From the NCBI GenBank assembly GCA_965226375.1, contig CBDDCX010000005.1, forward strand, positions 1 to 64,000: 64,000 nucleotides of DNA, read 5' to 3'. Positions 1 to 64,000 of this stretch are shown here, one piece after another. The DNA is from Longimicrobiales bacterium. Lineage in GTDB: Bacteria; Gemmatimonadota; Gemmatimonadetes; Longimicrobiales; Gaopeijiaceae. The position numbers were made by a program, and so were the translations under genes. The first letter of the stretch is position 1. Each line of letters starts with the position of its first letter. A model generated the notes under the pieces. The model saw nothing but the letters and a program-made list of their open reading frames with translations, did no database searches and was not told the origin of the DNA.

Positions 1-909
1 CACTGTTCTCGACCTTCTCCAATCCCGTACGGCTGTCGATCGGGCCGTGGTCACATGGTGGTGGCTTCAACACGGACCCGTTCCTTCCCGATGACGCGGG
101 GACCGACCCGTCGTCCAGCGAACAGCGGAGGATGTTGTTCGACTTCTTCGACCACTATGTGAGCCAGCAGGCGAGTGAGCCGGGAGAAGGCGTTGGAGAA
201 ATCTCCTACTACACGTTCGGGGGAGGATGGAACAAGAGTCCCTCTTGGCCTCCCGAGGGCATGACGTCCACCCGTTGGTACTTCGGCCCGGACGGTACGC
301 TTGGCCCCACTCCCCCAGCGGAGGTTGAGGCGTATGACGAATACGACGTGGATTTCTCACACACCACGGGAACTCGAACCCGGTGGCACACGCAGCTCGG
401 CGGTGGCGACGTCGTCTATGGTGATCGCTCCGCCCAGGACGAGAAGCTGCTGACTTTCACCTCTGAGCCGCTCGACCGTGACGTCGAGATCACGGGCGCG
501 GTGGAGCTCGATCTTCATGTAGCGTCCTCCACGGAAGAGGCGGCCTTCTTCGGGTACCTGGAACTCGTAGCCCCCGACGGGACGTCACGGTACGTGACGG
601 AGGGCCAGCTCAGGGCGAGACACAGGGGAGAGTGCGAGGGCGATCCGCGGTATCCGGTTTGGGGTCCCTGCCACACGTTCGCCCGCGCCGATGCGCTCCC
701 GCTCGTGCCTGGAGAAGTCGCTCACGTTCGCTTCGGCTTCTAACAACACTTCGGTGCTCGTACCGGCGGGGTGCCGGATCCGAATCGCGTTAGGCGGGCA
801 CGACGCATCGGTTTTCGACCGATACCCGGCAGAAGGTCAGTCGGTGTGGATGGTTCATAGGAGCGCCACCCGACCCTCTGGAGTCGTGATTCCGCTGCGG
901 TATCGCTAG
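1..909 (+). pseudogene. CocE/NonD family hydrolase, 3' part (5' truncated by window), frameshifted near 741
   Basis: Frame from base 3 reads LSIGPWSHGG (catalytic His motif) into ORF 132..743 (LTFTSEPL..EITG..YVTEGQLRA). The expected C-terminus (TSVLVPAGCRIRIALGGHD..PSGVVIPL) continues in another frame, ORF 691..909. Confidence 0.75.
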
Positions 910-943
910 TGCATATTCCGACTCAGGTGCATGCTCCGACTCC

Positions 944-1480
944 CTAGTCGTTCTCCCGGTCGGGCGGCCCCCCACTATCCGGGTCCTGGTAGACCAGCAT
1001 GAAGAGCCACTCCGCCACCTTTGCCGGGCGGTCCTGGCCTTCGATTTCGACGCGGTTGGTGGTCCGGATCACGAATCGTCCGTCTCCCTTGCCGCGCACG
1101 TCGACGATTTCGCAGTGATTGCGCACGCGGCAGCCGATTCGAACCGGGGCCAGTAGCCTCACCCGATCGAAGCCGTAGTTGAAACCGTGCGTGACACCTG
1201 GTGGATAGTCATAGCCAGTGGACTGGCGCATGAAGTAGGTGAGCATGGAGATGGTCCAGAAGCCAAAGGCGATCGTAACGTCGTAGGGGCCCTCACGACG
1301 GGCACGTTCGGGGTCGATGTGCATCCAGTCGGGATCGAGAGTGGCTTCGGCGAACTGGTTAGTCAGCTCCTGCGTGACCTCGAGCCAGTGGGAGACCAGC
1401 GGCTCCTCGCCGTACGCCGCCCGAACGGTGGCCTCGTCCATACTCACAGAGGCAGCGTCAGTCCTCGTGGGCTCGGTCAT
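944..1480 (-). CDS. MaoC-family (hot-dog) acyl dehydratase
   Basis: FAEATLDPDWMHIDPERA, TIAFGF, NYGFDRVRLLAPV, RPAKVAEWL. ATG at 1480 overlaps the upstream stop (ATGA). Confidence 0.85.
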   Translation of the reverse strand: MTEPTRTDAASVSMDEATVRAAYGEEPLVSHWLEVTQELTNQFAEATLDPDWMHIDPERARREGPYDVTIAFGFWTISMLTYFMRQSTGYDYPPGVTHGFNYGFDRVRLLAPVRIGCRVRNHCEIVDVRGKGDGRFVIRTTNRVEIEGQDRPAKVAEWLFMLVYQDPDSGGPPDREND

Positions 1481-3072
1481 TGTCGCTCCAGTAGTGCGGT
1501 TTTCAGTCGCATTCGATCGATCTTGCCGATGCGGGACATGGGCATCCGCTCTCGGACCTCGATGTGGCGCGGGACCTTGAAGTCGGCGAGCTGAGTCTCG
1601 CAAAGCTCGCGAACAGCGTCGACGCCAATCTCTCTACCCTCGACAGGCGTGACCACCAGCCAGACCACCTCGCCGTAGATCTCGTGCGGCACACCCAGTG
1701 CCGCCGCCACTGCCACGTCGGGATGCGTCAACGCCACCTCCTCGACCTCGCTGGCGAGGACCGTGTAGCTGCCTACCCGAATGATCTGCTTCTTTCGGCC
1801 CTGGATAACCAGTGCGCCGGATTCGGTCAGGTGCCCGAGGTCACCGGTCCGGCACATGCCGTCCTCGGTGAAGCCGACCGCGTCCTCTTCGGGCATCCGA
1901 AAATATCCCGGAATCGTCAGAGCCCCACCGACGAGGACCTCGCCGATCTGCCCCGGCGGCAGTGGCTCGTCGTTCTCGTCGACGATCGCGATGTGCACCC
2001 CTTGCTGCGGTTTGCCCACGTATCCGCTGGCCAGCAGTTCCAGGGCATCACCGGGCTCGGTGAACGTCACCTCCGCGCCCGCTTCGGTGCTGCCGTAGCC
2101 TACCACGACCTGCCGGCAGATCCGGTCGTGCACGCCCCGTAGCAGCTCGAGCGCCACCTTCTCGCCCGACAGGAACACGATCTTCAGGCAGGAGAGATCG
2201 AAGCGATCGAGGTCAGGCAGCGACAGCAGAATCGCGTACATGGTCGGAACGGCCCCGCAGATCGGGATCTGGCGTTCGACGATCGCCTCGAGAACCGGGT
2301 AGGGGCTCCACTTCTCCTGGAGGACGACCTCCCAACCGGCAACGAGCGGGGCCGCGATCAGCTCCAGAGCTCCGCCGATGTGGCTGGGGGGCAGGTTGCC
2401 GAGCACGCGGACCTGACCTTCGTGCCCCTGCTCAACCAGCATGCGGGCGAGAGACTCGGCCTGTGTGCGACACGTAGCAGTGACGTTGGCTTGGGAGAGG
2501 AGCGCGGCCTTCGGGACGCCCGTCGAGCCACCGGTGAAGATGATCAGGGCACCGTCCTCCGCACGGCGTTGATCCAGCGCCCCGGTCAGGTCGACACTGC
2601 TCTTTCCAGCGTTGCCCACCAAGTCATCGAAGCGCGGTCCGAGATCCGAGGGCTCCAGCGTTACGACGGTCGTGGTCTCGAGGAGGTCCTGGATGTCGCG
2701 TAGCCGATCGGTAATCGCCTCCTCGTCGGGGCCGTGAGCGGCCACCAGCACGCCGGGCTCGGCCGCGCCGATGAACCGCCGCAAATCGGCCGACCGGAAA
2801 CGGACGTCGAGCGGAACCAGGATCGCGCCGATCTTGTTGGCGGCGGCGAACGTCACGACGCACTCGGGACCAGGAGGCAGTATCGTCGCCACGCGGTCTC
2901 CCCGAGCGATGCCCAAGTCCAGGAAGGCACGGGCGCACTGGTCGCTCCGCTGTTCCAATTCGGCGTAGGAGACCGATATGTCTTCGAAGCTGAACGCGGC
3001 CAGGTCCGGCTCCAACTCGGCCCAGTGCCGAAGGTAATCCGAGAATGTGTCGAGCCGAGGGATCGCGTTCAT
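1477..3072 (-). CDS. Class I adenylate-forming enzyme (acyl-CoA ligase)
   Basis: IFTGGSTGVPK P-loop, GYGSTE, RTGDLG, GRKKQII, GKIDR. Start at ATG 3072 (AGGA upstream) or 3105. Confidence 0.9.
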   Translation of the reverse strand: MNAIPRLDTFSDYLRHWAELEPDLAAFSFEDISVSYAELEQRSDQCARAFLDLGIARGDRVATILPPGPECVVTFAAANKIGAILVPLDVRFRSADLRRFIGAAEPGVLVAAHGPDEEAITDRLRDIQDLLETTTVVTLEPSDLGPRFDDLVGNAGKSSVDLTGALDQRRAEDGALIIFTGGSTGVPKAALLSQANVTATCRTQAESLARMLVEQGHEGQVRVLGNLPPSHIGGALELIAAPLVAGWEVVLQEKWSPYPVLEAIVERQIPICGAVPTMYAILLSLPDLDRFDLSCLKIVFLSGEKVALELLRGVHDRICRQVVVGYGSTEAGAEVTFTEPGDALELLASGYVGKPQQGVHIAIVDENDEPLPPGQIGEVLVGGALTIPGYFRMPEEDAVGFTEDGMCRTGDLGHLTESGALVIQGRKKQIIRVGSYTVLASEVEEVALTHPDVAVAAALGVPHEIYGEVVWLVVTPVEGREIGVDAVRELCETQLADFKVPRHIEVRERMPMSRIGKIDRMRLKTALLERQ

Positions 3073-3082
3073 GGTCGAGATC

Positions 3083-4443
3083 CTAAGGCCGCCCGGCGGG
3101 CTCATCTCGGGACTCCGACAGTTTTCGCAGGGCGTCCTCGATCCGAATGCCCCTCCGCCCGAGGGCCCGCCGACGGAGCACGTAGTATCCCGCTCCCGCG
3201 CCGATCAGCGCCAGAAACGCCAGGCTCGTCGCCGGGCTGTCGATCACCGCGAGGATCGCAAGACCAAGCGAGCAAAGGATCAGGGCGCTGCCGACGACTG
3301 TACGTGACAGCGGGCCGAGCCTGAACCCGTGTGGTGGCGCCTGAGTGGCACTTTCGAACCGCAGGAAGGCCAGTGAAGCCAGCACCTGGACCACCATGCT
3401 CGCCACCACCGCCAGCGTCGCGTAGCGTCTGATCGATGCCCCGAGGAGCACTCCGAGCACGGCGATAACCGCGACCACAGTCACCGACCGTGTGGGCGTT
3501 TCCGATCGAGGTGAGAGGCGCCCGAGGCCTTCCGGCAGGATCCCATCGCGAGCCAGTGCATAAATATCCCGCGACTGGGAAGGAAGATGGCGTTCAGCGA
3601 GGTGACGATCGCCAGCAAGGCGCCGAGGGACACGAGCGTTGCCAAGGACCCCGGAAGAAAGGTCGAAGCCGCGGCGCCCAAGGGCGCAGGCGTACTCGCC
3701 AGGTCCTGCCAGTCGATGAGTCCCGGCAACGCCACCGAGACCATCCCGTAGACGAGAAGCACGCACGCGAACCCTATCAACAGTGCCCGAGGGATCGTCC
3801 AAGCCGGGCGCTCGATCTCCTCGGCCATCTCGACGATGGCAAAAAAACCGATGAACGAGAAGTAGGCCGGCACCGCGGCCATGACGACAGGGGTGACCCC
3901 GACCGGGAAGAATGGACTCAGGCGTGAAGAGTCCATCGTGGCGATGCCTCCGACACCGAAGAGGACCAGGACCGCCAGAAATCCGATCACCATGACAGCC
4001 TGAGCGAGAACGGTCAGGCGCACGCCCGTAGCGTTGACGGCCCACGTGAGCAGCACGGCAGCGAGTGCGATGGCGGTTCGCAAGAGACCCCCGGATTCGA
4101 ACCCCGGCAGCAGCAGGCTCAGGTAGTCGGCGAGTCCATACGCGACCAGCGGCACACCCACGAAGACCGCCGCGAGCGCTGCCCAGGCAGTGATGAACCC
4201 CCAGAAAGGCGAGATCACTCGACTGACGGCGACGTAAGTCGCTCCACTGACCGGGAACGTGCTTCCGATCTCGGCGCTCACCACGCAACACAGAAACGCC
4301 GGAACCGCGGCCAGTAGGTAGGAGACCACAACTGCGGGCCCGGCGACGGCCGCGAGTTCGCCCGGGAGGATAAAGATGGACGCTCCGACGATGTACCCGA
4401 CGAGCATCGCAACGGCGCCGAAGAGACCGATGCGTCTCTTCAA
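3083..4443 (-). pseudogene. APC-family amino acid permease, frameshifted near 3580
   Basis: N-part 3481..4443 (VGASIFILPG, GATYV, AEEIERP). C-part in ORF 3083..4291 (SRDIYALARDGILP..TP). Adding one T at CTT(T)CC restores the frame. Confidence 0.8.
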
Positions 4444-4548
4444 CGGCGGCTCACTGTCGAGTACGTGATCACTGGACGTGGTTCTCGATTCTCCGAGGGC
4501 AGTGCATTCGAGGCGTCCACGGGCATGGAGTGGCTTCCGGCGGCAGCC

Positions 4549-5748
4549 CTATCGCTCCTCGATCGACAGGTTCACCAGTTCCCGGAAGCGGCCCAGCGGG
4601 TTTGGACCTCGCGGCGTCTGCGTGAACACCAACCCGATGATCCCCCGCTCTGGATCGACCCACGCGTTGGTACCGTCCGAGCCGCCGTGGCCGTAGGCCC
4701 CGTCGGTCACTCGCCATCCATATGCGTAATACGACGCCTCGTCGCCCTCTCCGGAGATATGAATCTTGGGTGACGTCATGCGCTTCACGCTCTCGGGCTC
4801 GAGGATCCGGACCCCGTCGTAGATCCCACCGTTCAAGAACATCTGGCAGAAAATCGCGTAGTCCCACGCCGTCGAGACCATGCCGCCGGACGCGCGCGCA
4901 AAGGGATATGCCACCGGACCACCGGGAGTCCCGCCCGGCTCCCACTCGCCTGATGCGCCCCGCCGGTAGTAGACGGAACCCATGCGGTCCAGTTTGCCGT
5001 CGAGCTCGTGTCCCGCTCGGTGGTTGTAGCTGTCCGCCATTCCGAGCGGCGCGTAGATCCTTGCGCGAAGCTGGTCTTCGAGAAGTTGGTCTGAAGCGAT
5101 CTCCACGAGTGCGCCGAGCGTGTTGTATCCGGGGTTGTTGTAGCTGTAGGTCTCGCCCGGCGTAACAGCGGCTCCGACCGTGCCGAAGCGTGCCGCCTCC
5201 AGTTGCAGGGTCGAGGCCCCGGGATGATCCCGCGAAGGCTCCATCAGAGGCTGGAGGAAAAGGCTCGAGATCCGAAGGCCGCTACTGTGGGACAGCAGGT
5301 GGTTGACGGAAATGAAACCGGCCCGATAGTTGTCCCACTCGGGGATGAACTCCCGAACTAGATGGTCATACGCCAGCTGGTCCTGCTCCACTAACTGTGC
5401 GATGGCCGTGGCTATGACTGGCTTGGTGTTCGAGGCCATGCGGAACATGGTGTTCCGCTCCATCGGGAGCCCCTGCTCCTTGTCCTTCGACCCTATCGCC
5501 TGGTGCAGCACCACCCGTCCGTTGCGGGCCACCAGCACCACGGCGCCGACCAGGTCACCTCGCTCGACAGCCTCCTCGTAGAGGCCCACGGCTCCCTGAA
5601 GGACCGCCGAGGACATGCCGACATCTTCGGGCTCGCCATAGGACAGAACGCGCGCCTGCTGGCTCTCGGCACGGGAGGAAAGCAGACCCAGCGCGACGAT
5701 GAGGGTGATCACGCTCCGGACCACGACTCTCGGTGTTTGTGACCTCAT
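4549..5748 (-). CDS. Secreted serine hydrolase (beta-lactamase/AmpC-like family)
   Basis: SxxK (ASNTK), LLSHSSG, YxN (YSYNN), HGG motif, signal peptide. AAGGA RBS before ATG 5748. Confidence 0.9.
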   Translation of the reverse strand: MRSQTPRVVVRSVITLIVALGLLSSRAESQQARVLSYGEPEDVGMSSAVLQGAVGLYEEAVERGDLVGAVVLVARNGRVVLHQAIGSKDKEQGLPMERNTMFRMASNTKPVIATAIAQLVEQDQLAYDHLVREFIPEWDNYRAGFISVNHLLSHSSGLRISSLFLQPLMEPSRDHPGASTLQLEAARFGTVGAAVTPGETYSYNNPGYNTLGALVEIASDQLLEDQLRARIYAPLGMADSYNHRAGHELDGKLDRMGSVYYRRGASGEWEPGGTPGGPVAYPFARASGGMVSTAWDYAIFCQMFLNGGIYDGVRILEPESVKRMTSPKIHISGEGDEASYYAYGWRVTDGAYGHGGSDGTNAWVDPERGIIGLVFTQTPRGPNPLGRFRELVNLSIEER

Positions 5749-5949
5749 GCGGTTTCCTTTCACCTGGCGGATACGGCGTCTGGGTCGGTGCAACATGCGA
5801 GCACAGGCGTCTGCGAGAAAGTGTGCGAGGACGCCCGACATTCGCTCGGATCGGAGTTTGTGGATCTCCGGTGCCGCTCTCCGCGGCTGGCCCGATGCTC
5901 GAGCACTAGCGAAGTTGGTCTGACCCTCCCCACCCCGAGGATCGAGGCA

Positions 5950-7311
5950 ATGAGTGGTCTCTGCCTGAAGAAGGCCCTGCTGGTTCTTTCGACGCTCGGG
6001 CTCTGCGCCGCCTGCTCCGACGGATCGAACGATCCGGCGGGGCCGGGTGACAACAATGGCGGACCTGGTGGGGGAGACCCTCCCGGCGGTGCAGGCGGGG
6101 ACGCAGGTGCCTCAACCTTGCCCGCGTTCGTCGAGAGGCTGCCCGGGAGTCGCAACCATAGCCCCGACGGCACTTGGTGGGGCTACAACATGAGCAAGGT
6201 CGTTCGCCGGGGTAGTGTCGTTTTCACGTACGTCATCGAGAACGACGACAACCCGTCCACCTATTCCACGTTCAGGATATACAAGAAGGACGGGGACGGG
6301 GATTGGACGGCGGGTGCCGAATTCGCTACCACTCGGCCGGGGAATATCCTGATTGACTCGAACGGCGGACTCCACGCGTTCGTCTTCGAAGCTACGGATA
6401 TCGGTGAGAACGACTCCGTCGGGAAACTTCTCCACTACACCATGGCCGGTGCGGCCGAGGGTGACATCACCAGCTTCACCCGAGAGACTGTTGTCGACCA
6501 CGTCAGTGGAGACGAGACGGTCAATATCCGAGTTGGAGCGGCCATCGGCGCCGCCGACCGAATGGTGGTCGCCTTCGGTTTGGGAACCGATGCGGATGGC
6601 GCTACGGAGCAGGTGCTCAGCAAGGTGGTCGGGGGAGCGTGGATGCAGGAGTCGGCCGGCACCCAGCTGGGACACGACTTCTACTATCCCTTCGTTGCGC
6701 TCACCTCAACCGGCGCCATCTGCCTCCTGCCCGTCCAGGATGACTTTACTGGTATCGGGAATCCGAACATCTACCAGATCATTCGGTTCTTCAAGAACAG
6801 CGGCACGGGCTGGTCCGCAGAGAACATTGTCGATCACACATCTCATACGTTGGCAGCCGGTCGCGCCCGGCTCCTCGAGCAGAGTGACCTCTACGTCGAC
6901 GCCAGCGACGGTGTCCACATTTTCTACAAGGAGTACTTGAGTGCGGATGAGGGACGATTGTCTTCCATCAAGCATCTGACCGGATCAATGGGATCCTGGA
7001 CTACGCAGACCATCGATCCAGCGTTGCTCGACCTGAACTGGGTGAAGATGATCGAGGTCGGTGGAACCCGATATCTGGTAGGTACGAGCAACGAGCAGCT
7101 ATACATCATGGATGAGACCGGCACCACGATTCGGGAGATTCCCGTTCCGGGCGACATGTCCGGCATCTACCCCTACGTGGCCACTCGCCAAGGCGGCACC
7201 TCCGACTCGGAGGAGTACCTGGACATCGTCCTCCTGAACGGTCGCAGTGGGGATTACCCCAACGCAGCGAACTACTACGTTCGGATCGACAAGTCGGAGA
7301 TCACGTTCTAG
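5950..7311 (+). CDS. Hypothetical lipoprotein, Gly/Pro linker plus beta-rich (possibly propeller/BNR-like) domain
   Basis: Lipobox-like LCAAC after a hydrophobic stretch; long ORF with repeated xGxxW strand-end motifs. Confidence 0.65.
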   Translation: MSGLCLKKALLVLSTLGLCAACSDGSNDPAGPGDNNGGPGGGDPPGGAGGDAGASTLPAFVERLPGSRNHSPDGTWWGYNMSKVVRRGSVVFTYVIENDDNPSTYSTFRIYKKDGDGDWTAGAEFATTRPGNILIDSNGGLHAFVFEATDIGENDSVGKLLHYTMAGAAEGDITSFTRETVVDHVSGDETVNIRVGAAIGAADRMVVAFGLGTDADGATEQVLSKVVGGAWMQESAGTQLGHDFYYPFVALTSTGAICLLPVQDDFTGIGNPNIYQIIRFFKNSGTGWSAENIVDHTSHTLAAGRARLLEQSDLYVDASDGVHIFYKEYLSADEGRLSSIKHLTGSMGSWTTQTIDPALLDLNWVKMIEVGGTRYLVGTSNEQLYIMDETGTTIREIPVPGDMSGIYPYVATRQGGTSDSEEYLDIVLLNGRSGDYPNAANYYVRIDKSEITF

Positions 7312-7313
7312 GG

Positions 7314-9667
7314 TCAGCCGCCCAACCGCTCCACGGCCTCCTCGGCCTCCCGGACCCAGGTCAGCCCCGGGTCGGCGTTCTCCATCCGAGACAGGAATGT
7401 GCGGTAGGCTGCCAAGGCGTTCTCCGGCTCACCCACGGCCTCATACGACTGCCCAAGCCGGAACTTGGCCCACGAGCGCTGGTTGGTGCTGCGGGAAATA
7501 CCTTCGAAGACGCCGATCGCCTCCCTCCAGCGCTCGGTTTTCCAGGCGAGGTCGCCCAACTCTCCCATGAGCTCACCACCGATCATCGAATGCAGGCCTT
7601 CTCTGAGCAGTTGGTAGGCGCCCTCCGGGTCTCCGCCCCTCGACAGTCGAAGACTCTCCAGGGTGACGCCGACATCGGCCACTATTGCTTCCACGTCGAC
7701 GACTCCTGGTGGCGCCCGCCCAAAGAAGGATCGCAGCCCGGTGAGCACGCGATCCTTGGTCGCCTGGAAGGTGTCAAAATCTCCGAGAGCGGCCGCTGCG
7801 AAGGCGCGCGCAAAGCCTACCTCCAGATCGGGGCCTGAATCACCCTCGGGGAGGGACTCATAGGCGACTCGCACGTCCTCGAGGGAAGCGTCTCCCAGGT
7901 CGTGTTGGAGCAGGATCGTCGAGACGAGCTGGGCTTGGGCCGAGGCCGTCGACTCGGCGGCGAGCTGGTCCTGGAGCTCGGCGAAGCGACCCTGCTGGAT
8001 GTAGAGGTTGGCCATGTCATCGCCCGGGCTGGGTCCATCGGGGACGGCCTCGAGCATCGGTCTCGCACGGTCGAGATCCTTGTCCATCATACCCAGGAGA
8101 CTCTGGTCGAGGCGTACGACCTCAGAGGGGGCTATCTCACTCAGGTCTTTGACAGCGGCAGCCCGCTCCTCGGCGCTGCCGTGTAACAGATTCCACCGAA
8201 GTTGTAATCCCGCGTGTCGCTCAGGATCCGCCCCGGCCGCTTGATGGCCCTCCATCAGTGCCACGAACTTCTCGGCCTGTCCCTTGGCGCTGGCCCACTC
8301 GAGGGCGTGCACGTAATAGGGTCCAAAAGTGGGATCGAGCTCGACGGTCTTGTAGAGCGCCTCTTCCAGTTGCTCGTCAGTGACCCCGGTCGCGGTGCGC
8401 GTGTGGAGCGCGGCTTCGCCCACCAGGTACCATCCGTCCAGATCATCGGGGTACCGCGCGACATAGCGACGAAGCGTCTCGATCTCGTCGAAGACGGTTG
8501 ACGACGCGATCGAGGCACCGATCGTGAGCAAGGTGGCCTCCCGAGCCGGTAGTCGATCACCGTATTGTCTGGCCATCTGCTTCGCGGCCCGTCCCTCCGG
8601 GTCACCGATGCCGTCCATCCAGCCGATGGTCTCGCCGAGTCGCCAGTGCGCGAGAGCGAAGGTCGAATCCTCTGCGATCGCGCGTTCGAGCGACTCCCGG
8701 GCCTCCGCGAACCGTGATCGGCGGAGGCCGCGTCGCCCTCGAGGTAGTGGCGGAGGGCGGGCACGGACCCGGTCAGGAGGCTCGCGAGGCGGAAGTTCTG
8801 GGCCGCCGAACCTTGCTCCGTGGCGTCGAGGAGAGATCGCATGACCTCGACGGTGAGTTCGTCCACCAGCTCGAGTACCTCGTCGGGCGATCCCTCGACC
8901 CGTCCTCCATCTCCCACCTGGGAGCCGTCTGCCAGGTCGTAAACCTGGGCGGTGAAGCGCACCTGGCCACCCACGGACACGCCGCTGCCCACCACCGCGT
9001 AGCGGGCGCCCGTGCCACCCGCCACACGGAGCGCGTCCACGAGCTCGGCGTCGGCGGTCTCACCGATCTCTCGGTTCCAACGGGCCAGAACCGTGCGGGC
9101 GTCGATGGCCCGGTAGTCGGACAGCCCGTCCAAATTGGCCGAGACCAGATCGACCATCCCCTCCCGGTAGACCTCCAGGTCGGGGCCGGTCACATGGAAG
9201 GGCAGGACAGCGATGCCGCTGGCCGCCAGTTCGGCACCGGCCTCCTGGGGGCCGATCAAGGACCCGCCCCCGCGAAGGATCACGAAGACACCGGCTGCCC
9301 CGAACAGGAGCGAGAGCGCCACCACGCCACCCATGATCGCGCGGCCCCAGGTCAGGTGCGGGAGCTTCCCAGCCTTGAGGCTGGCCAGGACGTCGGAGGG
9401 TGCGACCTGCCAATCCGTCGGGACCTCTCCCGCCTCTTCGGCCGCTGTGGTCTGCGGAAGCGATTGAACCCACGCGGTGGCCAGAACCACCACGAGACCG
9501 ACCACCAACAGGAGCACGGCTACCGGGCCAACCCACTCGGGCAGGGCGAGCAAGCCGGTCGCCGTCTCGATGATCTGCAGGACAACCCAGGAAGCACCCA
9601 GATAGACCATGAAGACCTGTACGATTCTCGCGCCTCGAAGGCGGTCCCACAGTGAAGGGGTCGTCAT
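7314..9667 (-). pseudogene. Membrane-anchored TolB-N-like/TPR protein, frameshifted near 8725
   Basis: N-part 8255..9676 (3 TM, IAVLPF, ARYAVVGS). C-part 7314..8618 (TPR-like FRLGQSYEAVGEPENALAAY). Adding one T gives YLEGDAAFRRSRFAEARESLERAI. Confidence 0.75.
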
Positions 9668-9719
9668 GGGGACCAAGGTACGGTTGGGGGCTTGCCGTGC
9701 AAAAGGGGAAATTGGGACG

Positions 9720-10901
9720 TCAGAGCACCATCACCTTCTCCAACGCCTGCTCGACATCGTGGATCACGTCTCGCATGTCCTCGAGCCCAACGGATATTCG
9801 GATCAATCCCGGGGTGATACCAGCCGCCTGCCGTTCCTCCTCAGAGAGCTTGGCATGCGTCGTAGAGGACGGATGGCTGACAATCGAGCGGGTATCGCCG
9901 AGGTTGGCAGTCAAGGAACACATCTCGATCGAGTCCATGAACCGCTTTCCCTGCTCGAGTCCGCCATCGAGAGTGAAGGTGACCACCCCGCCGCCGGCCG
10001 ACATCTGACGCTTGGCTATCTCATACTGTGGATGTGAAGGCAGGAAGGGGTAACGCACGGAGGCGGGCGTGGGGTGACTCTCGAGCCACCGCGCCAGTTC
10101 CATGGCATTCTGTGAGTGTTTCTCCATCCGGAGCTCGAGCGTCTCGACGCTCTTGGAGAGGACCCACGCATTGAACGGAGACAGGGCCGGTCCGGTGGCA
10201 CGCGCAAAGTCGTAGATCTCCTGGATGAGATCTCCGGACCCCACCACCACACCGCCCATCACTCGCCCCTGGCCATCGATGTACTTGGTCGCCGAGTGGA
10301 GAGAGATGTGTGCACCGAGCTCGAGCGGACGCTGGAGGGCGGGTGTGGCGAAGCAGTTGTCCACCACCAGGATTACGTCCTTCTCCGCGGCGAGCCGTCC
10401 CAGGGGCTCGAGGTCGATCACGTCCACAGCGGGATTTGTGGGCGTCTCGAGGAACATGAGGCGCGTGTTGTCTTGGATGCCGGCCTGCCAGCCCTGATGG
10501 TCTGTCGCGTCTACATAGGTGTGGGTGATTCCAAACCTGGGCAGGATTTTGGTCAGAATCGTGTGGGTCGAGCCGAAGAGCGAGCGGCATGCCAGGACAT
10601 GGTCACCGGCTGAGCAGAGGGCCCCCAGCGTCGCGAACACGGCGGCCATACCGGTGGCCGTGGAATGTCCGGCCTCGGCGCCTTCCATCAGGCGAATCTT
10701 CTCCGAGAGCTCGGCTACGTTGGGGTTCGTGAATCGGCTGTAGATGTTACGCTGGATATCGCCCGCAAACGCGGCGCGCATCTCCTCGCTGTCGTCGAAG
10801 ACGAAACCCGACGTGAGGAACATCGGCACCGAATGCTCTCGGTGGGACGACACCTCGGCCTGAGTGCGGATTGCCTGGGTCTGACGCTTCCACTCTTTCA
10901 T
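9720..10901 (-). CDS. metZ: O-succinylhomoserine sulfhydrylase (PLP trans-sulfuration enzyme)
   Basis: YSRFTNP, ETPTNP, VDNCFATP, HSATKYIDGQGR, NLGDTRS, RISVGLED. Confidence 0.85.
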   Translation of the reverse strand: MKEWKRQTQAIRTQAEVSSHREHSVPMFLTSGFVFDDSEEMRAAFAGDIQRNIYSRFTNPNVAELSEKIRLMEGAEAGHSTATGMAAVFATLGALCSAGDHVLACRSLFGSTHTILTKILPRFGITHTYVDATDHQGWQAGIQDNTRLMFLETPTNPAVDVIDLEPLGRLAAEKDVILVVDNCFATPALQRPLELGAHISLHSATKYIDGQGRVMGGVVVGSGDLIQEIYDFARATGPALSPFNAWVLSKSVETLELRMEKHSQNAMELARWLESHPTPASVRYPFLPSHPQYEIAKRQMSAGGGVVTFTLDGGLEQGKRFMDSIEMCSLTANLGDTRSIVSHPSSTTHAKLSEEERQAAGITPGLIRISVGLEDMRDVIHDVEQALEKVMVL

Positions 10902-10958
10902 GGCAGATTCTCGGGAGACGTTGGTCGGAGAGGCACGATAGGACTCGAAAGGAGCGAT

Positions 10959-12392
10959 TCAACAGCGTGGGGGCACACCCATCGGAGCTTCACCCATTGG
11001 AGGTTCACCCAGTCGTTGCCGAGCCGTGCCGAGGATCCTCTCCGCCGCCAGGGCCACTCCGAGCAGCATCTCGTCCCGCCCGCCCTGGGCCACGAGCTGA
11101 AGACCGACGGGCATACCGCTCTGGTCCAGCCCCACCGGGATCGTCACCGCGCACAGCCCGAGCATACTGACGGGGCCGGTGGGCTTGAGCGTCGCCGCGT
11201 TCGTCTCGACGTACCGGTCCGGATCGTCGAGATCCGAGACGACCGGGGGCGTAATGATGGCGGTCGGAAGCGCGAGAACGTCCGCTTTCTCGAACAGCGT
11301 GCCTGACCGGCTCGCCATCGCTTTCCGAGCGGCGATGGACTGGGAATACGTCTCGGAGTCCAGGCCGGGCGAGCCCTCTAGTCTTCGACCCACGATCGGA
11401 TCGAGAATCTCCAGCCAGCCGGGAAGATCCCGCCGGAGAAACGCCAGGCACTCGGCTCCCGGGATGCCGCCGGTCATGTATAGATCACCTGATGCGTCGA
11501 GAAGGCTTCCGTCGGTTGTGGTTCTTTCCCAGCCGGACGAGACCAACTCGTCCAGGGCCTGATCGAGGACGGCCGCCAGGTCCACCTGACAGTCCGACCA
11601 GATGGCGCACCGTGGCACTGCCATTCGGATTCGGGCTGTATCTGTCTGTTCCAACTCCCCCAAGAACGCCTGCGGATTTCCCCATGCGGGATCGATGGCG
11701 CCGAAAAAGAATGCGCTGTCTTGGGCGGAGCGGGTGAGCCCTCCGACCGTGTCCAGGGTAGTGCTCAGGGGCACGACGCCCGTCACCGGCCATCGGCCGT
11801 ATGTGATCCTATGACCCACGGTGCCCGTCATCGAGGCCGGGATACGTATCGAGCCGCCGGTGTCGGATCCGAGGGCCAAAAGGGCCGATCCGGCCCACAG
11901 GCTCACGCCGGCGCCACAGGATGATCCGCCCGGGATACGATGAGCTTGGTCGTCCCAAGGATTTCGGGGCGTGTCCCAGTGGGGGTTGATGCCCACCGCG
12001 CCGTAGGCGAGCTCGACGGTATGGGTCTTCCCCATGAAGACGGCACCCTGGTCGCGCAGGCGGCTCACCAACCATGCGTCGGTCTCCCACTCGGGCGGGA
12101 GGCGGCGAGCCGTTCCGGCGAAGATAGGCAGACCCTGGAGCCCGTAGAGATCCTTTACGGAGACGGGAATGCCGCAGAAAGGAGGCGGGTCCGCGCAGCG
12201 GGCGAGCCGTTCGTCCGCTCTTCGAGCCGCCTCCAGGGCGCCGTCGGCGTCGAAGTGTTTGTAGGCGTGATTGCTCGCATCGGTCGCCTCGTGTGCTCTG
12301 ATCGCCTCCTCAGTCAGTTCGCAGGCGGAGAGGGCCTTTTCTCGGAGGGCCGCTGCCTGTCGTAGGAGGGACCCATGCAAAATGTCGGTCAT
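10959..12392 (-). CDS. Amidase signature family protein
   Basis: SVKDL, PGGSSCG, GSDTGGSIRIPAS, GMPVGLQL. Confidence 0.92.
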   Translation of the reverse strand: MTDILHGSLLRQAAALREKALSACELTEEAIRAHEATDASNHAYKHFDADGALEAARRADERLARCADPPPFCGIPVSVKDLYGLQGLPIFAGTARRLPPEWETDAWLVSRLRDQGAVFMGKTHTVELAYGAVGINPHWDTPRNPWDDQAHRIPGGSSCGAGVSLWAGSALLALGSDTGGSIRIPASMTGTVGHRITYGRWPVTGVVPLSTTLDTVGGLTRSAQDSAFFFGAIDPAWGNPQAFLGELEQTDTARIRMAVPRCAIWSDCQVDLAAVLDQALDELVSSGWERTTTDGSLLDASGDLYMTGGIPGAECLAFLRRDLPGWLEILDPIVGRRLEGSPGLDSETYSQSIAARKAMASRSGTLFEKADVLALPTAIITPPVVSDLDDPDRYVETNAATLKPTGPVSMLGLCAVTIPVGLDQSGMPVGLQLVAQGGRDEMLLGVALAAERILGTARQRLGEPPMGEAPMGVPPRC

Positions 12393-12541
12393 GCGATGAC
12401 CATACGGGGACGGGGATCAGAGAGCGAGCCAGTAGGGGGTGTTGTCCCAACGGTTGTCTTGCTTGCCGAGAATGTCGGGCCTACCGTCCTCCTCGTCCGT
12501 TCCCAGCGGCCGAAGCGCCTGCTTCATGACCAAAGGTGTCC

Positions 12542-13225
12542 ATGACCAATCGGTACGACCGTCGTTCGTTTCTTCGTCGTGCAGCGGCTGCAAGTATCGT
12601 GGCGCCGACCCTGCCGATCTTCGGGTGCGTTCCCGAGGAGGCCGGACGATCCGAGGGTGATTCAGCTTCAAGCGGTCGTGCCATCACCCGACCCGTGCTC
12701 CTTCCATGGTCTTCGGACGCGGTGCACATCTTGGCACCGATGCCCGAGTTGCCCATCGCGTACGTTTCACGAGGAGTACAGCGCGTTTTCGTCGATCATG
12801 GGTCCCGCGTGGCGATCAACGTGATGTTGGCGGCCCATATATCCGTGAGCTCCGGACTGTGGCGGATCCCACTCCTGGGGGACGACCTACGGGTCCCGAT
12901 CCCTGCCGACGACGCGGACCGTGAGTTCGAGGAGGTCGACATCGGAGAGTGGAGTCCGGAGTTGGCGCCCGTCGAAGGCGACTTTCGCATCCGGCGAGGC
13001 AGGCGTACCGACGTGACCGTCGACTTCGACTGTGCCCCGATGTCGGGCGGGGGAGGGTGGTACAGTGCCGGGCCGCTGGAGATCGTTCAGTGTCGGGCAC
13101 CTGGCGATGAACCGTGCCTGGAGGCGTTCATGAGCGTTGGCGCTGCTGCTCGTTATTCCCGTAGATACTGCGCCGAGCCGGAGGGAGAGGTGCAGCTCGT
13201 CACCTGGGCCTGCCTGGATCCCTAG
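12542..13225 (+). CDS. Hypothetical Tat-signal lipoprotein, Cys-rich C-terminus
   Basis: DRRSFLRR twin-arginine motif, IFGC lipobox-like, AAAGG RBS. Confidence 0.6.
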   Translation: MTNRYDRRSFLRRAAAASIVAPTLPIFGCVPEEAGRSEGDSASSGRAITRPVLLPWSSDAVHILAPMPELPIAYVSRGVQRVFVDHGSRVAINVMLAAHISVSSGLWRIPLLGDDLRVPIPADDADREFEEVDIGEWSPELAPVEGDFRIRRGRRTDVTVDFDCAPMSGGGGWYSAGPLEIVQCRAPGDEPCLEAFMSVGAAARYSRRYCAEPEGEVQLVTWACLDP

Positions 13226-14526
13226 AGGGTGAGGATGTAGTACCCCAGCCCCAGCCCGGCCGCAGCAGCCAGCGTGGTCAACATCCCCGTCTTATAACGC
13301 AGCATTGCGACTCCGGCGCCGAGGGCGAGGATCACCGCGGCGACATCGACGGTCTGGAGCGTGGGCACGAGAAGCTTCAACGGCCAGTACGCGACGGTCG
13401 AGACCTCCGCGAACAGCGTGTGCAGCGAGAACCACACCGCGAGGTTCAGGATCACGCCTACGATGGCGGCCGTGATGGCCGTGAGGGCGCTCTGTAGGGT
13501 GGGTCGCCCCCGCAGATACTCCGCGAACGGCGCTCCTACGAAGATGAAGAGGAAGCAGGGGGCGAAGGTGACCCATGCGGTTACCACGGAGCCTAGGGCT
13601 CCGGCCGCGAGGGGTGAGAGCGGGCCCGGGTGCCGGTAGGCACCCATGAAGCCCACGAATTGAACGACCTGGATGAGGGGCCCCGGGGTGGTCTCTGCCA
13701 TCCCCAACCCGTCGAGCATCTCACCCGGGGCCAGCCACTGATAGACCTCGACGGCCTGCTGCGCGATGTAGGCCAGCACCGCGTAGGCACCGCCGAAGGT
13801 GACTACGGCCGCCTTGCTGAAGAACACGCCCTCGGCGACGAAGGTGCTACCCGTGCCGAACACCAGGGCGAGCACGACGATCGGAGCGGCCCAGATCGCC
13901 AGCCATAACGCGGCGGTCCGGGCGGTAGCGGTGAGTGACGGCCAGTGCCTTGTCGCGGTCTGTGGGGGTGCGCCGGAGCGTCCGACCAAGAGACCCAACA
14001 GCGTCGCGGCCAGTATGATCAGCGGAAAGGGCACGGCGAAGAAGAAGATCGCGACGAAGGCGGCCGCAGCGATGCCCCAGTGCCCGGGCGTCTTCAGAGC
14101 GCGACTCCCGATGCGAACCAGAGCCGATACCACGACCGCCATTACCGCCGGCTTGAGCCCGTAGAAGAGCCCTGCGACGAGGGGTGCATCCCCCAGCTCG
14201 GCGTAAAGCACGCTCAACACGAAGATCGAGATGAAGCCGGGTAGGATGAACAGCGATCCCGCCACCAACCCCCCGCGCGCACCGTGGAGGAGCCATCCCA
14301 GGTACGTGGCAAGCTGCTGGGCTTCCGGTCCCGGGAGGAGCATGCAGTAGCTCATAGCGTGCAGAAACCGCTCCTCGCCCACCCACCGCCGTTCTTCCAC
14401 CACCAGGCGGTGCATCACGGCGATCTGGCCGGCCGGTCCCCCGAAACTGAGGAGCGCGACACGAATCCAGGTGGGCAGGGCATCGCGTAACGAAACCGCC
14501 TGAACGTCGGTCGCGGGCAGCTCCAT
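13222..14526 (-). CDS. chrA: Chromate efflux transporter
   Basis: SFGGPAGQIA, LPGPEAQQLA, TFGGAYAVL, ETTPGPLI duplicated CHR domains. Confidence 0.95.
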   Translation of the reverse strand: MELPATDVQAVSLRDALPTWIRVALLSFGGPAGQIAVMHRLVVEERRWVGEERFLHAMSYCMLLPGPEAQQLATYLGWLLHGARGGLVAGSLFILPGFISIFVLSVLYAELGDAPLVAGLFYGLKPAVMAVVVSALVRIGSRALKTPGHWGIAAAAFVAIFFFAVPFPLIILAATLLGLLVGRSGAPPQTATRHWPSLTATARTAALWLAIWAAPIVVLALVFGTGSTFVAEGVFFSKAAVVTFGGAYAVLAYIAQQAVEVYQWLAPGEMLDGLGMAETTPGPLIQVVQFVGFMGAYRHPGPLSPLAAGALGSVVTAWVTFAPCFLFIFVGAPFAEYLRGRPTLQSALTAITAAIVGVILNLAVWFSLHTLFAEVSTVAYWPLKLLVPTLQTVDVAAVILALGAGVAMLRYKTGMLTTLAAAAGLGLGYYILTL

Positions 14527-15554
14527 CAGCAGGTCGGTGTCCGAAAGTGTTCGTACAGATCGTCGAGGGTGGCGATCCCCCGCTCCAAGCGGGCTTCGTC
14601 GTCCTCATGCGCTCTGGTGATGCCGTTGATCAGTGAGGCCAGGCCCGGGGCCTCGGGACGCCCGAACTTGTCGTCCTTGCAGTCGATGTCGTGGATGATC
14701 TCCCCCAGAGCCACCAGGGCTGGCTCGTTCAGGTCGAACTCGGCCTGAAGGGTCTCGAACGTGCATGCCTCACCGACGTGGGTGTATTCCCCCTCGAACA
14801 TGTCGAATCGCAGCTCGCCCTCCTCCGCGTCGTAGCCCCTGGCCGTCACGAACTTGAACCGTGCCGCACCATCGATGAACCTCTGGATGAGCCAGGCGCT
14901 GGCGATCCGATCGACCTTGATTCCGCGGCGGGTCACCCACGTTCGGCCGATATGCCGCCCCGACCCCGGGGCAGTCCCTTGTTCCGTGGCGCCCCAGGGC
15001 ACGGATCGCACCGCCTCCTTCAGACACATCACGGCTCTGCGCGCCTCCGACTGGCCCGGTGCGGCGAAGAAGTCGGTGGCGACCAGATCGGCGAGCCGAT
15101 TCTCGATCTTGCCCGTCTTCGCTCGAAGCGAGGCAAGTGACCCATCATCACGTTCGCCGTCGCTCACAGTGTGGAGCAGGCCGACCGCGGACTCGGTAAC
15201 GTCGCGGTAGTCGGCCTCCCGAGCCTCTCGGAACTGCGCCGCAAGGCGTTCGTCCGTCGCACGGTTGAGAAACGTGGCCTCGCAGATCGTCACCTCACCC
15301 CCCTCGCTCTCGATCTCCTGACGCAACCACTGGAAGTCCTCCAGGGCGTCGTCTCCGTTGGGGAGCACGTAGACAGAGGCCTTCAACGGCACGGCCCCGA
15401 TCCGAACGAGTCGCCGCCGCACCTTCACACGGAAGTATGCGGGTGTCGGGGGAATGTGGTGGGTGAGTAGGAGCCACGGGGGATCACTGGGCCGTTCGTC
15501 GGGGATACCGCACTCGATCGCTGCCTTATCTTGTGATACACTTGAATCATCCAT
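14526..15554 (-). CDS. chrB: Chromate resistance regulator ChrB (N+C domains)
   Basis: WLLLTHHIPPTPAYFRVKVRRRL; WVTRRGIKVDRIASAWLIQRFID; FDM..YTH..CTFE; directly upstream of chrA. Confidence 0.9.
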   Translation of the reverse strand: MDDSSVSQDKAAIECGIPDERPSDPPWLLLTHHIPPTPAYFRVKVRRRLVRIGAVPLKASVYVLPNGDDALEDFQWLRQEIESEGGEVTICEATFLNRATDERLAAQFREAREADYRDVTESAVGLLHTVSDGERDDGSLASLRAKTGKIENRLADLVATDFFAAPGQSEARRAVMCLKEAVRSVPWGATEQGTAPGSGRHIGRTWVTRRGIKVDRIASAWLIQRFIDGAARFKFVTARGYDAEEGELRFDMFEGEYTHVGEACTFETLQAEFDLNEPALVALGEIIHDIDCKDDKFGRPEAPGLASLINGITRAHEDDEARLERGIATLDDLYEHFRTPTC

Positions 15555-15569
15555 ATCACAATTGTATCA
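15531..15569. promoter_or_regulatory. Nested inverted repeats over the chrB start, putative ChrB operator
   Basis: TTGTGATA(15531-38)/TATCACAA(15554-61) and TGATACA(15534-40)/TGTATCA(15563-69) in an AT-rich patch. Confidence 0.45.
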
Positions 15570-15674
15570 TTATGGATCGAAGACTTCAAGATGAAGTCGA
15601 GTCCGTATCAGGCGGCGAGATCGTTCGGCGGTGCCGTAAGGGCTCTTGTTTCCGTGAGGGTACGAGGGCATCTG

Positions 15675-16667
15675 GTGGAGCGAGCGACTTTGATTCTGAC
15701 AGAAGGCGATGTCGAGGCACTGCTGAGCCTCGAGGAGTGCATTGCCGCGGTGGAAGGCGCGTTTGGACTCTTGGGGCGGGGAGAGGTGGCACCCCCTGAG
15801 ATTCTGGGAGTCCACGTGGCGGGCGGCGGTTTCCACATCAAGGCCGCTTCCCTCGAGCGAGAGCGGAAATACTTCGCGGCCAAGACCAACGCGAACTTTC
15901 CGCCGAACCCCGAACGCTTCGGCCTGCCGTCCATTCAGGGCGTCATCGCGCTCTTCGACGCCTGTTGCGGCCTGCCGCTCGCGATAATGGACTCGATTCT
16001 CATCACCGAGCTCCGCACGGCGGCGGCTTCGGCGGTGGCGGTAGCCCACCTGTCGCGGCCCGAGAGCAGCGTCCTCACCATCGTGGGGTGTGGGGTCCAG
16101 GGCATGAGCCACCTCCGAGCATTGTCACTTGTGCGGGACCTGAAGCGCGTCCAAGTCGTGGACTTGGATCCCGCGAGGGCACGCCTCTTCGCCACCGATA
16201 TGGGGGCCGAGCTCGGACTTAAGGTAGACGTCGCTACCGACCTGAGAGCGGCTACGTTGGAGAGCGACATCGTGGTCACCTGCACCCCGTCACTCCGACC
16301 GATCATCGGCCTCGACGACATCGGGCCGGGCACGACCATAGCGGCCGTGGGAGCGGACAATCCGGAGAAGCACGAGATCTTTCCCGACCTCCTCGCGGCC
16401 TCGAAGGTGGTCGTGGATTCCCTCGACCAGTGCGTCGAGATAGGTGACCTACACCATGCGATGGCTGCGAGCCTGATGGACCGTGGGGATGTGCACGCGG
16501 AGCTTGGCGAGGTCGTGGCGGGACTCAGTGCGGGTCGCGAGTCGCCTGACGAGATCATCGTGTTCGACAGCACCGGGACGGCGTTGCAGGACGTGGCGTC
16601 TTCCGCCCTGGTCTACGAAAGGGCGCTGGAGTCGAACAGGGGACTCTCCCTCCAGCTGTCGGAGTGA
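15675..16667 (+). CDS. Ornithine cyclodeaminase/mu-crystallin family protein
   Basis: ITELRTAAAS, GCGVQG, VTCTPS, AVGAD, FDSTGTALQD. GTG 15675 with GAGG RBS preferred over 15591. Confidence 0.9.
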   Translation: MERATLILTEGDVEALLSLEECIAAVEGAFGLLGRGEVAPPEILGVHVAGGGFHIKAASLERERKYFAAKTNANFPPNPERFGLPSIQGVIALFDACCGLPLAIMDSILITELRTAAASAVAVAHLSRPESSVLTIVGCGVQGMSHLRALSLVRDLKRVQVVDLDPARARLFATDMGAELGLKVDVATDLRAATLESDIVVTCTPSLRPIIGLDDIGPGTTIAAVGADNPEKHEIFPDLLAASKVVVDSLDQCVEIGDLHHAMAASLMDRGDVHAELGEVVAGLSAGRESPDEIIVFDSTGTALQDVASSALVYERALESNRGLSLQLSE

Positions 16668-16841
16668 GTGCCTGGCGGGCGGCCGGGACCGGTACCGGGA
16701 CCAGGCCGGCCAGGAGCCCGGCCGGAGTGCTAGTACACGGGCGCACGAGTTGCATGGCGGCCGGTTTCGCCGTAGGACGTTGGGCACGGGGTCGGGAGAG
16801 CATCCCATCCCGGCCTGACGAATCGAGACTGGGGGTGCCCC

Positions 16842-17228
16842 GTGGCGGACTTCAGCAGAGGGCTTCGCTGGCGCGCAGCGTGGATGGTCGTCGGGCTCGC
16901 TCTGCTCATCATGTGGTACGTGGCCATCAGCGGCCGTGGCTACGTGGTGCGGATCGACTTCACGTTCGCGATGGCCGATGCGATTGGAGCCGAGGTCGTG
17001 ATCGACGGCGAGGTCGTGGATACGCTGCACATGCTACGGCGTCAGCCCATCAACGGACTGCGCGTGGAAAAGGGTGAGCACGTCGTTGAGCTTCGATCTG
17101 AGAACTGCGAGGGCCGCCCCTTAGACGTGGTCCCGGGTGAGCACGAGAGGTCCGTGTCGCTCTTCGTGCACCTCATCGAGCAGACGGTGGACAACCGGTT
17201 TGTGTGTACGCTGGCGCTGAGGCGCTAG
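16842..17228 (+). CDS. Small membrane-anchored protein with PEGA-like beta domain
   Basis: One TM helix, then GAEVVIDGE..LRVEKGEHVVELR. Confidence 0.55.
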   Translation: MADFSRGLRWRAAWMVVGLALLIMWYVAISGRGYVVRIDFTFAMADAIGAEVVIDGEVVDTLHMLRRQPINGLRVEKGEHVVELRSENCEGRPLDVVPGEHERSVSLFVHLIEQTVDNRFVCTLALRR

Positions 17229-17277
17229 GTCGTCTGTGGTGGAGGGAGGTGCTTCGGGTCAGGTCCCTGATGTCAGA

Positions 17278-17484
17278 TCAGGCTTCCGCTTCGTTGTGCG
17301 ACCGGTAGTAGCGCCTGGCAAAGTAGATCGCGACGCCGACAGCGGCCAAACCCAGGGAGATCTTGAGACCGAGGGCGAGTATCCCCAGGAGCCATGCTGC
17401 CACGGGCTCCATGATGATCTTGAGAATCTCCAGCAAGATCAGACCCGCGAGTCCCGTAAGCGCGACCGGCGCTAGAGCTCTCAT
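17278..17484 (-). CDS. Small hypothetical membrane protein (68 aa)
   Basis: GGAGG RBS, two hydrophobic helices. Confidence 0.6.
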   Translation of the reverse strand: MRALAPVALTGLAGLILLEILKIIMEPVAAWLLGILALGLKISLGLAAVGVAIYFARRYYRSHNEAEA

Positions 17485-17642
17485 CCGTTCGTCCTCCAGT
17501 AATACTCTTCAAGCCCAGCCCGCGACGAGAGTCGTCCGGACGTGTCGTGCCCTACGGACAACACCGAGCATCGGTTTCATATACGGTATAGTGCCGCAAC
17601 TTCCGACCAGGCACGGTTCAGGGCCATCGACTAGGGTTCTAC

Positions 17643-19970
17643 CTAGAACCGATACGTATAGTTCGCCTTGACGCTCGCGCCGCGTGAGAGGGTCATGAAC
17701 TCGCCGTCCTCGTCGAAGAGCCCGTTCCCAAGGTTCTGCCAGTTCTGGGTAAAGACCAGGAAGACCTCGTTTCCCGGAGTAATGATCCACCGGGTCCGCA
17801 TGAAGAGCCCTATCACCTCAGAGACGTCATCGTACTGGATATTGCCCGTGATGTTCGCCAGAGGAGTGATGTTCCACTCGCCTTCGATCCGGAATAGGTT
17901 TGCGTCGAAGGATCCCTGAGGCAGGGTGACGTTGTTGGTTTCCACGTCGGCCGCGAGGAGGACTCCCGGCGACGGCCGCAGCTCCAGGCCGACCTCGAAT
18001 TGCGTTCGGTCGCCACTCCAGAATCCGCCTCGGCGGACCTCGATATTGGCCGATACGACGCGGCGATTCGCCGTTCGAGCCATGACGGACAATTCCCAAT
18101 TGGTGTATTCGCCCTCCTCGATGAAAATGCCATCACCGATTTCGAATTCTTCATCGAGGTACTCGAACTGGCGCTCGAGGTTGAGGTCGAAGTTGTCCTG
18201 ACTCTCCAGGTCGATTCCGAGGATCTTGAATTGCCACTGCTGCTCTTCGTCGATGCCGGTGTCGATGCCTTCGAGGTGCCGGAATTGCACCGAGAAATCG
18301 AATCGGCGAATCCAGTCGATGTCGGGCCGGGGCCGCCAGCCGATCCGGGGTTCGACCCGGCGGAAGCCGTTACGGGTGACGAAGCCCACTGCGGGGTCGT
18401 AGTCGTCTCCGAACTCACGGTACGATACGTGTCCCGACCAGACGTCGTTCGGATAGTTGACCCGAATTCCACGCGCGGACAGATCCGAGGTCGAACGCTC
18501 GACGTCCGGGTCCGGGTTGGAGTTCCAGGCGGCAAAGGCCTGGAAGGTGAAATTCTTGTCGCCGAAGAGTCGAGCCGTGGTGTAGTAGAGGTCGGCCCCT
18601 ACGGTGTGACGGTCTTCGGGGGCCAGCGTGGTCGGATTCTCGGGGTCGGCACCCGTAGATCGACGAGTGTAGATGGCGCCGATGGTCGACTGCTCGAAGA
18701 TGCCCCGCTTGACGCGGGCCACGGTGAAGTTCTCTCCGGCGAACGTTCCGCCATCCACATCGGCGGACTCGAGTTCGCCGGTGTTGACCTGGAAAAACCC
18801 CAGCTCGTATCGACCGACCTGGCCTCCGAGCCGGGCGGCATAGTTGATAGGGATCTGTTCCCCCTCGAGGAGCCCGATGCGCCGGCTGAAGTAGGGCTCG
18901 GCACCGTTGCTGGGTGCAAAGTTGTAGACCCCTGACCCCTCGAGAAAAAAGTCGCGCTGCTCCGGAAAGCGAAGAGGAAAACGCGTCAGGTTGAGGCGTC
19001 GCTGATCCACCTCGGCCTCGGCGAAGTCGGTATTCACGCTCACTCCGGCTCGAAGGCTCGGAGTGACGTTGTAATTGACGTCGAGACCGATGTCGCTCGG
19101 ATACGTGGTCGGATCGGCTTCACTGGGCACGTTCTTCCAGTTCGTCACCGCGTACGGTACCGCCTCGATTCCTATGCCTTGGGATATCCCCACGAGACCG
19201 GTCAACCTGCCGGCATGTACGGGTTGACGGAGGCTTTGGTTGCGCCGGTACCCCCGCCAGAGAATCTCCTCGTTCTTCCGCCGGATGGTGCGCTGGAAGT
19301 TGATCCCCCAGGTGTCGGAGGTCTCGTCGAAGTTGAGGGTGCGAAAGGGAATCTGGATCTCGATCGACCAGCCGTCGGCCAGGATCGACGTTTGCACTCG
19401 CCAGATACCGTCCCACGCCCTACCACTTTGGCCGCCGCCACCACCGCCGCCACCACCACGACCCCCGCCGCCGCCCGAGATCAGGGCGTCGCTCATCACT
19501 CCGGTGGCTGTGGTCTCGAAGAAGTAGCCGGTACGACCGTCCTGAAACGTGTCGATAATCCACATGAAGCGGTCGTCTGCACTCAGGAATCCGTCACGCC
19601 GCTTCTGGAACGCCAGAATCCCATTCGGATCGTCATAGAGCATGGCTCCGATGTAGATCGCGTCGTCATCGTAGACGACGCGGATTTCGGTGCGTTCCGA
19701 CGGCGTTCCTCCTTCGATGGGCTCTTGCGTCGTGAAGTCCGTGATGGGGATGGCTCGCTGCCACGCGTCGTCGTCGAGACGTCCGTCCAGGTCGATGTCT
19801 TCGTCGTTTCCGAGCCGCAGTGCGATGAGGTCGACGGCCTGGCCGTCGCTGCTTCCACCGACGGGTGTCTGGGCACCGACCGTTTGGGCTACGAGGGGGT
19901 GGCCGAGGACGAGAATTGCCGCGACGAGGGTTGTCTCTCGTATCAGGGATCGGACAAGGCTCGGTGCCAT
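17643..19970 (-). CDS. DUF5916 / CBM9-like domain outer-membrane protein
   Basis: LDGRLDD.W, WSIEIQIPFRTL, WGINFQR, NTDFAEAEVD, FPEQRDFFLEG, C-terminal YTYRF. Confidence 0.85.
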   Translation of the reverse strand: MAPSLVRSLIRETTLVAAILVLGHPLVAQTVGAQTPVGGSSDGQAVDLIALRLGNDEDIDLDGRLDDDAWQRAIPITDFTTQEPIEGGTPSERTEIRVVYDDDAIYIGAMLYDDPNGILAFQKRRDGFLSADDRFMWIIDTFQDGRTGYFFETTATGVMSDALISGGGGGRGGGGGGGGGQSGRAWDGIWRVQTSILADGWSIEIQIPFRTLNFDETSDTWGINFQRTIRRKNEEILWRGYRRNQSLRQPVHAGRLTGLVGISQGIGIEAVPYAVTNWKNVPSEADPTTYPSDIGLDVNYNVTPSLRAGVSVNTDFAEAEVDQRRLNLTRFPLRFPEQRDFFLEGSGVYNFAPSNGAEPYFSRRIGLLEGEQIPINYAARLGGQVGRYELGFFQVNTGELESADVDGGTFAGENFTVARVKRGIFEQSTIGAIYTRRSTGADPENPTTLAPEDRHTVGADLYYTTARLFGDKNFTFQAFAAWNSNPDPDVERSTSDLSARGIRVNYPNDVWSGHVSYREFGDDYDPAVGFVTRNGFRRVEPRIGWRPRPDIDWIRRFDFSVQFRHLEGIDTGIDEEQQWQFKILGIDLESQDNFDLNLERQFEYLDEEFEIGDGIFIEEGEYTNWELSVMARTANRRVVSANIEVRRGGFWSGDRTQFEVGLELRPSPGVLLAADVETNNVTLPQGSFDANLFRIEGEWNITPLANITGNIQYDDVSEVIGLFMRTRWIITPGNEVFLVFTQNWQNLGNGLFDEDGEFMTLSRGASVKANYTYRF

Positions 19971-20143
19971 GTATCGGCTCTCGAATCTGAAAGGGGGCTC
20001 ACAAACTGGACAAACGGAAGGGTACGTACCACCCACGATAGACACGTGTGGTCGGCCAGGTGTTGGAGTCTGGCCGACCACGCGTCCGAGAGAGGAGCCG
20101 GAATGAGGTCTAACGCTGCCCGCAGTACTTCTTCAGCAGCGCT

Positions 20144-22810
20144 CTAGTCGCCTCTCAGTGCGTCCATGGGATCGAGGGCAGCCGCCCTTCGGGCCGGCAG
20201 ATAGTTGGCGAGCGCGGCCACCGCCAACAGCAGTGCGGTCACTCCGATGTAGACCGCCGGATCGGTCGCACTGACGCCCACCAGGATACCCGAGACCAGG
20301 CCTCCGCCGGCCCAGGACAGGACCAAGCCAAGCACCACGCCGACTACCACGAGGGACATTCCTTGCCTGATGATCTGGCGCAGGACCTGCTGGCTCTGTG
20401 CCCCCATGGCCATCCGAATGCTGATCTCTTGGGTTCGCTGTCCGACACTGTACGAGATGACGCCGTAGATCCCGGCGATCGACAGGAGCAGTGCCACGGT
20501 CGAAAAGGCCCCGATCAGCCACGATGTCGCCCGCCGGGTCCAGAGAGCCGCATCGAGCTGCTCGGTCATGGTTTGCACGTTGTAGACCGGGAGCTCGACG
20601 TCCACCCGCGCGGTCATGGCGCGCACCGCCGACACGATCGTGCCTGTTTCACCGCGCGTCCGCAGTGCTACTGCGAAGCCGCTCCTCGGGGACTGGACCA
20701 GCGGCTGGTAGACGCCCGGCCGCATCTCCTCATCGACCCCGTAGTGTTTCACGTCGCGGGTCACGCCGACCACGGTCAGCCAGGTTGCGTCGTCGGCGGG
20801 CGCGTCGGTTCCGGGCGTTACCCGAGCCCCGATCGGGTCACTCAAGTGCGAGAGGTGTGTCCGGACGAACGTCTCGTTGACGATGAGCACGTGGTTGCCC
20901 TCTTCGCGACCGTCGAACGAATTGAAGGGACGCCCAGCAACCAACTCGACGTCGAGCGTCTCGAGGTAGCCCGGTGTCACCACGCGGTTCAGAACCACCG
21001 GGTTCGCCTCGTCTTCGGCCCGAGGTGGTGCCCCTTCGGCCTGGAAGAACCAGCCCCAGTGACCCCCGAGAGGAAGGTCGTTGGCGACCGCGGCCGACTC
21101 GACTCCGGGAATGGCGTCCAGTCGCGTGAGGTAGTCATCGACGAATGCCAGCCTGGCCTCGTCGTCGCCATATCGAGTCGACGGCAAGGCAAGACTGTAC
21201 GAGACGAGGCCATCCGCTCGAAAGCCGGGGTCGACCCGTCCCAAGCGGTTGACGTCGAGCATGCTCAGGCCGCCCACGACGAGCAGGGCCAGGGCGAGTG
21301 CGACTACGCCGGTCACGAGGAAGCTCATTCCTCGTCGGCGCTTCGCGGTGGCGGTGGACCGAGTAGTGCTCCATGCCGCACCACGGTTGCGCGATGCCTC
21401 CAGAGCGGGAGCGAGCCCGAACAGGAGGGCTGCTCCAACCGTAACGGCAAGTGTGAACACGAGAAAGCGGAGGTCGAGATCGAAACTGATCCAACGAGGG
21501 AACTGGTCGACCATCGGTCCCACGAGCGCCTTCGATCCCCAAATCCCCAGCGCCGATCCGGTCACGGCCCCCACCGCAGCGAGCACGAAACTCTCTGTTA
21601 GCAATTGCCGAACGATCCGCAGTTGCGGAGCCCCCATCGCGAGCCGCACTGCCATCTCGGGCCCACGCGCCATCGATCGGGCCGTCATGAGGCCAGCGAT
21701 GTTCGCGCAGGCGATAAGCAAGACGATGCCCACCGCCCCGAGCAGGAAACCGGAGCCGAGGCGATAGTCGCCCAAGTAGCGATCCCTGAGCGAGCTCACC
21801 ACGGGGAACGAGATCTCGTTGACTTCGAATTGGTCGACCAGACCTTTGTGAATCGCAAGAAGCTCGGCGCGGGCCGATTCGACTGATGCGTCCGGCTTCA
21901 GCCGCCCGATGCCGCTGAGGCCCCAACCGTCGCAATCCGTCTCCGACTCCTGAAGCGGAAGCCAGACGTCGACGCCGGCAAAGAAGCTTGCCTCGGGAGG
22001 TAGCACGCCGATGATCTCGACCGGGGATCCACTCAATGAGACCGTGCTACCAAGGATGCTGGGGTCCGCTCCGAATGGCTGCTCCCAGAACCCCTGGGAC
22101 AGGAGCATTGTCCTGGGTCCGTCGGGCTGATCCTCCTCCGGGCCGAAGAAACGACCGAGCACGGGCCGTATGCGCAGCACGTCGTCCATGGTGTGTGCGG
22201 AGGCGAGATAGTTTACTCGCTGGGCCGAGCCCTCCATCACGAGGTTGCCACCGCCGTAGCTGTAGACGGCCATCGACTGAAACGTGCTGTTGTTGTCCCG
22301 CCACGCAGCGAAGTCGCGGTACGCGATCATCAGGAACTCGAGATCCCACTGCGGAGCCGCCTCGTTGAGGTCGACGAGTTGTGCGGAGTCCTCGAACGGC
22401 AGGGGTCGCAGGAAGAGGCCGTTGAAGACCCTGAACATGGCGGTGTTGCCGGCGATGCCGAGCGTCATCAACACGACCACCATGAGTCCGTACAACGGTT
22501 GTCGCACGAGTTGGCGGACCGCATAGCGGATGTCTCCAATGAGTACGGACATGTGTTCTCCAAGGCTCTTGGTTACAGTGGACGCGATCGCGTCACGAGA
22601 CAGGGAGAACCACTCGCCGAGCGCTTGCTGCCCGGTATCCCACGCAAGGGACACCCAGAAGCGCAGCCCCAACCTCCCCCTCACCTCCTCCCACTCGGCG
22701 CACATGTCCCGGAAGAGTCGCTCCATCTCCCCACCCCGCGACTCGCGGAACTCACGGGGGAAGAGGTGCAGCAGCACCCGGTAAGCGCGCAGTCGGCGCG
22801 GAACCGACAC
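20144..22810 (-). CDS. ADOP-type duplicated ABC permease (MacB/FtsX) with N-terminal prefix domain
   Basis: [20 protein letters not shown] prefix; [54 protein letters not shown] 1 nt after the padR stop. Confidence 0.9.
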
Positions 22811-22811
22811 G

Positions 22812-23132
22812 TCAGGTCCCGGCACGCCGTGCGGCCGCGGCCCAACGGGCGAGCATCTCTGCCTCGTCCTCGAGCCGAAGCCGTCCTTCTTGAGTGAGCC
22901 GGTAGTATTGCCGGCGCTCATCCTCGGGTTCCTCCACCGGAGCCTCCGCCCGAAGCAGCAGACCGCCCTCCTCGAGCTTGGCCAACGATCGATAGAGCAT
23001 GGCCGGCCACAGCCGCAGGTGTCCGTCCGTCTGCTCCAGGACCGCCCGCTGAATCCCATAGCCGTGCCGGTCCTGTCCCGCGAGGGCCAGAAGAATCTGA
23101 AACCACTGTGGCTTGAGCGGCCGCGCAATCAT
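22812..23132 (-). CDS. PadR-family transcriptional regulator
   Basis: [34 protein letters not shown]. Confidence 0.92.
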
Positions 23133-23291
23133 GAGGGCTCCCAGAGAATGATATCAAATAGTATTGGTATCGAACAGTATCAATATGGATGGCTCGCGGC
23201 AAGGAGGACCGACCCGGCCTCCTTGTGTCCCATGCTCGGGCCGAGACACCTTAGGTGCACACTCCCCTCCCCGAGCCGGCAGGACTCCGCC

Positions 23292-23792
23292 ATGGTCACC
23301 TTCACGCTGAATGGGCAGGCCCAGGAGGTCGACGTTTCGGAAGACACGCCGCTCCTGTGGGTCATCCGCGACACGATCAAACTGACCGGCACCAAGTTCG
23401 GTTGTGGGATGGGTCTGTGCGGGGCATGCACGGTCCACCTCGACGGTATCCCGACCCGCTCCTGCACCACGCCGATCGGCGCGGTCCAGGGAGCTGTTGT
23501 GACGACCATAGAAGGCCTCTCGCCGAGCGGGTCGCACCCGGTCCAGCAGGCGTGGATTGAGGAGCAGGTGCCCCAGTGCGGTTATTGCCAGTCGGGTCAG
23601 ATCATGTCCGCTGTGGGTCTGCTCGCCGAGGTGGACGAGCCTACCGATGAGGACATCGACCGGGCCATGACGGGCAACGTGTGCCGTTGCGGGGCGTACA
23701 ACGCTATCCGGCGGGCGATCCACAGGGCGGCCGAGCTGTCTCGGGAGATCGTTCTGATGGCCGACGGTGACGGGCAAGGAGGCGAGCGATGA
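23292..23792 (+). CDS. iorA: Isoquinoline 1-oxidoreductase-like alpha subunit (2x 2Fe-2S)
   Basis: [33 protein letters not shown]. Confidence 0.85.
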
Positions 23793-25959
23793 GCGTCTCG
23801 CGGCGGACCTTCATCAAGGTGGGTGCGGTAGGCGGCGTCGGACTCTCGCTCGGCATCTACTTCAAAGTGCAGTCTGGCCCGGGCTTGCCGCCCACCGACG
23901 CTGCCTTCGCGCCGAACGCTTGGTTACGCATCGAGACCGACGGCACGATCACCTTCGTGATCGGGAAGTCGGAGATGGGACAGGGCATCACAACGGCCCT
24001 TCCACAGCTCCTTGCGGAGGAACTCGAGGTCTCTCTGGAGAGCGTATCCTCGAGTTTGCACCGGCCCATCCGGCGTACGGCGATCCGACCATGGGGATGC
24101 AGGTGACCGGGGGGAGTACGAGCGTGTCTACTGGGTGGGAGCCCCTTCGGGAGGCGGGCGCCACCGTGCGCTGGCTCCTGCGCGAAGCCGCCGCCCGCCG
24201 CTGGGGTGTGGCCGCCGACCAGGTGCGAATGTTCGACGGGACGGCCATCCACACGGACGGATCGATCCTCACGTACGGCGAGTTGGCTACCGAGGCTGCG
24301 ACCATCTCCGTCCCGGAGACGGTCGAGCTCAAGGATCCGGCGGACTTCCGCCTGATCGGCACGTCACCGAACCGTTTGGACATTCCCGCGAAAACCAGGG
24401 GCGAGGCGACCTTCGGAGTGGATGCGGGCCCCTCGGACGCCCGGGTCGCGGTCGTGGCCCGTTCGCCGGTGTTCGGAGGCTCAGTCGTGTCCTATGACCC
24501 GGCGCCTGCTTTGGCGGTCGATGGTGTCCACGAAGTGGTGGACATCGAGAGTGGAGTGGCCGTGGTGGCTGAGGGCTATTGGCCGGCCAAGAAGGGGCGT
24601 GACGCTCTCGAGATCGTCTGGGATGAGGGTCCGGGGGCCGAAATCGATGACGCAGAGATCGCGCGGCGTTTTCGCGAGGCCGTCGAGGCGGGCGGGAAGG
24701 CCGCACGCGACGATGGAGACGTGGATGTGGCCCTCGGGCAGCCGGGAACGAGCGTGACCGCCGAGTACTCGCTGCCCTATCTGGCTCACGCCACCATGGA
24801 GCCGATGAACTGCACGGCGGTCGTCGCGGATGGACGGTGCACCGTGTGGGCGCCGACACAATTGCAGGATGCTCCGGCGCTGATCGGGGGGGGCTCTCGC
24901 CAGGCTGCGGCCAAGGCCGCTGGCGTCGAGGAGGACGCGGTGGAAGTCTACACGACCTTCCTTGGTGGTGGCTTCGGCCGGAGGGCCGAGTTGGACTTCG
25001 TCCGCGAGGCAGCGGAGTTGGCCTCGAAGGTGGACGGCCCCGTCAGGGTCGTATGGTCCCGCGAGGACGACATTCAGCACGATTTCTACCGGCCCGCGTC
25101 CTATCATGAACTCGAAGCCGTGCTCGACGAGGGGGGGCGTCCCGTAGGGTGGCGACACGAGATCGCGACGCAGTCGATCATGGCACGATTACTCCCTGGC
25201 TGGATGCCCAAGTTCGTGGCTAGCTGGGCCGGACTCATGCCTGACGGTGTGGACCCCACGGCCGTCGAGGCGGCGGGCAACCACCCCTATCATGTTCCCA
25301 ATGTTCGCGTCACCTGGTCCAACGTCGAACTCCCGGTCCCCACCGGCTTCTGGCGCTCGGTGGGCAACTCACAGAACGGATTTGTGGTGGAGTCCTTCGT
25401 GGACGAGCTGGCCCACGCGGCGGGGCAGGATCCGTATCAGTACCGGCGGACGCTCCTGACGGACCATCCGCGGCACCGGGCCGTGCTGGACGCGGTGGCC
25501 GAAGCCTCGGCGTGGGACACATACCCTCCCGAGGGGCGAGCTCGGGGTATTTCCGTGGTGGAGTCCTTTGGCTCGTTCGTGGCGGAGGTGGCAGAGGTTT
25601 CCGTGGACAACGGCAAGCTGCGAGTCCACAAGCTCTGGTGTGCGGTCGACTGCGGCGTGGTAGTGAACCCCGCCATCGTACGAGCGCAGATGGAGAGCGC
25701 CATGGTGTACGGACTCACGGCGGCGCTCTACGGCCGCGTGAGCATCCAGGGGGGGCGGGTCGCCGAGAGCAACTTCCACGACTACCCCATGTTGAGGATG
25801 AACGAGGCACCCGAGGTGGAGGTGGTCCTGGCGCCCAGCGGCGATCCGCCGGGTGGCGTCGGTGAGCCGGGCCTGCCGCCTGTCGCGCCGGCGGTCACGC
25901 ACGCCCTCTTCGCGCTCACGGGTCAGCGCGTCAGGGAGCTGCCGATCCAGTTGGACTGA
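23789..25959 (+). pseudogene. iorB: IorB-like molybdopterin subunit with Tat signal, frameshifted near 24046
   Basis: N-part 23789..24106 (SRRTFIK, SEMGQG, LAEEL). Rest in ORF 23767..25959 (TGGSTS, HATMEPMN, GGGFGRR, WRSVG, GGVGEPG). Confidence 0.8.
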
Positions 25960-25987
25960 ACGCGGCAGGGGTTGTCTGCCGCGGCGC

Positions 25988-26977
25988 TCAGGCGTTGCGT
26001 ACCGCCCTCTTCACCAGGTTCTCCATGAGCGGGATCTTGAAGTGGTTGTGGTTCAGGGGCTCGGCTCCTCGGATGGCGAGCGCGCCGGCCAGCTCCGCCG
26101 TCTCCTCGTTTTGGGCACGACCCGTGATCAGCTCCTCCACGTCCTCGAGGCGGCGCGGGATGGTCTCCACTCCGCCACAGGCGATTCGAGCGCCTTCAAT
26201 GCGGTCGCCCTGGACCCTCAGCGCCGCCGCCACGTTCACGAGGGGGAAGTCCCAGGCGCCGCGATCAGCGACCTTCTCGAAGTAGAAGCTCGCGTCCGCC
26301 CACGTGTCGGGAATGCGGATCTGCGTCAGGAGATCGTCGGGCTGGAGCACGGTCATCCTCGTGATGTCGACAGAAGGCTTCATGAAGAAGTCCTCGGCCG
26401 CCACCACTCGTTCGCCGGATGAATTCCGGATGACCATCGAGGCGTCCAGGGCCACCAGAGCGGGTGCCGGGTCGGAGGGAGTCACCGCGACGCAGCGGCT
26501 GGCACCGAACAGGCTGTGTTCGCGGTTCAGCCCCACCGGCGTGTTGGCGTAGCAAGTGTTACCACCGGCCCGATAACACGAGAGCCCGTAGCGGTAGTAC
26601 CAGCAGCGGGTGTCCTGGCAGAGGTTGCCACCCAGTGTGCCGGTGTTACGAATCTGTGGGCTCGCCACCCCCAACGCAGCCTCCGCGAGCAGTCCATAAC
26701 GCTCTTGGATGACCGGATGGCGCTCGATTGTGGTCAGAGTCGTCATGGCTCCGATTTCGATCCCGTCTGATGTCTCCCGGATGCCGTCGAGCCCTGGGAT
26801 GCCCGCCAGGTCGATGACCGCCGAAGGTTGCTTGCCTCGATCCTTGAACCAGCCGAGGCTGTCGTGTCCACCGGCGATCGTCCAACAGTCGTCTCCGAAG
26901 CGCTCGAGGAGGTCGAACGCGTTGTCCAGGTCCGCCGGCTGAAACAGCTCGAAATGCGACATCATGTCCTTCAACAT
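25988..26977 (-). CDS. Xanthine dehydrogenase family FAD subunit with 4Fe-4S insert (PaoB/HcrB-like)
   Basis: AGGHD, SPQIRNTGTLGGNLCQDTRCWYYR..CY..C..C, PSDPAPAL. Confidence 0.9.
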   Translation of the reverse strand: MLKDMMSHFELFQPADLDNAFDLLERFGDDCWTIAGGHDSLGWFKDRGKQPSAVIDLAGIPGLDGIRETSDGIEIGAMTTLTTIERHPVIQERYGLLAEAALGVASPQIRNTGTLGGNLCQDTRCWYYRYGLSCYRAGGNTCYANTPVGLNREHSLFGASRCVAVTPSDPAPALVALDASMVIRNSSGERVVAAEDFFMKPSVDITRMTVLQPDDLLTQIRIPDTWADASFYFEKVADRGAWDFPLVNVAAALRVQGDRIEGARIACGGVETIPRRLEDVEELITGRAQNEETAELAGALAIRGAEPLNHNHFKIPLMENLVKRAVRNA

Positions 26978-26987
26978 GGGCGGCTCC

Positions 26988-29384
26988 TCACGGCGTGTTG
27001 ACTTGCAGAGGTGAATGCGATTGCGGCCTAGCGGTCGCGGCGTTCACGATCATGTCCGGCACCACCGGCGTCCGATTGAAGTAGTGACCGCCCAGCGCGT
27101 CGGAGATGGCGCACAACAGGGCAGCGGCGGCACATCCCATGACCGGTTCTCCAATTCCCTTGGACCCGACGGGGTTCTGGGGGTCAGCAATGTTCACGGC
27201 TGCCCAGCCCATCTCGAGCGGCACATCCAGATAGGTCGGCGGCTTGGTCTGATGTAGACCCACCGTGCCCGGCAGGCCGTAGTGGGGGTCGTAGAGGTGG
27301 CGCTCGAGTGAGGCCATCCCGAAGCCCTGCACGGCGCCTCCCTTGATCTGCGTGGCCAGCCCCTGCGGATGGAGCACCGTCCCGCAGTCCGCCACGCCCA
27401 CGTAGTCGAGGATCTCGAACTGCCCCGTTTCGACATCGAGCTCGATCCGGACGAAGCCCGCCGCCAAGGCGGGAACGGTCCCGTTGCGCTCGAGGTTGTC
27501 TTTGGCCACGCCGATCAGCCCGCTGCCGGCGAGTCCTGCAACGGCGGACTTGGTCATTTGGTTGAGATCGTCGGGGACTTCCTGTCCACTGAACTTGCCG
27601 CCCAGCTCGACGGCCCGGCGTGCCGCATCAGCGTAGCTGAGGCGCCGCGACGGATTGGTTCTCGCGAACACGGTCTCGTTGCCGATCTCGTAGTCGCTCG
27701 GCGAGCCGCCCAAATCCATCGCGGCGATCTCCTTGAGCTTTTGTACCGCGTCCATGGCGGCGACGTAGTTGGTCCGGGTCATCGTGAACGACGTGTTGCT
27801 GCCGAACTGAGCCAGATTCCATGGCAGACCCCGGCTCGAGTCGCCACGGTGAATCTCACAGTTCTCCCACGGCACATCGAGCACCTCGGCGGCGACCCGC
27901 GACGTGCTCGCATAAGAAAACGTTCCGAGGTTACCGACGCCCGTATGGATATGCAGCGTGCCGTCTGATGTGATCCGTACCAGACCGTCATAGCCGCTTG
28001 ATCCCGCGGAGTGGTAGGCCTGGCCGACGCCGACCCCGATCACCTTCGAGCCGCGACGCTGGCCGCTCTGGGCCTTCTTGCCCGCCCAGTCGAACTGTTG
28101 AGCTCCGATGTCCAAGGCCTCGCGCAGATACGCGCTCGTGACCGTACCTTGGTTTGGGCCGTGGCGTGTGTCGTTGTCGGGGGCATTAATCCGGCGGATA
28201 TCCACCTGATCGATCCCCAACTCACGCGCTGCCTTGTCGAGTATCGGCTCGACGGCCGTCGCGATTTGGTTTTGCCCCGGACCGCGCTGTGCGCCGGTGG
28301 CAGGCGTATTGGTCAGGACCGGCATCCCCCGGAACCGCATGGCCGGGGGCGTATAGACCAGGGACACGGCACCGCTGGCGGCGTTCCAGTCCCCACCGCC
28401 CGAGTTGGGACCGTTCTCCTGGACGATGTACAGGTCGACCGCCGTGAGCCGCCCGTCGGTCCGGAACCCCATCTTGATGCGGCCCTGGAAGCCGGGACGC
28501 GCGGAGCCGATGAAGTTCTCCTCGGCGCGGCTGATGCGCATGAGAACGGGCCGCCCCGTCTTCTTGGCCATATAGGCCGGCACGGCCATGATGGGGTAGG
28601 CGCCACCCTTAGAGCCGAATCCACCACCGCAGAATTCGGCGATGTAGACCAGATCATCGGGCTCGATCTCGAGATATCTCGCGAGACCGGGCACGATGTA
28701 GCTCTGGCTCTGGGTCGATCCGTAGAGGTAACACTTCCCGTTCTGCCAGTACGACATGGCACTCCGGGGCTCCATGGAGTGGTGCGACGTGTTCGCCGTG
28801 ACGAAAGTCTCGTCGAGCACCAGGGCCGCTTCGGCGAACCCCACCTCCACGTCACCGTACGACCACTCGGCAAGTGGCTCTCCCATGGGCAACTGGCCTT
28901 CGCCCGCCTCTGCGAAGTCCGCGGCCGTCCACTTGTGCTCCTGGACGCCCTCGCCGCGGACCGCGGTATTGCCGTCGGTTCGGGCGTTCGGTCCGTCGGG
29001 GCGTAGACTGTCCAGCGGATCGACACAGAACGGCAGCGGCTCGATATCCAGCTTGATGGCGGCGATTGCGTTCTGCGCCGTGGTCTCGTCCACTGCGGCC
29101 ACCGCCAGGATCGGTTCACCTACGTAGTGGGGCTCGTTGGTCAGGATGGGGTTGCCAGGTGCGGGGATCTCGGGGACGTCGTCGGCGGTCAGAATGGCGA
29201 CGACGCCCCCCATGCTCAGTGCTTCGGATGCATCGATACCGCGCACGCGGCCGTGAGGCATGGGACTCGTGAGGAGCCGGCAGTGAAGCATACCATCGGC
29301 CCGGATATCTTCTGCGTACTTCGCCCGTCCCGTTACTTTGGCTCGGAGATCAGGAGGCGTAAAGTTCTCACCGATGAGTGCCAT
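26988..29384 (-). CDS. Xanthine dehydrogenase family molybdopterin-binding subunit
   Basis: KVTGRAKY, MEPR, GGGFGSK, QRGPG, KGIGEP (catalytic Glu). Confidence 0.92.
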   Translation of the reverse strand: MALIGENFTPPDLRAKVTGRAKYAEDIRADGMLHCRLLTSPMPHGRVRGIDASEALSMGGVVAILTADDVPEIPAPGNPILTNEPHYVGEPILAVAAVDETTAQNAIAAIKLDIEPLPFCVDPLDSLRPDGPNARTDGNTAVRGEGVQEHKWTAADFAEAGEGQLPMGEPLAEWSYGDVEVGFAEAALVLDETFVTANTSHHSMEPRSAMSYWQNGKCYLYGSTQSQSYIVPGLARYLEIEPDDLVYIAEFCGGGFGSKGGAYPIMAVPAYMAKKTGRPVLMRISRAEENFIGSARPGFQGRIKMGFRTDGRLTAVDLYIVQENGPNSGGGDWNAASGAVSLVYTPPAMRFRGMPVLTNTPATGAQRGPGQNQIATAVEPILDKAARELGIDQVDIRRINAPDNDTRHGPNQGTVTSAYLREALDIGAQQFDWAGKKAQSGQRRGSKVIGVGVGQAYHSAGSSGYDGLVRITSDGTLHIHTGVGNLGTFSYASTSRVAAEVLDVPWENCEIHRGDSSRGLPWNLAQFGSNTSFTMTRTNYVAAMDAVQKLKEIAAMDLGGSPSDYEIGNETVFARTNPSRRLSYADAARRAVELGGKFSGQEVPDDLNQMTKSAVAGLAGSGLIGVAKDNLERNGTVPALAAGFVRIELDVETGQFEILDYVGVADCGTVLHPQGLATQIKGGAVQGFGMASLERHLYDPHYGLPGTVGLHQTKPPTYLDVPLEMGWAAVNIADPQNPVGSKGIGEPVMGCAAAALLCAISDALGGHYFNRTPVVPDMIVNAATARPQSHSPLQVNTP

Positions 29385-29385
29385 G

Positions 29386-30084
29386 TCAGACCTCCTGCGC
29401 CGCGCGCATGACCCCGTTCAGGTAGTGATCGTAGGCACCGCATCGGCAGATGTTGCCGGCCATCCCCTGCCGTGCCTCCTCACGGGTCGGATTCGGATTC
29501 GCCCTCAGGAGCCCCACCGCCGCCATCACCTGTCCCGGCGTGCAGAACCCGCACTGGGGAGCCAGCTCGTCGATGAAGGCCTGTTGAACGGGGTGCAGCT
29601 CGCCCGAAGGGCTCTCGAGCCCCTCTACCGTGGTGATCTCTCGTCCTCGCACCCGGTGCGTGAGCGTGGAGCAGGAGTAGTGCGTGACGTCGTCGATGAG
29701 CACCGTACAGGCGCCACACTCCGCCCGGTCACACCCGAGCTTGGTTCCCGTGAGCCCGAGCTTGTAGCGCAGCGTCATGGCGAGCGTCTCATTGGGGAGC
29801 ACGTCTACACGACGGATCTGCCCGTTTACGTAAAGTGAGATGAGGCGTTCGGCCGCGCCGCTCTGAAGAGCCGGTCTGGGACTGGCGTTGGCCAGATACG
29901 GCACGCCCGATACGGCCACCCCGGAAGCGATGACTCCCTTGATGAAGCTCCGTCGAGACATACCGGAGCGGCCTGCGAGCCATTCGACTACCTCGCCGGC
30001 CTCGCCGAACTCGCTCTGTGGGGGTGGCGGGATCACATCAGGCCCTGAGGGGCCCGCGTGGTCGGAGGGATTCCTCTCGGTCAT
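29386..30084 (-). CDS. (2Fe-2S) subunit with Tat leader (PaoA-like)
   Basis: SRRSFIKG; GTKLGCDRAECGACTV; QCGFCTPG; NICRCGAY. Confidence 0.9.
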   Translation of the reverse strand: MTERNPSDHAGPSGPDVIPPPPQSEFGEAGEVVEWLAGRSGMSRRSFIKGVIASGVAVSGVPYLANASPRPALQSGAAERLISLYVNGQIRRVDVLPNETLAMTLRYKLGLTGTKLGCDRAECGACTVLIDDVTHYSCSTLTHRVRGREITTVEGLESPSGELHPVQQAFIDELAPQCGFCTPGQVMAAVGLLRANPNPTREEARQGMAGNICRCGAYDHYLNGVMRAAQEV

Positions 30085-30226
30085 GTGTGCTGCTCCGTCT
30101 GGGGCTACAGAACCAATCGTATGCGTGGGGGCGCAGGCAAGCAACAAGTCCATGAGGACAGGCGGCGGCCGCCACGGTGGGACGGGCATGCTTCAGGCCT
30201 GGACGAAAGAGATGTCCCGTGCTCTT

Positions 30227-30266
30227 AGTTGCACAAATTGTACAAACTTTACAAATTGTTCCAACC
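30227..30266 (+). promoter_or_regulatory. 9-bp tandem repeat with TTGTACAA palindrome, putative antitoxin operator/promoter
   Basis: GCACAAATT GTACAAACT TTACAAATT GTTCCAACC about 45 nt upstream of the Phd-like ATG. Confidence 0.6.
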
Positions 30267-30310
30267 TTCTGATCGGTGGGGCCGTCCAATCAGGTTGGAG
30301 AGGACAAATC

Positions 30311-30565
30311 ATGAAACAGATCACCACAGCCGAGGCACGAAAGCACCTCGCGGAGCTGCTCAATCGGGCCGCGTACGCCAAGGAGCGTTTCGTTGTCACT
30401 CGACACGGTAAAGAACTGGTGGCGATCGTGCCGCTCGAGGAGGTCACACTCCTCGATCGGCTCCGGGCGTTGCTAGCCGCAAAGGACTTCGAGGCAGCGA
30501 TCCAGGAGATGGAAGATTCCGGGACGCGGAATTGGGACGAGGTCCGGCGTGAGCTCGATCTGTAG
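30311..30565 (+). CDS. Phd/YefM-family antitoxin
   Basis: MKQITTAEARKHLAELLNRA..ERFVVTRHGKELVAIVP; C-terminal WDEVRRELDL; GAGAGG RBS. Confidence 0.9.
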   Translation: MKQITTAEARKHLAELLNRAAYAKERFVVTRHGKELVAIVPLEEVTLLDRLRALLAAKDFEAAIQEMEDSGTRNWDEVRRELDL

Positions 30566-30586
30566 CGTCTTGCCGGAGTCTACCTG

Positions 30587-33355
30587 ATGACCGAGCGATG
30601 GCACGTCGACCTCACCGGGGCCGCTGTCAGCGCGCTACGCGCGCTGCCGCGTCAGGAACAGACGAGGGTAGCTGCCCGCATCGAGCACCTGGGGGATGCC
30701 GGACTTCCCCCCGGGCTCCGCGCTTATGCGGACGAGGCGGGATTGTGCTCTGTACCGGCGGGGGATCAGGACCTCATGTGCGTTGAGGTCGCCGAAGAGC
30801 GGCGGATCGTCATCGTGACACTCGGCTCTGAACAGGCACCCGCTCGACCGACCGTTACACGACTGATACGCCACACACTTCCGAGGTGGCTGACCGAAGG
30901 GATGGGAGGAATGATGGGTTCGTTCAGACAGGATTTCCGGTTTGCGTTGCGCTCTCTTCGGCGCAGCCCGGGCTTTGCCGCTACGGCCGTGCTCACGCTC
31001 GCTCTCGGCATCGGCGCCACGGCGTCGATCTTCAGCGTTGCCAACGGCGTGCTACTCAGTCCTCTGCCTTATGCGGACTCGGACGAGATCGTCACGGTGT
31101 GGAGTTCGTGGTCGAATTTCCCCGACAAAACCTGGATGTCGGTCCCTGAATTCCAGTACTACCACCAGAACAATTCCGCCTTCCAGGACATGGCCATCTA
31201 CGGTACGGGGAGCGTCAGCTTCACGGCGGTGGACAATCCCGAGCGTGTAGGGGCTGCGGGCGTCACCCCAAACCTCTTCTCGGTGCTGGGCGTACAGCCG
31301 GTGGTGGGGCGTGTCTTCACCTGGGAGGAGGCGCAGGATTCGATTTCTCCGATCCTGATCGGCTATGAGGCCTGACAGCGTCGCTTCAATGGCGATCCCG
31401 GCATCGTGGGGCGCAGCGTGGAGATCGGCGGCGGCATGTTCCCGGTCATCGGGGTGCTCCCCGAAGGCTTTGTGCTGCCCAACGACTTCGGCTCGCCTAA
31501 CGTGTCTGAGGTCTACTTCCCGCAATACGTGGATTTGGATTCCCCCGCGCAGGTGCCAATCGGCGGCGGAAACCACGGCAACTATGGTGTGGCCCGGCTC
31601 AAGGAGGGACATACCGCGACATCGGGACTGGCCGATCTCGAGAAGATCCTCGACCGGCTTCGGGCGGAAGGTATCTTCCCCGAGGAGAGGAACTTCCATC
31701 CCCGTGTCTACGCTGTCATGGACGACATCCTGGGGACGGCGCGAGGTACCATCTTCGTACTCCTCGGGGCCGTCGGCTTCGTACTTCTGATCGCCTGCGG
31801 GAACGTGGCGAACCTGCTGTTGTCCCGCTCCGAGGTGCGCATGAAGGAGGTCGCGGTGAGAGTGGCCATGGGAGCTGGGCGAGGGCGCATTATTCACCAG
31901 CTCTTTACCGAAAGCCTCGTGATGGCCGGTCTGGCCGGTGCGATCGGCCTTGGCCTGGCGTACGTCGGCGTAGGCGCCCTTCTGGCTATCGATCCCGACG
32001 CCGTTCCCCGCTCGGCCTCCATATCACTCGATGGAACCGTGGTGATGTTCACACTGCTGGTGTCCGCCCTGACCGCAGCAGTCTTCGGGGTCATCCCTGC
32101 GCTGCGGGTAAGCCGAGGGAGTGTGGGCTCCACACTCCAAGAGGGAGGACGGGATGGACGCAGAAGCAGGCGTGCGAGCCGGATGCAGGGCCTGCTCGTG
32201 GCGGCTCAGATGGCGATGGCGGTGGTCTTGCTCACCGGGTCGGGCCTCATGATCAAGACTTTTATCAGCCTGCTCAGCATCGATCCGGGATTCGGCGCCA
32301 CGAACGTCCTGACCATGAGGGTCACCGCCTCCAGCGGGGGGTATCCGGACGGCGAAGCCGTCGCCGGCTTCTACGAGGAGCTGCTCAGGCGCGTCCGTGA
32401 CGTGCCGGGTGTGAAGGGTGCCGGCGCGGCAAGGTTGCTACCCCTGGCCAGTCAGATGGGAGACTCCGGCTTCAGGCCCGCCTGGTATCAGCCCGAGCCG
32501 AACGAATCCACACAGGCGGATTGGCAATACGCGACCTCCGGCTACATAGAGACGATGGGCATCCCGCTAGTGGAGGGTCGCACCTTCGACGAGCGAGACG
32601 TTCGCGACGGCCAGACAGTGGTCATGATCAACGAGCACCTCGCCCGCCGGTACTGGGGGGAGGACAGCCCTCTCGGATCGGAGGTCCTCGCTTTCGGCGC
32701 CGACACGGCCGTGGTCGTGGGCGTGGTCGGAGACGTGAGCCACAACGGAATCACGATGGAAGTGAAGGACCGGTACTATCTGGCTCACGCCCAGGTGCTC
32801 AGGACCGGCAACATGAGGGCCATGACGCTAACGGTCTCCGCTCAGGGGGACCCCAACCGCCTCATCGAACCCATCCGCCGAGAGATTCGCTCTCTGGACC
32901 CGTCCATGCCCATCTCCGACATCCGGACCGTAGACGATGTGCTTGCTGCGTCCGTCGCCCAACCTCGGTTTACCATGGTCCTTCTCGGGGCCTTCTCGAT
33001 CCTGGCGCTGACCCTCGCCCTGGTGGGTATCTATGGTGTGTTGGCCTATATGGTGAGCCAGCGCATCCGGGAGATCGGCATCCGGCTGGCTCTGGGGGCC
33101 GAGGCCGGTCAGGTGATCGGGTTGGTAGTACGCCAGGGAGTGCTCATGGCGATAGCCGGTGTGGTGGTCGGGACCGGAGCGGCCTGGTTCATGACGGACC
33201 TGATGCAGGGGCTGTTGTACGGGGTGACAGCTCAGGACGCTACAACGTTCGTTTCCGTTCCGGCCCTCTTTACCGCCGTGGCCCTGTTGGCCTGTTGGAT
33301 ACCCGCGGCCCGAGCGGCCAGGGTGAGGCCCGCGAGCGCCCTGCGCTACGAGTAG
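30587..33355 (+). pseudogene. Degenerate RelE/ParE-like domain fused to ADOP ABC permease; in-frame TGA at 31373-31375
   Basis: ORFs 30587..31375 and 31406..33355 share a frame and are separated only by TGA in GYEA*QRRFNGDP. N-terminal ~85 aa follow the RelE pattern; the rest is a typical ADOP. Confidence 0.8.
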
Positions 33356-34437
33356 GCTTCCCCGCGGCGCATCCGATCCCGGATTTCGGTGATGCGCCGC
33401 CGGGCGTTGCCCACGGCTTGCTGAAGTCGGGCGGGCTGCGGGTTGAGCGCCTCGCCCAGCTCTATGAACGCCTCGAAGGCCTGAATCGTGAGGCTGCCCT
33501 GTTGCACTCGCTGTAGGGCGCTCTCGGCCCGCTCGAAGTCGCGCTGACTGCAGACGGACCTTTGGTAGGCCACGAGGGCCAGAACGACCGGCCGGTCCTG
33601 GCCCGGGATCGACGTCGCCATGTCGTCGATCCGTCCGAGCGACCGGCGGCCGTCGTCGGTTCGTCCGACTTCGCACTGAGCCTGGCCGAGCGTCAGATAC
33701 GCGTTGAAGCCGGGTGAATCGAACGACACCGCCTCTTCGAGTGCATTGAGCGCGCCCGCCCACTCACCCAGGTTGATGTGGCTTACACCAAGACGCACGA
33801 GGGCCTGCTGATAGGCGCGGGCGTACACGCCCGTCCGCCTCGGGGGCTCCACCATGCGGAGATACGCCCTCGTGGCGGCAACCCAGTCTCCGGCCTGGAC
33901 GGCCTCATTACCCGTCCGAAGGGCCGCGCGGTCGATGCCTGCGTCGGGGTCGGTGGGCCGGGACGGCTGCGCATCCGCCGGGGGCCGTGTGTCCGCCCGA
34001 CCTCCGCCGGCCGAGGGTCTGGTCCCGACGCCTGATGCGATTCGTTCCAGGCGCCGCGTCATCCGCACGGTATAGGGCCCCGCCGATGCCCCCCGTGGCA
34101 CGGTGAGCACCGTGTCCAGCCGGTGATAGGACTCGGCCTCCAGCCGAAGCTCCACCACGAGGTTGTCCTCAGAGACGGCGTGAGCGATACGGTAGGGCTC
34201 GGATGCCGATATCTGCTCCACCGCCGAGGCGTCCAGGGTGATGGGCGCCCGCACCAGGTACCTCACGGTCAGCTGCTCGTCGGTGAGGGCACCTCCCGTG
34301 CCGGCATCCACCGCCTGAACGATGACTTCACTCTGCTCGGGGTCCCTCGCCGGGGGGTCGCCGGCCGGCTCCGCTTCACCGGAGCACCCCCCCAGGAGGA
34401 CAGTGGAGGCCAGGATCCAAACGTCGCGGGGTCGCAT
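33346..34437 (-). CDS. TPR-containing lipoprotein
   Basis: LLGGC lipobox; TPR-like ALVRLGVSHINLGEWAGALNALEEA and AYLTLGQAQCEVG. Confidence 0.7.
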   Translation of the reverse strand: MRPRDVWILASTVLLGGCSGEAEPAGDPPARDPEQSEVIVQAVDAGTGGALTDEQLTVRYLVRAPITLDASAVEQISASEPYRIAHAVSEDNLVVELRLEAESYHRLDTVLTVPRGASAGPYTVRMTRRLERIASGVGTRPSAGGGRADTRPPADAQPSRPTDPDAGIDRAALRTGNEAVQAGDWVAATRAYLRMVEPPRRTGVYARAYQQALVRLGVSHINLGEWAGALNALEEAVSFDSPGFNAYLTLGQAQCEVGRTDDGRRSLGRIDDMATSIPGQDRPVVLALVAYQRSVCSQRDFERAESALQRVQQGSLTIQAFEAFIELGEALNPQPARLQQAVGNARRRITEIRDRMRRGEAYS

Positions 34438-34552
34438 ACGATGTAAAGGAAGACCGAGGCCCTGGAGTGGCAAGCCCCGATTCTTGTTGACCCGACTTCG
34501 TAACGCCCGGTAAGTTCGTGCCTCCACCTTCGGCCATGAGGTAATTCAGTCA

Positions 34553-34973
34553 GTGTCCAAGTGCACGCTGCTCCTGGGCCGCAAGACGATGCAGGTTTAC
34601 GACCTGGATCAGCCGGCCATTCGCATCGGGCGTGAGGAGGATATGGACATCCTCATCGACAACCCGTCCGTGTCCCGGAGACAGGCCGAGATCCGCCGCA
34701 TGGGAGTCGGGTGGTCAGCGCGGCACGCACTTTCTATCGGAGTCTCCGGCTGCGCTCATCGGCACGGACGCCCTCTGTGACGTGAGGGTGCCCAAAGCGC
34801 CCAAGCACCACGTCCTGGTCATCAATTCGGATGACGGCTGTGAGGTCAGGAACCTGCATAACTGGACCAAGATGAAGGTGCACGGGTCCGCTAAGAATCC
34901 GGCGAGTCTGAAAGACGGAGACGTGGTAGTGGTGGGAGGGCTCAAGCTCACATTCGTGGCGGACATCGCCTGA
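34553..34973 (+). pseudogene. Tandem-FHA domain protein with internal deletion/frameshift near 34695
   Basis: First half of an FHA (IRIGRE..DNPSVSRRQAEI) joined out of frame to a second FHA-like domain (WESGGQ..IGTDALCDVRV..LKDGDVVVVG). Confidence 0.65.
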
Positions 34974-34979
34974 CGAACT

Positions 34980-35014
34980 CGAATGGCAGCATGACTGCTG
35001 CTATACCACACTAG
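34980..35014. mobile_element. Solitary end of the IS630-like MITE family seen at 45879
   Basis: 33/35 match to the reverse complement of 45879-45913, ending in CACACTAG. Confidence 0.7.
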
Positions 35015-35035
35015 AAGTGCTTCGGGCCGACCGCG

Positions 35036-35974
35036 CTATCCCCTCAGGACCAGGACCGCGATCACGGCGATCACGATGATGGCTGCCACGCCGAGGATCA
35101 ATCCCACGGGTGGTCGGGTTGGCACCCGCATCTCGTCCAGCTCCCCGAGCTGAGTGCTGGACTCACTTGACGAGGCTGCCGCGCCCGCCGCCGTCTCTGG
35201 CTCTTCTACCTCGGTGGGTGCTTCGAACTCGATCGGCATGGTGCCTACCGGTCGAGTCCTCGGGACTTCGCCGAACTCGGCGATGGCCACCGTGATGTTG
35301 TCGTCACTTCCCCTCTCGTAGGCGGTCGACACCAACGCCTGGGCTGCGCCACGCGGACCACCCGATTCGAGGAACAGGTCCCCGAGGTCGGCATCTGCGA
35401 GCGTCTTATAAAGTCCGTCTGAACAGAGGAGGATCGCCGTATCGCCTTCTACCGGGAACGGTCCGAAGACGTCGACTTCGACCTCCTCATCCGTTCCGAT
35501 CGATCGGGTCAGCGCGTCCTTCCACTGTGACGCCTGCGCCTCTTGTTCAGATTGTCCTCGCTTCATCGCCTCGGCCACGAAGGAGTGGTCCTCTGTGATG
35601 CGGCGTGTCTCCGACCCCGAAATCAGGTAGCACCGGCTGTCGCCCACGTTTGCGACTGCGTAGCCGTCCGCGTCCAGGAGCATGGCCACCATCGTGGTGC
35701 CCATGCCCTGCTTTCCGGGCTCCCTCGCCTTGTCGTTGACGCGGCGGTTGGCGAGACGGAAGGCTTCGTCGAGAGACTGGCCTTCTTCCAGAGCCTCCGC
35801 CAGCGTTTCCAGTGCGAGAGCACTGGCGACCTCCCCTGCCGCATGCCCGCCCATTCCATCGGCGACGGCAACTAGAAGGCGCCCATCCGACAGGGTCCGT
35901 GTAAGGACCGCATCTTCCTGATACGGCCGCAGGCCCGCAATGGACTCGGTGGCAAGCCGGGGTTGCTCCATCAC
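35036..35974 (-). CDS. PP2C-family Ser/Thr phosphatase with C-terminal TM helix (Stp1/PrpC-like)
   Basis: R..QED, VADGMGGHAAGEVAS, GMGTT, NVGDSR, LLCSDGL, GSDDNIT. Confidence 0.93.
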   Translation of the reverse strand: MMEQPRLATESIAGLRPYQEDAVLTRTLSDGRLLVAVADGMGGHAAGEVASALALETLAEALEEGQSLDEAFRLANRRVNDKAREPGKQGMGTTMVAMLLDADGYAVANVGDSRCYLISGSETRRITEDHSFVAEAMKRGQSEQEAQASQWKDALTRSIGTDEEVEVDVFGPFPVEGDTAILLCSDGLYKTLADADLGDLFLESGGPRGAAQALVSTAYERGSDDNITVAIAEFGEVPRTRPVGTMPIEFEAPTEVEEPETAAGAAASSSESSTQLGELDEMRVPTRPPVGLILGVAAIIVIAVIAVLVLRG

Positions 35975-36199
35975 TCCACTCGTCGGCCGTGGGGGTCATG
36001 TCGGTGTGGGGGACTCAGGTACAGATAGGCTGCGAGATGCCGTGGAGCAAGCAAACCGCGACCGTTCGTGCCGTGTGACTGGAGCCTCCGCGAGGCCGGG
36101 ACCGTGCGCCGTGAACGGCCTCCCACTGGACTCTTCCTAGTCAGAATCGCTCCCCTTTGGTATCCTTGTATCCCTGTGTGCCCCACCGATTAGGGCAGG

Positions 36200-36231
36200 G
36201 CCCCGACGTCGGGGCTCCTCATCGCTATAAT
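36200..36231 (+). promoter_or_regulatory. Perfect 16-bp palindrome plus TATAAT -10 box upstream of the FAS cluster
   Basis: GCCCCGACGTCGGGGC at 36200-36215; TATAAT at 36226-36231. Confidence 0.5.
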
Positions 36232-36272
36232 GCCCGGGACCTCTCCCTGACGGACGCTGAGAAACGAACTGC

Positions 36273-37229
36273 GTGAGTATGTCTCATACACCCTTCGGTG
36301 CCGACGAATGGGCACTGATTTTGGGCGGATCGAGCGGCTTCGGGCTCGCCACCGCTCATAAGCTGGCGGAGCACGGACTCAACCTCTGTGTCGTACATCG
36401 TGATCGGCGCGGGGCGATGCGTCGTATCGAACCGGAGTTCGAAGCGATTCGGGAACGGGGCGTCACTCTACTGTCGTTCAATCAGGATGCGCTCGACTCG
36501 GATGTGCGTGCTGGGATTCTCGACGCGCTGGGCGAGGCCCTCGGCGGGGACGGTAAGATCCGAGTCGTGCTCCACTCCATCGCGTTCGGCAACCTCAAAC
36601 TGATCGGGCCGGAGGCGCCAACCTCGAACGAGGCTCGCGAGCGGCTCGCCCAGGCCCTCGGTGTGGAGGAGTCAGCCCTGGAGGCCGCTGCCGACCGCCT
36701 CTTCGAAGAGGGCGTAGACGGTGTTCAGGGGTTGACCACGCCTCCCGAATACGCCGCCGACTCGTTCCTGGAGGAGGAGGACATGGCCCGCACCGTCCAT
36801 TCGATGGGCACCAGCCTCCTCGGGTGGACGCAGGAGCTGCTGACACGAGGCATGTTCGCGGCCGATGCTCGTGTGCTCGGCCTCACCAGTGAGGGTAATG
36901 CGGTCGCCTGGAAGGGGTACGCCGCAGTGGCAGCGGCCAAGGTGGCGCTCGAATCCGTCTCACGCTCCATCGCCGTGGAGATGGCGCCCTTTGGAATCCG
37001 TTCGAACATCGTCCAGGCGGGGGTCACCGATACGCCTGCGTTGCGCCTGATCCCTGGCAGCGCCCACCTGAAGGCGCAGGCACGCACGCGAAATCCTTTC
37101 GGACGACTCACCCGTCCCGAGGACGTGGCCAACGTCATCTATCTCTTGTCTTTACCCGAGTCCGCTTGGATCAACGGAGAAGTCGTCCGAGTGGACGGAG
37201 GAGAGCGTATCTCCGGGGCCTCTCGATGA
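36273..37229 (+). CDS. SDR, enoyl-ACP reductase-like (FabI/FabL type)
   Basis: GGSSGFG, Yx6K (YAAVAAAK), AGVTDT.AL, WINGEVVRVDGG. Confidence 0.8.
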   Translation: MSMSHTPFGADEWALILGGSSGFGLATAHKLAEHGLNLCVVHRDRRGAMRRIEPEFEAIRERGVTLLSFNQDALDSDVRAGILDALGEALGGDGKIRVVLHSIAFGNLKLIGPEAPTSNEARERLAQALGVEESALEAAADRLFEEGVDGVQGLTTPPEYAADSFLEEEDMARTVHSMGTSLLGWTQELLTRGMFAADARVLGLTSEGNAVAWKGYAAVAAAKVALESVSRSIAVEMAPFGIRSNIVQAGVTDTPALRLIPGSAHLKAQARTRNPFGRLTRPEDVANVIYLLSLPESAWINGEVVRVDGGERISGASR

Positions 37230-38221
37230 GCCTGTACCTCCACGGGCTGGGGCACTTCCATCCCGAGAGTGAAATCACCAACCAGTTCCTCACGGATCTC
37301 GATATCGGTACGAACGACCAGTGGATCATGGAGCGGGTGGGAATCCGTGCCCGCCGTACGGTACTTTCCCTCGACTACATCCGGGAGACGCGCAACGCGG
37401 ACCCCGGTGGGGCTGTGGAGGCCGCCCTCTACACTCACGCCGAGACCGGTAGCCGAGCGGCTGCGATGGCTCTCGAGCGCGCGGGGATCACCAAGGACGA
37501 CATCGGCATGGTGATCGCCGGCTCGAGCAAGCCGGAGTGGTCTTCCCCTGCCGATGCTTGCATGATCGCCCAAGCCATGGGCCTGGAGGTGCCGGCCTTC
37601 GATATGAACTCCGCGTGCACGAGCATGTGGGTCGCGCTGTACGCTTTGTCCATGATGCGCCCCGAAGCGTTGCCCGATTACGTCCTGCTGGTGACGCCCG
37701 AGAGCCTCACCACGGCTGTGGATTACTCCGATCGCTCCGCGTCGGTGCTGTGGGGAGACTGCACGACGGCCGCCGTGGTCTCGACCAAGGTCTCCTCCCA
37801 TATGCAGATTCTGGGTAACACGCTGGCGTCGAGTCCGGCGGGGAGCGACAAGGTGGTCGTCCCCCTCTTTGGCCACTTCAGCCAAGAGGGGCGTACCGTG
37901 CAGATGTTCGCGATCAAGAAGACCGTGCGATTGCTCCGGCAGATCCAGAAGGAGTTTCCCCCGCCGGGTCGCTCCCTCCACTTCATCGGGCATCAAGCCA
38001 ACCTCAGGATGCTCGAAACAGTGTGTCAGCACTGCGACATCCAGGATGACCTGCACCATTCGAATGTCGTGGACTTCGGGAATACGGGAGCTGCGGGCGC
38101 TCCGTCGGTTGTGTCCATGAATTGGGATCGATGGGCCGATGGCGATGACGTGGCGATCATCGGAGTCGGCTCAGGACTATCGTGGTCGAGCTACGTACTC
38201 CGCTTTGGGGAGATACCGTGA
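37226..38221 (+). CDS. 3-oxoacyl-ACP synthase III (FabH family)
   Basis: Cys-His-Asn triad: NSACTS, GHQAN, FGNTG; WIMERVGIRARR. Confidence 0.88.
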   Translation: MSLYLHGLGHFHPESEITNQFLTDLDIGTNDQWIMERVGIRARRTVLSLDYIRETRNADPGGAVEAALYTHAETGSRAAAMALERAGITKDDIGMVIAGSSKPEWSSPADACMIAQAMGLEVPAFDMNSACTSMWVALYALSMMRPEALPDYVLLVTPESLTTAVDYSDRSASVLWGDCTTAAVVSTKVSSHMQILGNTLASSPAGSDKVVVPLFGHFSQEGRTVQMFAIKKTVRLLRQIQKEFPPPGRSLHFIGHQANLRMLETVCQHCDIQDDLHHSNVVDFGNTGAAGAPSVVSMNWDRWADGDDVAIIGVGSGLSWSSYVLRFGEIP

Positions 38222-38808
38222 AGTACGATGACTACCGCGAGCGATCGCAGTTCTCGGCAGCAGAGCTGTTGGCATTCTCCCACGGACGGCTTATCGAAGA
38301 CCCACCGTCCGAGTTCAAGGTACGCCTTCCGGTCCCGCCCATGTTGATGGTCGATCGTATCGAGCATATCTCGAGGAAGGGAGCCCGGGGCCGCATCGTG
38401 GCCGAGCGCGACGTGCGGGTCGACGACTGGTTCTTCCAATGTCACTTCCTCGGCGATCCGGTTCAGCCTGGATGTCTCGGCGTGGATGCGGTGTGGCAGC
38501 TCATCGGGTTCTACTGTGGATGGAGCGGTGCTTTGGGCACCGGGCGGGCTCTGGGTTGTTCCGAGGTGGAGTTCTCTGGGCAGATCCGACCCCACGACAA
38601 GGTCGTCCGATACGAAATCAAGATTGTGCGGTATCAGGATCTACCGGCGTCGGGGTCTGCTGTGGCCATCGGGGATGCCAAGGTGCTCGTTGACGGCGAC
38701 GCCATCTACGAGATCAAGAGGGCCAAGGTGGGGGTCTTTCGCGATATCGACTATGCCGATTACCCCTTTCCCTCGGAGCGGTCTCGCGGCGGAAAGATGG
38801 GAGAGTGA
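38218..38808 (+). CDS. fabA: 3-hydroxydecanoyl-ACP dehydratase/isomerase
   Basis: LPVPPMLMVDRI, WFFQCHFLGDPVQPGCLGVDA (His/Asp dyad), GRALG. Confidence 0.88.
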   Translation: MKYDDYRERSQFSAAELLAFSHGRLIEDPPSEFKVRLPVPPMLMVDRIEHISRKGARGRIVAERDVRVDDWFFQCHFLGDPVQPGCLGVDAVWQLIGFYCGWSGALGTGRALGCSEVEFSGQIRPHDKVVRYEIKIVRYQDLPASGSAVAIGDAKVLVDGDAIYEIKRAKVGVFRDIDYADYPFPSERSRGGKMGE

Positions 38809-38810
38809 GC

Positions 38811-39281
38811 ATGTCTGGATCCGTTCGCACCGAACTCACACCGGCCGAGGTTTTGGAGTTACTCCCCCAGCAGGAGCCCTTCCGGTTCCTGGACGAAATT
38901 CTCGAGGTGTCTGAGGACCACATCCTGGCTCGCTACCGGTTCCGGCCCGACGCGGACTTCTACCGTGGGCATTTTCCTGATAACCCGGTGACTCCAGGGG
39001 TCATTCTTCTGGAAGCTTTTGCCCAGGCCGGCGTGGTGGCTCTGGGCCTCTACAACATCGCCCTCGAACTCGGAATCCAGGGCGTGAAGGATCGAGAGGC
39101 TCTGTTCTGTGACGCCAACGTCGACTTCACGGGAGTCGTGAAGCCGGGTGAACGTGTGACCATCTCGGCCAAGAGGGTTTTCTGGCGTCGTGGCAAGTTT
39201 CGCGCCGAGGGAACCATGACGCTGGACGATGGAACCGTCGTCCTGTCCGGCACCATCTCCGGCGTGGGGCGGGTCAAATGA
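38811..39281 (+). CDS. FabZ-family 3-hydroxyacyl-ACP dehydratase
   Basis: LPQQEPFRFLD, GHFPDNPVTPGVILLEA (His/Glu). Confidence 0.88.
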   Translation: MSGSVRTELTPAEVLELLPQQEPFRFLDEILEVSEDHILARYRFRPDADFYRGHFPDNPVTPGVILLEAFAQAGVVALGLYNIALELGIQGVKDREALFCDANVDFTGVVKPGERVTISAKRVFWRRGKFRAEGTMTLDDGTVVLSGTISGVGRVK

Positions 39282-40555
39282 GCCGCCGAGTCGTTGTCAC
39301 GGGAATCGGTGTGGTTGCCCCGAACGGCGTCGGAATCGAGCAGTACGCCAAGGCTCTCCGGGACGGTGTTTCCGGAATCCGGCACAAACCGCTCCTGGAG
39401 GAGCTGAAGTTCGGATGCACCGTGGGGGGGATCCCTCAGGGCACCGACGAGCTAGCTGCCGAATACTTCGAGCCGGACGAGCTCCTCGCCATGAACAGCA
39501 GCCACCGGTACGGGTGTATCGCTGCGGTCGACGCTTGGACGGACGCCGGGTTCGAGCGACCCGAGCCGGGAGACGACCGGATCTATTGGGAAGCCGGCAC
39601 CGTGCTCGGTACCGGGATCGGCGGGCTGGACACCACGGGCGAGAAGCTCGTGCCGATGACTGATGCCGGCCGCGTGCGTAGGCTCGGCAGCACCATTGTG
39701 GAGCAGGTCATGGGCAGCGGTGTCTCGGCGCGTGTGGCCGGACTCCTCGCCCTCGGCAACCAGGTCACTTCGAACTCCAGCGCGTGCAGTACGGGGTTGG
39801 AGGCGATCATCGAGGGGTACCAGCGTATCGGTGAGGGGCGTGCGGAACGTATGCTGTGTGGAGGAGCCGAGGGGTCTAGCCACTATACGTGGGCCGGCTT
39901 CGACTCCATGCGTGTCCTCTGCCGCAACCACAACGACGAGCCCGAGAAAGCCTCACGTCCACTCAGTGCGTCGGCTGGCGGATTCGTTCCCGGAAGCGGC
40001 GCGGGACTACTCCACCTGGAGAGCCTGGAGAGCGCGCAGGAGCGGGGCGCGCGGATCTACGCCGAGGTTCTCGGTGGCGCCCTCAATTGCGGAGGGCATC
40101 GTAGTGGAGGTAGCATGACGGCGCCCAATCCGGCGGGAGTGCAGCGTTGTATCCGCCAGGCGGTGCAAGACGCGTCGATCGATCCGGACGAGATCGACGC
40201 GATCAACGGTCACCTGACGGCCACTGGCGCAGATCCGCGCGAGGTGGCCTCTTGGGCAAAGGCGCTCGAACGGACGCCGGACACGTTCCCGGCTATCACG
40301 TCGACCAAGTCGATGATCGGGCACGGGCTAGGAGCTGCTGGAGGTCTGGAAGCTGTAGCCTGTATCTTGATGCTGGAGGGGGGGTTCGTTCATCCCTCTT
40401 TGAACTGTGAGGATGTACACCCGGAGATCGAGCCTTTTGCGGCCTCGATCCCGCATGTAGTGCGAGAAATGCCGAAGCTGAATGCCATTATCAAAGCCGG
40501 CTTTGGCTTTGGTGATGTAAATTCTTGTGCGATCTTCCGCAGGTGGGTCGCTTAG
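39278..40555 (+). CDS. Beta-ketoacyl-ACP synthase (FabB/FabF family)
   Basis: RRVVVTGIG, SACSTG, NGHLTAT, KSMIGHGLGAAG, FGFGDVN. Confidence 0.92.
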   Translation: MSRRVVVTGIGVVAPNGVGIEQYAKALRDGVSGIRHKPLLEELKFGCTVGGIPQGTDELAAEYFEPDELLAMNSSHRYGCIAAVDAWTDAGFERPEPGDDRIYWEAGTVLGTGIGGLDTTGEKLVPMTDAGRVRRLGSTIVEQVMGSGVSARVAGLLALGNQVTSNSSACSTGLEAIIEGYQRIGEGRAERMLCGGAEGSSHYTWAGFDSMRVLCRNHNDEPEKASRPLSASAGGFVPGSGAGLLHLESLESAQERGARIYAEVLGGALNCGGHRSGGSMTAPNPAGVQRCIRQAVQDASIDPDEIDAINGHLTATGADPREVASWAKALERTPDTFPAITSTKSMIGHGLGAAGGLEAVACILMLEGGFVHPSLNCEDVHPEIEPFAASIPHVVREMPKLNAIIKAGFGFGDVNSCAIFRRWVA

Positions 40556-40580
40556 CACGGGATCGAAACAGGAAACGCAT

Positions 40581-40829
40581 ATGACAAGAGAAGAGATCTT
40601 CGCGAAGGTGGTCGAGATCGTGAAGCCGTACGTGAAGAACCCCGAGGCGCTGGACGCGGTGGATGAGGACACGAACATCCTCCAGGACCTCAAGGTGAAT
40701 TCCGCGCGGCTGGTCGACATCATACTGAACTTCGAAGATGAGTTCGACATCGAGGTCGAAGATGAAGACGCAGACGCCGTGAATACCGTCGGCGACGCCG
40801 TAGGGCTCATCCAGGAAAAGATCTCGTAG
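40581..40829 (+). CDS. Acyl carrier protein (NS attachment motif)
   Basis: DLKVNSARLVDIILNFEDEFDIEV..TVGDAV; acidic 82 aa. Confidence 0.9.
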   Translation: MTREEIFAKVVEIVKPYVKNPEALDAVDEDTNILQDLKVNSARLVDIILNFEDEFDIEVEDEDADAVNTVGDAVGLIQEKIS

Positions 40830-40840
40830 CAGTACGAGTC

Positions 40841-41587
40841 GTGATGAAGCTTCCTCTCAGAACGCGGGCGGCGCTGACCCTCCAGCGCGAGGTCGGTCGG
40901 GTGTCGTCCGTCGTATGGATCACGACTATCGTCTTCGCGATGCGGTATCTGATGCGGTATCGCGTCAAAGACGCGGTCGAGATCCGTAAGCGTTTTCGCG
41001 CGATGATGCGTGACAACGATGGGCCCCTGCTCATCTGTGCGAACCACCTGACGATGGCCGACTCCGCTGTTGTTGCCTGGGCCCTGGGGGGGAGTTGGTG
41101 GTACGTTTTCAACTACTCCAGCTTCCCTTGGAATCTTCCTGAGTACACCAACTATGCAGCTCTTTGGCCTAGTCGACTCGGCGCCTGGATAACCAAATGT
41201 CTTCCGATCAGAAGGGGGGGCGATCGGAAGGATGTGTCGGGCGTCATCAAGCGCGTGCAACATCTGCTCACGCGGGGTGAGACCGCGTTGATCTTCCCCG
41301 AGGCGGGTCGAAGCCGGACTGGGCGTGTGCAGTTCGACTCCATCGCCCACGGGGTCGGGAGGATCATGAACTCGGTACGGGACTGCCAGGCACTCTGTGT
41401 GTACATGCGGGGCGACCGACAGACGACCTGGTCCACCGTTCCGGCTCGTGGGGACTCGTTCTACGTCGACTTCGAGTTGTTCAAGCCCGTGTCGGAGCAT
41501 TCGGGCCTCCGTCGCTCCAGGGACCTGGCTGAGCAGATCGTCGCGCACCTCTCCCGTATGGAGAAGCAGTACTTTGCTAGTCGGTAA
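40841..41587 (+). CDS. PlsC-family (lysophospholipid) acyltransferase
   Basis: NHxxxxD (ANHLTMAD), IRRG, IFPEAGRS. Confidence 0.87.
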   Translation: MMKLPLRTRAALTLQREVGRVSSVVWITTIVFAMRYLMRYRVKDAVEIRKRFRAMMRDNDGPLLICANHLTMADSAVVAWALGGSWWYVFNYSSFPWNLPEYTNYAALWPSRLGAWITKCLPIRRGGDRKDVSGVIKRVQHLLTRGETALIFPEAGRSRTGRVQFDSIAHGVGRIMNSVRDCQALCVYMRGDRQTTWSTVPARGDSFYVDFELFKPVSEHSGLRRSRDLAEQIVAHLSRMEKQYFASR

Positions 41588-42302
41588 CGACATCGTCGAT
41601 CTCCACGATCCGTGGAGTCAGCCCGACAAGATCCACCCCCGATTCGACAGCCGGGCCTTCACCCCGGCCGAGCGCGCTCGTATTCGCGCGAGCCGCTCTG
41701 CGCATCGTCTTCGCTGGTCCCTGTGGGCGGCCAAAGAGAGCGCGTTCAAGGTCGCCCGCAAGCTCGATGGCGGCGTGCGCTTCCTTCCCCGGGAGTTCGC
41801 CGTCCGCATGCTCGGTGACGGGAGGGCAGCGGTGAGCCATCGAGTGGGGGGCTTCGGCGTTTGGTTCGAACGGGCGGACGCGTGGCTTCACGCCGTGGCG
41901 GTGCCTATGACGCCTGGCCGGCCCGGTCCGGTTCGAGAGGCTCCCGTCGGATCTGCCGAGGTGCGAGGATGTGTGTCCGAAGCGGCCCCCCTCGGGGTCG
42001 GTGCACGGATCGGTCGGGTCGAGCAGGAAGGCCGAGACTCTGCTGTCCGTAACGACGGCCCGAGCGCCCGGGTCAGGGAGGTGGCTCGGACCGCCGTCGG
42101 ATCTCTGATGAACGTTGCTCCGACAGAAATCGAGATCCTGACCGACCAGGGGATCCCCGCCCTGCAGCGCCGAGGCGAGCGTCTGCCCCTGGACCTATCG
42201 CTGTCCCATCACGGCCGCTTCGTCGCCTGCGCTTGGGCCGTGAACGATGCGGAAGAGTCTGTCACGGTCCTCATCAACCGGCAGGTGCCCGAGGTTCCGT
42301 GA
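41574..42302 (+). CDS. 4'-phosphopantetheinyl transferase
   Basis: VGNDIVDL, WAAKESAFK, SLSHHGRF; TTG start with GGAG RBS. Confidence 0.85.
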   Translation: MLVGNDIVDLHDPWSQPDKIHPRFDSRAFTPAERARIRASRSAHRLRWSLWAAKESAFKVARKLDGGVRFLPREFAVRMLGDGRAAVSHRVGGFGVWFERADAWLHAVAVPMTPGRPGPVREAPVGSAEVRGCVSEAAPLGVGARIGRVEQEGRDSAVRNDGPSARVREVARTAVGSLMNVAPTEIEILTDQGIPALQRRGERLPLDLSLSHHGRFVACAWAVNDAEESVTVLINRQVPEVP

Positions 42303-42321
42303 GTCGACGAGGCCACGGGTT

Positions 42322-44433
42322 CTAGTCGGAAGCAGGCTCGACCGGTCTTCGCTTGAAGCGTCGTCCCAGGATCATGAGGCCGGCAGGCTCCCCGATCACC
42401 GTGAGTCGGTCATCTTCTTCGAGCACCGTCGCACCCCGGGGAATGATGATCTCCGACTCGCGATTCACCAGGGCGATAAGTGTGCCTTCGGGCATGTCCA
42501 CGTCCTTCAGGGCCAGACCGATGAGTGATGCGGCGGGAGTATCGGTGGCAAGCGTAAGCGCCAAGACCCTCTCGTCCCGCAGCACGGCTTCCTTCAGCTC
42601 CTGGTGATTGGACGCCGATATCCAGGCTTCCATGAAGTCCTCCCTGTCCACACGACCCGCGATCTGGGCCAGGATGCGGAGGTGCTGCCCGGGGTCCTTC
42701 TCGGGGCTGACCAAGAAGAATACGGCTCGCACGGCTTCAGGCTGCTCTTCGCTGGCTCCGGCCGGGGATTCCACGTCCATCTCGATCCCGTGGGAACAGC
42801 GCACCAGTACCATCTTGGAGGACTCGATCGTCGTGAGACGAAGGTGCGGGAGCGCCACGCCGTGCGAGACCGGAGTCATGCCCACGACGGTCCCCTTGAG
42901 GAAGCCCTCGCCCAACTTCTTGGCCGACGTGTTGCAGCTTTCCGAAAGAAAGGCGGCCGCCTCCCAAATGACGTTTCGGAAGCTCGTGCCTCCCGGCACA
43001 TCGATGATGGCTGCCGAGGCCACCACTTCCTCAAAGGGATCGGCGTCCCGGAGCCCCTTCTCCTTCATGATCTCCCGGAGCTCGCGGTCCAGGCCCACGT
43101 CCCGCTGTCGACCGAGCCTCTCGAAGACGTGCAGAATGGCGCCCTCGCGGTCTACCCGGTCACGAGCATAGTAGGTATACCAGATCGCTCCGAACGCGAC
43201 GAGGCCTCCCGTAAACAGGCTGGAGAGGAATCCCATCTGGACGACCATCCAAAAGGGCGCCAATACTCCCAGCACGTGGAGCCAGGGGTAGAAAGGTGAG
43301 TGATAGCCCGGGTCGTACGACTCGATGCGGCTCTCCCTCATCACGATTACCGCTAGACAGCTCAGCCCGAACATCATGAGCTGAAAAGCCCCAGCCAGCT
43401 TGGCAATCTTGGTCGGGTCGAACAAGACGACGAAGGTCAGGATCAGTGCGACCGTCGTGTAGATGGCGCGTACAGGCGCACCACCGGCCTGAATCTTGGA
43501 GAAGAACCGTGGCAGCACGTTGTCGCGACTCATCGCCAGCGGATACCGGGAGGCGCTCATGACGCCGGCGTTGGCGACAGACGAGAAGGCGAGGACGGCG
43601 GCCCCGGTCACCAGCATTTTCCCCCAGGGCCCCACCAGGACCTCGGCCACCGTTGCAACCGGGGTCAGGTCACCGCCGTTGCGGGCCAGGGTCTCGGCGG
43701 AGACGACACCCACCATGACCGTTGTGCCGACGGAATAGACGACGATGGCGGTGGTGAAGGCGAGAAACATCCCCAAGGGGAGGTTCCGCTCGGGGTCCCG
43801 AACCTCTTCCGCCACGCTCGCGACTTGGGTGAGGCCCATGTAGCTGATGATGACCAGGCCCGCGGTGGAGACGATACCGGTGGGCTCCTGACCGAACATG
43901 CCCGCCAGGTTCGCCGGCTCCAGGCTCATGAATCCGGCACCCGTAAACCACGCCAGGATCACCAGGAGGCCGGCCACCATGAAGCCCTGGGCTCGGGTGG
44001 AATTCTTGGCTCCCAGGATGTTGACGAATCCAAACAGGATGGCGAAACCCATCGCAATGGGTACGACGTTGAGGTCGGGAAGAAACAGACCGAGATACGC
44101 CCCAACGCCGATAAGGGCGAAAGCAGCCTTGAGAGAGACGGCGATCCAGGTGCCGAAGCCACCCACCGTACCGACGAGCGGGCCCATGCTGCGATCCAGG
44201 AAGTAGTACACCCCCCCGGCGCGTGGCATGGCTGTGGAGAGTTCGACCATGCTGACCAGGCCTGGAACGAGGAGTAGGCCGGCCAGCACATAGGCCAGCG
44301 GGAGTCCGGGTCCGGCCCCGACCGCAGCAAGGCCTGGAAGCAGGAAAAAGCCGGAGCTCAGCGTGGCGCCCGTGGCGATGACGTAGACATCCCATAGGCC
44401 GAGTTGCTTCTTGAGCAGCTTCGGTTTCTTCAT
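42322..44433 (-). CDS. APC amino acid permease fused to PTS EIIA (Ntr/Fru-type) and TrkA-C (RCK_C) domains
   Basis: SSGFFLLPG, AGGVYY, AEEVRDPERN; GVALPHLR..FFLVSP..HLRILAQIA; IIPRGATVLEEDDRLTVIG. Confidence 0.88.
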   Translation of the reverse strand: MKKPKLLKKQLGLWDVYVIATGATLSSGFFLLPGLAAVGAGPGLPLAYVLAGLLLVPGLVSMVELSTAMPRAGGVYYFLDRSMGPLVGTVGGFGTWIAVSLKAAFALIGVGAYLGLFLPDLNVVPIAMGFAILFGFVNILGAKNSTRAQGFMVAGLLVILAWFTGAGFMSLEPANLAGMFGQEPTGIVSTAGLVIISYMGLTQVASVAEEVRDPERNLPLGMFLAFTTAIVVYSVGTTVMVGVVSAETLARNGGDLTPVATVAEVLVGPWGKMLVTGAAVLAFSSVANAGVMSASRYPLAMSRDNVLPRFFSKIQAGGAPVRAIYTTVALILTFVVLFDPTKIAKLAGAFQLMMFGLSCLAVIVMRESRIESYDPGYHSPFYPWLHVLGVLAPFWMVVQMGFLSSLFTGGLVAFGAIWYTYYARDRVDREGAILHVFERLGRQRDVGLDRELREIMKEKGLRDADPFEEVVASAAIIDVPGGTSFRNVIWEAAAFLSESCNTSAKKLGEGFLKGTVVGMTPVSHGVALPHLRLTTIESSKMVLVRCSHGIEMDVESPAGASEEQPEAVRAVFFLVSPEKDPGQHLRILAQIAGRVDREDFMEAWISASNHQELKEAVLRDERVLALTLATDTPAASLIGLALKDVDMPEGTLIALVNRESEIIIPRGATVLEEDDRLTVIGEPAGLMILGRRFKRRPVEPASD

Positions 44434-45722
44434 GGACTGCGGTAGACCTCTCCATCCTTCATCACGAAACGGACATTGCGCAGGGCGGAAATGTCCTTCG
44501 TGGGATCGCCCTCGACCGCCACGAAGTCAGCGAGGAGACCCTCTTCGACTCGACCCACACGGTCGTCGATCCCGAAGGTTCGGGCGTTTCCGGAAGTCGC
44601 GGCCATCAGTGCGGCCCTGGTGTCCATTCCGTAGTCCACCATCAGCTCGAGCTCGAGCACGTTGTTGCCGTGTGTGTACACGCCGATGTCACCTCCAAAG
44701 CAGATGGTGACCCCCGAAGCCAGTGCGCGGGCGAAGCTCGCACGCTTCCGTGTGATGCTCTCGGGGTCGGGATCGACGCCCGGGCGCCAGCCCGAATACG
44801 TCCGGATGGAATGGCCCGCGGCCAGCGTCGGGCAGAAGGCGACTCCATGCTCGGCCATGAACCGAAACGACTCGTCGGTGGCGCTGTTGCCGTGCTCGAT
44901 GGTCGTGACCCCAGCCAACGTGGCCCGGCGGATACCCTCCGGGGTCGAGGCATGTGCGACGACCGGCCGCCCAGACGTGTTGGCGACCTTCACGATGGTC
45001 TCGAGCTCCTCCAGAGTGAAGGCGGGTGCAGTGGTTCCGTTGGGACCCCACCGATAGTCGGCGTAGACCTTAATAAAGTCGGCTCCCCGGCCGATCTGGT
45101 CTCGCGTGACCCGAATGAGATCGTCGTACCCGTCCGCCTCCTGGGCGCCCTTGGGCAGATCGAGCTCGGGCGCGCCCTTCGGGTTGTAGCTGCCGGTCGC
45201 GACGATCGCCTTCGTTGCTATGAGAAGGCGTGGGCCGGGGATCACTCCGCGATCGATGGCCTGCTTGATGCCGACGTCGGCGAACCCGGCTCCCTCCGAT
45301 CCCAGGTCGCGCATCGTGGTCACACCCGCCATGAGGCTGTTCTTCACGTGAACTGTCGCGCGAGCCGTGCGGAGGCCCAGCGATTCGTTCAGAACCTGAT
45401 CCGTCCACGCGGTCTCGTTGTATGGGTGGAGTAGGATGTGGGAATGGCCTTCGATAAGCCCCGGAAGCAGCGTGGTTCCCGGGAGCTCGATCTCGACGGT
45501 TCCGCCGGGCGCGTCGACCTCGGCCGCCGGGCCGGCGGCCGCGATGCGATTCCCGCGTACCAGGACGACCCATCCCGGATGAAGCACCTCTCCGTCGAAC
45601 ACATTCGATGGCCGGAGAAGGGTGGTTTGCTGAGCCGCCAGTTGGGGCGTGGAGAGCAACGCGGCGCAGACGGCGATCAGGCAGGAGGTGAGAACGAACC
45701 GAGCGTCGACAGTGATACGCAT
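44430..45722 (-). CDS. Secreted metal-dependent amidohydrolase (prolidase-like)
   Basis: LPGLIEGHSH, GVTTMRDLG, FIKVYAD, VAHA, TIEHG, FGGD; signal peptide. Confidence 0.9.
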   Translation of the reverse strand: MRITVDARFVLTSCLIAVCAALLSTPQLAAQQTTLLRPSNVFDGEVLHPGWVVLVRGNRIAAAGPAAEVDAPGGTVEIELPGTTLLPGLIEGHSHILLHPYNETAWTDQVLNESLGLRTARATVHVKNSLMAGVTTMRDLGSEGAGFADVGIKQAIDRGVIPGPRLLIATKAIVATGSYNPKGAPELDLPKGAQEADGYDDLIRVTRDQIGRGADFIKVYADYRWGPNGTTAPAFTLEELETIVKVANTSGRPVVAHASTPEGIRRATLAGVTTIEHGNSATDESFRFMAEHGVAFCPTLAAGHSIRTYSGWRPGVDPDPESITRKRASFARALASGVTICFGGDIGVYTHGNNVLELELMVDYGMDTRAALMAATSGNARTFGIDDRVGRVEEGLLADFVAVEGDPTKDISALRNVRFVMKDGEVYRSP

Positions 45723-45878
45723 CGCACTTTCCGAGTGAGGAGGCGGACTTTGGCTACCCTTTTCTGAGTAACCGGCGGGGAGGGACCCTTCACACAAGAG
45801 GGCTGTGCAGTCCCTGACCGTCAAGCCGTCAGGGCCGTCTACAGGCTCAGGGTCGTGCGGGTGGCTCCGAGACCCCGG

Positions 45879-46091
45879 CTAGTGTGGTGTAGCAGAAGTC
45901 ATGCTGCCATTCGGACGCGTCCGCATCCCGCGACCCACTCGCTTCACGAGCGGGTGCCCCCTGCGTTGCTTCTCCTCGGACCACGGCCTTCGGCCGCGGT
46001 GCCCGCGGTGCTATTCCTCGTCGGCGCGCCTTGATCTGCGGGCGCGGATCGCGCCCTCGGTGGCTACCAGACTTCTGCTACACCACACTAG
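45879..46091. mobile_element. 213-bp non-autonomous element (MITE), IS630-like ends
   Basis: Perfect 22-bp inverted repeat CTAGTGTGGTGTAGCAGAAGTC (45879-45900 / 46070-46091) with CTAG termini and internal hairpins; no transposase. Confidence 0.8.
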
Positions 46092-46104
46092 TGCAGTTGG
46101 CCGC

Positions 46105-47925
46105 TCACTCCCACTCGATCGTGCCTGGAGGTTTCGAGGTGATGTCGAGTGCCAGGCTGGACACACCGGGGAGGTCCAGGATCTGTTCGCGTAGATCGTT
46201 CAGCAAATCCGTAGGGAGCTCCACGGGAGAGGCCGTCATGGCTCTCTGTGACCGGATGGGCCGGACGACCACCATCTCGCCTTCTCGCCCGCCGACCTCG
46301 ATGGGAACGAGCACCGTCGGACATTGCCAGATCTCGTCATAGAGGTCGCGCCGGCGCAGCGCCTGCATGACGATGTCATCGGCCTCCCGCAGCGTGTCGA
46401 GTCGCGCCCGGGTAACTGTGGCCGCGATGGGTCGGGCCGTGGTCGGCGCTTCCGACGCCAGGTTCCAGATGCAGCGATTGATTCCGGGGATTTTCGCCGT
46501 GAGCAGCGACGCGGCATCGAGCAGGGTCGACCAAGCGACGTCTCCAGAGAGCAAGACAGGGTGCTCGTACGCCCGAAGATCGGCCTTCACGCCTACCGAA
46601 CGGATGGGAAGGACGAGCGCCTCGAGCCCGAACAGGCTCGCGGCCTCGGGCACCGAGTCGTGAGCCCCCTCGAGGCCCTCGACGTCCGGGACACCGTCGC
46701 TACAGAGGAGCCGGACGCCGAGGCCGGGCCCCGGGAAGGGATGGCGCCAAAGAGCCCCGTGGGGGATACCCAGCCGCTCCCCGAGCTCTCGCACCTCTAC
46801 CTTGTAGAGTTCGGCGAGGGGCTCCACCACAATTCCGCGGGCGATCATCTCCTGGATGACCGGCACCCGATTGTGGTGCGTCTTGATCGTGTCGGACCGC
46901 TTGGTGGCGCCCGTCTCGATGGTGTCCGGGTAGATCGTGCCCTGGCCCAGGAGATGGTCCTCGACACCCAATTCCCGAGCCTTCTCCTGAAAGACGCGGA
47001 TGAAGGTGTCTCCGATGATCCGGCGCTTCTCTTCCGGATCGATGGCCGTGGCCAGAGCGTCGAGGAAGGTGTCGCTCGCGTCTACGAAATGGAGATTCGT
47101 GTCGAGCCCCAGTTCCCCGAAGAGGTCCAACACTGCCCGGCTCTCGTCCTTCCGCATGAGCCCATTGTCTACGTGGAGGAGGTGCAGCCGTTCGGGGCCC
47201 AGCGCCTGTCCGATGACGGCGGCCGCAACTGTAGAGTCGACCCCGCCCGACGCCAAAAGGAAGACGGAGCGATCTCCGACCTGCTCGCTCACGCGGTTTC
47301 GTTGCTCCTCGATGAAGGCGTCCATGGACCAGGAGGCCGTACAGCCGCAGATGCCGAACACGAAATTTGCGATCATGTCGTCGCCCCGGATCGTGTCGTC
47401 GACCTCGGGGTGGAACTGAAACCCGTAACGTCGAAGCGAGTCTGAGCCGATGGCGGCGAAGCGGTGGTCGGGCGAGCCCTCGGCCGTCACCGTGTAACCC
47501 AGTTCCCGAAACTCCGGGCCGACTTCGACCACGGAGTCGTAGTGACTCATCCAAACGGGCTCTACCTCGTCGAGCCCCCGGAACAACGCATGATCCGGGT
47601 CTACGTGTAGATCGGCCCGACCCCATTCTCGTCCCCCGTGGACAATACGACCGCCATAGTGTTTGGCTATCTCCTGATGGCCGAAGCAGAAGCCCAGGAT
47701 GGGCGTGTCCAGGTCGTAGATCTCCTTGGTGTAGTCGGAGTCCTCGCCATGGGATGCAAGGCTGGGGCTGCCGGAGATGATGATCCCGCGATAGCCCTGG
47801 AAGGCGTCGATGGGGTCTTCAGGCTGCCGAATCTCGGCCAATACACCCCGCCGGCGAACCTTGTTGGCGATGAGGTGGGCGTACTGCCCTCCGAAGTCTA
47901 TGACGGCGATGCTATCGTGTGCCAT
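46105..47925 (-). CDS. guaA: GMP synthase (glutamine-hydrolysing), long form
   Basis: DFGGQYAHLI, GFCFGHQ, QFHPEV, SGGVDS, QGTIYPD, IKTHHN, HPFPGPGL, KPPGTIEWE. Confidence 0.95.
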   Translation of the reverse strand: MAHDSIAVIDFGGQYAHLIANKVRRRGVLAEIRQPEDPIDAFQGYRGIIISGSPSLASHGEDSDYTKEIYDLDTPILGFCFGHQEIAKHYGGRIVHGGREWGRADLHVDPDHALFRGLDEVEPVWMSHYDSVVEVGPEFRELGYTVTAEGSPDHRFAAIGSDSLRRYGFQFHPEVDDTIRGDDMIANFVFGICGCTASWSMDAFIEEQRNRVSEQVGDRSVFLLASGGVDSTVAAAVIGQALGPERLHLLHVDNGLMRKDESRAVLDLFGELGLDTNLHFVDASDTFLDALATAIDPEEKRRIIGDTFIRVFQEKARELGVEDHLLGQGTIYPDTIETGATKRSDTIKTHHNRVPVIQEMIARGIVVEPLAELYKVEVRELGERLGIPHGALWRHPFPGPGLGVRLLCSDGVPDVEGLEGAHDSVPEAASLFGLEALVLPIRSVGVKADLRAYEHPVLLSGDVAWSTLLDAASLLTAKIPGINRCIWNLASEAPTTARPIAATVTRARLDTLREADDIVMQALRRRDLYDEIWQCPTVLVPIEVGGREGEMVVVRPIRSQRAMTASPVELPTDLLNDLREQILDLPGVSSLALDITSKPPGTIEWE

Positions 47926-48136
47926 TGCTACCGTGAAGCCCTAGGAGGCATAGGTGGACCGTCGCGTTTGCGGCCCTCAGGGACCCAGATTACCAAGACC
48001 GGCCTTGGGTGGGAAGGGACGGGGTCACCTGTGGTAGGAGTCGGACTTGGGCGCGAGGCCCATTCGCTTTAGAATTGCTCTCTTGTTCGACAGTCTGTTC
48101 ATGGTGCCACGTGAAAATGGAGGAAAATGACGGCGT

Positions 48137-48913
48137 ATGGTTAGGGCTACCGCCAAGAAGGCCGCGATGGCTTGTCTGGTGGCCGCATTTGGTGTTCAGA
48201 CCACCCTCGTCTACACGGACACGCGTCAGGACCCTCTGTCCGAGGCGGCCCTTCGCGGTCGTTCCCTATGGCACGACAATGCCTGCCAGGTCTGCCACCA
48301 GGTGTATGGGCAGGGTGGCTTTCTGGGTCCGGATCTTACCAACGCCGCCAGCCGCATGGACAGATCCCGGCTCGAATCGCTCCTGACTGTGGGCAGCGGA
48401 CAGATGCCGCCGTTTCACTTCACGCCAGAGCAGATCGACGCCGTCGCCGCCTATCTCGAGGCGTTGGATCGCCCCGATTTGGGTCAGGGACAGCTGCGCC
48501 TCGGATCCGCACCGGAAGGGAGCGGGCCCTGGGGAGTCTTCGATGCGGTGGTGGATGATGCTTTGAGTACGGCGTCCCCCGAAGCGAGTGCCGGATATGT
48601 GGCGTTCAAAGCCCGGCCTTGTAGCAGCTGTCACCTTCCCTTGAGCGACTCTCCGGTAGGCGCCCCTGATCTTTCCACGGTCACGGGGCGTCTCAGTTCG
48701 GGGGAGCTGGAGCAGGTGCTCATGGTGGGTCGCCCGGCGGCGGGGATGCCGCCCCCGATTCCGGCTTTCGAGCCGTCAGAGCGGGAGGCGGTGGTCGAGT
48801 TCCTCCGCTGGCTGAGTGACAACCGGGAAGAGCTCGAGGTGAGCTTGGCCAGAGGGTCGTCGGGAGCGGCACCCATCGATTGGGGACGAGTGCCGTGGTG
48901 GGAGTTCCGATGA
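48137..48913 (+). CDS. Membrane-anchored di-heme cytochrome c, N-domain NorC-like
   Basis: N-terminal TM; CQVCH..GPDLT..QMP; second CSSCH..APDL..GMP. Confidence 0.85.
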   Translation: MVRATAKKAAMACLVAAFGVQTTLVYTDTRQDPLSEAALRGRSLWHDNACQVCHQVYGQGGFLGPDLTNAASRMDRSRLESLLTVGSGQMPPFHFTPEQIDAVAAYLEALDRPDLGQGQLRLGSAPEGSGPWGVFDAVVDDALSTASPEASAGYVAFKARPCSSCHLPLSDSPVGAPDLSTVTGRLSSGELEQVLMVGRPAAGMPPPIPAFEPSEREAVVEFLRWLSDNREELEVSLARGSSGAAPIDWGRVPWWEFR

Positions 48914-50424
48914 GCCGGGTGAGCGAGCAGGGGGGAGGGACCGGCACGCTGGAGCGACCTGCAGCTGCGGAGCCGGCCTTGGTCGGCACCGAGCTGCGGA
49001 TCCTTCCGTTCGAGGATGCCGACCCGGTACGTCAGTTCGCGACGCTGACCTTCGTGCGTGGCGGGCTCATCGCGATTGCCATCACGCTCGTGGGTGGTCT
49101 GCTCGGGGCCCTGTATTCGGTCCCGTCCCTAGCGCCCACCTTCCAGTCCCTCGGTCTCGACTTGAGGCAGCTACGCCCCATTCACACAACGTTCGCCTCT
49201 GCATGGATCTTTCTCGGCGGCATGGCCGTGGTTCATCGCTACCTCATGGATCACGGAGGTCCGGCCACATCAGGAGATCGCTGGAGGCTGCGGGTGCAGG
49301 TACTCTGCTGGGCTGCGGCAGGCTTTGGAATCCTCGTCACACTCCTGGCCGGTGTCGGTTCGGGTCGGGAGTACGTGGGTTTTCACCCGGCCTTCTCGGT
49401 ACTCATCCTGGTCGGTTGGCTCTGCTACGCCTGGAACTTCTTCCGCGTCGTCGGACCCGGCTTCTGGAACCGCCCCCTCTACGTGACGATGTGGGGCGTC
49501 GGGACGGTGTTCTTCGTCTACACGTTCCTTGAACAGCATGCTTACCTCCTTTCTGGGTTATGGGAAGATCCGGTGCAGGATCTGCGGGTCCAATGGAAGG
49601 CGACCGGCACCATGGTGGGGACCTTCAACCTCTTCGTGTACGGCTCCGTCATCTACATCGGAGAGCGCATCTCCGGGGATGCCGAGTACGGACATTCACG
49701 GACCGCGTACGCGCTGTTCACGGTAAGCCTCCTGAACTCCTTCACGAATTTTGCGCACCACACCTACCATCTCCCCCAGCGTGAGCTCGTGAAGTGGATC
49801 GCATTCGTGGTGAGCATGATGGAGGTGATCATTCTGGTCCGGGCCGTTTCGGACCTGGTCAAGCTGGTGCGGACCCAGGAGGACAGGCCGTTCTGTGCCA
49901 CCAGGGGCAGCTTCGCCGCCGCCAAGTACTGGTCTGTGGCTATCGTCGGCTCCGCGGTGCTGATCTCCATTCCGCCGCTGAACGCGATCATCCATGGCAC
50001 GTATGCAGTTACGGGTCACGCCATGGGAGCCACGATCGGAATCGACACGATGATCCTGTTGGGCGCCGTGATCTGGATCGTGGGCGAATACCTGAGGGCC
50101 CGGGGGGACGAAGTCGCCTCGGATCCGCTTCACTGCACGCAAATGAGGTGGTCGGTCATAGGTCTCAATGTCGGGGTCGCCCTCCTGGTGCTGTGGCTCC
50201 ACGTGGTGGGTGTGGTCACGGGCGTCACCCGCATGCGCCTTGCACCGGCGGAGACGTATATCCCACCGGCCTGGCTCGGGGCGTCGTCGGGAGTCGTTTT
50301 CGCGCTCACAGGGGCGATCGCCTTCGTCTTCTTCGGTTCGGTCCTCGCCACGCTGATCCCTCTTTCATTCCCGGAATTTCCTAGTTTAAGGTCTTGCGGT
50401 TCTCGCTCAAGAGTGCGATATTGA
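48910..50424 (+). CDS. Heme-copper oxidase superfamily catalytic subunit (NorB/CcoN-like), non-canonical active site; last 17 aa contributed by IS
   Basis: About 12 TM; LRPIHT (helix II His), DLRVQWK, AHHTY, SMMEV, HGTYAVTGHAMG; ATGA overlap with the cytochrome c gene. Confidence 0.8.
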   Translation: MSRVSEQGGGTGTLERPAAAEPALVGTELRILPFEDADPVRQFATLTFVRGGLIAIAITLVGGLLGALYSVPSLAPTFQSLGLDLRQLRPIHTTFASAWIFLGGMAVVHRYLMDHGGPATSGDRWRLRVQVLCWAAAGFGILVTLLAGVGSGREYVGFHPAFSVLILVGWLCYAWNFFRVVGPGFWNRPLYVTMWGVGTVFFVYTFLEQHAYLLSGLWEDPVQDLRVQWKATGTMVGTFNLFVYGSVIYIGERISGDAEYGHSRTAYALFTVSLLNSFTNFAHHTYHLPQRELVKWIAFVVSMMEVIILVRAVSDLVKLVRTQEDRPFCATRGSFAAAKYWSVAIVGSAVLISIPPLNAIIHGTYAVTGHAMGATIGIDTMILLGAVIWIVGEYLRARGDEVASDPLHCTQMRWSVIGLNVGVALLVLWLHVVGVVTGVTRMRLAPAETYIPPAWLGASSGVVFALTGAIAFVFFGSVLATLIPLSFPEFPSLRSCGSRSRVRY

Positions 50425-50458
50425 ATCTGTCACCGAACCCCGGACAGGCGAGTACCGC

Positions 50459-51343
50459 ATGAACATCGTAGAAATCTTCGAGCAATTCCCAACCCAGAAA
50501 GACTGCATCAACCACCTCGAAAAGGCCAGATGGGGCGTAAAGCCAAGGTGCCCCTACTGCCAATCGCTGAACACCGCGCCTAGCCAACATCGTCACCGTT
50601 GTTACGAATGCAAAACCTCGTTCAGTGTCACAGTCGGAACGATCTTTCACCACACACACCTACCGCTCCAAAAGTGGTTTCTCGCCATCATGCTCATGCT
50701 GAACGCGAAGAAGGGGCTTTCCGCGCTTCAGCTATCTCGGGATCTCAAGGTCAACAAGAACACGGCGTGGCGGATCACCATGCAAGTCAGAAAGGCCATG
50801 GCACAATCCGAACATCGGAACCTGCTAACGGGCATCGTCGAGATGGACGAGACCTATGTGGGCGGGAAGCCGAGGAGGGGAACCAAAGGCGATAGGCCGG
50901 ACGGCCAGCACACGCGGGGACGCGGCACCAAGAAAGCTCCTGTTGTCGGTGCCGTGGAGCGTGGAGGTAACGTCACAGCTAAGACGGTAGCCAAGGATAA
51001 GCTTAAGGGTCGTCACCTTCGCGCCTTCGTTCGGGCGCGAATCAACACTGAGCGAGCTTGCCTGATAACGGACGAGTACAAGGGCTATCTCGGAATGTCG
51101 AAGGTGCTTCCGCATGCGGTCATCAAGCACTCCGACTGGTATGTGGACGGCGATCTCCACACGAACACGATTGAGGGCTTCTGGGCACTCCTGAAGCGTG
51201 GAATGTTCGGCCAGTTCCACAGCGTCAGCCGAAAGCACCTACAACGCTACATAGACGAATTCTGCTACCGCTACAACCTCCGTGGCGTAGAGCCGGATCA
51301 CAGCTTCTTGCTCACGATAGATCGCGGGCTGGGGGTGGCATGA
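50459..51343 (+). CDS. IS1595-family transposase
   Basis: Zn ribbon CPYC..CYEC, FSVTVGTIF, EMDETYVGG, ITDEY, HTNTIEGFW, YIDEFCYRYN. Confidence 0.95.
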   Translation: MNIVEIFEQFPTQKDCINHLEKARWGVKPRCPYCQSLNTAPSQHRHRCYECKTSFSVTVGTIFHHTHLPLQKWFLAIMLMLNAKKGLSALQLSRDLKVNKNTAWRITMQVRKAMAQSEHRNLLTGIVEMDETYVGGKPRRGTKGDRPDGQHTRGRGTKKAPVVGAVERGGNVTAKTVAKDKLKGRHLRAFVRARINTERACLITDEYKGYLGMSKVLPHAVIKHSDWYVDGDLHTNTIEGFWALLKRGMFGQFHSVSRKHLQRYIDEFCYRYNLRGVEPDHSFLLTIDRGLGVA

Positions 51344-52254
51344 TGAGTGACGAGCCGCTGAGAGTCATTGCCGGTGCACCAGATCGACCGCTGATCATAG
51401 GCGAAATCGAGATACCATGCTACGTCCTGGAAGACGAGACTCGTGTCCTTAGCCAGGGAGGATTTGCTCGGGCCATAGGAAGAACAGGCGGCCCGAAAAA
51501 AGGTGCCACAGATGACATCTTCAAACTACCTGTTTTTTTGCAGCCTAGGAACCTTAAACCCTTTATTACCAATGATTTGACCAGCTCTTCAATACCAGTC
51601 CTGTTTCAGGCTACAACTGGCGGTACCGTGGCGATTGGATACCGGGCAGAAATACTACCAGCAGTCTGTGAAGTCTATTTGAAGGCGCAAGATGCCGGAG
51701 CCCTGCGTACATCGCAACAGCACATTGCTGATCGGGCTGAAATCCTCCTGCGCGGTCTCGCGACCGTTGGTATCATCGCGCTGGTCGATGAAGCGACTGG
51801 CTACCAACGAATCAGGGAGAAACGTGCGCTCGCTACCATCCTTGAGAAGTTCATCGCCGAGGACCTTCAGCCTTGGACCCGGACCTTCCCATTTGAATTC
51901 TACGAACAGATTTTCCGCCTAAAGGGTTGGACTGGATCGGCTTCCGCCGAGCGACCGTCAGTAATCGGCCACTACACAAACGATTTCGTCTATAAGCGAT
52001 TGGCCCCAGGGATACTAAAGGAACTTCGTAAACTGAATCCCGTTCAGCCTGATACCAAAGCACGGCGTCACAGACACCACCAATGGTTCACTCCTGATTT
52101 AGGACATCCGAAACTACGGGAGCACTTGGCCGCCGTGCTCGCGCTCATGAAGGCCGCTCCAAACTGGAACAATTTCAAGCGAAGCTTGGCCCGGGCATTC
52201 CCCAAACCTGACCACACAATTGAACTTCTGTTGGACGATGAGGTGAAGGGGTGA
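51340..52254 (+). CDS. P63C domain protein (IS passenger)
   Basis: IPCYVLED.TRVLSQ, GLATVGIIALVDEATGYQ, PWTRTFP, YKRLAPG, RHHQW..GHPKL. Confidence 0.85.
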   Translation: MMSDEPLRVIAGAPDRPLIIGEIEIPCYVLEDETRVLSQGGFARAIGRTGGPKKGATDDIFKLPVFLQPRNLKPFITNDLTSSSIPVLFQATTGGTVAIGYRAEILPAVCEVYLKAQDAGALRTSQQHIADRAEILLRGLATVGIIALVDEATGYQRIREKRALATILEKFIAEDLQPWTRTFPFEFYEQIFRLKGWTGSASAERPSVIGHYTNDFVYKRLAPGILKELRKLNPVQPDTKARRHRHHQWFTPDLGHPKLREHLAAVLALMKAAPNWNNFKRSLARAFPKPDHTIELLLDDEVKG

Positions 52255-52422
52255 ATCTGGGAAGACTCGGACAAGCCTGGCGAGCCATATCCTGAAGGCC
52301 AATCTCCATGTTCGTCGAATGTCAAGACCTTAAACTAGGAAATTCCGTTCATTCCGGACCTTTCGGACGGCCGACTCGGCTTGACCGCCCCCACCTGTAG
52401 CCCACGAAGAGAGATCTGATCC

Positions 52423-53682
52423 GTGGCCAAGAAGCAGCAGCCGACATTCCGGGACGTTCCGTACATGGGTGTCATTTACGTCGTGGCCGAAGCGGTGAAG
52501 CTCGGCTTCAGGAATGGCCACCCGGACTGGTGCAATCTTGGCCAAGGACAGCCGGAGATCGGTCCGATCCAGGGAGGGCCGCCGCGCCTCACGTGGATAA
52601 CTCTGGAGCCGCACGATCAAGCCTACGGGCCCGTCGGTGGTATCGCCGAACTCAAGACGGCTGTGGCGGACCACTACAACCGCCTGTACCGCCAAGGCTC
52701 GGACTCGAGGTACAAGAAACAAAACGTCACCATCGCGTCGGGCGGGCGGTTGATGCTGTCCCGGATCTTCGCGGCCCTCGGTGAGGTCCCGGTGGGCTAT
52801 CAGGTGCCGGACTATACGGCGTATGAGGATATGCTGGACTATCACAGCTACCGTCTGAAGCCGGTCCCGGTCCCCACTACGCCCGCCGAGGGCTTCAAGC
52901 TCTCACCGGAAGCCTTGGGACAGGCGATGACCAAAGGAAAGCTGCGGGCTTTCCTCATGAGCAATCCGTGTAACCCGACCGGGCAGGTGATCAGGGACGC
53001 CCAACTCGAGGCTTATGTGAACGTGGCCCGGAAGCAGAAGTGTGCGCTCATCTTCGACGAGTTCTACTCGCACTTCATCTACGGTGAGGGGGGCGAGGTG
53101 GCGGATGGCCCCGTCTCGGCCGCCAAGTATGTGCGCCACGTGGAGAAAGATCAGGTCTTACTGGTGGACGGCCTCACCAAGAGCTTCCGATATCCCGGAT
53201 GGCGCTTGGGTTGGGCTCTGGGGCCGTCTGATATTATCGAGAACATCGACCGGGCCGCCAGCGCGATCGATGGAGGACCGAGCCTCCCGGCCCAGCGTCT
53301 CGCCATCAAGGCTCTAGAGCCGGGGAGAGCCGATCAGGAGACCGAGGCCGTACGCAGCGTGTTCGCGAGGAAGCGAAACTTGATGCTCGAAGGACTTCGC
53401 GGCATGGGCATCGAATGCGAGCACGAGCCCTCGGGCACGTTCTACGTGTGGGCGAATATCGGTAGCTTACCCAAGCCTTTCAATGATGCCGACGAGTTCT
53501 TTCGAGCGGCTTTGGCAAAGAAGGTGCTGACTGTTCCGGGGCGGTTCTTCGATGTGAACCCAGGTGGAATCAAGCCGGTGAACAAGGACCTCAAGAAGTG
53601 GGTCCGTTTCTCCTTCGGTCCGCCTGAGGCCAAGGTTCGCATGGGGTTGGAGCGCCTCGAGGAGATGCTTCAGGGCGACTAG
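52423..53682 (+). CDS. PLP-dependent aminotransferase class I/II
   Basis: NLGQGQP, SNPCNPTG, DEFY, GLTKSFRYPGWRLGW, RFSF. Confidence 0.92.
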   Translation: MAKKQQPTFRDVPYMGVIYVVAEAVKLGFRNGHPDWCNLGQGQPEIGPIQGGPPRLTWITLEPHDQAYGPVGGIAELKTAVADHYNRLYRQGSDSRYKKQNVTIASGGRLMLSRIFAALGEVPVGYQVPDYTAYEDMLDYHSYRLKPVPVPTTPAEGFKLSPEALGQAMTKGKLRAFLMSNPCNPTGQVIRDAQLEAYVNVARKQKCALIFDEFYSHFIYGEGGEVADGPVSAAKYVRHVEKDQVLLVDGLTKSFRYPGWRLGWALGPSDIIENIDRAASAIDGGPSLPAQRLAIKALEPGRADQETEAVRSVFARKRNLMLEGLRGMGIECEHEPSGTFYVWANIGSLPKPFNDADEFFRAALAKKVLTVPGRFFDVNPGGIKPVNKDLKKWVRFSFGPPEAKVRMGLERLEEMLQGD

Positions 53683-53728
53683 TGGCTTCTAGGGCCGGGC
53701 AGTTTTCACGCGACGAGTCGGAGGACCC

Positions 53729-54748
53729 ATGGCGCACCCGCGAGGCGCCGGTTGGCGAGATGAGGCCGCTGCAGGACTCATGGCCAAGACACTCTCCGCT
53801 GTCGGCGTCGAGGGAGATGTACTCGTCATGCTCGAGGGGTGTGATGAGGTGGCCGATGCTGTGCGTGCGTCCGGCGGAACACCTCATTCCTGGCACAGGA
53901 CGGCACTCGGCGGCCGTGCTGCCACCCCATGGCCTGACGCCGGACCGTTCGAGGCCGCGACTCTCAGGCTTCCGAAGGCGAAAGACGAGCTTGAGATGGC
54001 CGTTCATGCGGCCGCCGCTTCCCTCCGGGCGGGTGGGCTCCTTTGGGTGTACGGGGCCAACGACGAGGGGGCCGGCTCCGCAGAGGGGCGGATCGAACTG
54101 GTGATGGGCTCGTCGACCACGATCGCCACAGGGGGGCGCTGCAGGGTCGTCGAGTCCGTATGTCCCGATCGGGTGTCACGGTCGATGAACACCCTGGAGG
54201 CGTGGCAGCGTTCGTCTCCCCTGAACATCGCCCACCTCCCGGACAGCTGGATCTCGTATCCGGGCGTCTTCGCGCATGGCCGAGTCGACGCGGGGACCCG
54301 GGCTCTCATGGAAACGATTCCGTTGCTTACCGCAGAGACGCGAGTGCTCGACTTCGCCTGTGGGTCCGGACTCCTGGGCGCGTTCGTGTCGGCGCGTGAG
54401 CCCGGGGTCTCAGTAGACTTTCTCGACGCCGACACTGTGGCACTCGAGGCGGTCGAATTGAACCTTCCCGGTGCCCGTACGATCCTGTCCGACGGGCTCA
54501 GCGAGGTAGGGGACCGGCGCTACGACCTGATTGTCAGCAACCCTCCGTACCATGAAGGGAAGGGCGAGACGGGTCGGGTTCTGGAGGAGCTGGCAAGCGG
54601 TGCTCCGGCACACCTGACCGAAAAGGGCACGCTCTTGCTCGTGACCCAGCGGCGCCTTCCGATCCGGTCTCATCTGGAGGCGGCCTTCGACATCGTCGAG
54701 GCGGTCCTGGATGATGGGCCCCACCGGATCTGGCGCGCGGAGCTGTAG
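53729..54748 (+). CDS. RsmC-like class I SAM methyltransferase
   Basis: RLPKAKDE, GANDEG, PGVFAHGRVDAGT, LDFACGSG, SNPPYH. Confidence 0.8.
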   Translation: MAHPRGAGWRDEAAAGLMAKTLSAVGVEGDVLVMLEGCDEVADAVRASGGTPHSWHRTALGGRAATPWPDAGPFEAATLRLPKAKDELEMAVHAAAASLRAGGLLWVYGANDEGAGSAEGRIELVMGSSTTIATGGRCRVVESVCPDRVSRSMNTLEAWQRSSPLNIAHLPDSWISYPGVFAHGRVDAGTRALMETIPLLTAETRVLDFACGSGLLGAFVSAREPGVSVDFLDADTVALEAVELNLPGARTILSDGLSEVGDRRYDLIVSNPPYHEGKGETGRVLEELASGAPAHLTEKGTLLLVTQRRLPIRSHLEAAFDIVEAVLDDGPHRIWRAEL

Positions 54749-55182
54749 GTGTCGCAGAAGCGTAACCTTTGCGCAGGCCGTGGGTAGCCTCCAACGTCCC
54801 AAACCGATCTCGCCAGGCCCGCCACGCTCGCGTGGTCGTCTTCTACATGGAGGAGCGCGCTTGCCTTCGGGCGTCCGAAGCCGGCTGGCCCGCACCCTGC
54901 GCTTCCGTCGTCGCCGATGGATCCCCCGTTCCGTCCCTGCGGCGTGGCATCATGCGGTGGAGCGGAACGGTGAGGTGAGCGTTCAGCCTGTGCGAGAGAT
55001 CACGTTCGAGGCGGGGGACGGCCTCGTATTGTTCGCTTGCCAGGACCGCGTCTTGGAGGTGGTTTCGCGCAACCTGACGGGGGCCACGAACTGAGCCCTC
55101 TCGCCACCTTGCGGAATCCCTGGTGTACCCGCATTCATGGTCGCTTAATTCGCCGCATCCACCGACCTGAAAGGTCCTGAGC

Positions 55183-56985
55183 GTGGAACCAACGGACATA
55201 GCAGATCCGCAGTATTACCACAAAGTCGTCGACTGCCAGTGGGCGTGTCCGGCACATACGCCCGTGCCCGAGTATATCCGCTTGATCGCAGAGGGGCGCT
55301 TCACCGAGTCGTACATGCTCAACCGCGACTCGAACGTCTTCCCGGGCATCTTGGGAAGGACGTGTGACCGGCCCTGTGAGCCTGCCTGTCGGCGGGTTCG
55401 CGTCGAGGACGAACCAGTGGCCATCTGCCGTCTCAAGCGGGTGGCGTCCGACCTGAGAGGCGACGTGTCGGACTTGCTCCCCAAGGCGCCCGAGGCCAAG
55501 AACGGCAAGCGAGTGGCTCTGATCGGTGCCGGCCCGGCCTCGTTGACGGTGGCGAACGACCTCATGCAGATCGGCTATGAGTGTGTCCTGTACGAGAAGA
55601 TGGATCGGCCCGGTGGACTCATGCGGACCAACATCCCCTCGTTCAGGCTACCGGCCGATGTCCTGAATGAAGAGATCGCCGCCGTTCTCGACATGGGTGT
55701 GGAGGTCCATTACAGCCACCCCGTGGAGAGCCTGAAGACCTTCCTGGACGACGAAGACTTCGATGCTGTTTTCATCGGCACGGGAGCGCCCAAGGGTAAG
55801 GAGCTCGGCATCCCGGGGAGGGAGGAGGCCGACGCCAATATCCACATAGGCATCGAGTGGCTCGAGTCGGTCCACTTCGAGCACATCGAGTCGATCGGCG
55901 AGCGGGTTCTGGTCATCGGGGTCGGCAATACCGCCATGGATTGCTGCCGCACATCGAAGCGGATCGGTGGCAAGGACGTCAAGGTCGTGGCCCGGAAGAG
56001 TCGCCCCTACTTCAAGGCATCCGCGTGGGAACTCGAGGATGCCGAGGAAGAGGTAATCGAGATTGTAGAGGACCACTCTCCGGCGCGCTTCGTTCTGGAA
56101 GACGGTCGTCTGGTGGGGATGGAATTCGACATCGTCGAGTGGCATCCGGACGACTCGGGGCGGCTCGTGGCCACCAAACTCGACAGCATCGTCATTCCCT
56201 GTGATGACGTCATCCTCGCCATCGGCCAGGACAACGCCTTCCCCTGGATCGAGCGTGACATCGGAATCGAGTTCGGGGAGTGGGACATGCCCGTGGTGGA
56301 CCGAACCACGTTCCAGACGACGCGAGACGGCGTTTTCATGGGCGGGGATGCGGCCTGGGGACCGGAAAACATCATCTGGGCCGTAGAGCACGGACATCAG
56401 GCCGCGATCTCCATTCACAACCACTGCCAAGGTACACCCCTCACGGAGCGTCCCGAGTATGGTATGACCCTGGTCTCCCAGAAGATGGGACTCCACTCGT
56501 GGAGCTACGGGAGTGACTACGACCCGGCCTTGCGCTCCAAGATGAACCACGTCGACCTCGTGGAGCGCTTCAAGGCGCTCGAAGTCGAGGTCGAGTTGGG
56601 GTTCGATCCGGAGCAGACCGCCGTCGAGGTCGCGCGCTGTCTGAACTGCGACATTCAGACCGATTTTACGGCCAAGCTGTGCATCGAGTGCGATGCGTGC
56701 ATCGACGTGTGTCCCGTGTACTGCCTTACCATCACCCACGATGGCGAGGAGGACGAGCTGAGGACCCGCCTCACCGCCCCTGCGGACAACCTGGATCAGG
56801 ACCTCTACGTGTCCGAAGGACTCCCCCAGACCGCTCGTGTCATGGTCAAGGACGAAGACCTTTGTGTGCACTGCGGGCTATGCGCCGAGCGTTGCCCCAC
56901 GGCCGCATGGGACATGCAAAAGTTCGATCTACTGATCCCCTACGCAGGAAAACCGACTAGGACGGAGACACTCGAGCCCGTATGA
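55183..56985 (+). CDS. GltD/SudA-like FAD oxidoreductase with C-terminal 2x[4Fe-4S] ferredoxin
   Basis: CQWACP, GRTCDRPCE..C, GAGPAS, GVGNTAMD, CIECDACIDVCP, CVHCGLCAERCP. Confidence 0.9.
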   Translation: MEPTDIADPQYYHKVVDCQWACPAHTPVPEYIRLIAEGRFTESYMLNRDSNVFPGILGRTCDRPCEPACRRVRVEDEPVAICRLKRVASDLRGDVSDLLPKAPEAKNGKRVALIGAGPASLTVANDLMQIGYECVLYEKMDRPGGLMRTNIPSFRLPADVLNEEIAAVLDMGVEVHYSHPVESLKTFLDDEDFDAVFIGTGAPKGKELGIPGREEADANIHIGIEWLESVHFEHIESIGERVLVIGVGNTAMDCCRTSKRIGGKDVKVVARKSRPYFKASAWELEDAEEEVIEIVEDHSPARFVLEDGRLVGMEFDIVEWHPDDSGRLVATKLDSIVIPCDDVILAIGQDNAFPWIERDIGIEFGEWDMPVVDRTTFQTTRDGVFMGGDAAWGPENIIWAVEHGHQAAISIHNHCQGTPLTERPEYGMTLVSQKMGLHSWSYGSDYDPALRSKMNHVDLVERFKALEVEVELGFDPEQTAVEVARCLNCDIQTDFTAKLCIECDACIDVCPVYCLTITHDGEEDELRTRLTAPADNLDQDLYVSEGLPQTARVMVKDEDLCVHCGLCAERCPTAAWDMQKFDLLIPYAGKPTRTETLEPV

Positions 56986-58781
56986 ACGACTTCGCTCTGA
57001 AGATCGCTACGGTCAACGGTACGGGATCCGCCAGCGCCAACGGCCTGCTCATGCAGGCGGTGTTCCGCATGGGGGTCCCGGTTTCGGGAAAGAACGTGTT
57101 CCCGTCGAACATCCAAGGGCTGCCCACCTGGTACGAGATCCGGATCAACAAGGACGGGTACGATGCCCGGGCGGCCCACTTTGACGTCATGGTCGCCATG
57201 AACCCGAAGACGTACGAACAGGACGTCGCCGAGGTCCGGGCGGGGGGGTTCGTCGTCTACGACTCGACCCGGCCTCTGGACGAGGAACTGATGCGGGACG
57301 ACGTCACGTTTCTCGGCGTGCCGGTGGCCAAGATGTGCGTCGAGAATTTCCAGGGCGCGCGAGAGCGGCTCCTCATGACGAATATCGCTTATGTGGGTAC
57401 GCTGGTGGCTCTCCTCGACATCGATACCGAGGTAGTCGACGAACTGCTCAACGAGAAGTTCTCGGCCAAGCCCAAGCTCATGGAGTCGAACGAGGTCGCG
57501 ATCCGCCTCGGATACGAGTATGCGAAGGAGCACTTCGAGTGTCCGCTTCCGGTCCACCTCGAGACCATGGACGGCACCGGGGACTGCGTGCTCATCACGG
57601 GGAATGCGGCGGCGGCTTTGGGCTGCGTCTACGCGGGGGCTACGGTAGGAGCCTGGTATCCCATCACGCCGGCCACGTCGGTCATGGACTCGTTCAAGGC
57701 CTACTGTAGTCGCTTCCGTCAGGATCCGGAGACGGGAAAGAACCTCTACTGCATCATTCAGGCGGAAGACGAGTTGGCGGCCATCGGAATCGTGCTGGGC
57801 GCTTCCTGGATGGGAGCCAGGGCGTTCACGCCCACGAGCGGCGCGGGCATCTCGCTCATGAACGAGTTCATCGGCCTGGCCTACTACGCCGAGGTACCTG
57901 CGGTCCTGTTCGATATTCAGCGAACGGGTCCGTCCACGGGCATGCCCACGCGGACTCAACAGGGGGACTTCTTCGAGGTCGTATACGCGTCGCACGGTGA
58001 TACCAAACATGTGGCCCTATTCCCCGCGGAGCCCGGGGAGTGCTTCTACATGTCCGTCGAAGCTTTCGATCTCGCCGAGCGCTTTCAGACACCCGTGTTC
58101 GTCGTCTCGGATCTCGACATCGGGATGAACGACTGGATGTGCAAGCGGCTCGAGTGGGATGACGACTACGTACCCGACCGGGGTAAGGTGTTGTCCGCAT
58201 CAGACATCGAGGGTCTCGAGAAGTTCTATCGCTACATGGACGTCGACGGAGACGGTATCCCCTATCGCACGCTGCCGGGTGTGCATCCGGACGGGGCCTA
58301 TTTCACGCGTGGATCGGGGCACGACCGCTTCGGGCGCTACACGGAAGACGGTGATCTCTACAAGGAGGTAGTGGACCGCATCGCCCGCAAGATCGACTCA
58401 GCGGCTGCATACGTGCCGAAACCCGAGGTCCGGGTGGTGGAGGGCGCGCGAGTCAGCATCGTTACCGTGGGCAGTTGCCGCGGAGCCGTCTTGGAGGCCG
58501 TCGATCGGCTGGCCGCCGAGGGTGTCGGACTGGACTACATGCGGGTGAAGGCGTTCCCGTTCCATGACTCCATCGAGGCATTCCTGGATGCGCACGACAC
58601 GAACATCGTGGTGGAGCAGAACCGCGACGCGCAGCTGCTTCGCCTGCTGGCCCTGGAGACAGGGATCGAGAAGGGCAAGCTCGCGTCTGTGAGAGACTAC
58701 CGTGGCTTTCCCTTGACCGCCGATTTCGTGGTGGACGGCGTCAAGGAGCAACTGGGACTCATCCCGACGGAAGTCGGGTAG
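56982..58781 (+). CDS. korA: 2-oxoacid:acceptor oxidoreductase alpha subunit
   Basis: YPITPAT, QAEDELAA, TSGAG, QRTGPSTGMPT. Confidence 0.88.
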   Translation: MNDFALKIATVNGTGSASANGLLMQAVFRMGVPVSGKNVFPSNIQGLPTWYEIRINKDGYDARAAHFDVMVAMNPKTYEQDVAEVRAGGFVVYDSTRPLDEELMRDDVTFLGVPVAKMCVENFQGARERLLMTNIAYVGTLVALLDIDTEVVDELLNEKFSAKPKLMESNEVAIRLGYEYAKEHFECPLPVHLETMDGTGDCVLITGNAAAALGCVYAGATVGAWYPITPATSVMDSFKAYCSRFRQDPETGKNLYCIIQAEDELAAIGIVLGASWMGARAFTPTSGAGISLMNEFIGLAYYAEVPAVLFDIQRTGPSTGMPTRTQQGDFFEVVYASHGDTKHVALFPAEPGECFYMSVEAFDLAERFQTPVFVVSDLDIGMNDWMCKRLEWDDDYVPDRGKVLSASDIEGLEKFYRYMDVDGDGIPYRTLPGVHPDGAYFTRGSGHDRFGRYTEDGDLYKEVVDRIARKIDSAAAYVPKPEVRVVEGARVSIVTVGSCRGAVLEAVDRLAAEGVGLDYMRVKAFPFHDSIEAFLDAHDTNIVVEQNRDAQLLRLLALETGIEKGKLASVRDYRGFPLTADFVVDGVKEQLGLIPTEVG

Positions 58782-58789
58782 GAGCGTTC

Positions 58790-59845
58790 ATGGCACAGAC
58801 AGCGAAACCGACGGTGCGCCACCCGCGCCTTCGCAAGAATGCCCTTGGCATGACGCAGCGCGACTACGAAGGAAGCATGTCGACGCTGTGCGCCGGCTGC
58901 GGGCACGACTCGATCACGGCGGCCATCGTCCAGACGTTCTTCGAGTTGGACATTGAGCCGCACCGGGTCGCCAAGCTCAGCGGAATCGGCTGTTCGTCCA
59001 AGACGCCGGCGTACTTCCTGAGCGAGGCGCACGGGTTTAACTCGGTACACGGACGTATGCCATCCATCGCCACGGGGGCCAACGCCGCGAACCGGGAGTT
59101 GGTTTACATCGGCATTTCGGGTGACGGGGACTCCCTCTCCATCGGACTGGGACAACTGTGTCACGCCATGCGGCGCAATGTGGACATGACCTACGTGCTG
59201 GAGAACAACGGAGTCTACGGCCTCACCAAGGGGCAGTTCTCGGCGTCCGCGGACGTCGGCACCCTGTCCAAGCGGGGTTTGGAAAACAGGATGTACCCCA
59301 TCGATCCGGTCTCGCTGGCGCTCACCTTGGGTGCGACCTTCGTGGCGCGCGGCTTCTCGGGTGACAAGCCCCAACTCGTGCCGCTTCTCAAGGCCGCGCT
59401 CAAGCACCGGGGCTTCGCGCTGCTGGACGTCATCTCCCCGTGTGTGACCTTCAACGACCACGAGGGCTCCACCAAGAGCTACGCCCACACGCGCGACCAC
59501 AGCACCGAAGTGGTGGAAACAGACTTCGTGCCCCTCCGAAGCGAGATCACGGCCGAGCAGAAAAAGGGCTCGGTCACGGCCGTCATGATGCACGATGGAA
59601 GCACGGTCCGTTTCCGCTCTGTGGCCGAAGGATATGATCCTACGGACCGTAACGCGGCGTACAACCACCTGAGAGAGGTGCAGGGCCGTGGTGAGGTCCC
59701 TACCGGGCTGCTGTATATCGAGCCCAGTGGACAGGACATGCATGCCTTCGAGGAGACGGTGGACGAGGCCCTCTCCGCCGTGCCCTACGATAAGTTATGC
59801 CCGGGGAGCGAGGCGCTGGACAAGCTGCAGGCGCGCTGGCGGTAG
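58790..59845 (+). CDS. korB: 2-oxoacid:ferredoxin oxidoreductase beta subunit
   Basis: LCAGCGH, SGIGCSS, HGR, GDGD..NN.VYGLTKGQ, SPCVTFN. Confidence 0.88.
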   Translation: MAQTAKPTVRHPRLRKNALGMTQRDYEGSMSTLCAGCGHDSITAAIVQTFFELDIEPHRVAKLSGIGCSSKTPAYFLSEAHGFNSVHGRMPSIATGANAANRELVYIGISGDGDSLSIGLGQLCHAMRRNVDMTYVLENNGVYGLTKGQFSASADVGTLSKRGLENRMYPIDPVSLALTLGATFVARGFSGDKPQLVPLLKAALKHRGFALLDVISPCVTFNDHEGSTKSYAHTRDHSTEVVETDFVPLRSEITAEQKKGSVTAVMMHDGSTVRFRSVAEGYDPTDRNAAYNHLREVQGRGEVPTGLLYIEPSGQDMHAFEETVDEALSAVPYDKLCPGSEALDKLQARWR

Positions 59846-59933
59846 TCAACACTTGACATGGATGATGTGGAATCTATCTGCCTCTCGCCTAGATGCAATT
59901 GACATACAGCTGGATACGGGCTAGCCTTTCCTC

Positions 59934-60281
59934 ATGACCGATTCACGCAGCCCAACGGATTGGCTCCCCCTGAACCCGAGGGTCTTCGCCATTCTCATGG
60001 CACTGTCCGAGGGTGAGGCCCACGGATATCGGATCAAACAGTCCGTGGAGGAGCACTCCGCTGGGACGATGCGCCTCGATCCGGGCTCTCTCTATCGGAG
60101 CATTGCTCGGCTGGTCGACGACGGGTGGATCCTCGAGTCCGAGGATCCACCCGACTCCGGTTCGGACGACGCACGCCGCCGCTACTACGGCTTGACGGCA
60201 CTCGGCCGGGCCGTTCTGTCGGCGGAGGCGACCCGGCTCGCCGGCCTGGTCGACACGGCCCGGGCCCTCAACCTGGTCTGA
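59934..60281 (+). CDS. PadR-family transcriptional regulator
   Basis: ILMALSEGEAHGYRI, PGSLYRSIARL, RRRYYGLTALG. Confidence 0.92.
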   Translation: MTDSRSPTDWLPLNPRVFAILMALSEGEAHGYRIKQSVEEHSAGTMRLDPGSLYRSIARLVDDGWILESEDPPDSGSDDARRRYYGLTALGRAVLSAEATRLAGLVDTARALNLV

Positions 60282-60292
60282 GGAGCGGTCGG

Positions 60293-62959
60293 ATGTTTCT
60301 TCGCTTGTACCGGCTCCTCTTGCACCTGTATCCGACGCGTGTCCGCGACCGGTATGGCGAGGAGATGGTGTGGTTCCTTCGCGACGCTCGGGCTGAGGCG
60401 GGAGGGAGGGGACGCCTCGCGGTCGCTTGTTTCTATGTGCGGGCTGTCAGAGACGTGTTGGTAAATGGGGTGTCGGAGCGGTGGGAGAGCCGTCATAGAA
60501 GTACTACTGGGGAACGACGAGGGGGGGCGGGGATGGAAGTGTGGATGCAGGATCTTCGTTATGCGGTTCGAGCCTTTGTCAGGCGCCCGGTATTCGCCGG
60601 AATCGGCGTGCTGACGCTGGCCATCGGGATCGGGGGAAACACACTGATCTTCAGTGTGGTGGAGGCGGTGCTCGTCCGGCCACTTCCGTATGACGAACCG
60701 GACCGCGTAGTGGTGCTGAACCGTCGAGGGCCCGACGACGAGGGCACGCTACGTCGCGTAGCCTACTCGGACCCCGCGTTCCTGGCCCTCCAAGAGGCGA
60801 ACCGAGGGTTCGAGGGCCTGGCCCCGTTCACCACCTTCCCCACTGTGGCCGGGGGAGAGGATCGCCCCTTCCAGACCACTGTGACGGCCGCGACCTCCGG
60901 TCTTTGGAAGGTCTTGGGAGTCGAGGCTCGGCTCGGCAGGACCTTCGGCTCCGATGACGACGACCCGGGCGTGGTGCCCGTCGTGCTCCTGAGCCACCGA
61001 CTCTGGATGAGTAGATACGGCGGCGATCCGGGCGTCCTCGGTCGGTCGATGACCCTCGGTGTGGGCGAGAGGACCATCGTCGGTGTGCTGCCAGCCGACT
61101 TCTTGTTCCTCGACGAGCGAGTCGAGCTTTGGGTACCTCTGCCCATCGATCCAGCCCGCTTCGTCGCCAATGCGGCCCTCAACAACAATCGGACTGTTGT
61201 CGGGCGACTCCCCAAGGCATCCGACGAGACGATCGCCGGGGTGCTCGCCGAGACGCAGCGTGGTGCCGCGTACGTTCGCCCTGATGCCTTCTCCGACGGA
61301 GAGATCCTCTCCGTGCTGTCGATTCGGGAGTTCCAGGTTGGAAGCCTGGAGCCAACCCTGTTTACGCTCTTCGGTGCGGTGGCGTTCGTGCTCCTCATCG
61401 CCTGCGCGAATCTCGCCAATCTGCTTCTGATCCAGGCGGAGGGGAGGCGTGCGGAGTTCGCCGTGCGATCGGCCCTGGGGGCCGGGCATAGCAGGATCCT
61501 GCGTCAGCTCCTGACCGAGAGCCTCCTGCTCGCGGGCGTGGGCGCCACCGTCGGACTGGCCCTCGCGTACATGGGGCTCGACGTGGTGAGGACGCTGGCG
61601 CCGGCCACGATCCCGAGGTTGGATCAGGCTCAGTTGAGTGGGGCAGTGTTGGGCTTCACGCTGTTGCTCACGTTGGTAACGGGGGCGGTCTTCAGTGTGG
61701 CTCCGGCCATCGTCACGCTCCGCTCGAACCTTCGCTCCACGCTTTCCGAGGGCGGACGGTCCTATGTGTCCGGGAGGGCGCGAGTGCGTGCTCTGCTCGT
61801 GGTCGCCGAGGTCGCGGTGACCCTGGTCCTCATGATCGGTGCGGGCCTCCTCGTGAACTCCCTATATCGGCTCCGCCAGATCGAGCCCGGGTTCGAGCCG
61901 GAGGGAAGGATGGTAGCGCAGCTGTTGCTCCCGCCGGGCCGCTACACCACGGACGGCGAGCTGCACGGGCTCTTCCAAGAGATGGTCCGCCGCCTAGACG
62001 CGCTGCCGGGTGTCGAGAGGAGTGCCTACACCTTCCTCCTTCCAATGCAGGCGACGTCAAATTGGTGGGTCCAGATCGAGAACCGAGAGGACGAGGGCGT
62101 CTCGTTCATCGACTACGACCTGGTCACTTCGGGTTACTTCGAGACGATGGGAATTCCCCTGTTGCGCGGACGGCTCTTCGATCGAGCCGAGGCGGTTGGG
62201 GAACGGCCGGCCGTGATCATCTCCGAGTCAGTGGCCGAGAGCCTTTTCCCCGGCGAGGATCCACTCGGCAAGCGTCTCAACATGAACATGCCACCGAACC
62301 ACGTGTGGCGGGACATTGTGGGTGTGGTCGGAGACGTGCGGGACGATGCGCTTTCGGTGGAGGCCGGTCGGCAGATGTACTGCCCGCCCATCGTGCTCCC
62401 TCTGGCGACGCCTGCATTCGGAGGCACGCTCGTGGTGAAGACCAGCGGTGAGGACCCGCTGAGCGTTCTCGGCTCGGTCCGGCAGGCGGTTGCGGACGTG
62501 ATCCCCTCAGCCTCCTTGGGACAGGCGCAGACGCTCGACGAGGTTGTGGCTGGATCGGAGGGGGAGAGGCGCTTCGTGATGTGGCTCCTCATGTCGTTCG
62601 CGGGAGCCGCCCTGGTGCTTTCGATCGTGGGCCTTTACGGCGTGCTCTCCTATTCGGTGACCATGAGGACCAAGGAGTTCGGGGTCCGGATCGCTCTTGG
62701 TGCCAGCCCCGACGCCGTCGTCCGATCGGTGGTTACACAGGGCGTCTCGCTGGCCGGGGCCGGTGCGGTCCTGGGGTTGGGGGCCGCAGTCTGGCTCACC
62801 CAACTCCTGCGTGGCCTTCTGTTCGAAGTGGCTCCGCTGGACCTGGTCACCTACGTCGGGGTTGCCGGCGTTCTCGTTGTGGTAGCGCTCCTGACGACCG
62901 GACTGCCGGCTCGACGGGTGACCCGCATCGATCCGGTACGAGCCCTCCGCGCGGACTAG
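60293..62959 (+). CDS. ADOP-type duplicated ABC permease with N-terminal prefix domain
   Basis: YRLLLHLYPTRVRDRYGEEM prefix; QDLRYAVR; LLIACANLANL; GLYGVLSY..RTKEFGVRIALGA; GAGGAG RBS. Confidence 0.92.
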   Translation: MFLRLYRLLLHLYPTRVRDRYGEEMVWFLRDARAEAGGRGRLAVACFYVRAVRDVLVNGVSERWESRHRSTTGERRGGAGMEVWMQDLRYAVRAFVRRPVFAGIGVLTLAIGIGGNTLIFSVVEAVLVRPLPYDEPDRVVVLNRRGPDDEGTLRRVAYSDPAFLALQEANRGFEGLAPFTTFPTVAGGEDRPFQTTVTAATSGLWKVLGVEARLGRTFGSDDDDPGVVPVVLLSHRLWMSRYGGDPGVLGRSMTLGVGERTIVGVLPADFLFLDERVELWVPLPIDPARFVANAALNNNRTVVGRLPKASDETIAGVLAETQRGAAYVRPDAFSDGEILSVLSIREFQVGSLEPTLFTLFGAVAFVLLIACANLANLLLIQAEGRRAEFAVRSALGAGHSRILRQLLTESLLLAGVGATVGLALAYMGLDVVRTLAPATIPRLDQAQLSGAVLGFTLLLTLVTGAVFSVAPAIVTLRSNLRSTLSEGGRSYVSGRARVRALLVVAEVAVTLVLMIGAGLLVNSLYRLRQIEPGFEPEGRMVAQLLLPPGRYTTDGELHGLFQEMVRRLDALPGVERSAYTFLLPMQATSNWWVQIENREDEGVSFIDYDLVTSGYFETMGIPLLRGRLFDRAEAVGERPAVIISESVAESLFPGEDPLGKRLNMNMPPNHVWRDIVGVVGDVRDDALSVEAGRQMYCPPIVLPLATPAFGGTLVVKTSGEDPLSVLGSVRQAVADVIPSASLGQAQTLDEVVAGSEGERRFVMWLLMSFAGAALVLSIVGLYGVLSYSVTMRTKEFGVRIALGASPDAVVRSVVTQGVSLAGAGAVLGLGAAVWLTQLLRGLLFEVAPLDLVTYVGVAGVLVVVALLTTGLPARRVTRIDPVRALRAD

Positions 62960-62972
62960 CCGCAAGATTCCT

Positions 62973-63758
62973 CTAGCGGACCTCGACCCGACTTCGCGCC
63001 ATTCCGCTGTTCGCCCTGCCGGCGTCCACCGCCAGCACCAGAAGGTCGTAGTGCCCGGCCTCGGATACCGTGAGTGAGCCCACATACGTACTGCGCTCCC
63101 CGGCGTATCGCAGCGTCGCGTCGGCCACCACGGTGTCACCCCGGAGGAGCCGTGCGGTGATGGATATTTGATCCGAGTCCCACATTCCGCCGGGTTCCGT
63201 GGGGCACCCGCACAGCATGGTGACTTCTGCCTTCACCTCGAACGGCGATCCGGCTTTTCGGGCACCGTCGCCTGCGGGCTCCTCGATAACCACCGTGAAG
63301 CCGTACAGGTTCAGGATCAGGCCCTCTCCCAGAAAGTCCTCCCCCGGAATCATGAGGATGGTCTTGCTCGCCTGTCGCAGTGCCTGCTCTGTCCCTAGGG
63401 GGCCCTCGGCCACCACCTCCACCAGGGTAGGCTCTTCGAGAGCCAGAGTGGCGATGAAGTGGGCAGCCCCCTCGGTCCCGAATACCGTGGACCCCCGCAT
63501 CCGCGGTGCGACCATGATCGAATTCGTGTCCCCGGTCGAGCCCTTCTGCTCCCCGTTGGCGAGTACCTCTCCCGTCCGGGCGTTGCGGACGGTGATCCGG
63601 GCCCCACCGACTCCCGACCCAATCACCTTGGCGTCGTTTGCCACGGCCCTGACGAGCAGCCACGTAGGCGTTTGAGCGGCGAGGGCTCGCGGCAGCGCCG
63701 CCATCGCGACGATCACGAGGAGGGGACCCGCGAGCTTCAGATGTCTCGTTCTCATCAT
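62973..63758 (-). CDS. Hypothetical secreted protein with CGC motif
   Basis: Signal peptide; VRAVANDAKVIGSGVGG; VTMLCGCPTEPGGMWD. Confidence 0.65.
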   Translation of the reverse strand: MMRTRHLKLAGPLLVIVAMAALPRALAAQTPTWLLVRAVANDAKVIGSGVGGARITVRNARTGEVLANGEQKGSTGDTNSIMVAPRMRGSTVFGTEGAAHFIATLALEEPTLVEVVAEGPLGTEQALRQASKTILMIPGEDFLGEGLILNLYGFTVVIEEPAGDGARKAGSPFEVKAEVTMLCGCPTEPGGMWDSDQISITARLLRGDTVVADATLRYAGERSTYVGSLTVSEAGHYDLLVLAVDAGRANSGMARSRVEVR

Positions 63759-63849
63759 CGTATTCCCTTTCATATGCTCTCGGTCGGGGTCGACCTGCTC
63801 CAAGGATGTCCGCCTCGATCCGGAAACGGGCGTGCTTGGTCGCCCCGCC

Positions 63850-64000
63850 TCAGTCGGCACCCACGTCCAGATAGATCTTCCCACCCTTCTCTCTGAACTC
63901 CTCCGCCTTTTCCTGAAGGCCCGTCTCCACCAGCTGCTCATTCACGTCCATGCCCTTCTCGGCCGCGTAATCCCGAATGTCCTGGGTAATCTTCATCGAG
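63850..64000 (-). CDS. thiC: Phosphomethylpyrimidine synthase, 3' end (partial)
   Basis: Own translation: SMKITQDIRDYAAEKG..GLQEKAEEFREKGGKIYLDVGAD*, matching the ThiC C-terminus. Confidence 0.8.
   Translation of the reverse strand, partial: SMKITQDIRDYAAEKGMDVNEQLVETGLQEKAEEFREKGGKIYLDVGAD

Follow-up and report, generated by a model that had tools for sequence, protein, structure and literature searches.

The cytochrome c-dependent NO reductases (cNOR, NorBC) bind their non-haem iron, FeB, through three His and one Glu and have a bis-His low-spin haem b with an HxH motif on helix X; the C-family (cbb3) oxidases have three CuB His and a cross-link Tyr on helix VII. Passages of PMC3431322 describe Glu135 of NorB as a Ca2+ ligand, Glu211 as critical for cNOR activity and a T330-S277-E280 chain, and a passage of PMC12067857 notes that NorQD is missing from some cNORs. 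In the parts of Murali et al. 2024 (PMC11214002) used here, several active-site designs are described as supporting NO reduction; nNOR has a His/Met low-spin haem, and gNOR, named there as the first family replacing an active-site His, has Asp in its place. The same paper names an 'N2O red' (N2Ored) family, counted at 293 against 344 for sNOR in GTDB genomes (Table 1), for which N2O reduction is a one-sentence proposal citing two Flexibacter canadensis papers, the main text giving no active-site residues for it. Our literature search, with subscription papers outside its scope, found only this paper and its preprint describing the family, and no assay.

The window, a stretch of 64,000 nucleotides from a Longimicrobiales bacterium (GCA_965226375.1, contig CBDDCX010000005.1), contains the following gene pair:

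48137 to 48913, forward strand: membrane-anchored dihaem cytochrome c, modelled as a NorC-like partner subunit; 258 aa, CQVCH at 50 and CSSCH at 162
48910 to 50424, forward strand: haem-copper superfamily subunit I, very probably of the 'N2O red' family; 504 aa, 12 predicted transmembrane helices

The ATG of subunit I overlaps the stop of the cytochrome c gene. Pfam COX1 matches the subunit I frame with an E-value of 2e-20, an ESM Atlas search returned COX1-family clusters only, and NCBIfam PRK14485 scores 19 bits against a cut-off of 1080; no ccoN-type oxidase was found in the 90%-complete source genome. We found that a cytochrome c homologue adjoins the subunit I gene in 76/80 genome loci and 68/80 metagenome loci, with two haem motifs in 71 of the 74 loci of the query's branch, and that some family homologues carry FixO/cbb3-like cytochrome domains as fusions. 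When modelled together, the two proteins reached an ipSAE of 0.86 (best control 0.00; 116/157 solved complexes and 2/215 mismatches pass the mark applied), with contact agreement between runs of at least 74% and a partner pLDDT of at least 83, so that the upstream protein models as a NorC-like partner, a pass that may reflect resemblance to solved NorBC. In one RNA run, a 180-nt contig of depth 4 matched the 5' region of the cytochrome c gene without differences, too little for a transcription claim, and no sigma-70-like promoter was found in 47900-48200.

A single-sequence PDB search returned nothing useful and a profile was required, which gave E-values of 1.2e-27 for 4xyd_A, 8.5e-22 for 3o0r_B and 8e-20 for CcoN. 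The structure model of subunit I (pLDDT 89.6) was aligned by VIA-align to 4xyd_A with Z 40.7 (rmsd 2.4 A over 427 residues), to 3o0r_B with Z 38.4, to CcoN 3mk7 with Z 38.3 and to qNOR folds with Z 30-32. By sequence and by fold, the closest solved relatives are cNORs. In a quick unfinished tree, containing no NorB row and no NOR outgroup (a row entered as qNOR is a CcoN-like protein), 66 family rows cluster together (SH-aLRT 98), and the A, eNOR and two C-type rows fall outside this cluster.

Next, we examined the active site, whose residues map as follows:

49183 to 49185, forward strand: helix II H92 (RPIH), predicted low-spin haem ligand, aligned to the NorB/CcoN helix-II His
49363 to 49374, forward strand: GREY loop; E154 aligns with Glu135, the Ca2+ ligand in the GRE motif of NorB
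49597 to 49608, forward strand: helix VI DLRVQWKATGTMVG, K230-x-x-G233, with Gly where the CuB/FeB His is expected and Lys one turn earlier
49735 to 49761, forward strand: helix VII N276, N280, H283 and H284 (AHHTY), His pair retained and two conserved Asn
49813 to 49824, forward strand: helix VIII S302 and E305 (SMMEV), corresponding to NorB S277 and E280
50017 to 50025, forward strand: helix X H370-A-M372 (GHAM), predicted high-spin haem His retained, second low-spin haem His replaced by Met

All the motifs quoted in the earlier note are present, and its placement of the helix VI metal-ligand His on Gly, with a Lys three residues before, was confirmed by profile alignments to both NorB and CcoN. 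In the former, D224-T234 lies ungapped on D198-L208 of P. aeruginosa NorB (3o0r_B), pairing G233 with H207 and K230 with W204 and leaving NorB E211 in a one-residue gap; in the latter, QWK..G of the query aligns on QWWYGH (9g6b_A). The note had left it to homologues to decide whether these features are conserved or a product of decay. We used 329 distinct full-length homologues (at least 400 aa), counting in the query and three 98%-identical copies and omitting six aberrant or chimeric rows (P0133, P0170, P0187, P0200, P0202, P0243). Position 230 is Lys in 312 and His in 15, position 233 is Gly in 313, Asp in 15 and Ala in 1, and position 372 is Met in 327 and His in none, HxH never being seen; likewise, His at 231-237 occurs in 0/329. 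Among the remaining positions, H92, H284 and H370 are invariant (329/329), followed by H283 (328), E154 (326), R89, three residues before H92 (324), E305 and S353 (314 each), N276 (311) and N280 (303). S353 equals NorB T330 by count from the alignment, and the cNOR T330-S277-E280 chain is retained. The missing CcoN-type Tyr before the His pair was also correctly noted, since any Tyr at 271-280 is found in only 3/329 and none is conserved at 231-243 or 271-280; the conserved Y244 is, counted along the sequence, three turns below the site.

Overall, H283, H284, K230, E305, S353 and three Asn are conserved in about 95% of the 329 homologues. A sister clade of 15 sequences, falling in the same C-branch family, has co-varying His230/Asp233 together with Ala at both 305 and 353. 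G233 and HAM are kept in 121/121 close homologues, and the same motifs recur across several phyla; on these sequence comparisons, the active-site changes are family-wide and not decay. The low-spin haem is probably His/Met-ligated. Because two of the four FeB ligands are lost and a cross-link Tyr is missing, the enzyme is unlikely to carry out the standard four-electron reduction of O2. For His/Met ligation alone, nNOR provides a precedent.

The 3' end of the gene holds a feature absent from the earlier note, an IS1595 insertion in the final codons:

50372 to 52347, no strand assigned: IS1595-family element of 1976 bp with perfect terminal inverted repeats of 25 nt, single copy in the genome
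50459 to 51343, forward strand: IS1595 transposase (PF12762, PF12760)
51340 to 52254, forward strand: P63C-domain passenger gene within the element (PF10546)
52356 to 52384, forward strand: displaced natural 3' end of the subunit I gene, last nine codons and stop, restoring a 496-aa form that ends like homologue P0003

The element is flanked by an 8-bp target duplication, TTCATTCC (50364-50371 and 52348-52355), and the last 17 residues of the 504-aa protein are IS1595-derived, substituting for 9 natural residues. Contigs from 3/4 runs examined join the empty site. The insertion might suggest a decayed cNOR, or the unusual residues a sequencing error, a reading to which we give next to no credence: the insertion sits beyond the last helix of the structure model, contigs of independent runs show 0 to 3 differences from the gene, and the conservation in the 121 close and 329 full-length homologues refutes it.

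Subunit I very probably belongs to the 'N2O red' family. It is likewise a C-branch subunit I near cNOR that has no active-site cross-link Tyr, from the same taxa (Bacteroidota, marine Gemmatimonadota, Planctomycetota and some Gammaproteobacteria), and by the main-text description in PMC11214002 no difference is apparent. The assignment rests, by elimination, on one cleanly matching genome, SZUA-318, listed with A 1, C 1, eNOR 1 and N2Ored 1 and containing exactly A, C, an eNOR-motif protein and one family member. A genome with two A-type and two family copies (G002) was likened, by counts alone, to one Dataset S6 row (A 2, N2Ored 2). Discordantly, J028 is listed with N2Ored 0, yet carries a family gene, frameshifted into two ORFs. 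None of the paper's 11 listed N2Ored reference proteins is among the 20 homologue clusters looked up. Database names for family members are norB or ccoN, and Dataset S8 seems to count the family as cNOR in some genomes, its cNOR count being the S6 count plus 1 in 6 of the genomes comparable between both. The earlier caveat that the protein might fall in an already characterised family applies to the name, given in 2024 as that of a possible N2O reductase, and not to characterisation, none of which appeared in the literature searched. New here are the residue map of the rebuilt site, the His230/Asp233 sister clade, the co-occurrence counts and the cultured carriers.

We tentatively favour two-electron NO reduction or scavenging as the leading function, the enzyme probably serving as a sink of low turnover and not as a respiratory NOR. 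Built from two subunits and resembling NorBC, this membrane haem enzyme would receive electrons via the dihaem cytochrome c and pass them through a His92/Met372 low-spin haem to a His370 high-spin haem, with Ca2+ bridging the two haems as in cNOR. The distal site would no longer be a three-His/Glu FeB, but would consist of His283, His284 and a gap at Gly233, surrounded by Lys230, Asn276, Asn280, Asn240 and Glu305. Lys230 would most likely extend into the space vacated by the His, where it would either supply the third ligand to a loosely bound metal or stand in for the metal with its fixed positive charge. The closeness to cNORs in sequence and fold, the retained Ca2+ and proton-path positions (E154, D/E224, S302, E305, S353), the complex model with the cytochrome c and the variety of designs said to support NO reduction all point this way, whereas the loss of two FeB ligands and of the Glu211 described as critical counts against it. 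Of the earlier proposal of an altered enzyme with a His/Met haem that performs neither standard O2 nor NO reduction, the altered site, the probable ligation and the improbability of O2 reduction stand; we do not adopt the non-NO part, NO being, narrowly, the leading substrate.

The genomic neighbourhood bears on this. In a Bacteroidota-like branch, 22/45 dereplicated locus groups (at least 8 kb) contain RIC, an Rrf2 regulator or a truncated-globin-like gene, several of them sharing one same-strand run with the gene pair (globin and hemerythrin labels are our own reading of the sequences), and a nos cluster adjoins the pair in 11/45; RIC, Rrf2 and nos are the commonest neighbours in that branch after cytochrome c. 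The former context favours NO chemistry, but the 80 loci nearest the query hold RIC 0, Rrf2 1 and NosZ 1, and we do not extend it to the query's own branch. No accessory gene recurs near the pair in 80 genome loci and, in line with the earlier statement that no norQ lies nearby, no AAA_5 (MoxR/NorQ-type) match was found in the window. Together with the loss of two metal ligands, this would suit a haem module for gas binding, sensing or electron relay, lacking the non-haem metal and not engaged in bulk turnover, which we consider improbable: that the site residues are held in most homologues and change together in the sister clade is what a working site would show, signalling partners do not recur in 80 genome and 80 metagenome loci, and some cNORs also lack NorQD.

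Co-occurrence was counted in 31 class carriers (32 matches minus G015, E 5e-4, judged a non-member); as 21 of the 31 belong to one genus, g35, phylogeny-blind statistics were not applied. We observe nirK over the cut-off in 2/31 carriers against 23/201 genomes of the class sample, and no nirS-type match in 32 genomes, the control being silent. Most carriers would then be without an NO source of their own, which argues against NO reduction, as does another NOR in 27/111 Dataset S6 rows examined (hand count). In its favour, three genomes (the source genome G000, G211 and G193) have nirK with the family member as the only non-A-type superfamily member found, although the nirK of G000 is frameshifted near its start in the assembly. 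The C-terminal motifs of two weaker nirK-model matches in G000 mark them as multicopper oxidases and not as NosZ, and six molybdopterin matches there were judged by eye to be neither Nar nor Nap. Cloacibacterium CB-01 shows minor NO reductase activity, yet has a gene called cNor; this may belong to the 'N2O red' family, the Dataset S6 Cloacibacterium rows giving cNOR 0 in 4/4 and N2Ored 1 in two, and would then also weigh against NO.

The proposal of Murali et al., an N2O reductase that works without NosZ, strikes us as the less likely account. N2O would bind the haem or a two-His metal in the His-to-Gly pocket, and Lys230 and the Glu305 chain would protonate the leaving oxygen; in a more far-reaching form, the reaction would be haem-based and possibly copper-free, with Lys230 replacing the missing ligand or metal. 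Solitalea canadensis is listed with N2Ored 1, in keeping with the Flexibacter canadensis papers, but the datasets also give it nosZ and nosD, which could explain its activity. Scarce nosZ speaks for N2O: it occurs in 2/24 carriers against 16/26 non-carriers of family f7 and in 0/21 carriers of g35, and had no match in G000. The PF18764, PF02239 and TIGR04246 searches had silent controls and show no absence by themselves, including for G210, G211, G217 and G221, where nothing matched; TIGR04246 matched 68/201 genomes. However, g35 amounts to roughly one evolutionary event, a member without the family (G084) has nosZ and also eNOR, so that this contrast cannot separate NO from N2O, and outside g35 the carrier rate (4/10) resembles the class rate (68/201). 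All five Chryseobacterium looked up list napAB, nirK, qNOR and N2Ored without nosZ, the pattern expected of a last step, and the adjoining nos clusters point the same way; yet an N2O reductase beside nosZ would be redundant, and nosZ is present in 11/17 N2Ored genomes looked up in Dataset S8, a biased choice as they were picked for having a NOR. N2O is a poor metal ligand, and we know of no haem-based N2O reductase.

Somewhat less probable again is that a haem whose distal pocket offers His and Lys performs another two-electron reaction, on peroxide, nitrite or hydroxylamine or as slow O2 scavenging, at low oxygen. Two-electron chemistry needs no Tyr, and a distal His with a cationic residue recalls peroxidases. 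General low-oxygen genes occur in the Bacteroidota-like loci (n=80: tryptophanase 19, CRP/FNR 12, class II ribonucleotide reductase 7, U32 proteins 5), and 26/31 class carriers have neither nirK over the cut-off nor nosZ by the searches run, which fits a role outside denitrification. Against it, no positive link to any of these substrates was found, nitrogen-oxide genes are, after cytochrome c, the most frequent neighbours in that branch, and O2 is already served by A-type oxidases in most carriers.

Nitrogen-cycle surveys may score the family as an N2O source though it might be a sink, or neither, and cultured nosZ-less carriers make the N2O question testable; Chryseobacterium daecheongense, C. 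hispalense, C. limigenitum and Flavobacterium antarcticum are environmental carriers without nosZ. If the family does reduce N2O, marine Gemmatimonadota and Planctomycetota would harbour an N2O sink that has gone uncounted, the last step of denitrification in nosZ-less Chryseobacterium would be accounted for, and the sister clade (His230/Asp233, no Glu305) would represent a second, undescribed design. Since the family has dispensed with a metal-ligand His formerly regarded as invariant, its chemistry is relevant to the minimal requirements of the haem-copper scaffold.

Among known systems, cNOR (P. aeruginosa 3O0R, R. denitrificans 4XYD) is the best match in sequence and fold at 17% identity, both having a cytochrome c gene upstream for subunit II. 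The two share the GRE Ca2+ loop with its Glu135, the D198, S277, E280 (helix VIII) and T330 positions, H258/H259 and H347; the query differs by H207 to Gly, E211 absent, E215 to Asn, H349 to Met and W204 to Lys, leaving neither the three-His, one-Glu FeB nor the HxH of a bis-His haem, and by a dihaem partner in its branch and the lack of a NorQ-type gene in the window. CcoN resembles it in fold, and its helix VI aligns without the gap that NorB needs, but the query has neither the helix VI CuB His nor the helix VII Tyr, and has HxM and a helix VIII Glu. With nNOR it shares the His/Met motif, ligation in the query being inferred, but nNOR retains a cNOR-type His/Glu site; the Asp of gNOR appears at 233 only in the 15-sequence sister clade, the query having Gly. 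Both nNOR and gNOR are B-family-derived putative NORs with a cupredoxin-type subunit II (CuA-type for nNOR), whereas the query falls in the C/cNOR branch and is paired with a cytochrome c. NOD and qNOR are single long polypeptides with a fused N-terminal domain and no haem c subunit, in contrast to the 496-504 aa of the query and its separate cytochrome c gene.

We found that the haem-copper subunit I gene is paired with a cytochrome c gene and carries a mobile element close to its end, with the features in the window as follows:

48137-48913, + strand: dihaem cytochrome c gene, directly upstream of the subunit I ORF
48910-50424, + strand: subunit I ORF, 504 aa, with a Pfam COX1 match
50372-52347: IS1595 element, 1976 bp, within codon 488 of subunit I; its inverted repeats are perfect over 25 nt, and 8 bp of the target are duplicated

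The cytochrome c stop codon overlaps the start of the subunit I ORF, and the other neighbours of the pair are housekeeping genes (GMP synthase upstream, aminotransferase downstream). Subunit I is modelled with 12 helices in a confident fold (pLDDT 89.6), and its closest named relative, from a Longimicrobiales genome, is 91% identical. IS1595 replaces the last nine residues by 17 element-encoded ones, beyond the last helix, and the insertion probably leaves the enzyme core intact; it is probably recent, since contigs from three of the four runs compared read across the empty site. The element holds a P63C passenger gene, is single-copy in the genome and is polymorphic among runs.

Using a 57-sequence profile to align subunit I to solved structures, we observe that NorB is the best match and CcoN the next. 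Model superposition was best on NorB 4xyd (Z 40.7, rmsd 2.4 Å, 427 residues), with Z of 38.4 on NorB 3o0r and 38.3 on CcoN.

Residues of subunit I and their NorB counterparts (by alignment, except S353, by count)
H92: helix-II haem His
E154: Ca2+ Glu135
D224: D198
K230: W204
G233: H207
no counterpart in subunit I: E211
N240: E215
H283/H284: H258/H259
S302/E305: S277/E280
S353: T330
H370: H347
M372: H349

Residue roles in cNOR follow the part of PMC3431322 available to us, except those of the numbered His, which are general background. The earlier note had described a helix VI without its His, a Lys three residues earlier and a Met in place of a haem His, and this description proved exact and family-wide, because, once six aberrant rows are set aside, 313 of the 329 distinct full-length homologues keep G233, 312 keep K230 and 327 keep M372, and not one has a His at 231-237 or at 372. 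Similarly kept are H283 (328), H284 (329), E305 (314), N276 (311) and N280 (303).

Fifteen of the 329 change jointly, to His230, Asp233, Ala305 and Ala353 with no Asn at 276 or 280, and the 14 placed in a quick tree group as a single clade with an SH-aLRT of 99, which is the sister of the Lys type. The His230/Asp233 change is one evolutionary event, but the joint change shows that positions 230, 233, 276, 280, 305 and 353 act as a set; judged by its sequences, the sister clade appears to be a second active-site design, apparently undescribed. Its members, named from Gammaproteobacteria and Opitutales, carry QWHxxD in helix VI and in many cases HHH in helix VII, and they retain HxM (P0219, P0229, P0237, P0241, P0244, P0246, P0249, P0250, P0253, P0254, P0256, P0259, P0265, P0272).

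A cytochrome c homologue adjoins the family gene at 76 of the 80 loci taken from genomes and at 68 of the 80 taken from metagenomes, and many loci without one stop at a contig edge. Cytochrome c domains are fused at the C-terminus in five distant homologues (P0149, P0163, P0185, P0189, P0192), three of which have a FixO-like domain and further haem domains. When subunit I (30-490) was modelled in complex with cytochrome c (1-125), the score was 0.86 vs 0.00 for the best of three controls, with contact agreement of at least 74% and partner pLDDT of at least 83. The model thereby passes a mark that 116 of 157 solved and 2 of 215 mismatched pairs attain, although this pass may be due to likeness to the solved NorBC. 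By homology, electrons would run from cytochrome c to the His/Met haem and on to the His370 haem, and the distal site would comprise two His, one lysine, three asparagines and a Ser-Ser-Glu chain, with metal present or absent. Two-electron chemistry other than NO or N2O reduction is unlikely at such a site, and a non-catalytic role very unlikely.

The N2Ored family near cNOR has been proposed, in the parts of Murali et al. 2024 (PMC11214002) and its preprint available to us, as one that "might serve as" an N2O reductase insensitive to sulfide and acetylene. Subunit I very probably belongs to it. The SZUA-318 row of the published table lists A 1, C 1, eNOR 1 and N2Ored 1, and in that genome the four COX1 matches we find are one A-type protein, one CcoN, one protein with the eNOR motif and one family member at 70% identity. 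The taxa agree with the N2Ored taxa in the tables consulted. One entry is discordant: genome J028 is listed with N2Ored 0 yet holds a frameshifted copy. One genome (G002) has two near-identical family copies (L018, L019), in which the His pair is followed by LPG where LPQ is usual.

Reduction of N2O by subunit I is, in our estimate, rather unlikely: the family is patchily complementary with nosZ, but nosZ often co-occurs with it, and no chemical precedent for it is known to us. The family is present in 31 of 201 class genomes, with nosZ in 4/31 carriers vs 68/201 and nirK over the cut-off in 2/31 vs 23/201. One genus supplies 21 carriers, none with nosZ, and a non-carrier in that genus has nosZ and eNOR; outside it, nosZ occurs in 4/10 carriers. 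In the tables consulted of PMC11214002, nosZ is present in 11 of 17 N2Ored genomes picked for carrying a NOR, including Solitalea canadensis, source organism of the N2O proposal, whereas the five Chryseobacterium looked up all combine Nap, NirK and qNOR with a lack of nosZ. The genome of the window, 90% complete, has two A-type oxidases besides subunit I, no nosZ or nosD found, and a nirK frameshifted in this assembly, which may be an error or a pseudogene. That frameshift lies between the N-terminal part and the catalytic domain (L098 1477-2650; contig C6 near 341614-342474, - strand), and nirK of the congener G211 is an open frame of 480 aa. Two molybdopterin oxidoreductases on contig C8 (L101, L102) have one in-frame TGA each, possibly selenocysteine.

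NO reduction or scavenging is our best single guess, tentatively held, because of ancestry, retained cNOR parts and NO-stress neighbours. Among 45 locus groups of the Bacteroidota-like branch, RIC, Rrf2 or truncated globin occur in 22, nos genes in 11 and both in 6, with nirK in one locus pair; the pair there sits in nitrogen-oxide and low-oxygen islands. Among the 80 loci most similar to that of subunit I, such RIC, Rrf2, globin and nos neighbours are nearly absent. Tryptophanase/tyrosine phenol-lyase genes adjoin the pair in 19 of 80 Bacteroidota-like loci (including L130, L145, L156, L163, L164, L166, L168, L171, L172, L178, L183 and L186-L188), lying between both genes in L168, L172 and L188. 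Near another family member, L109 (3343-5337, - strand) encodes a CcoN-like protein whose helix VI reads YMHQGVG; the gene lies between an Rrf2 gene on one side and RIC/globin-like genes on the other. Cloacibacterium CB-01 has a 'cNor' gene and minor NO reductase activity according to the portions available of PMC11168931 and PMC9239227, and true cNOR is absent from every Cloacibacterium row in the PMC11214002 tables consulted, making this gene a candidate lead against fast NOR function of the family. Dataset S8 counts one cNOR more than S6 in Pontibacter roseus, Flavobacterium macrobrachii, F. columnare_C, Aequorivita vladivostokensis, Amniculibacterium aquaticum and Cloacibacterium normanense, all six N2Ored carriers, and seems to score the family as cNOR there.

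The family's active site is strange yet common, and cultured carrier strains make the N2O question directly testable. The parts available of 10.1101/592808, PMC12067857 and PMC10390337 hold no description of the family. By the features that define them, subunit I is not a cNOR, cbb3, nNOR, gNOR or NOD, although its build is that of cNOR; it is a new member of an already named, apparently untested family, which was not discovered here.
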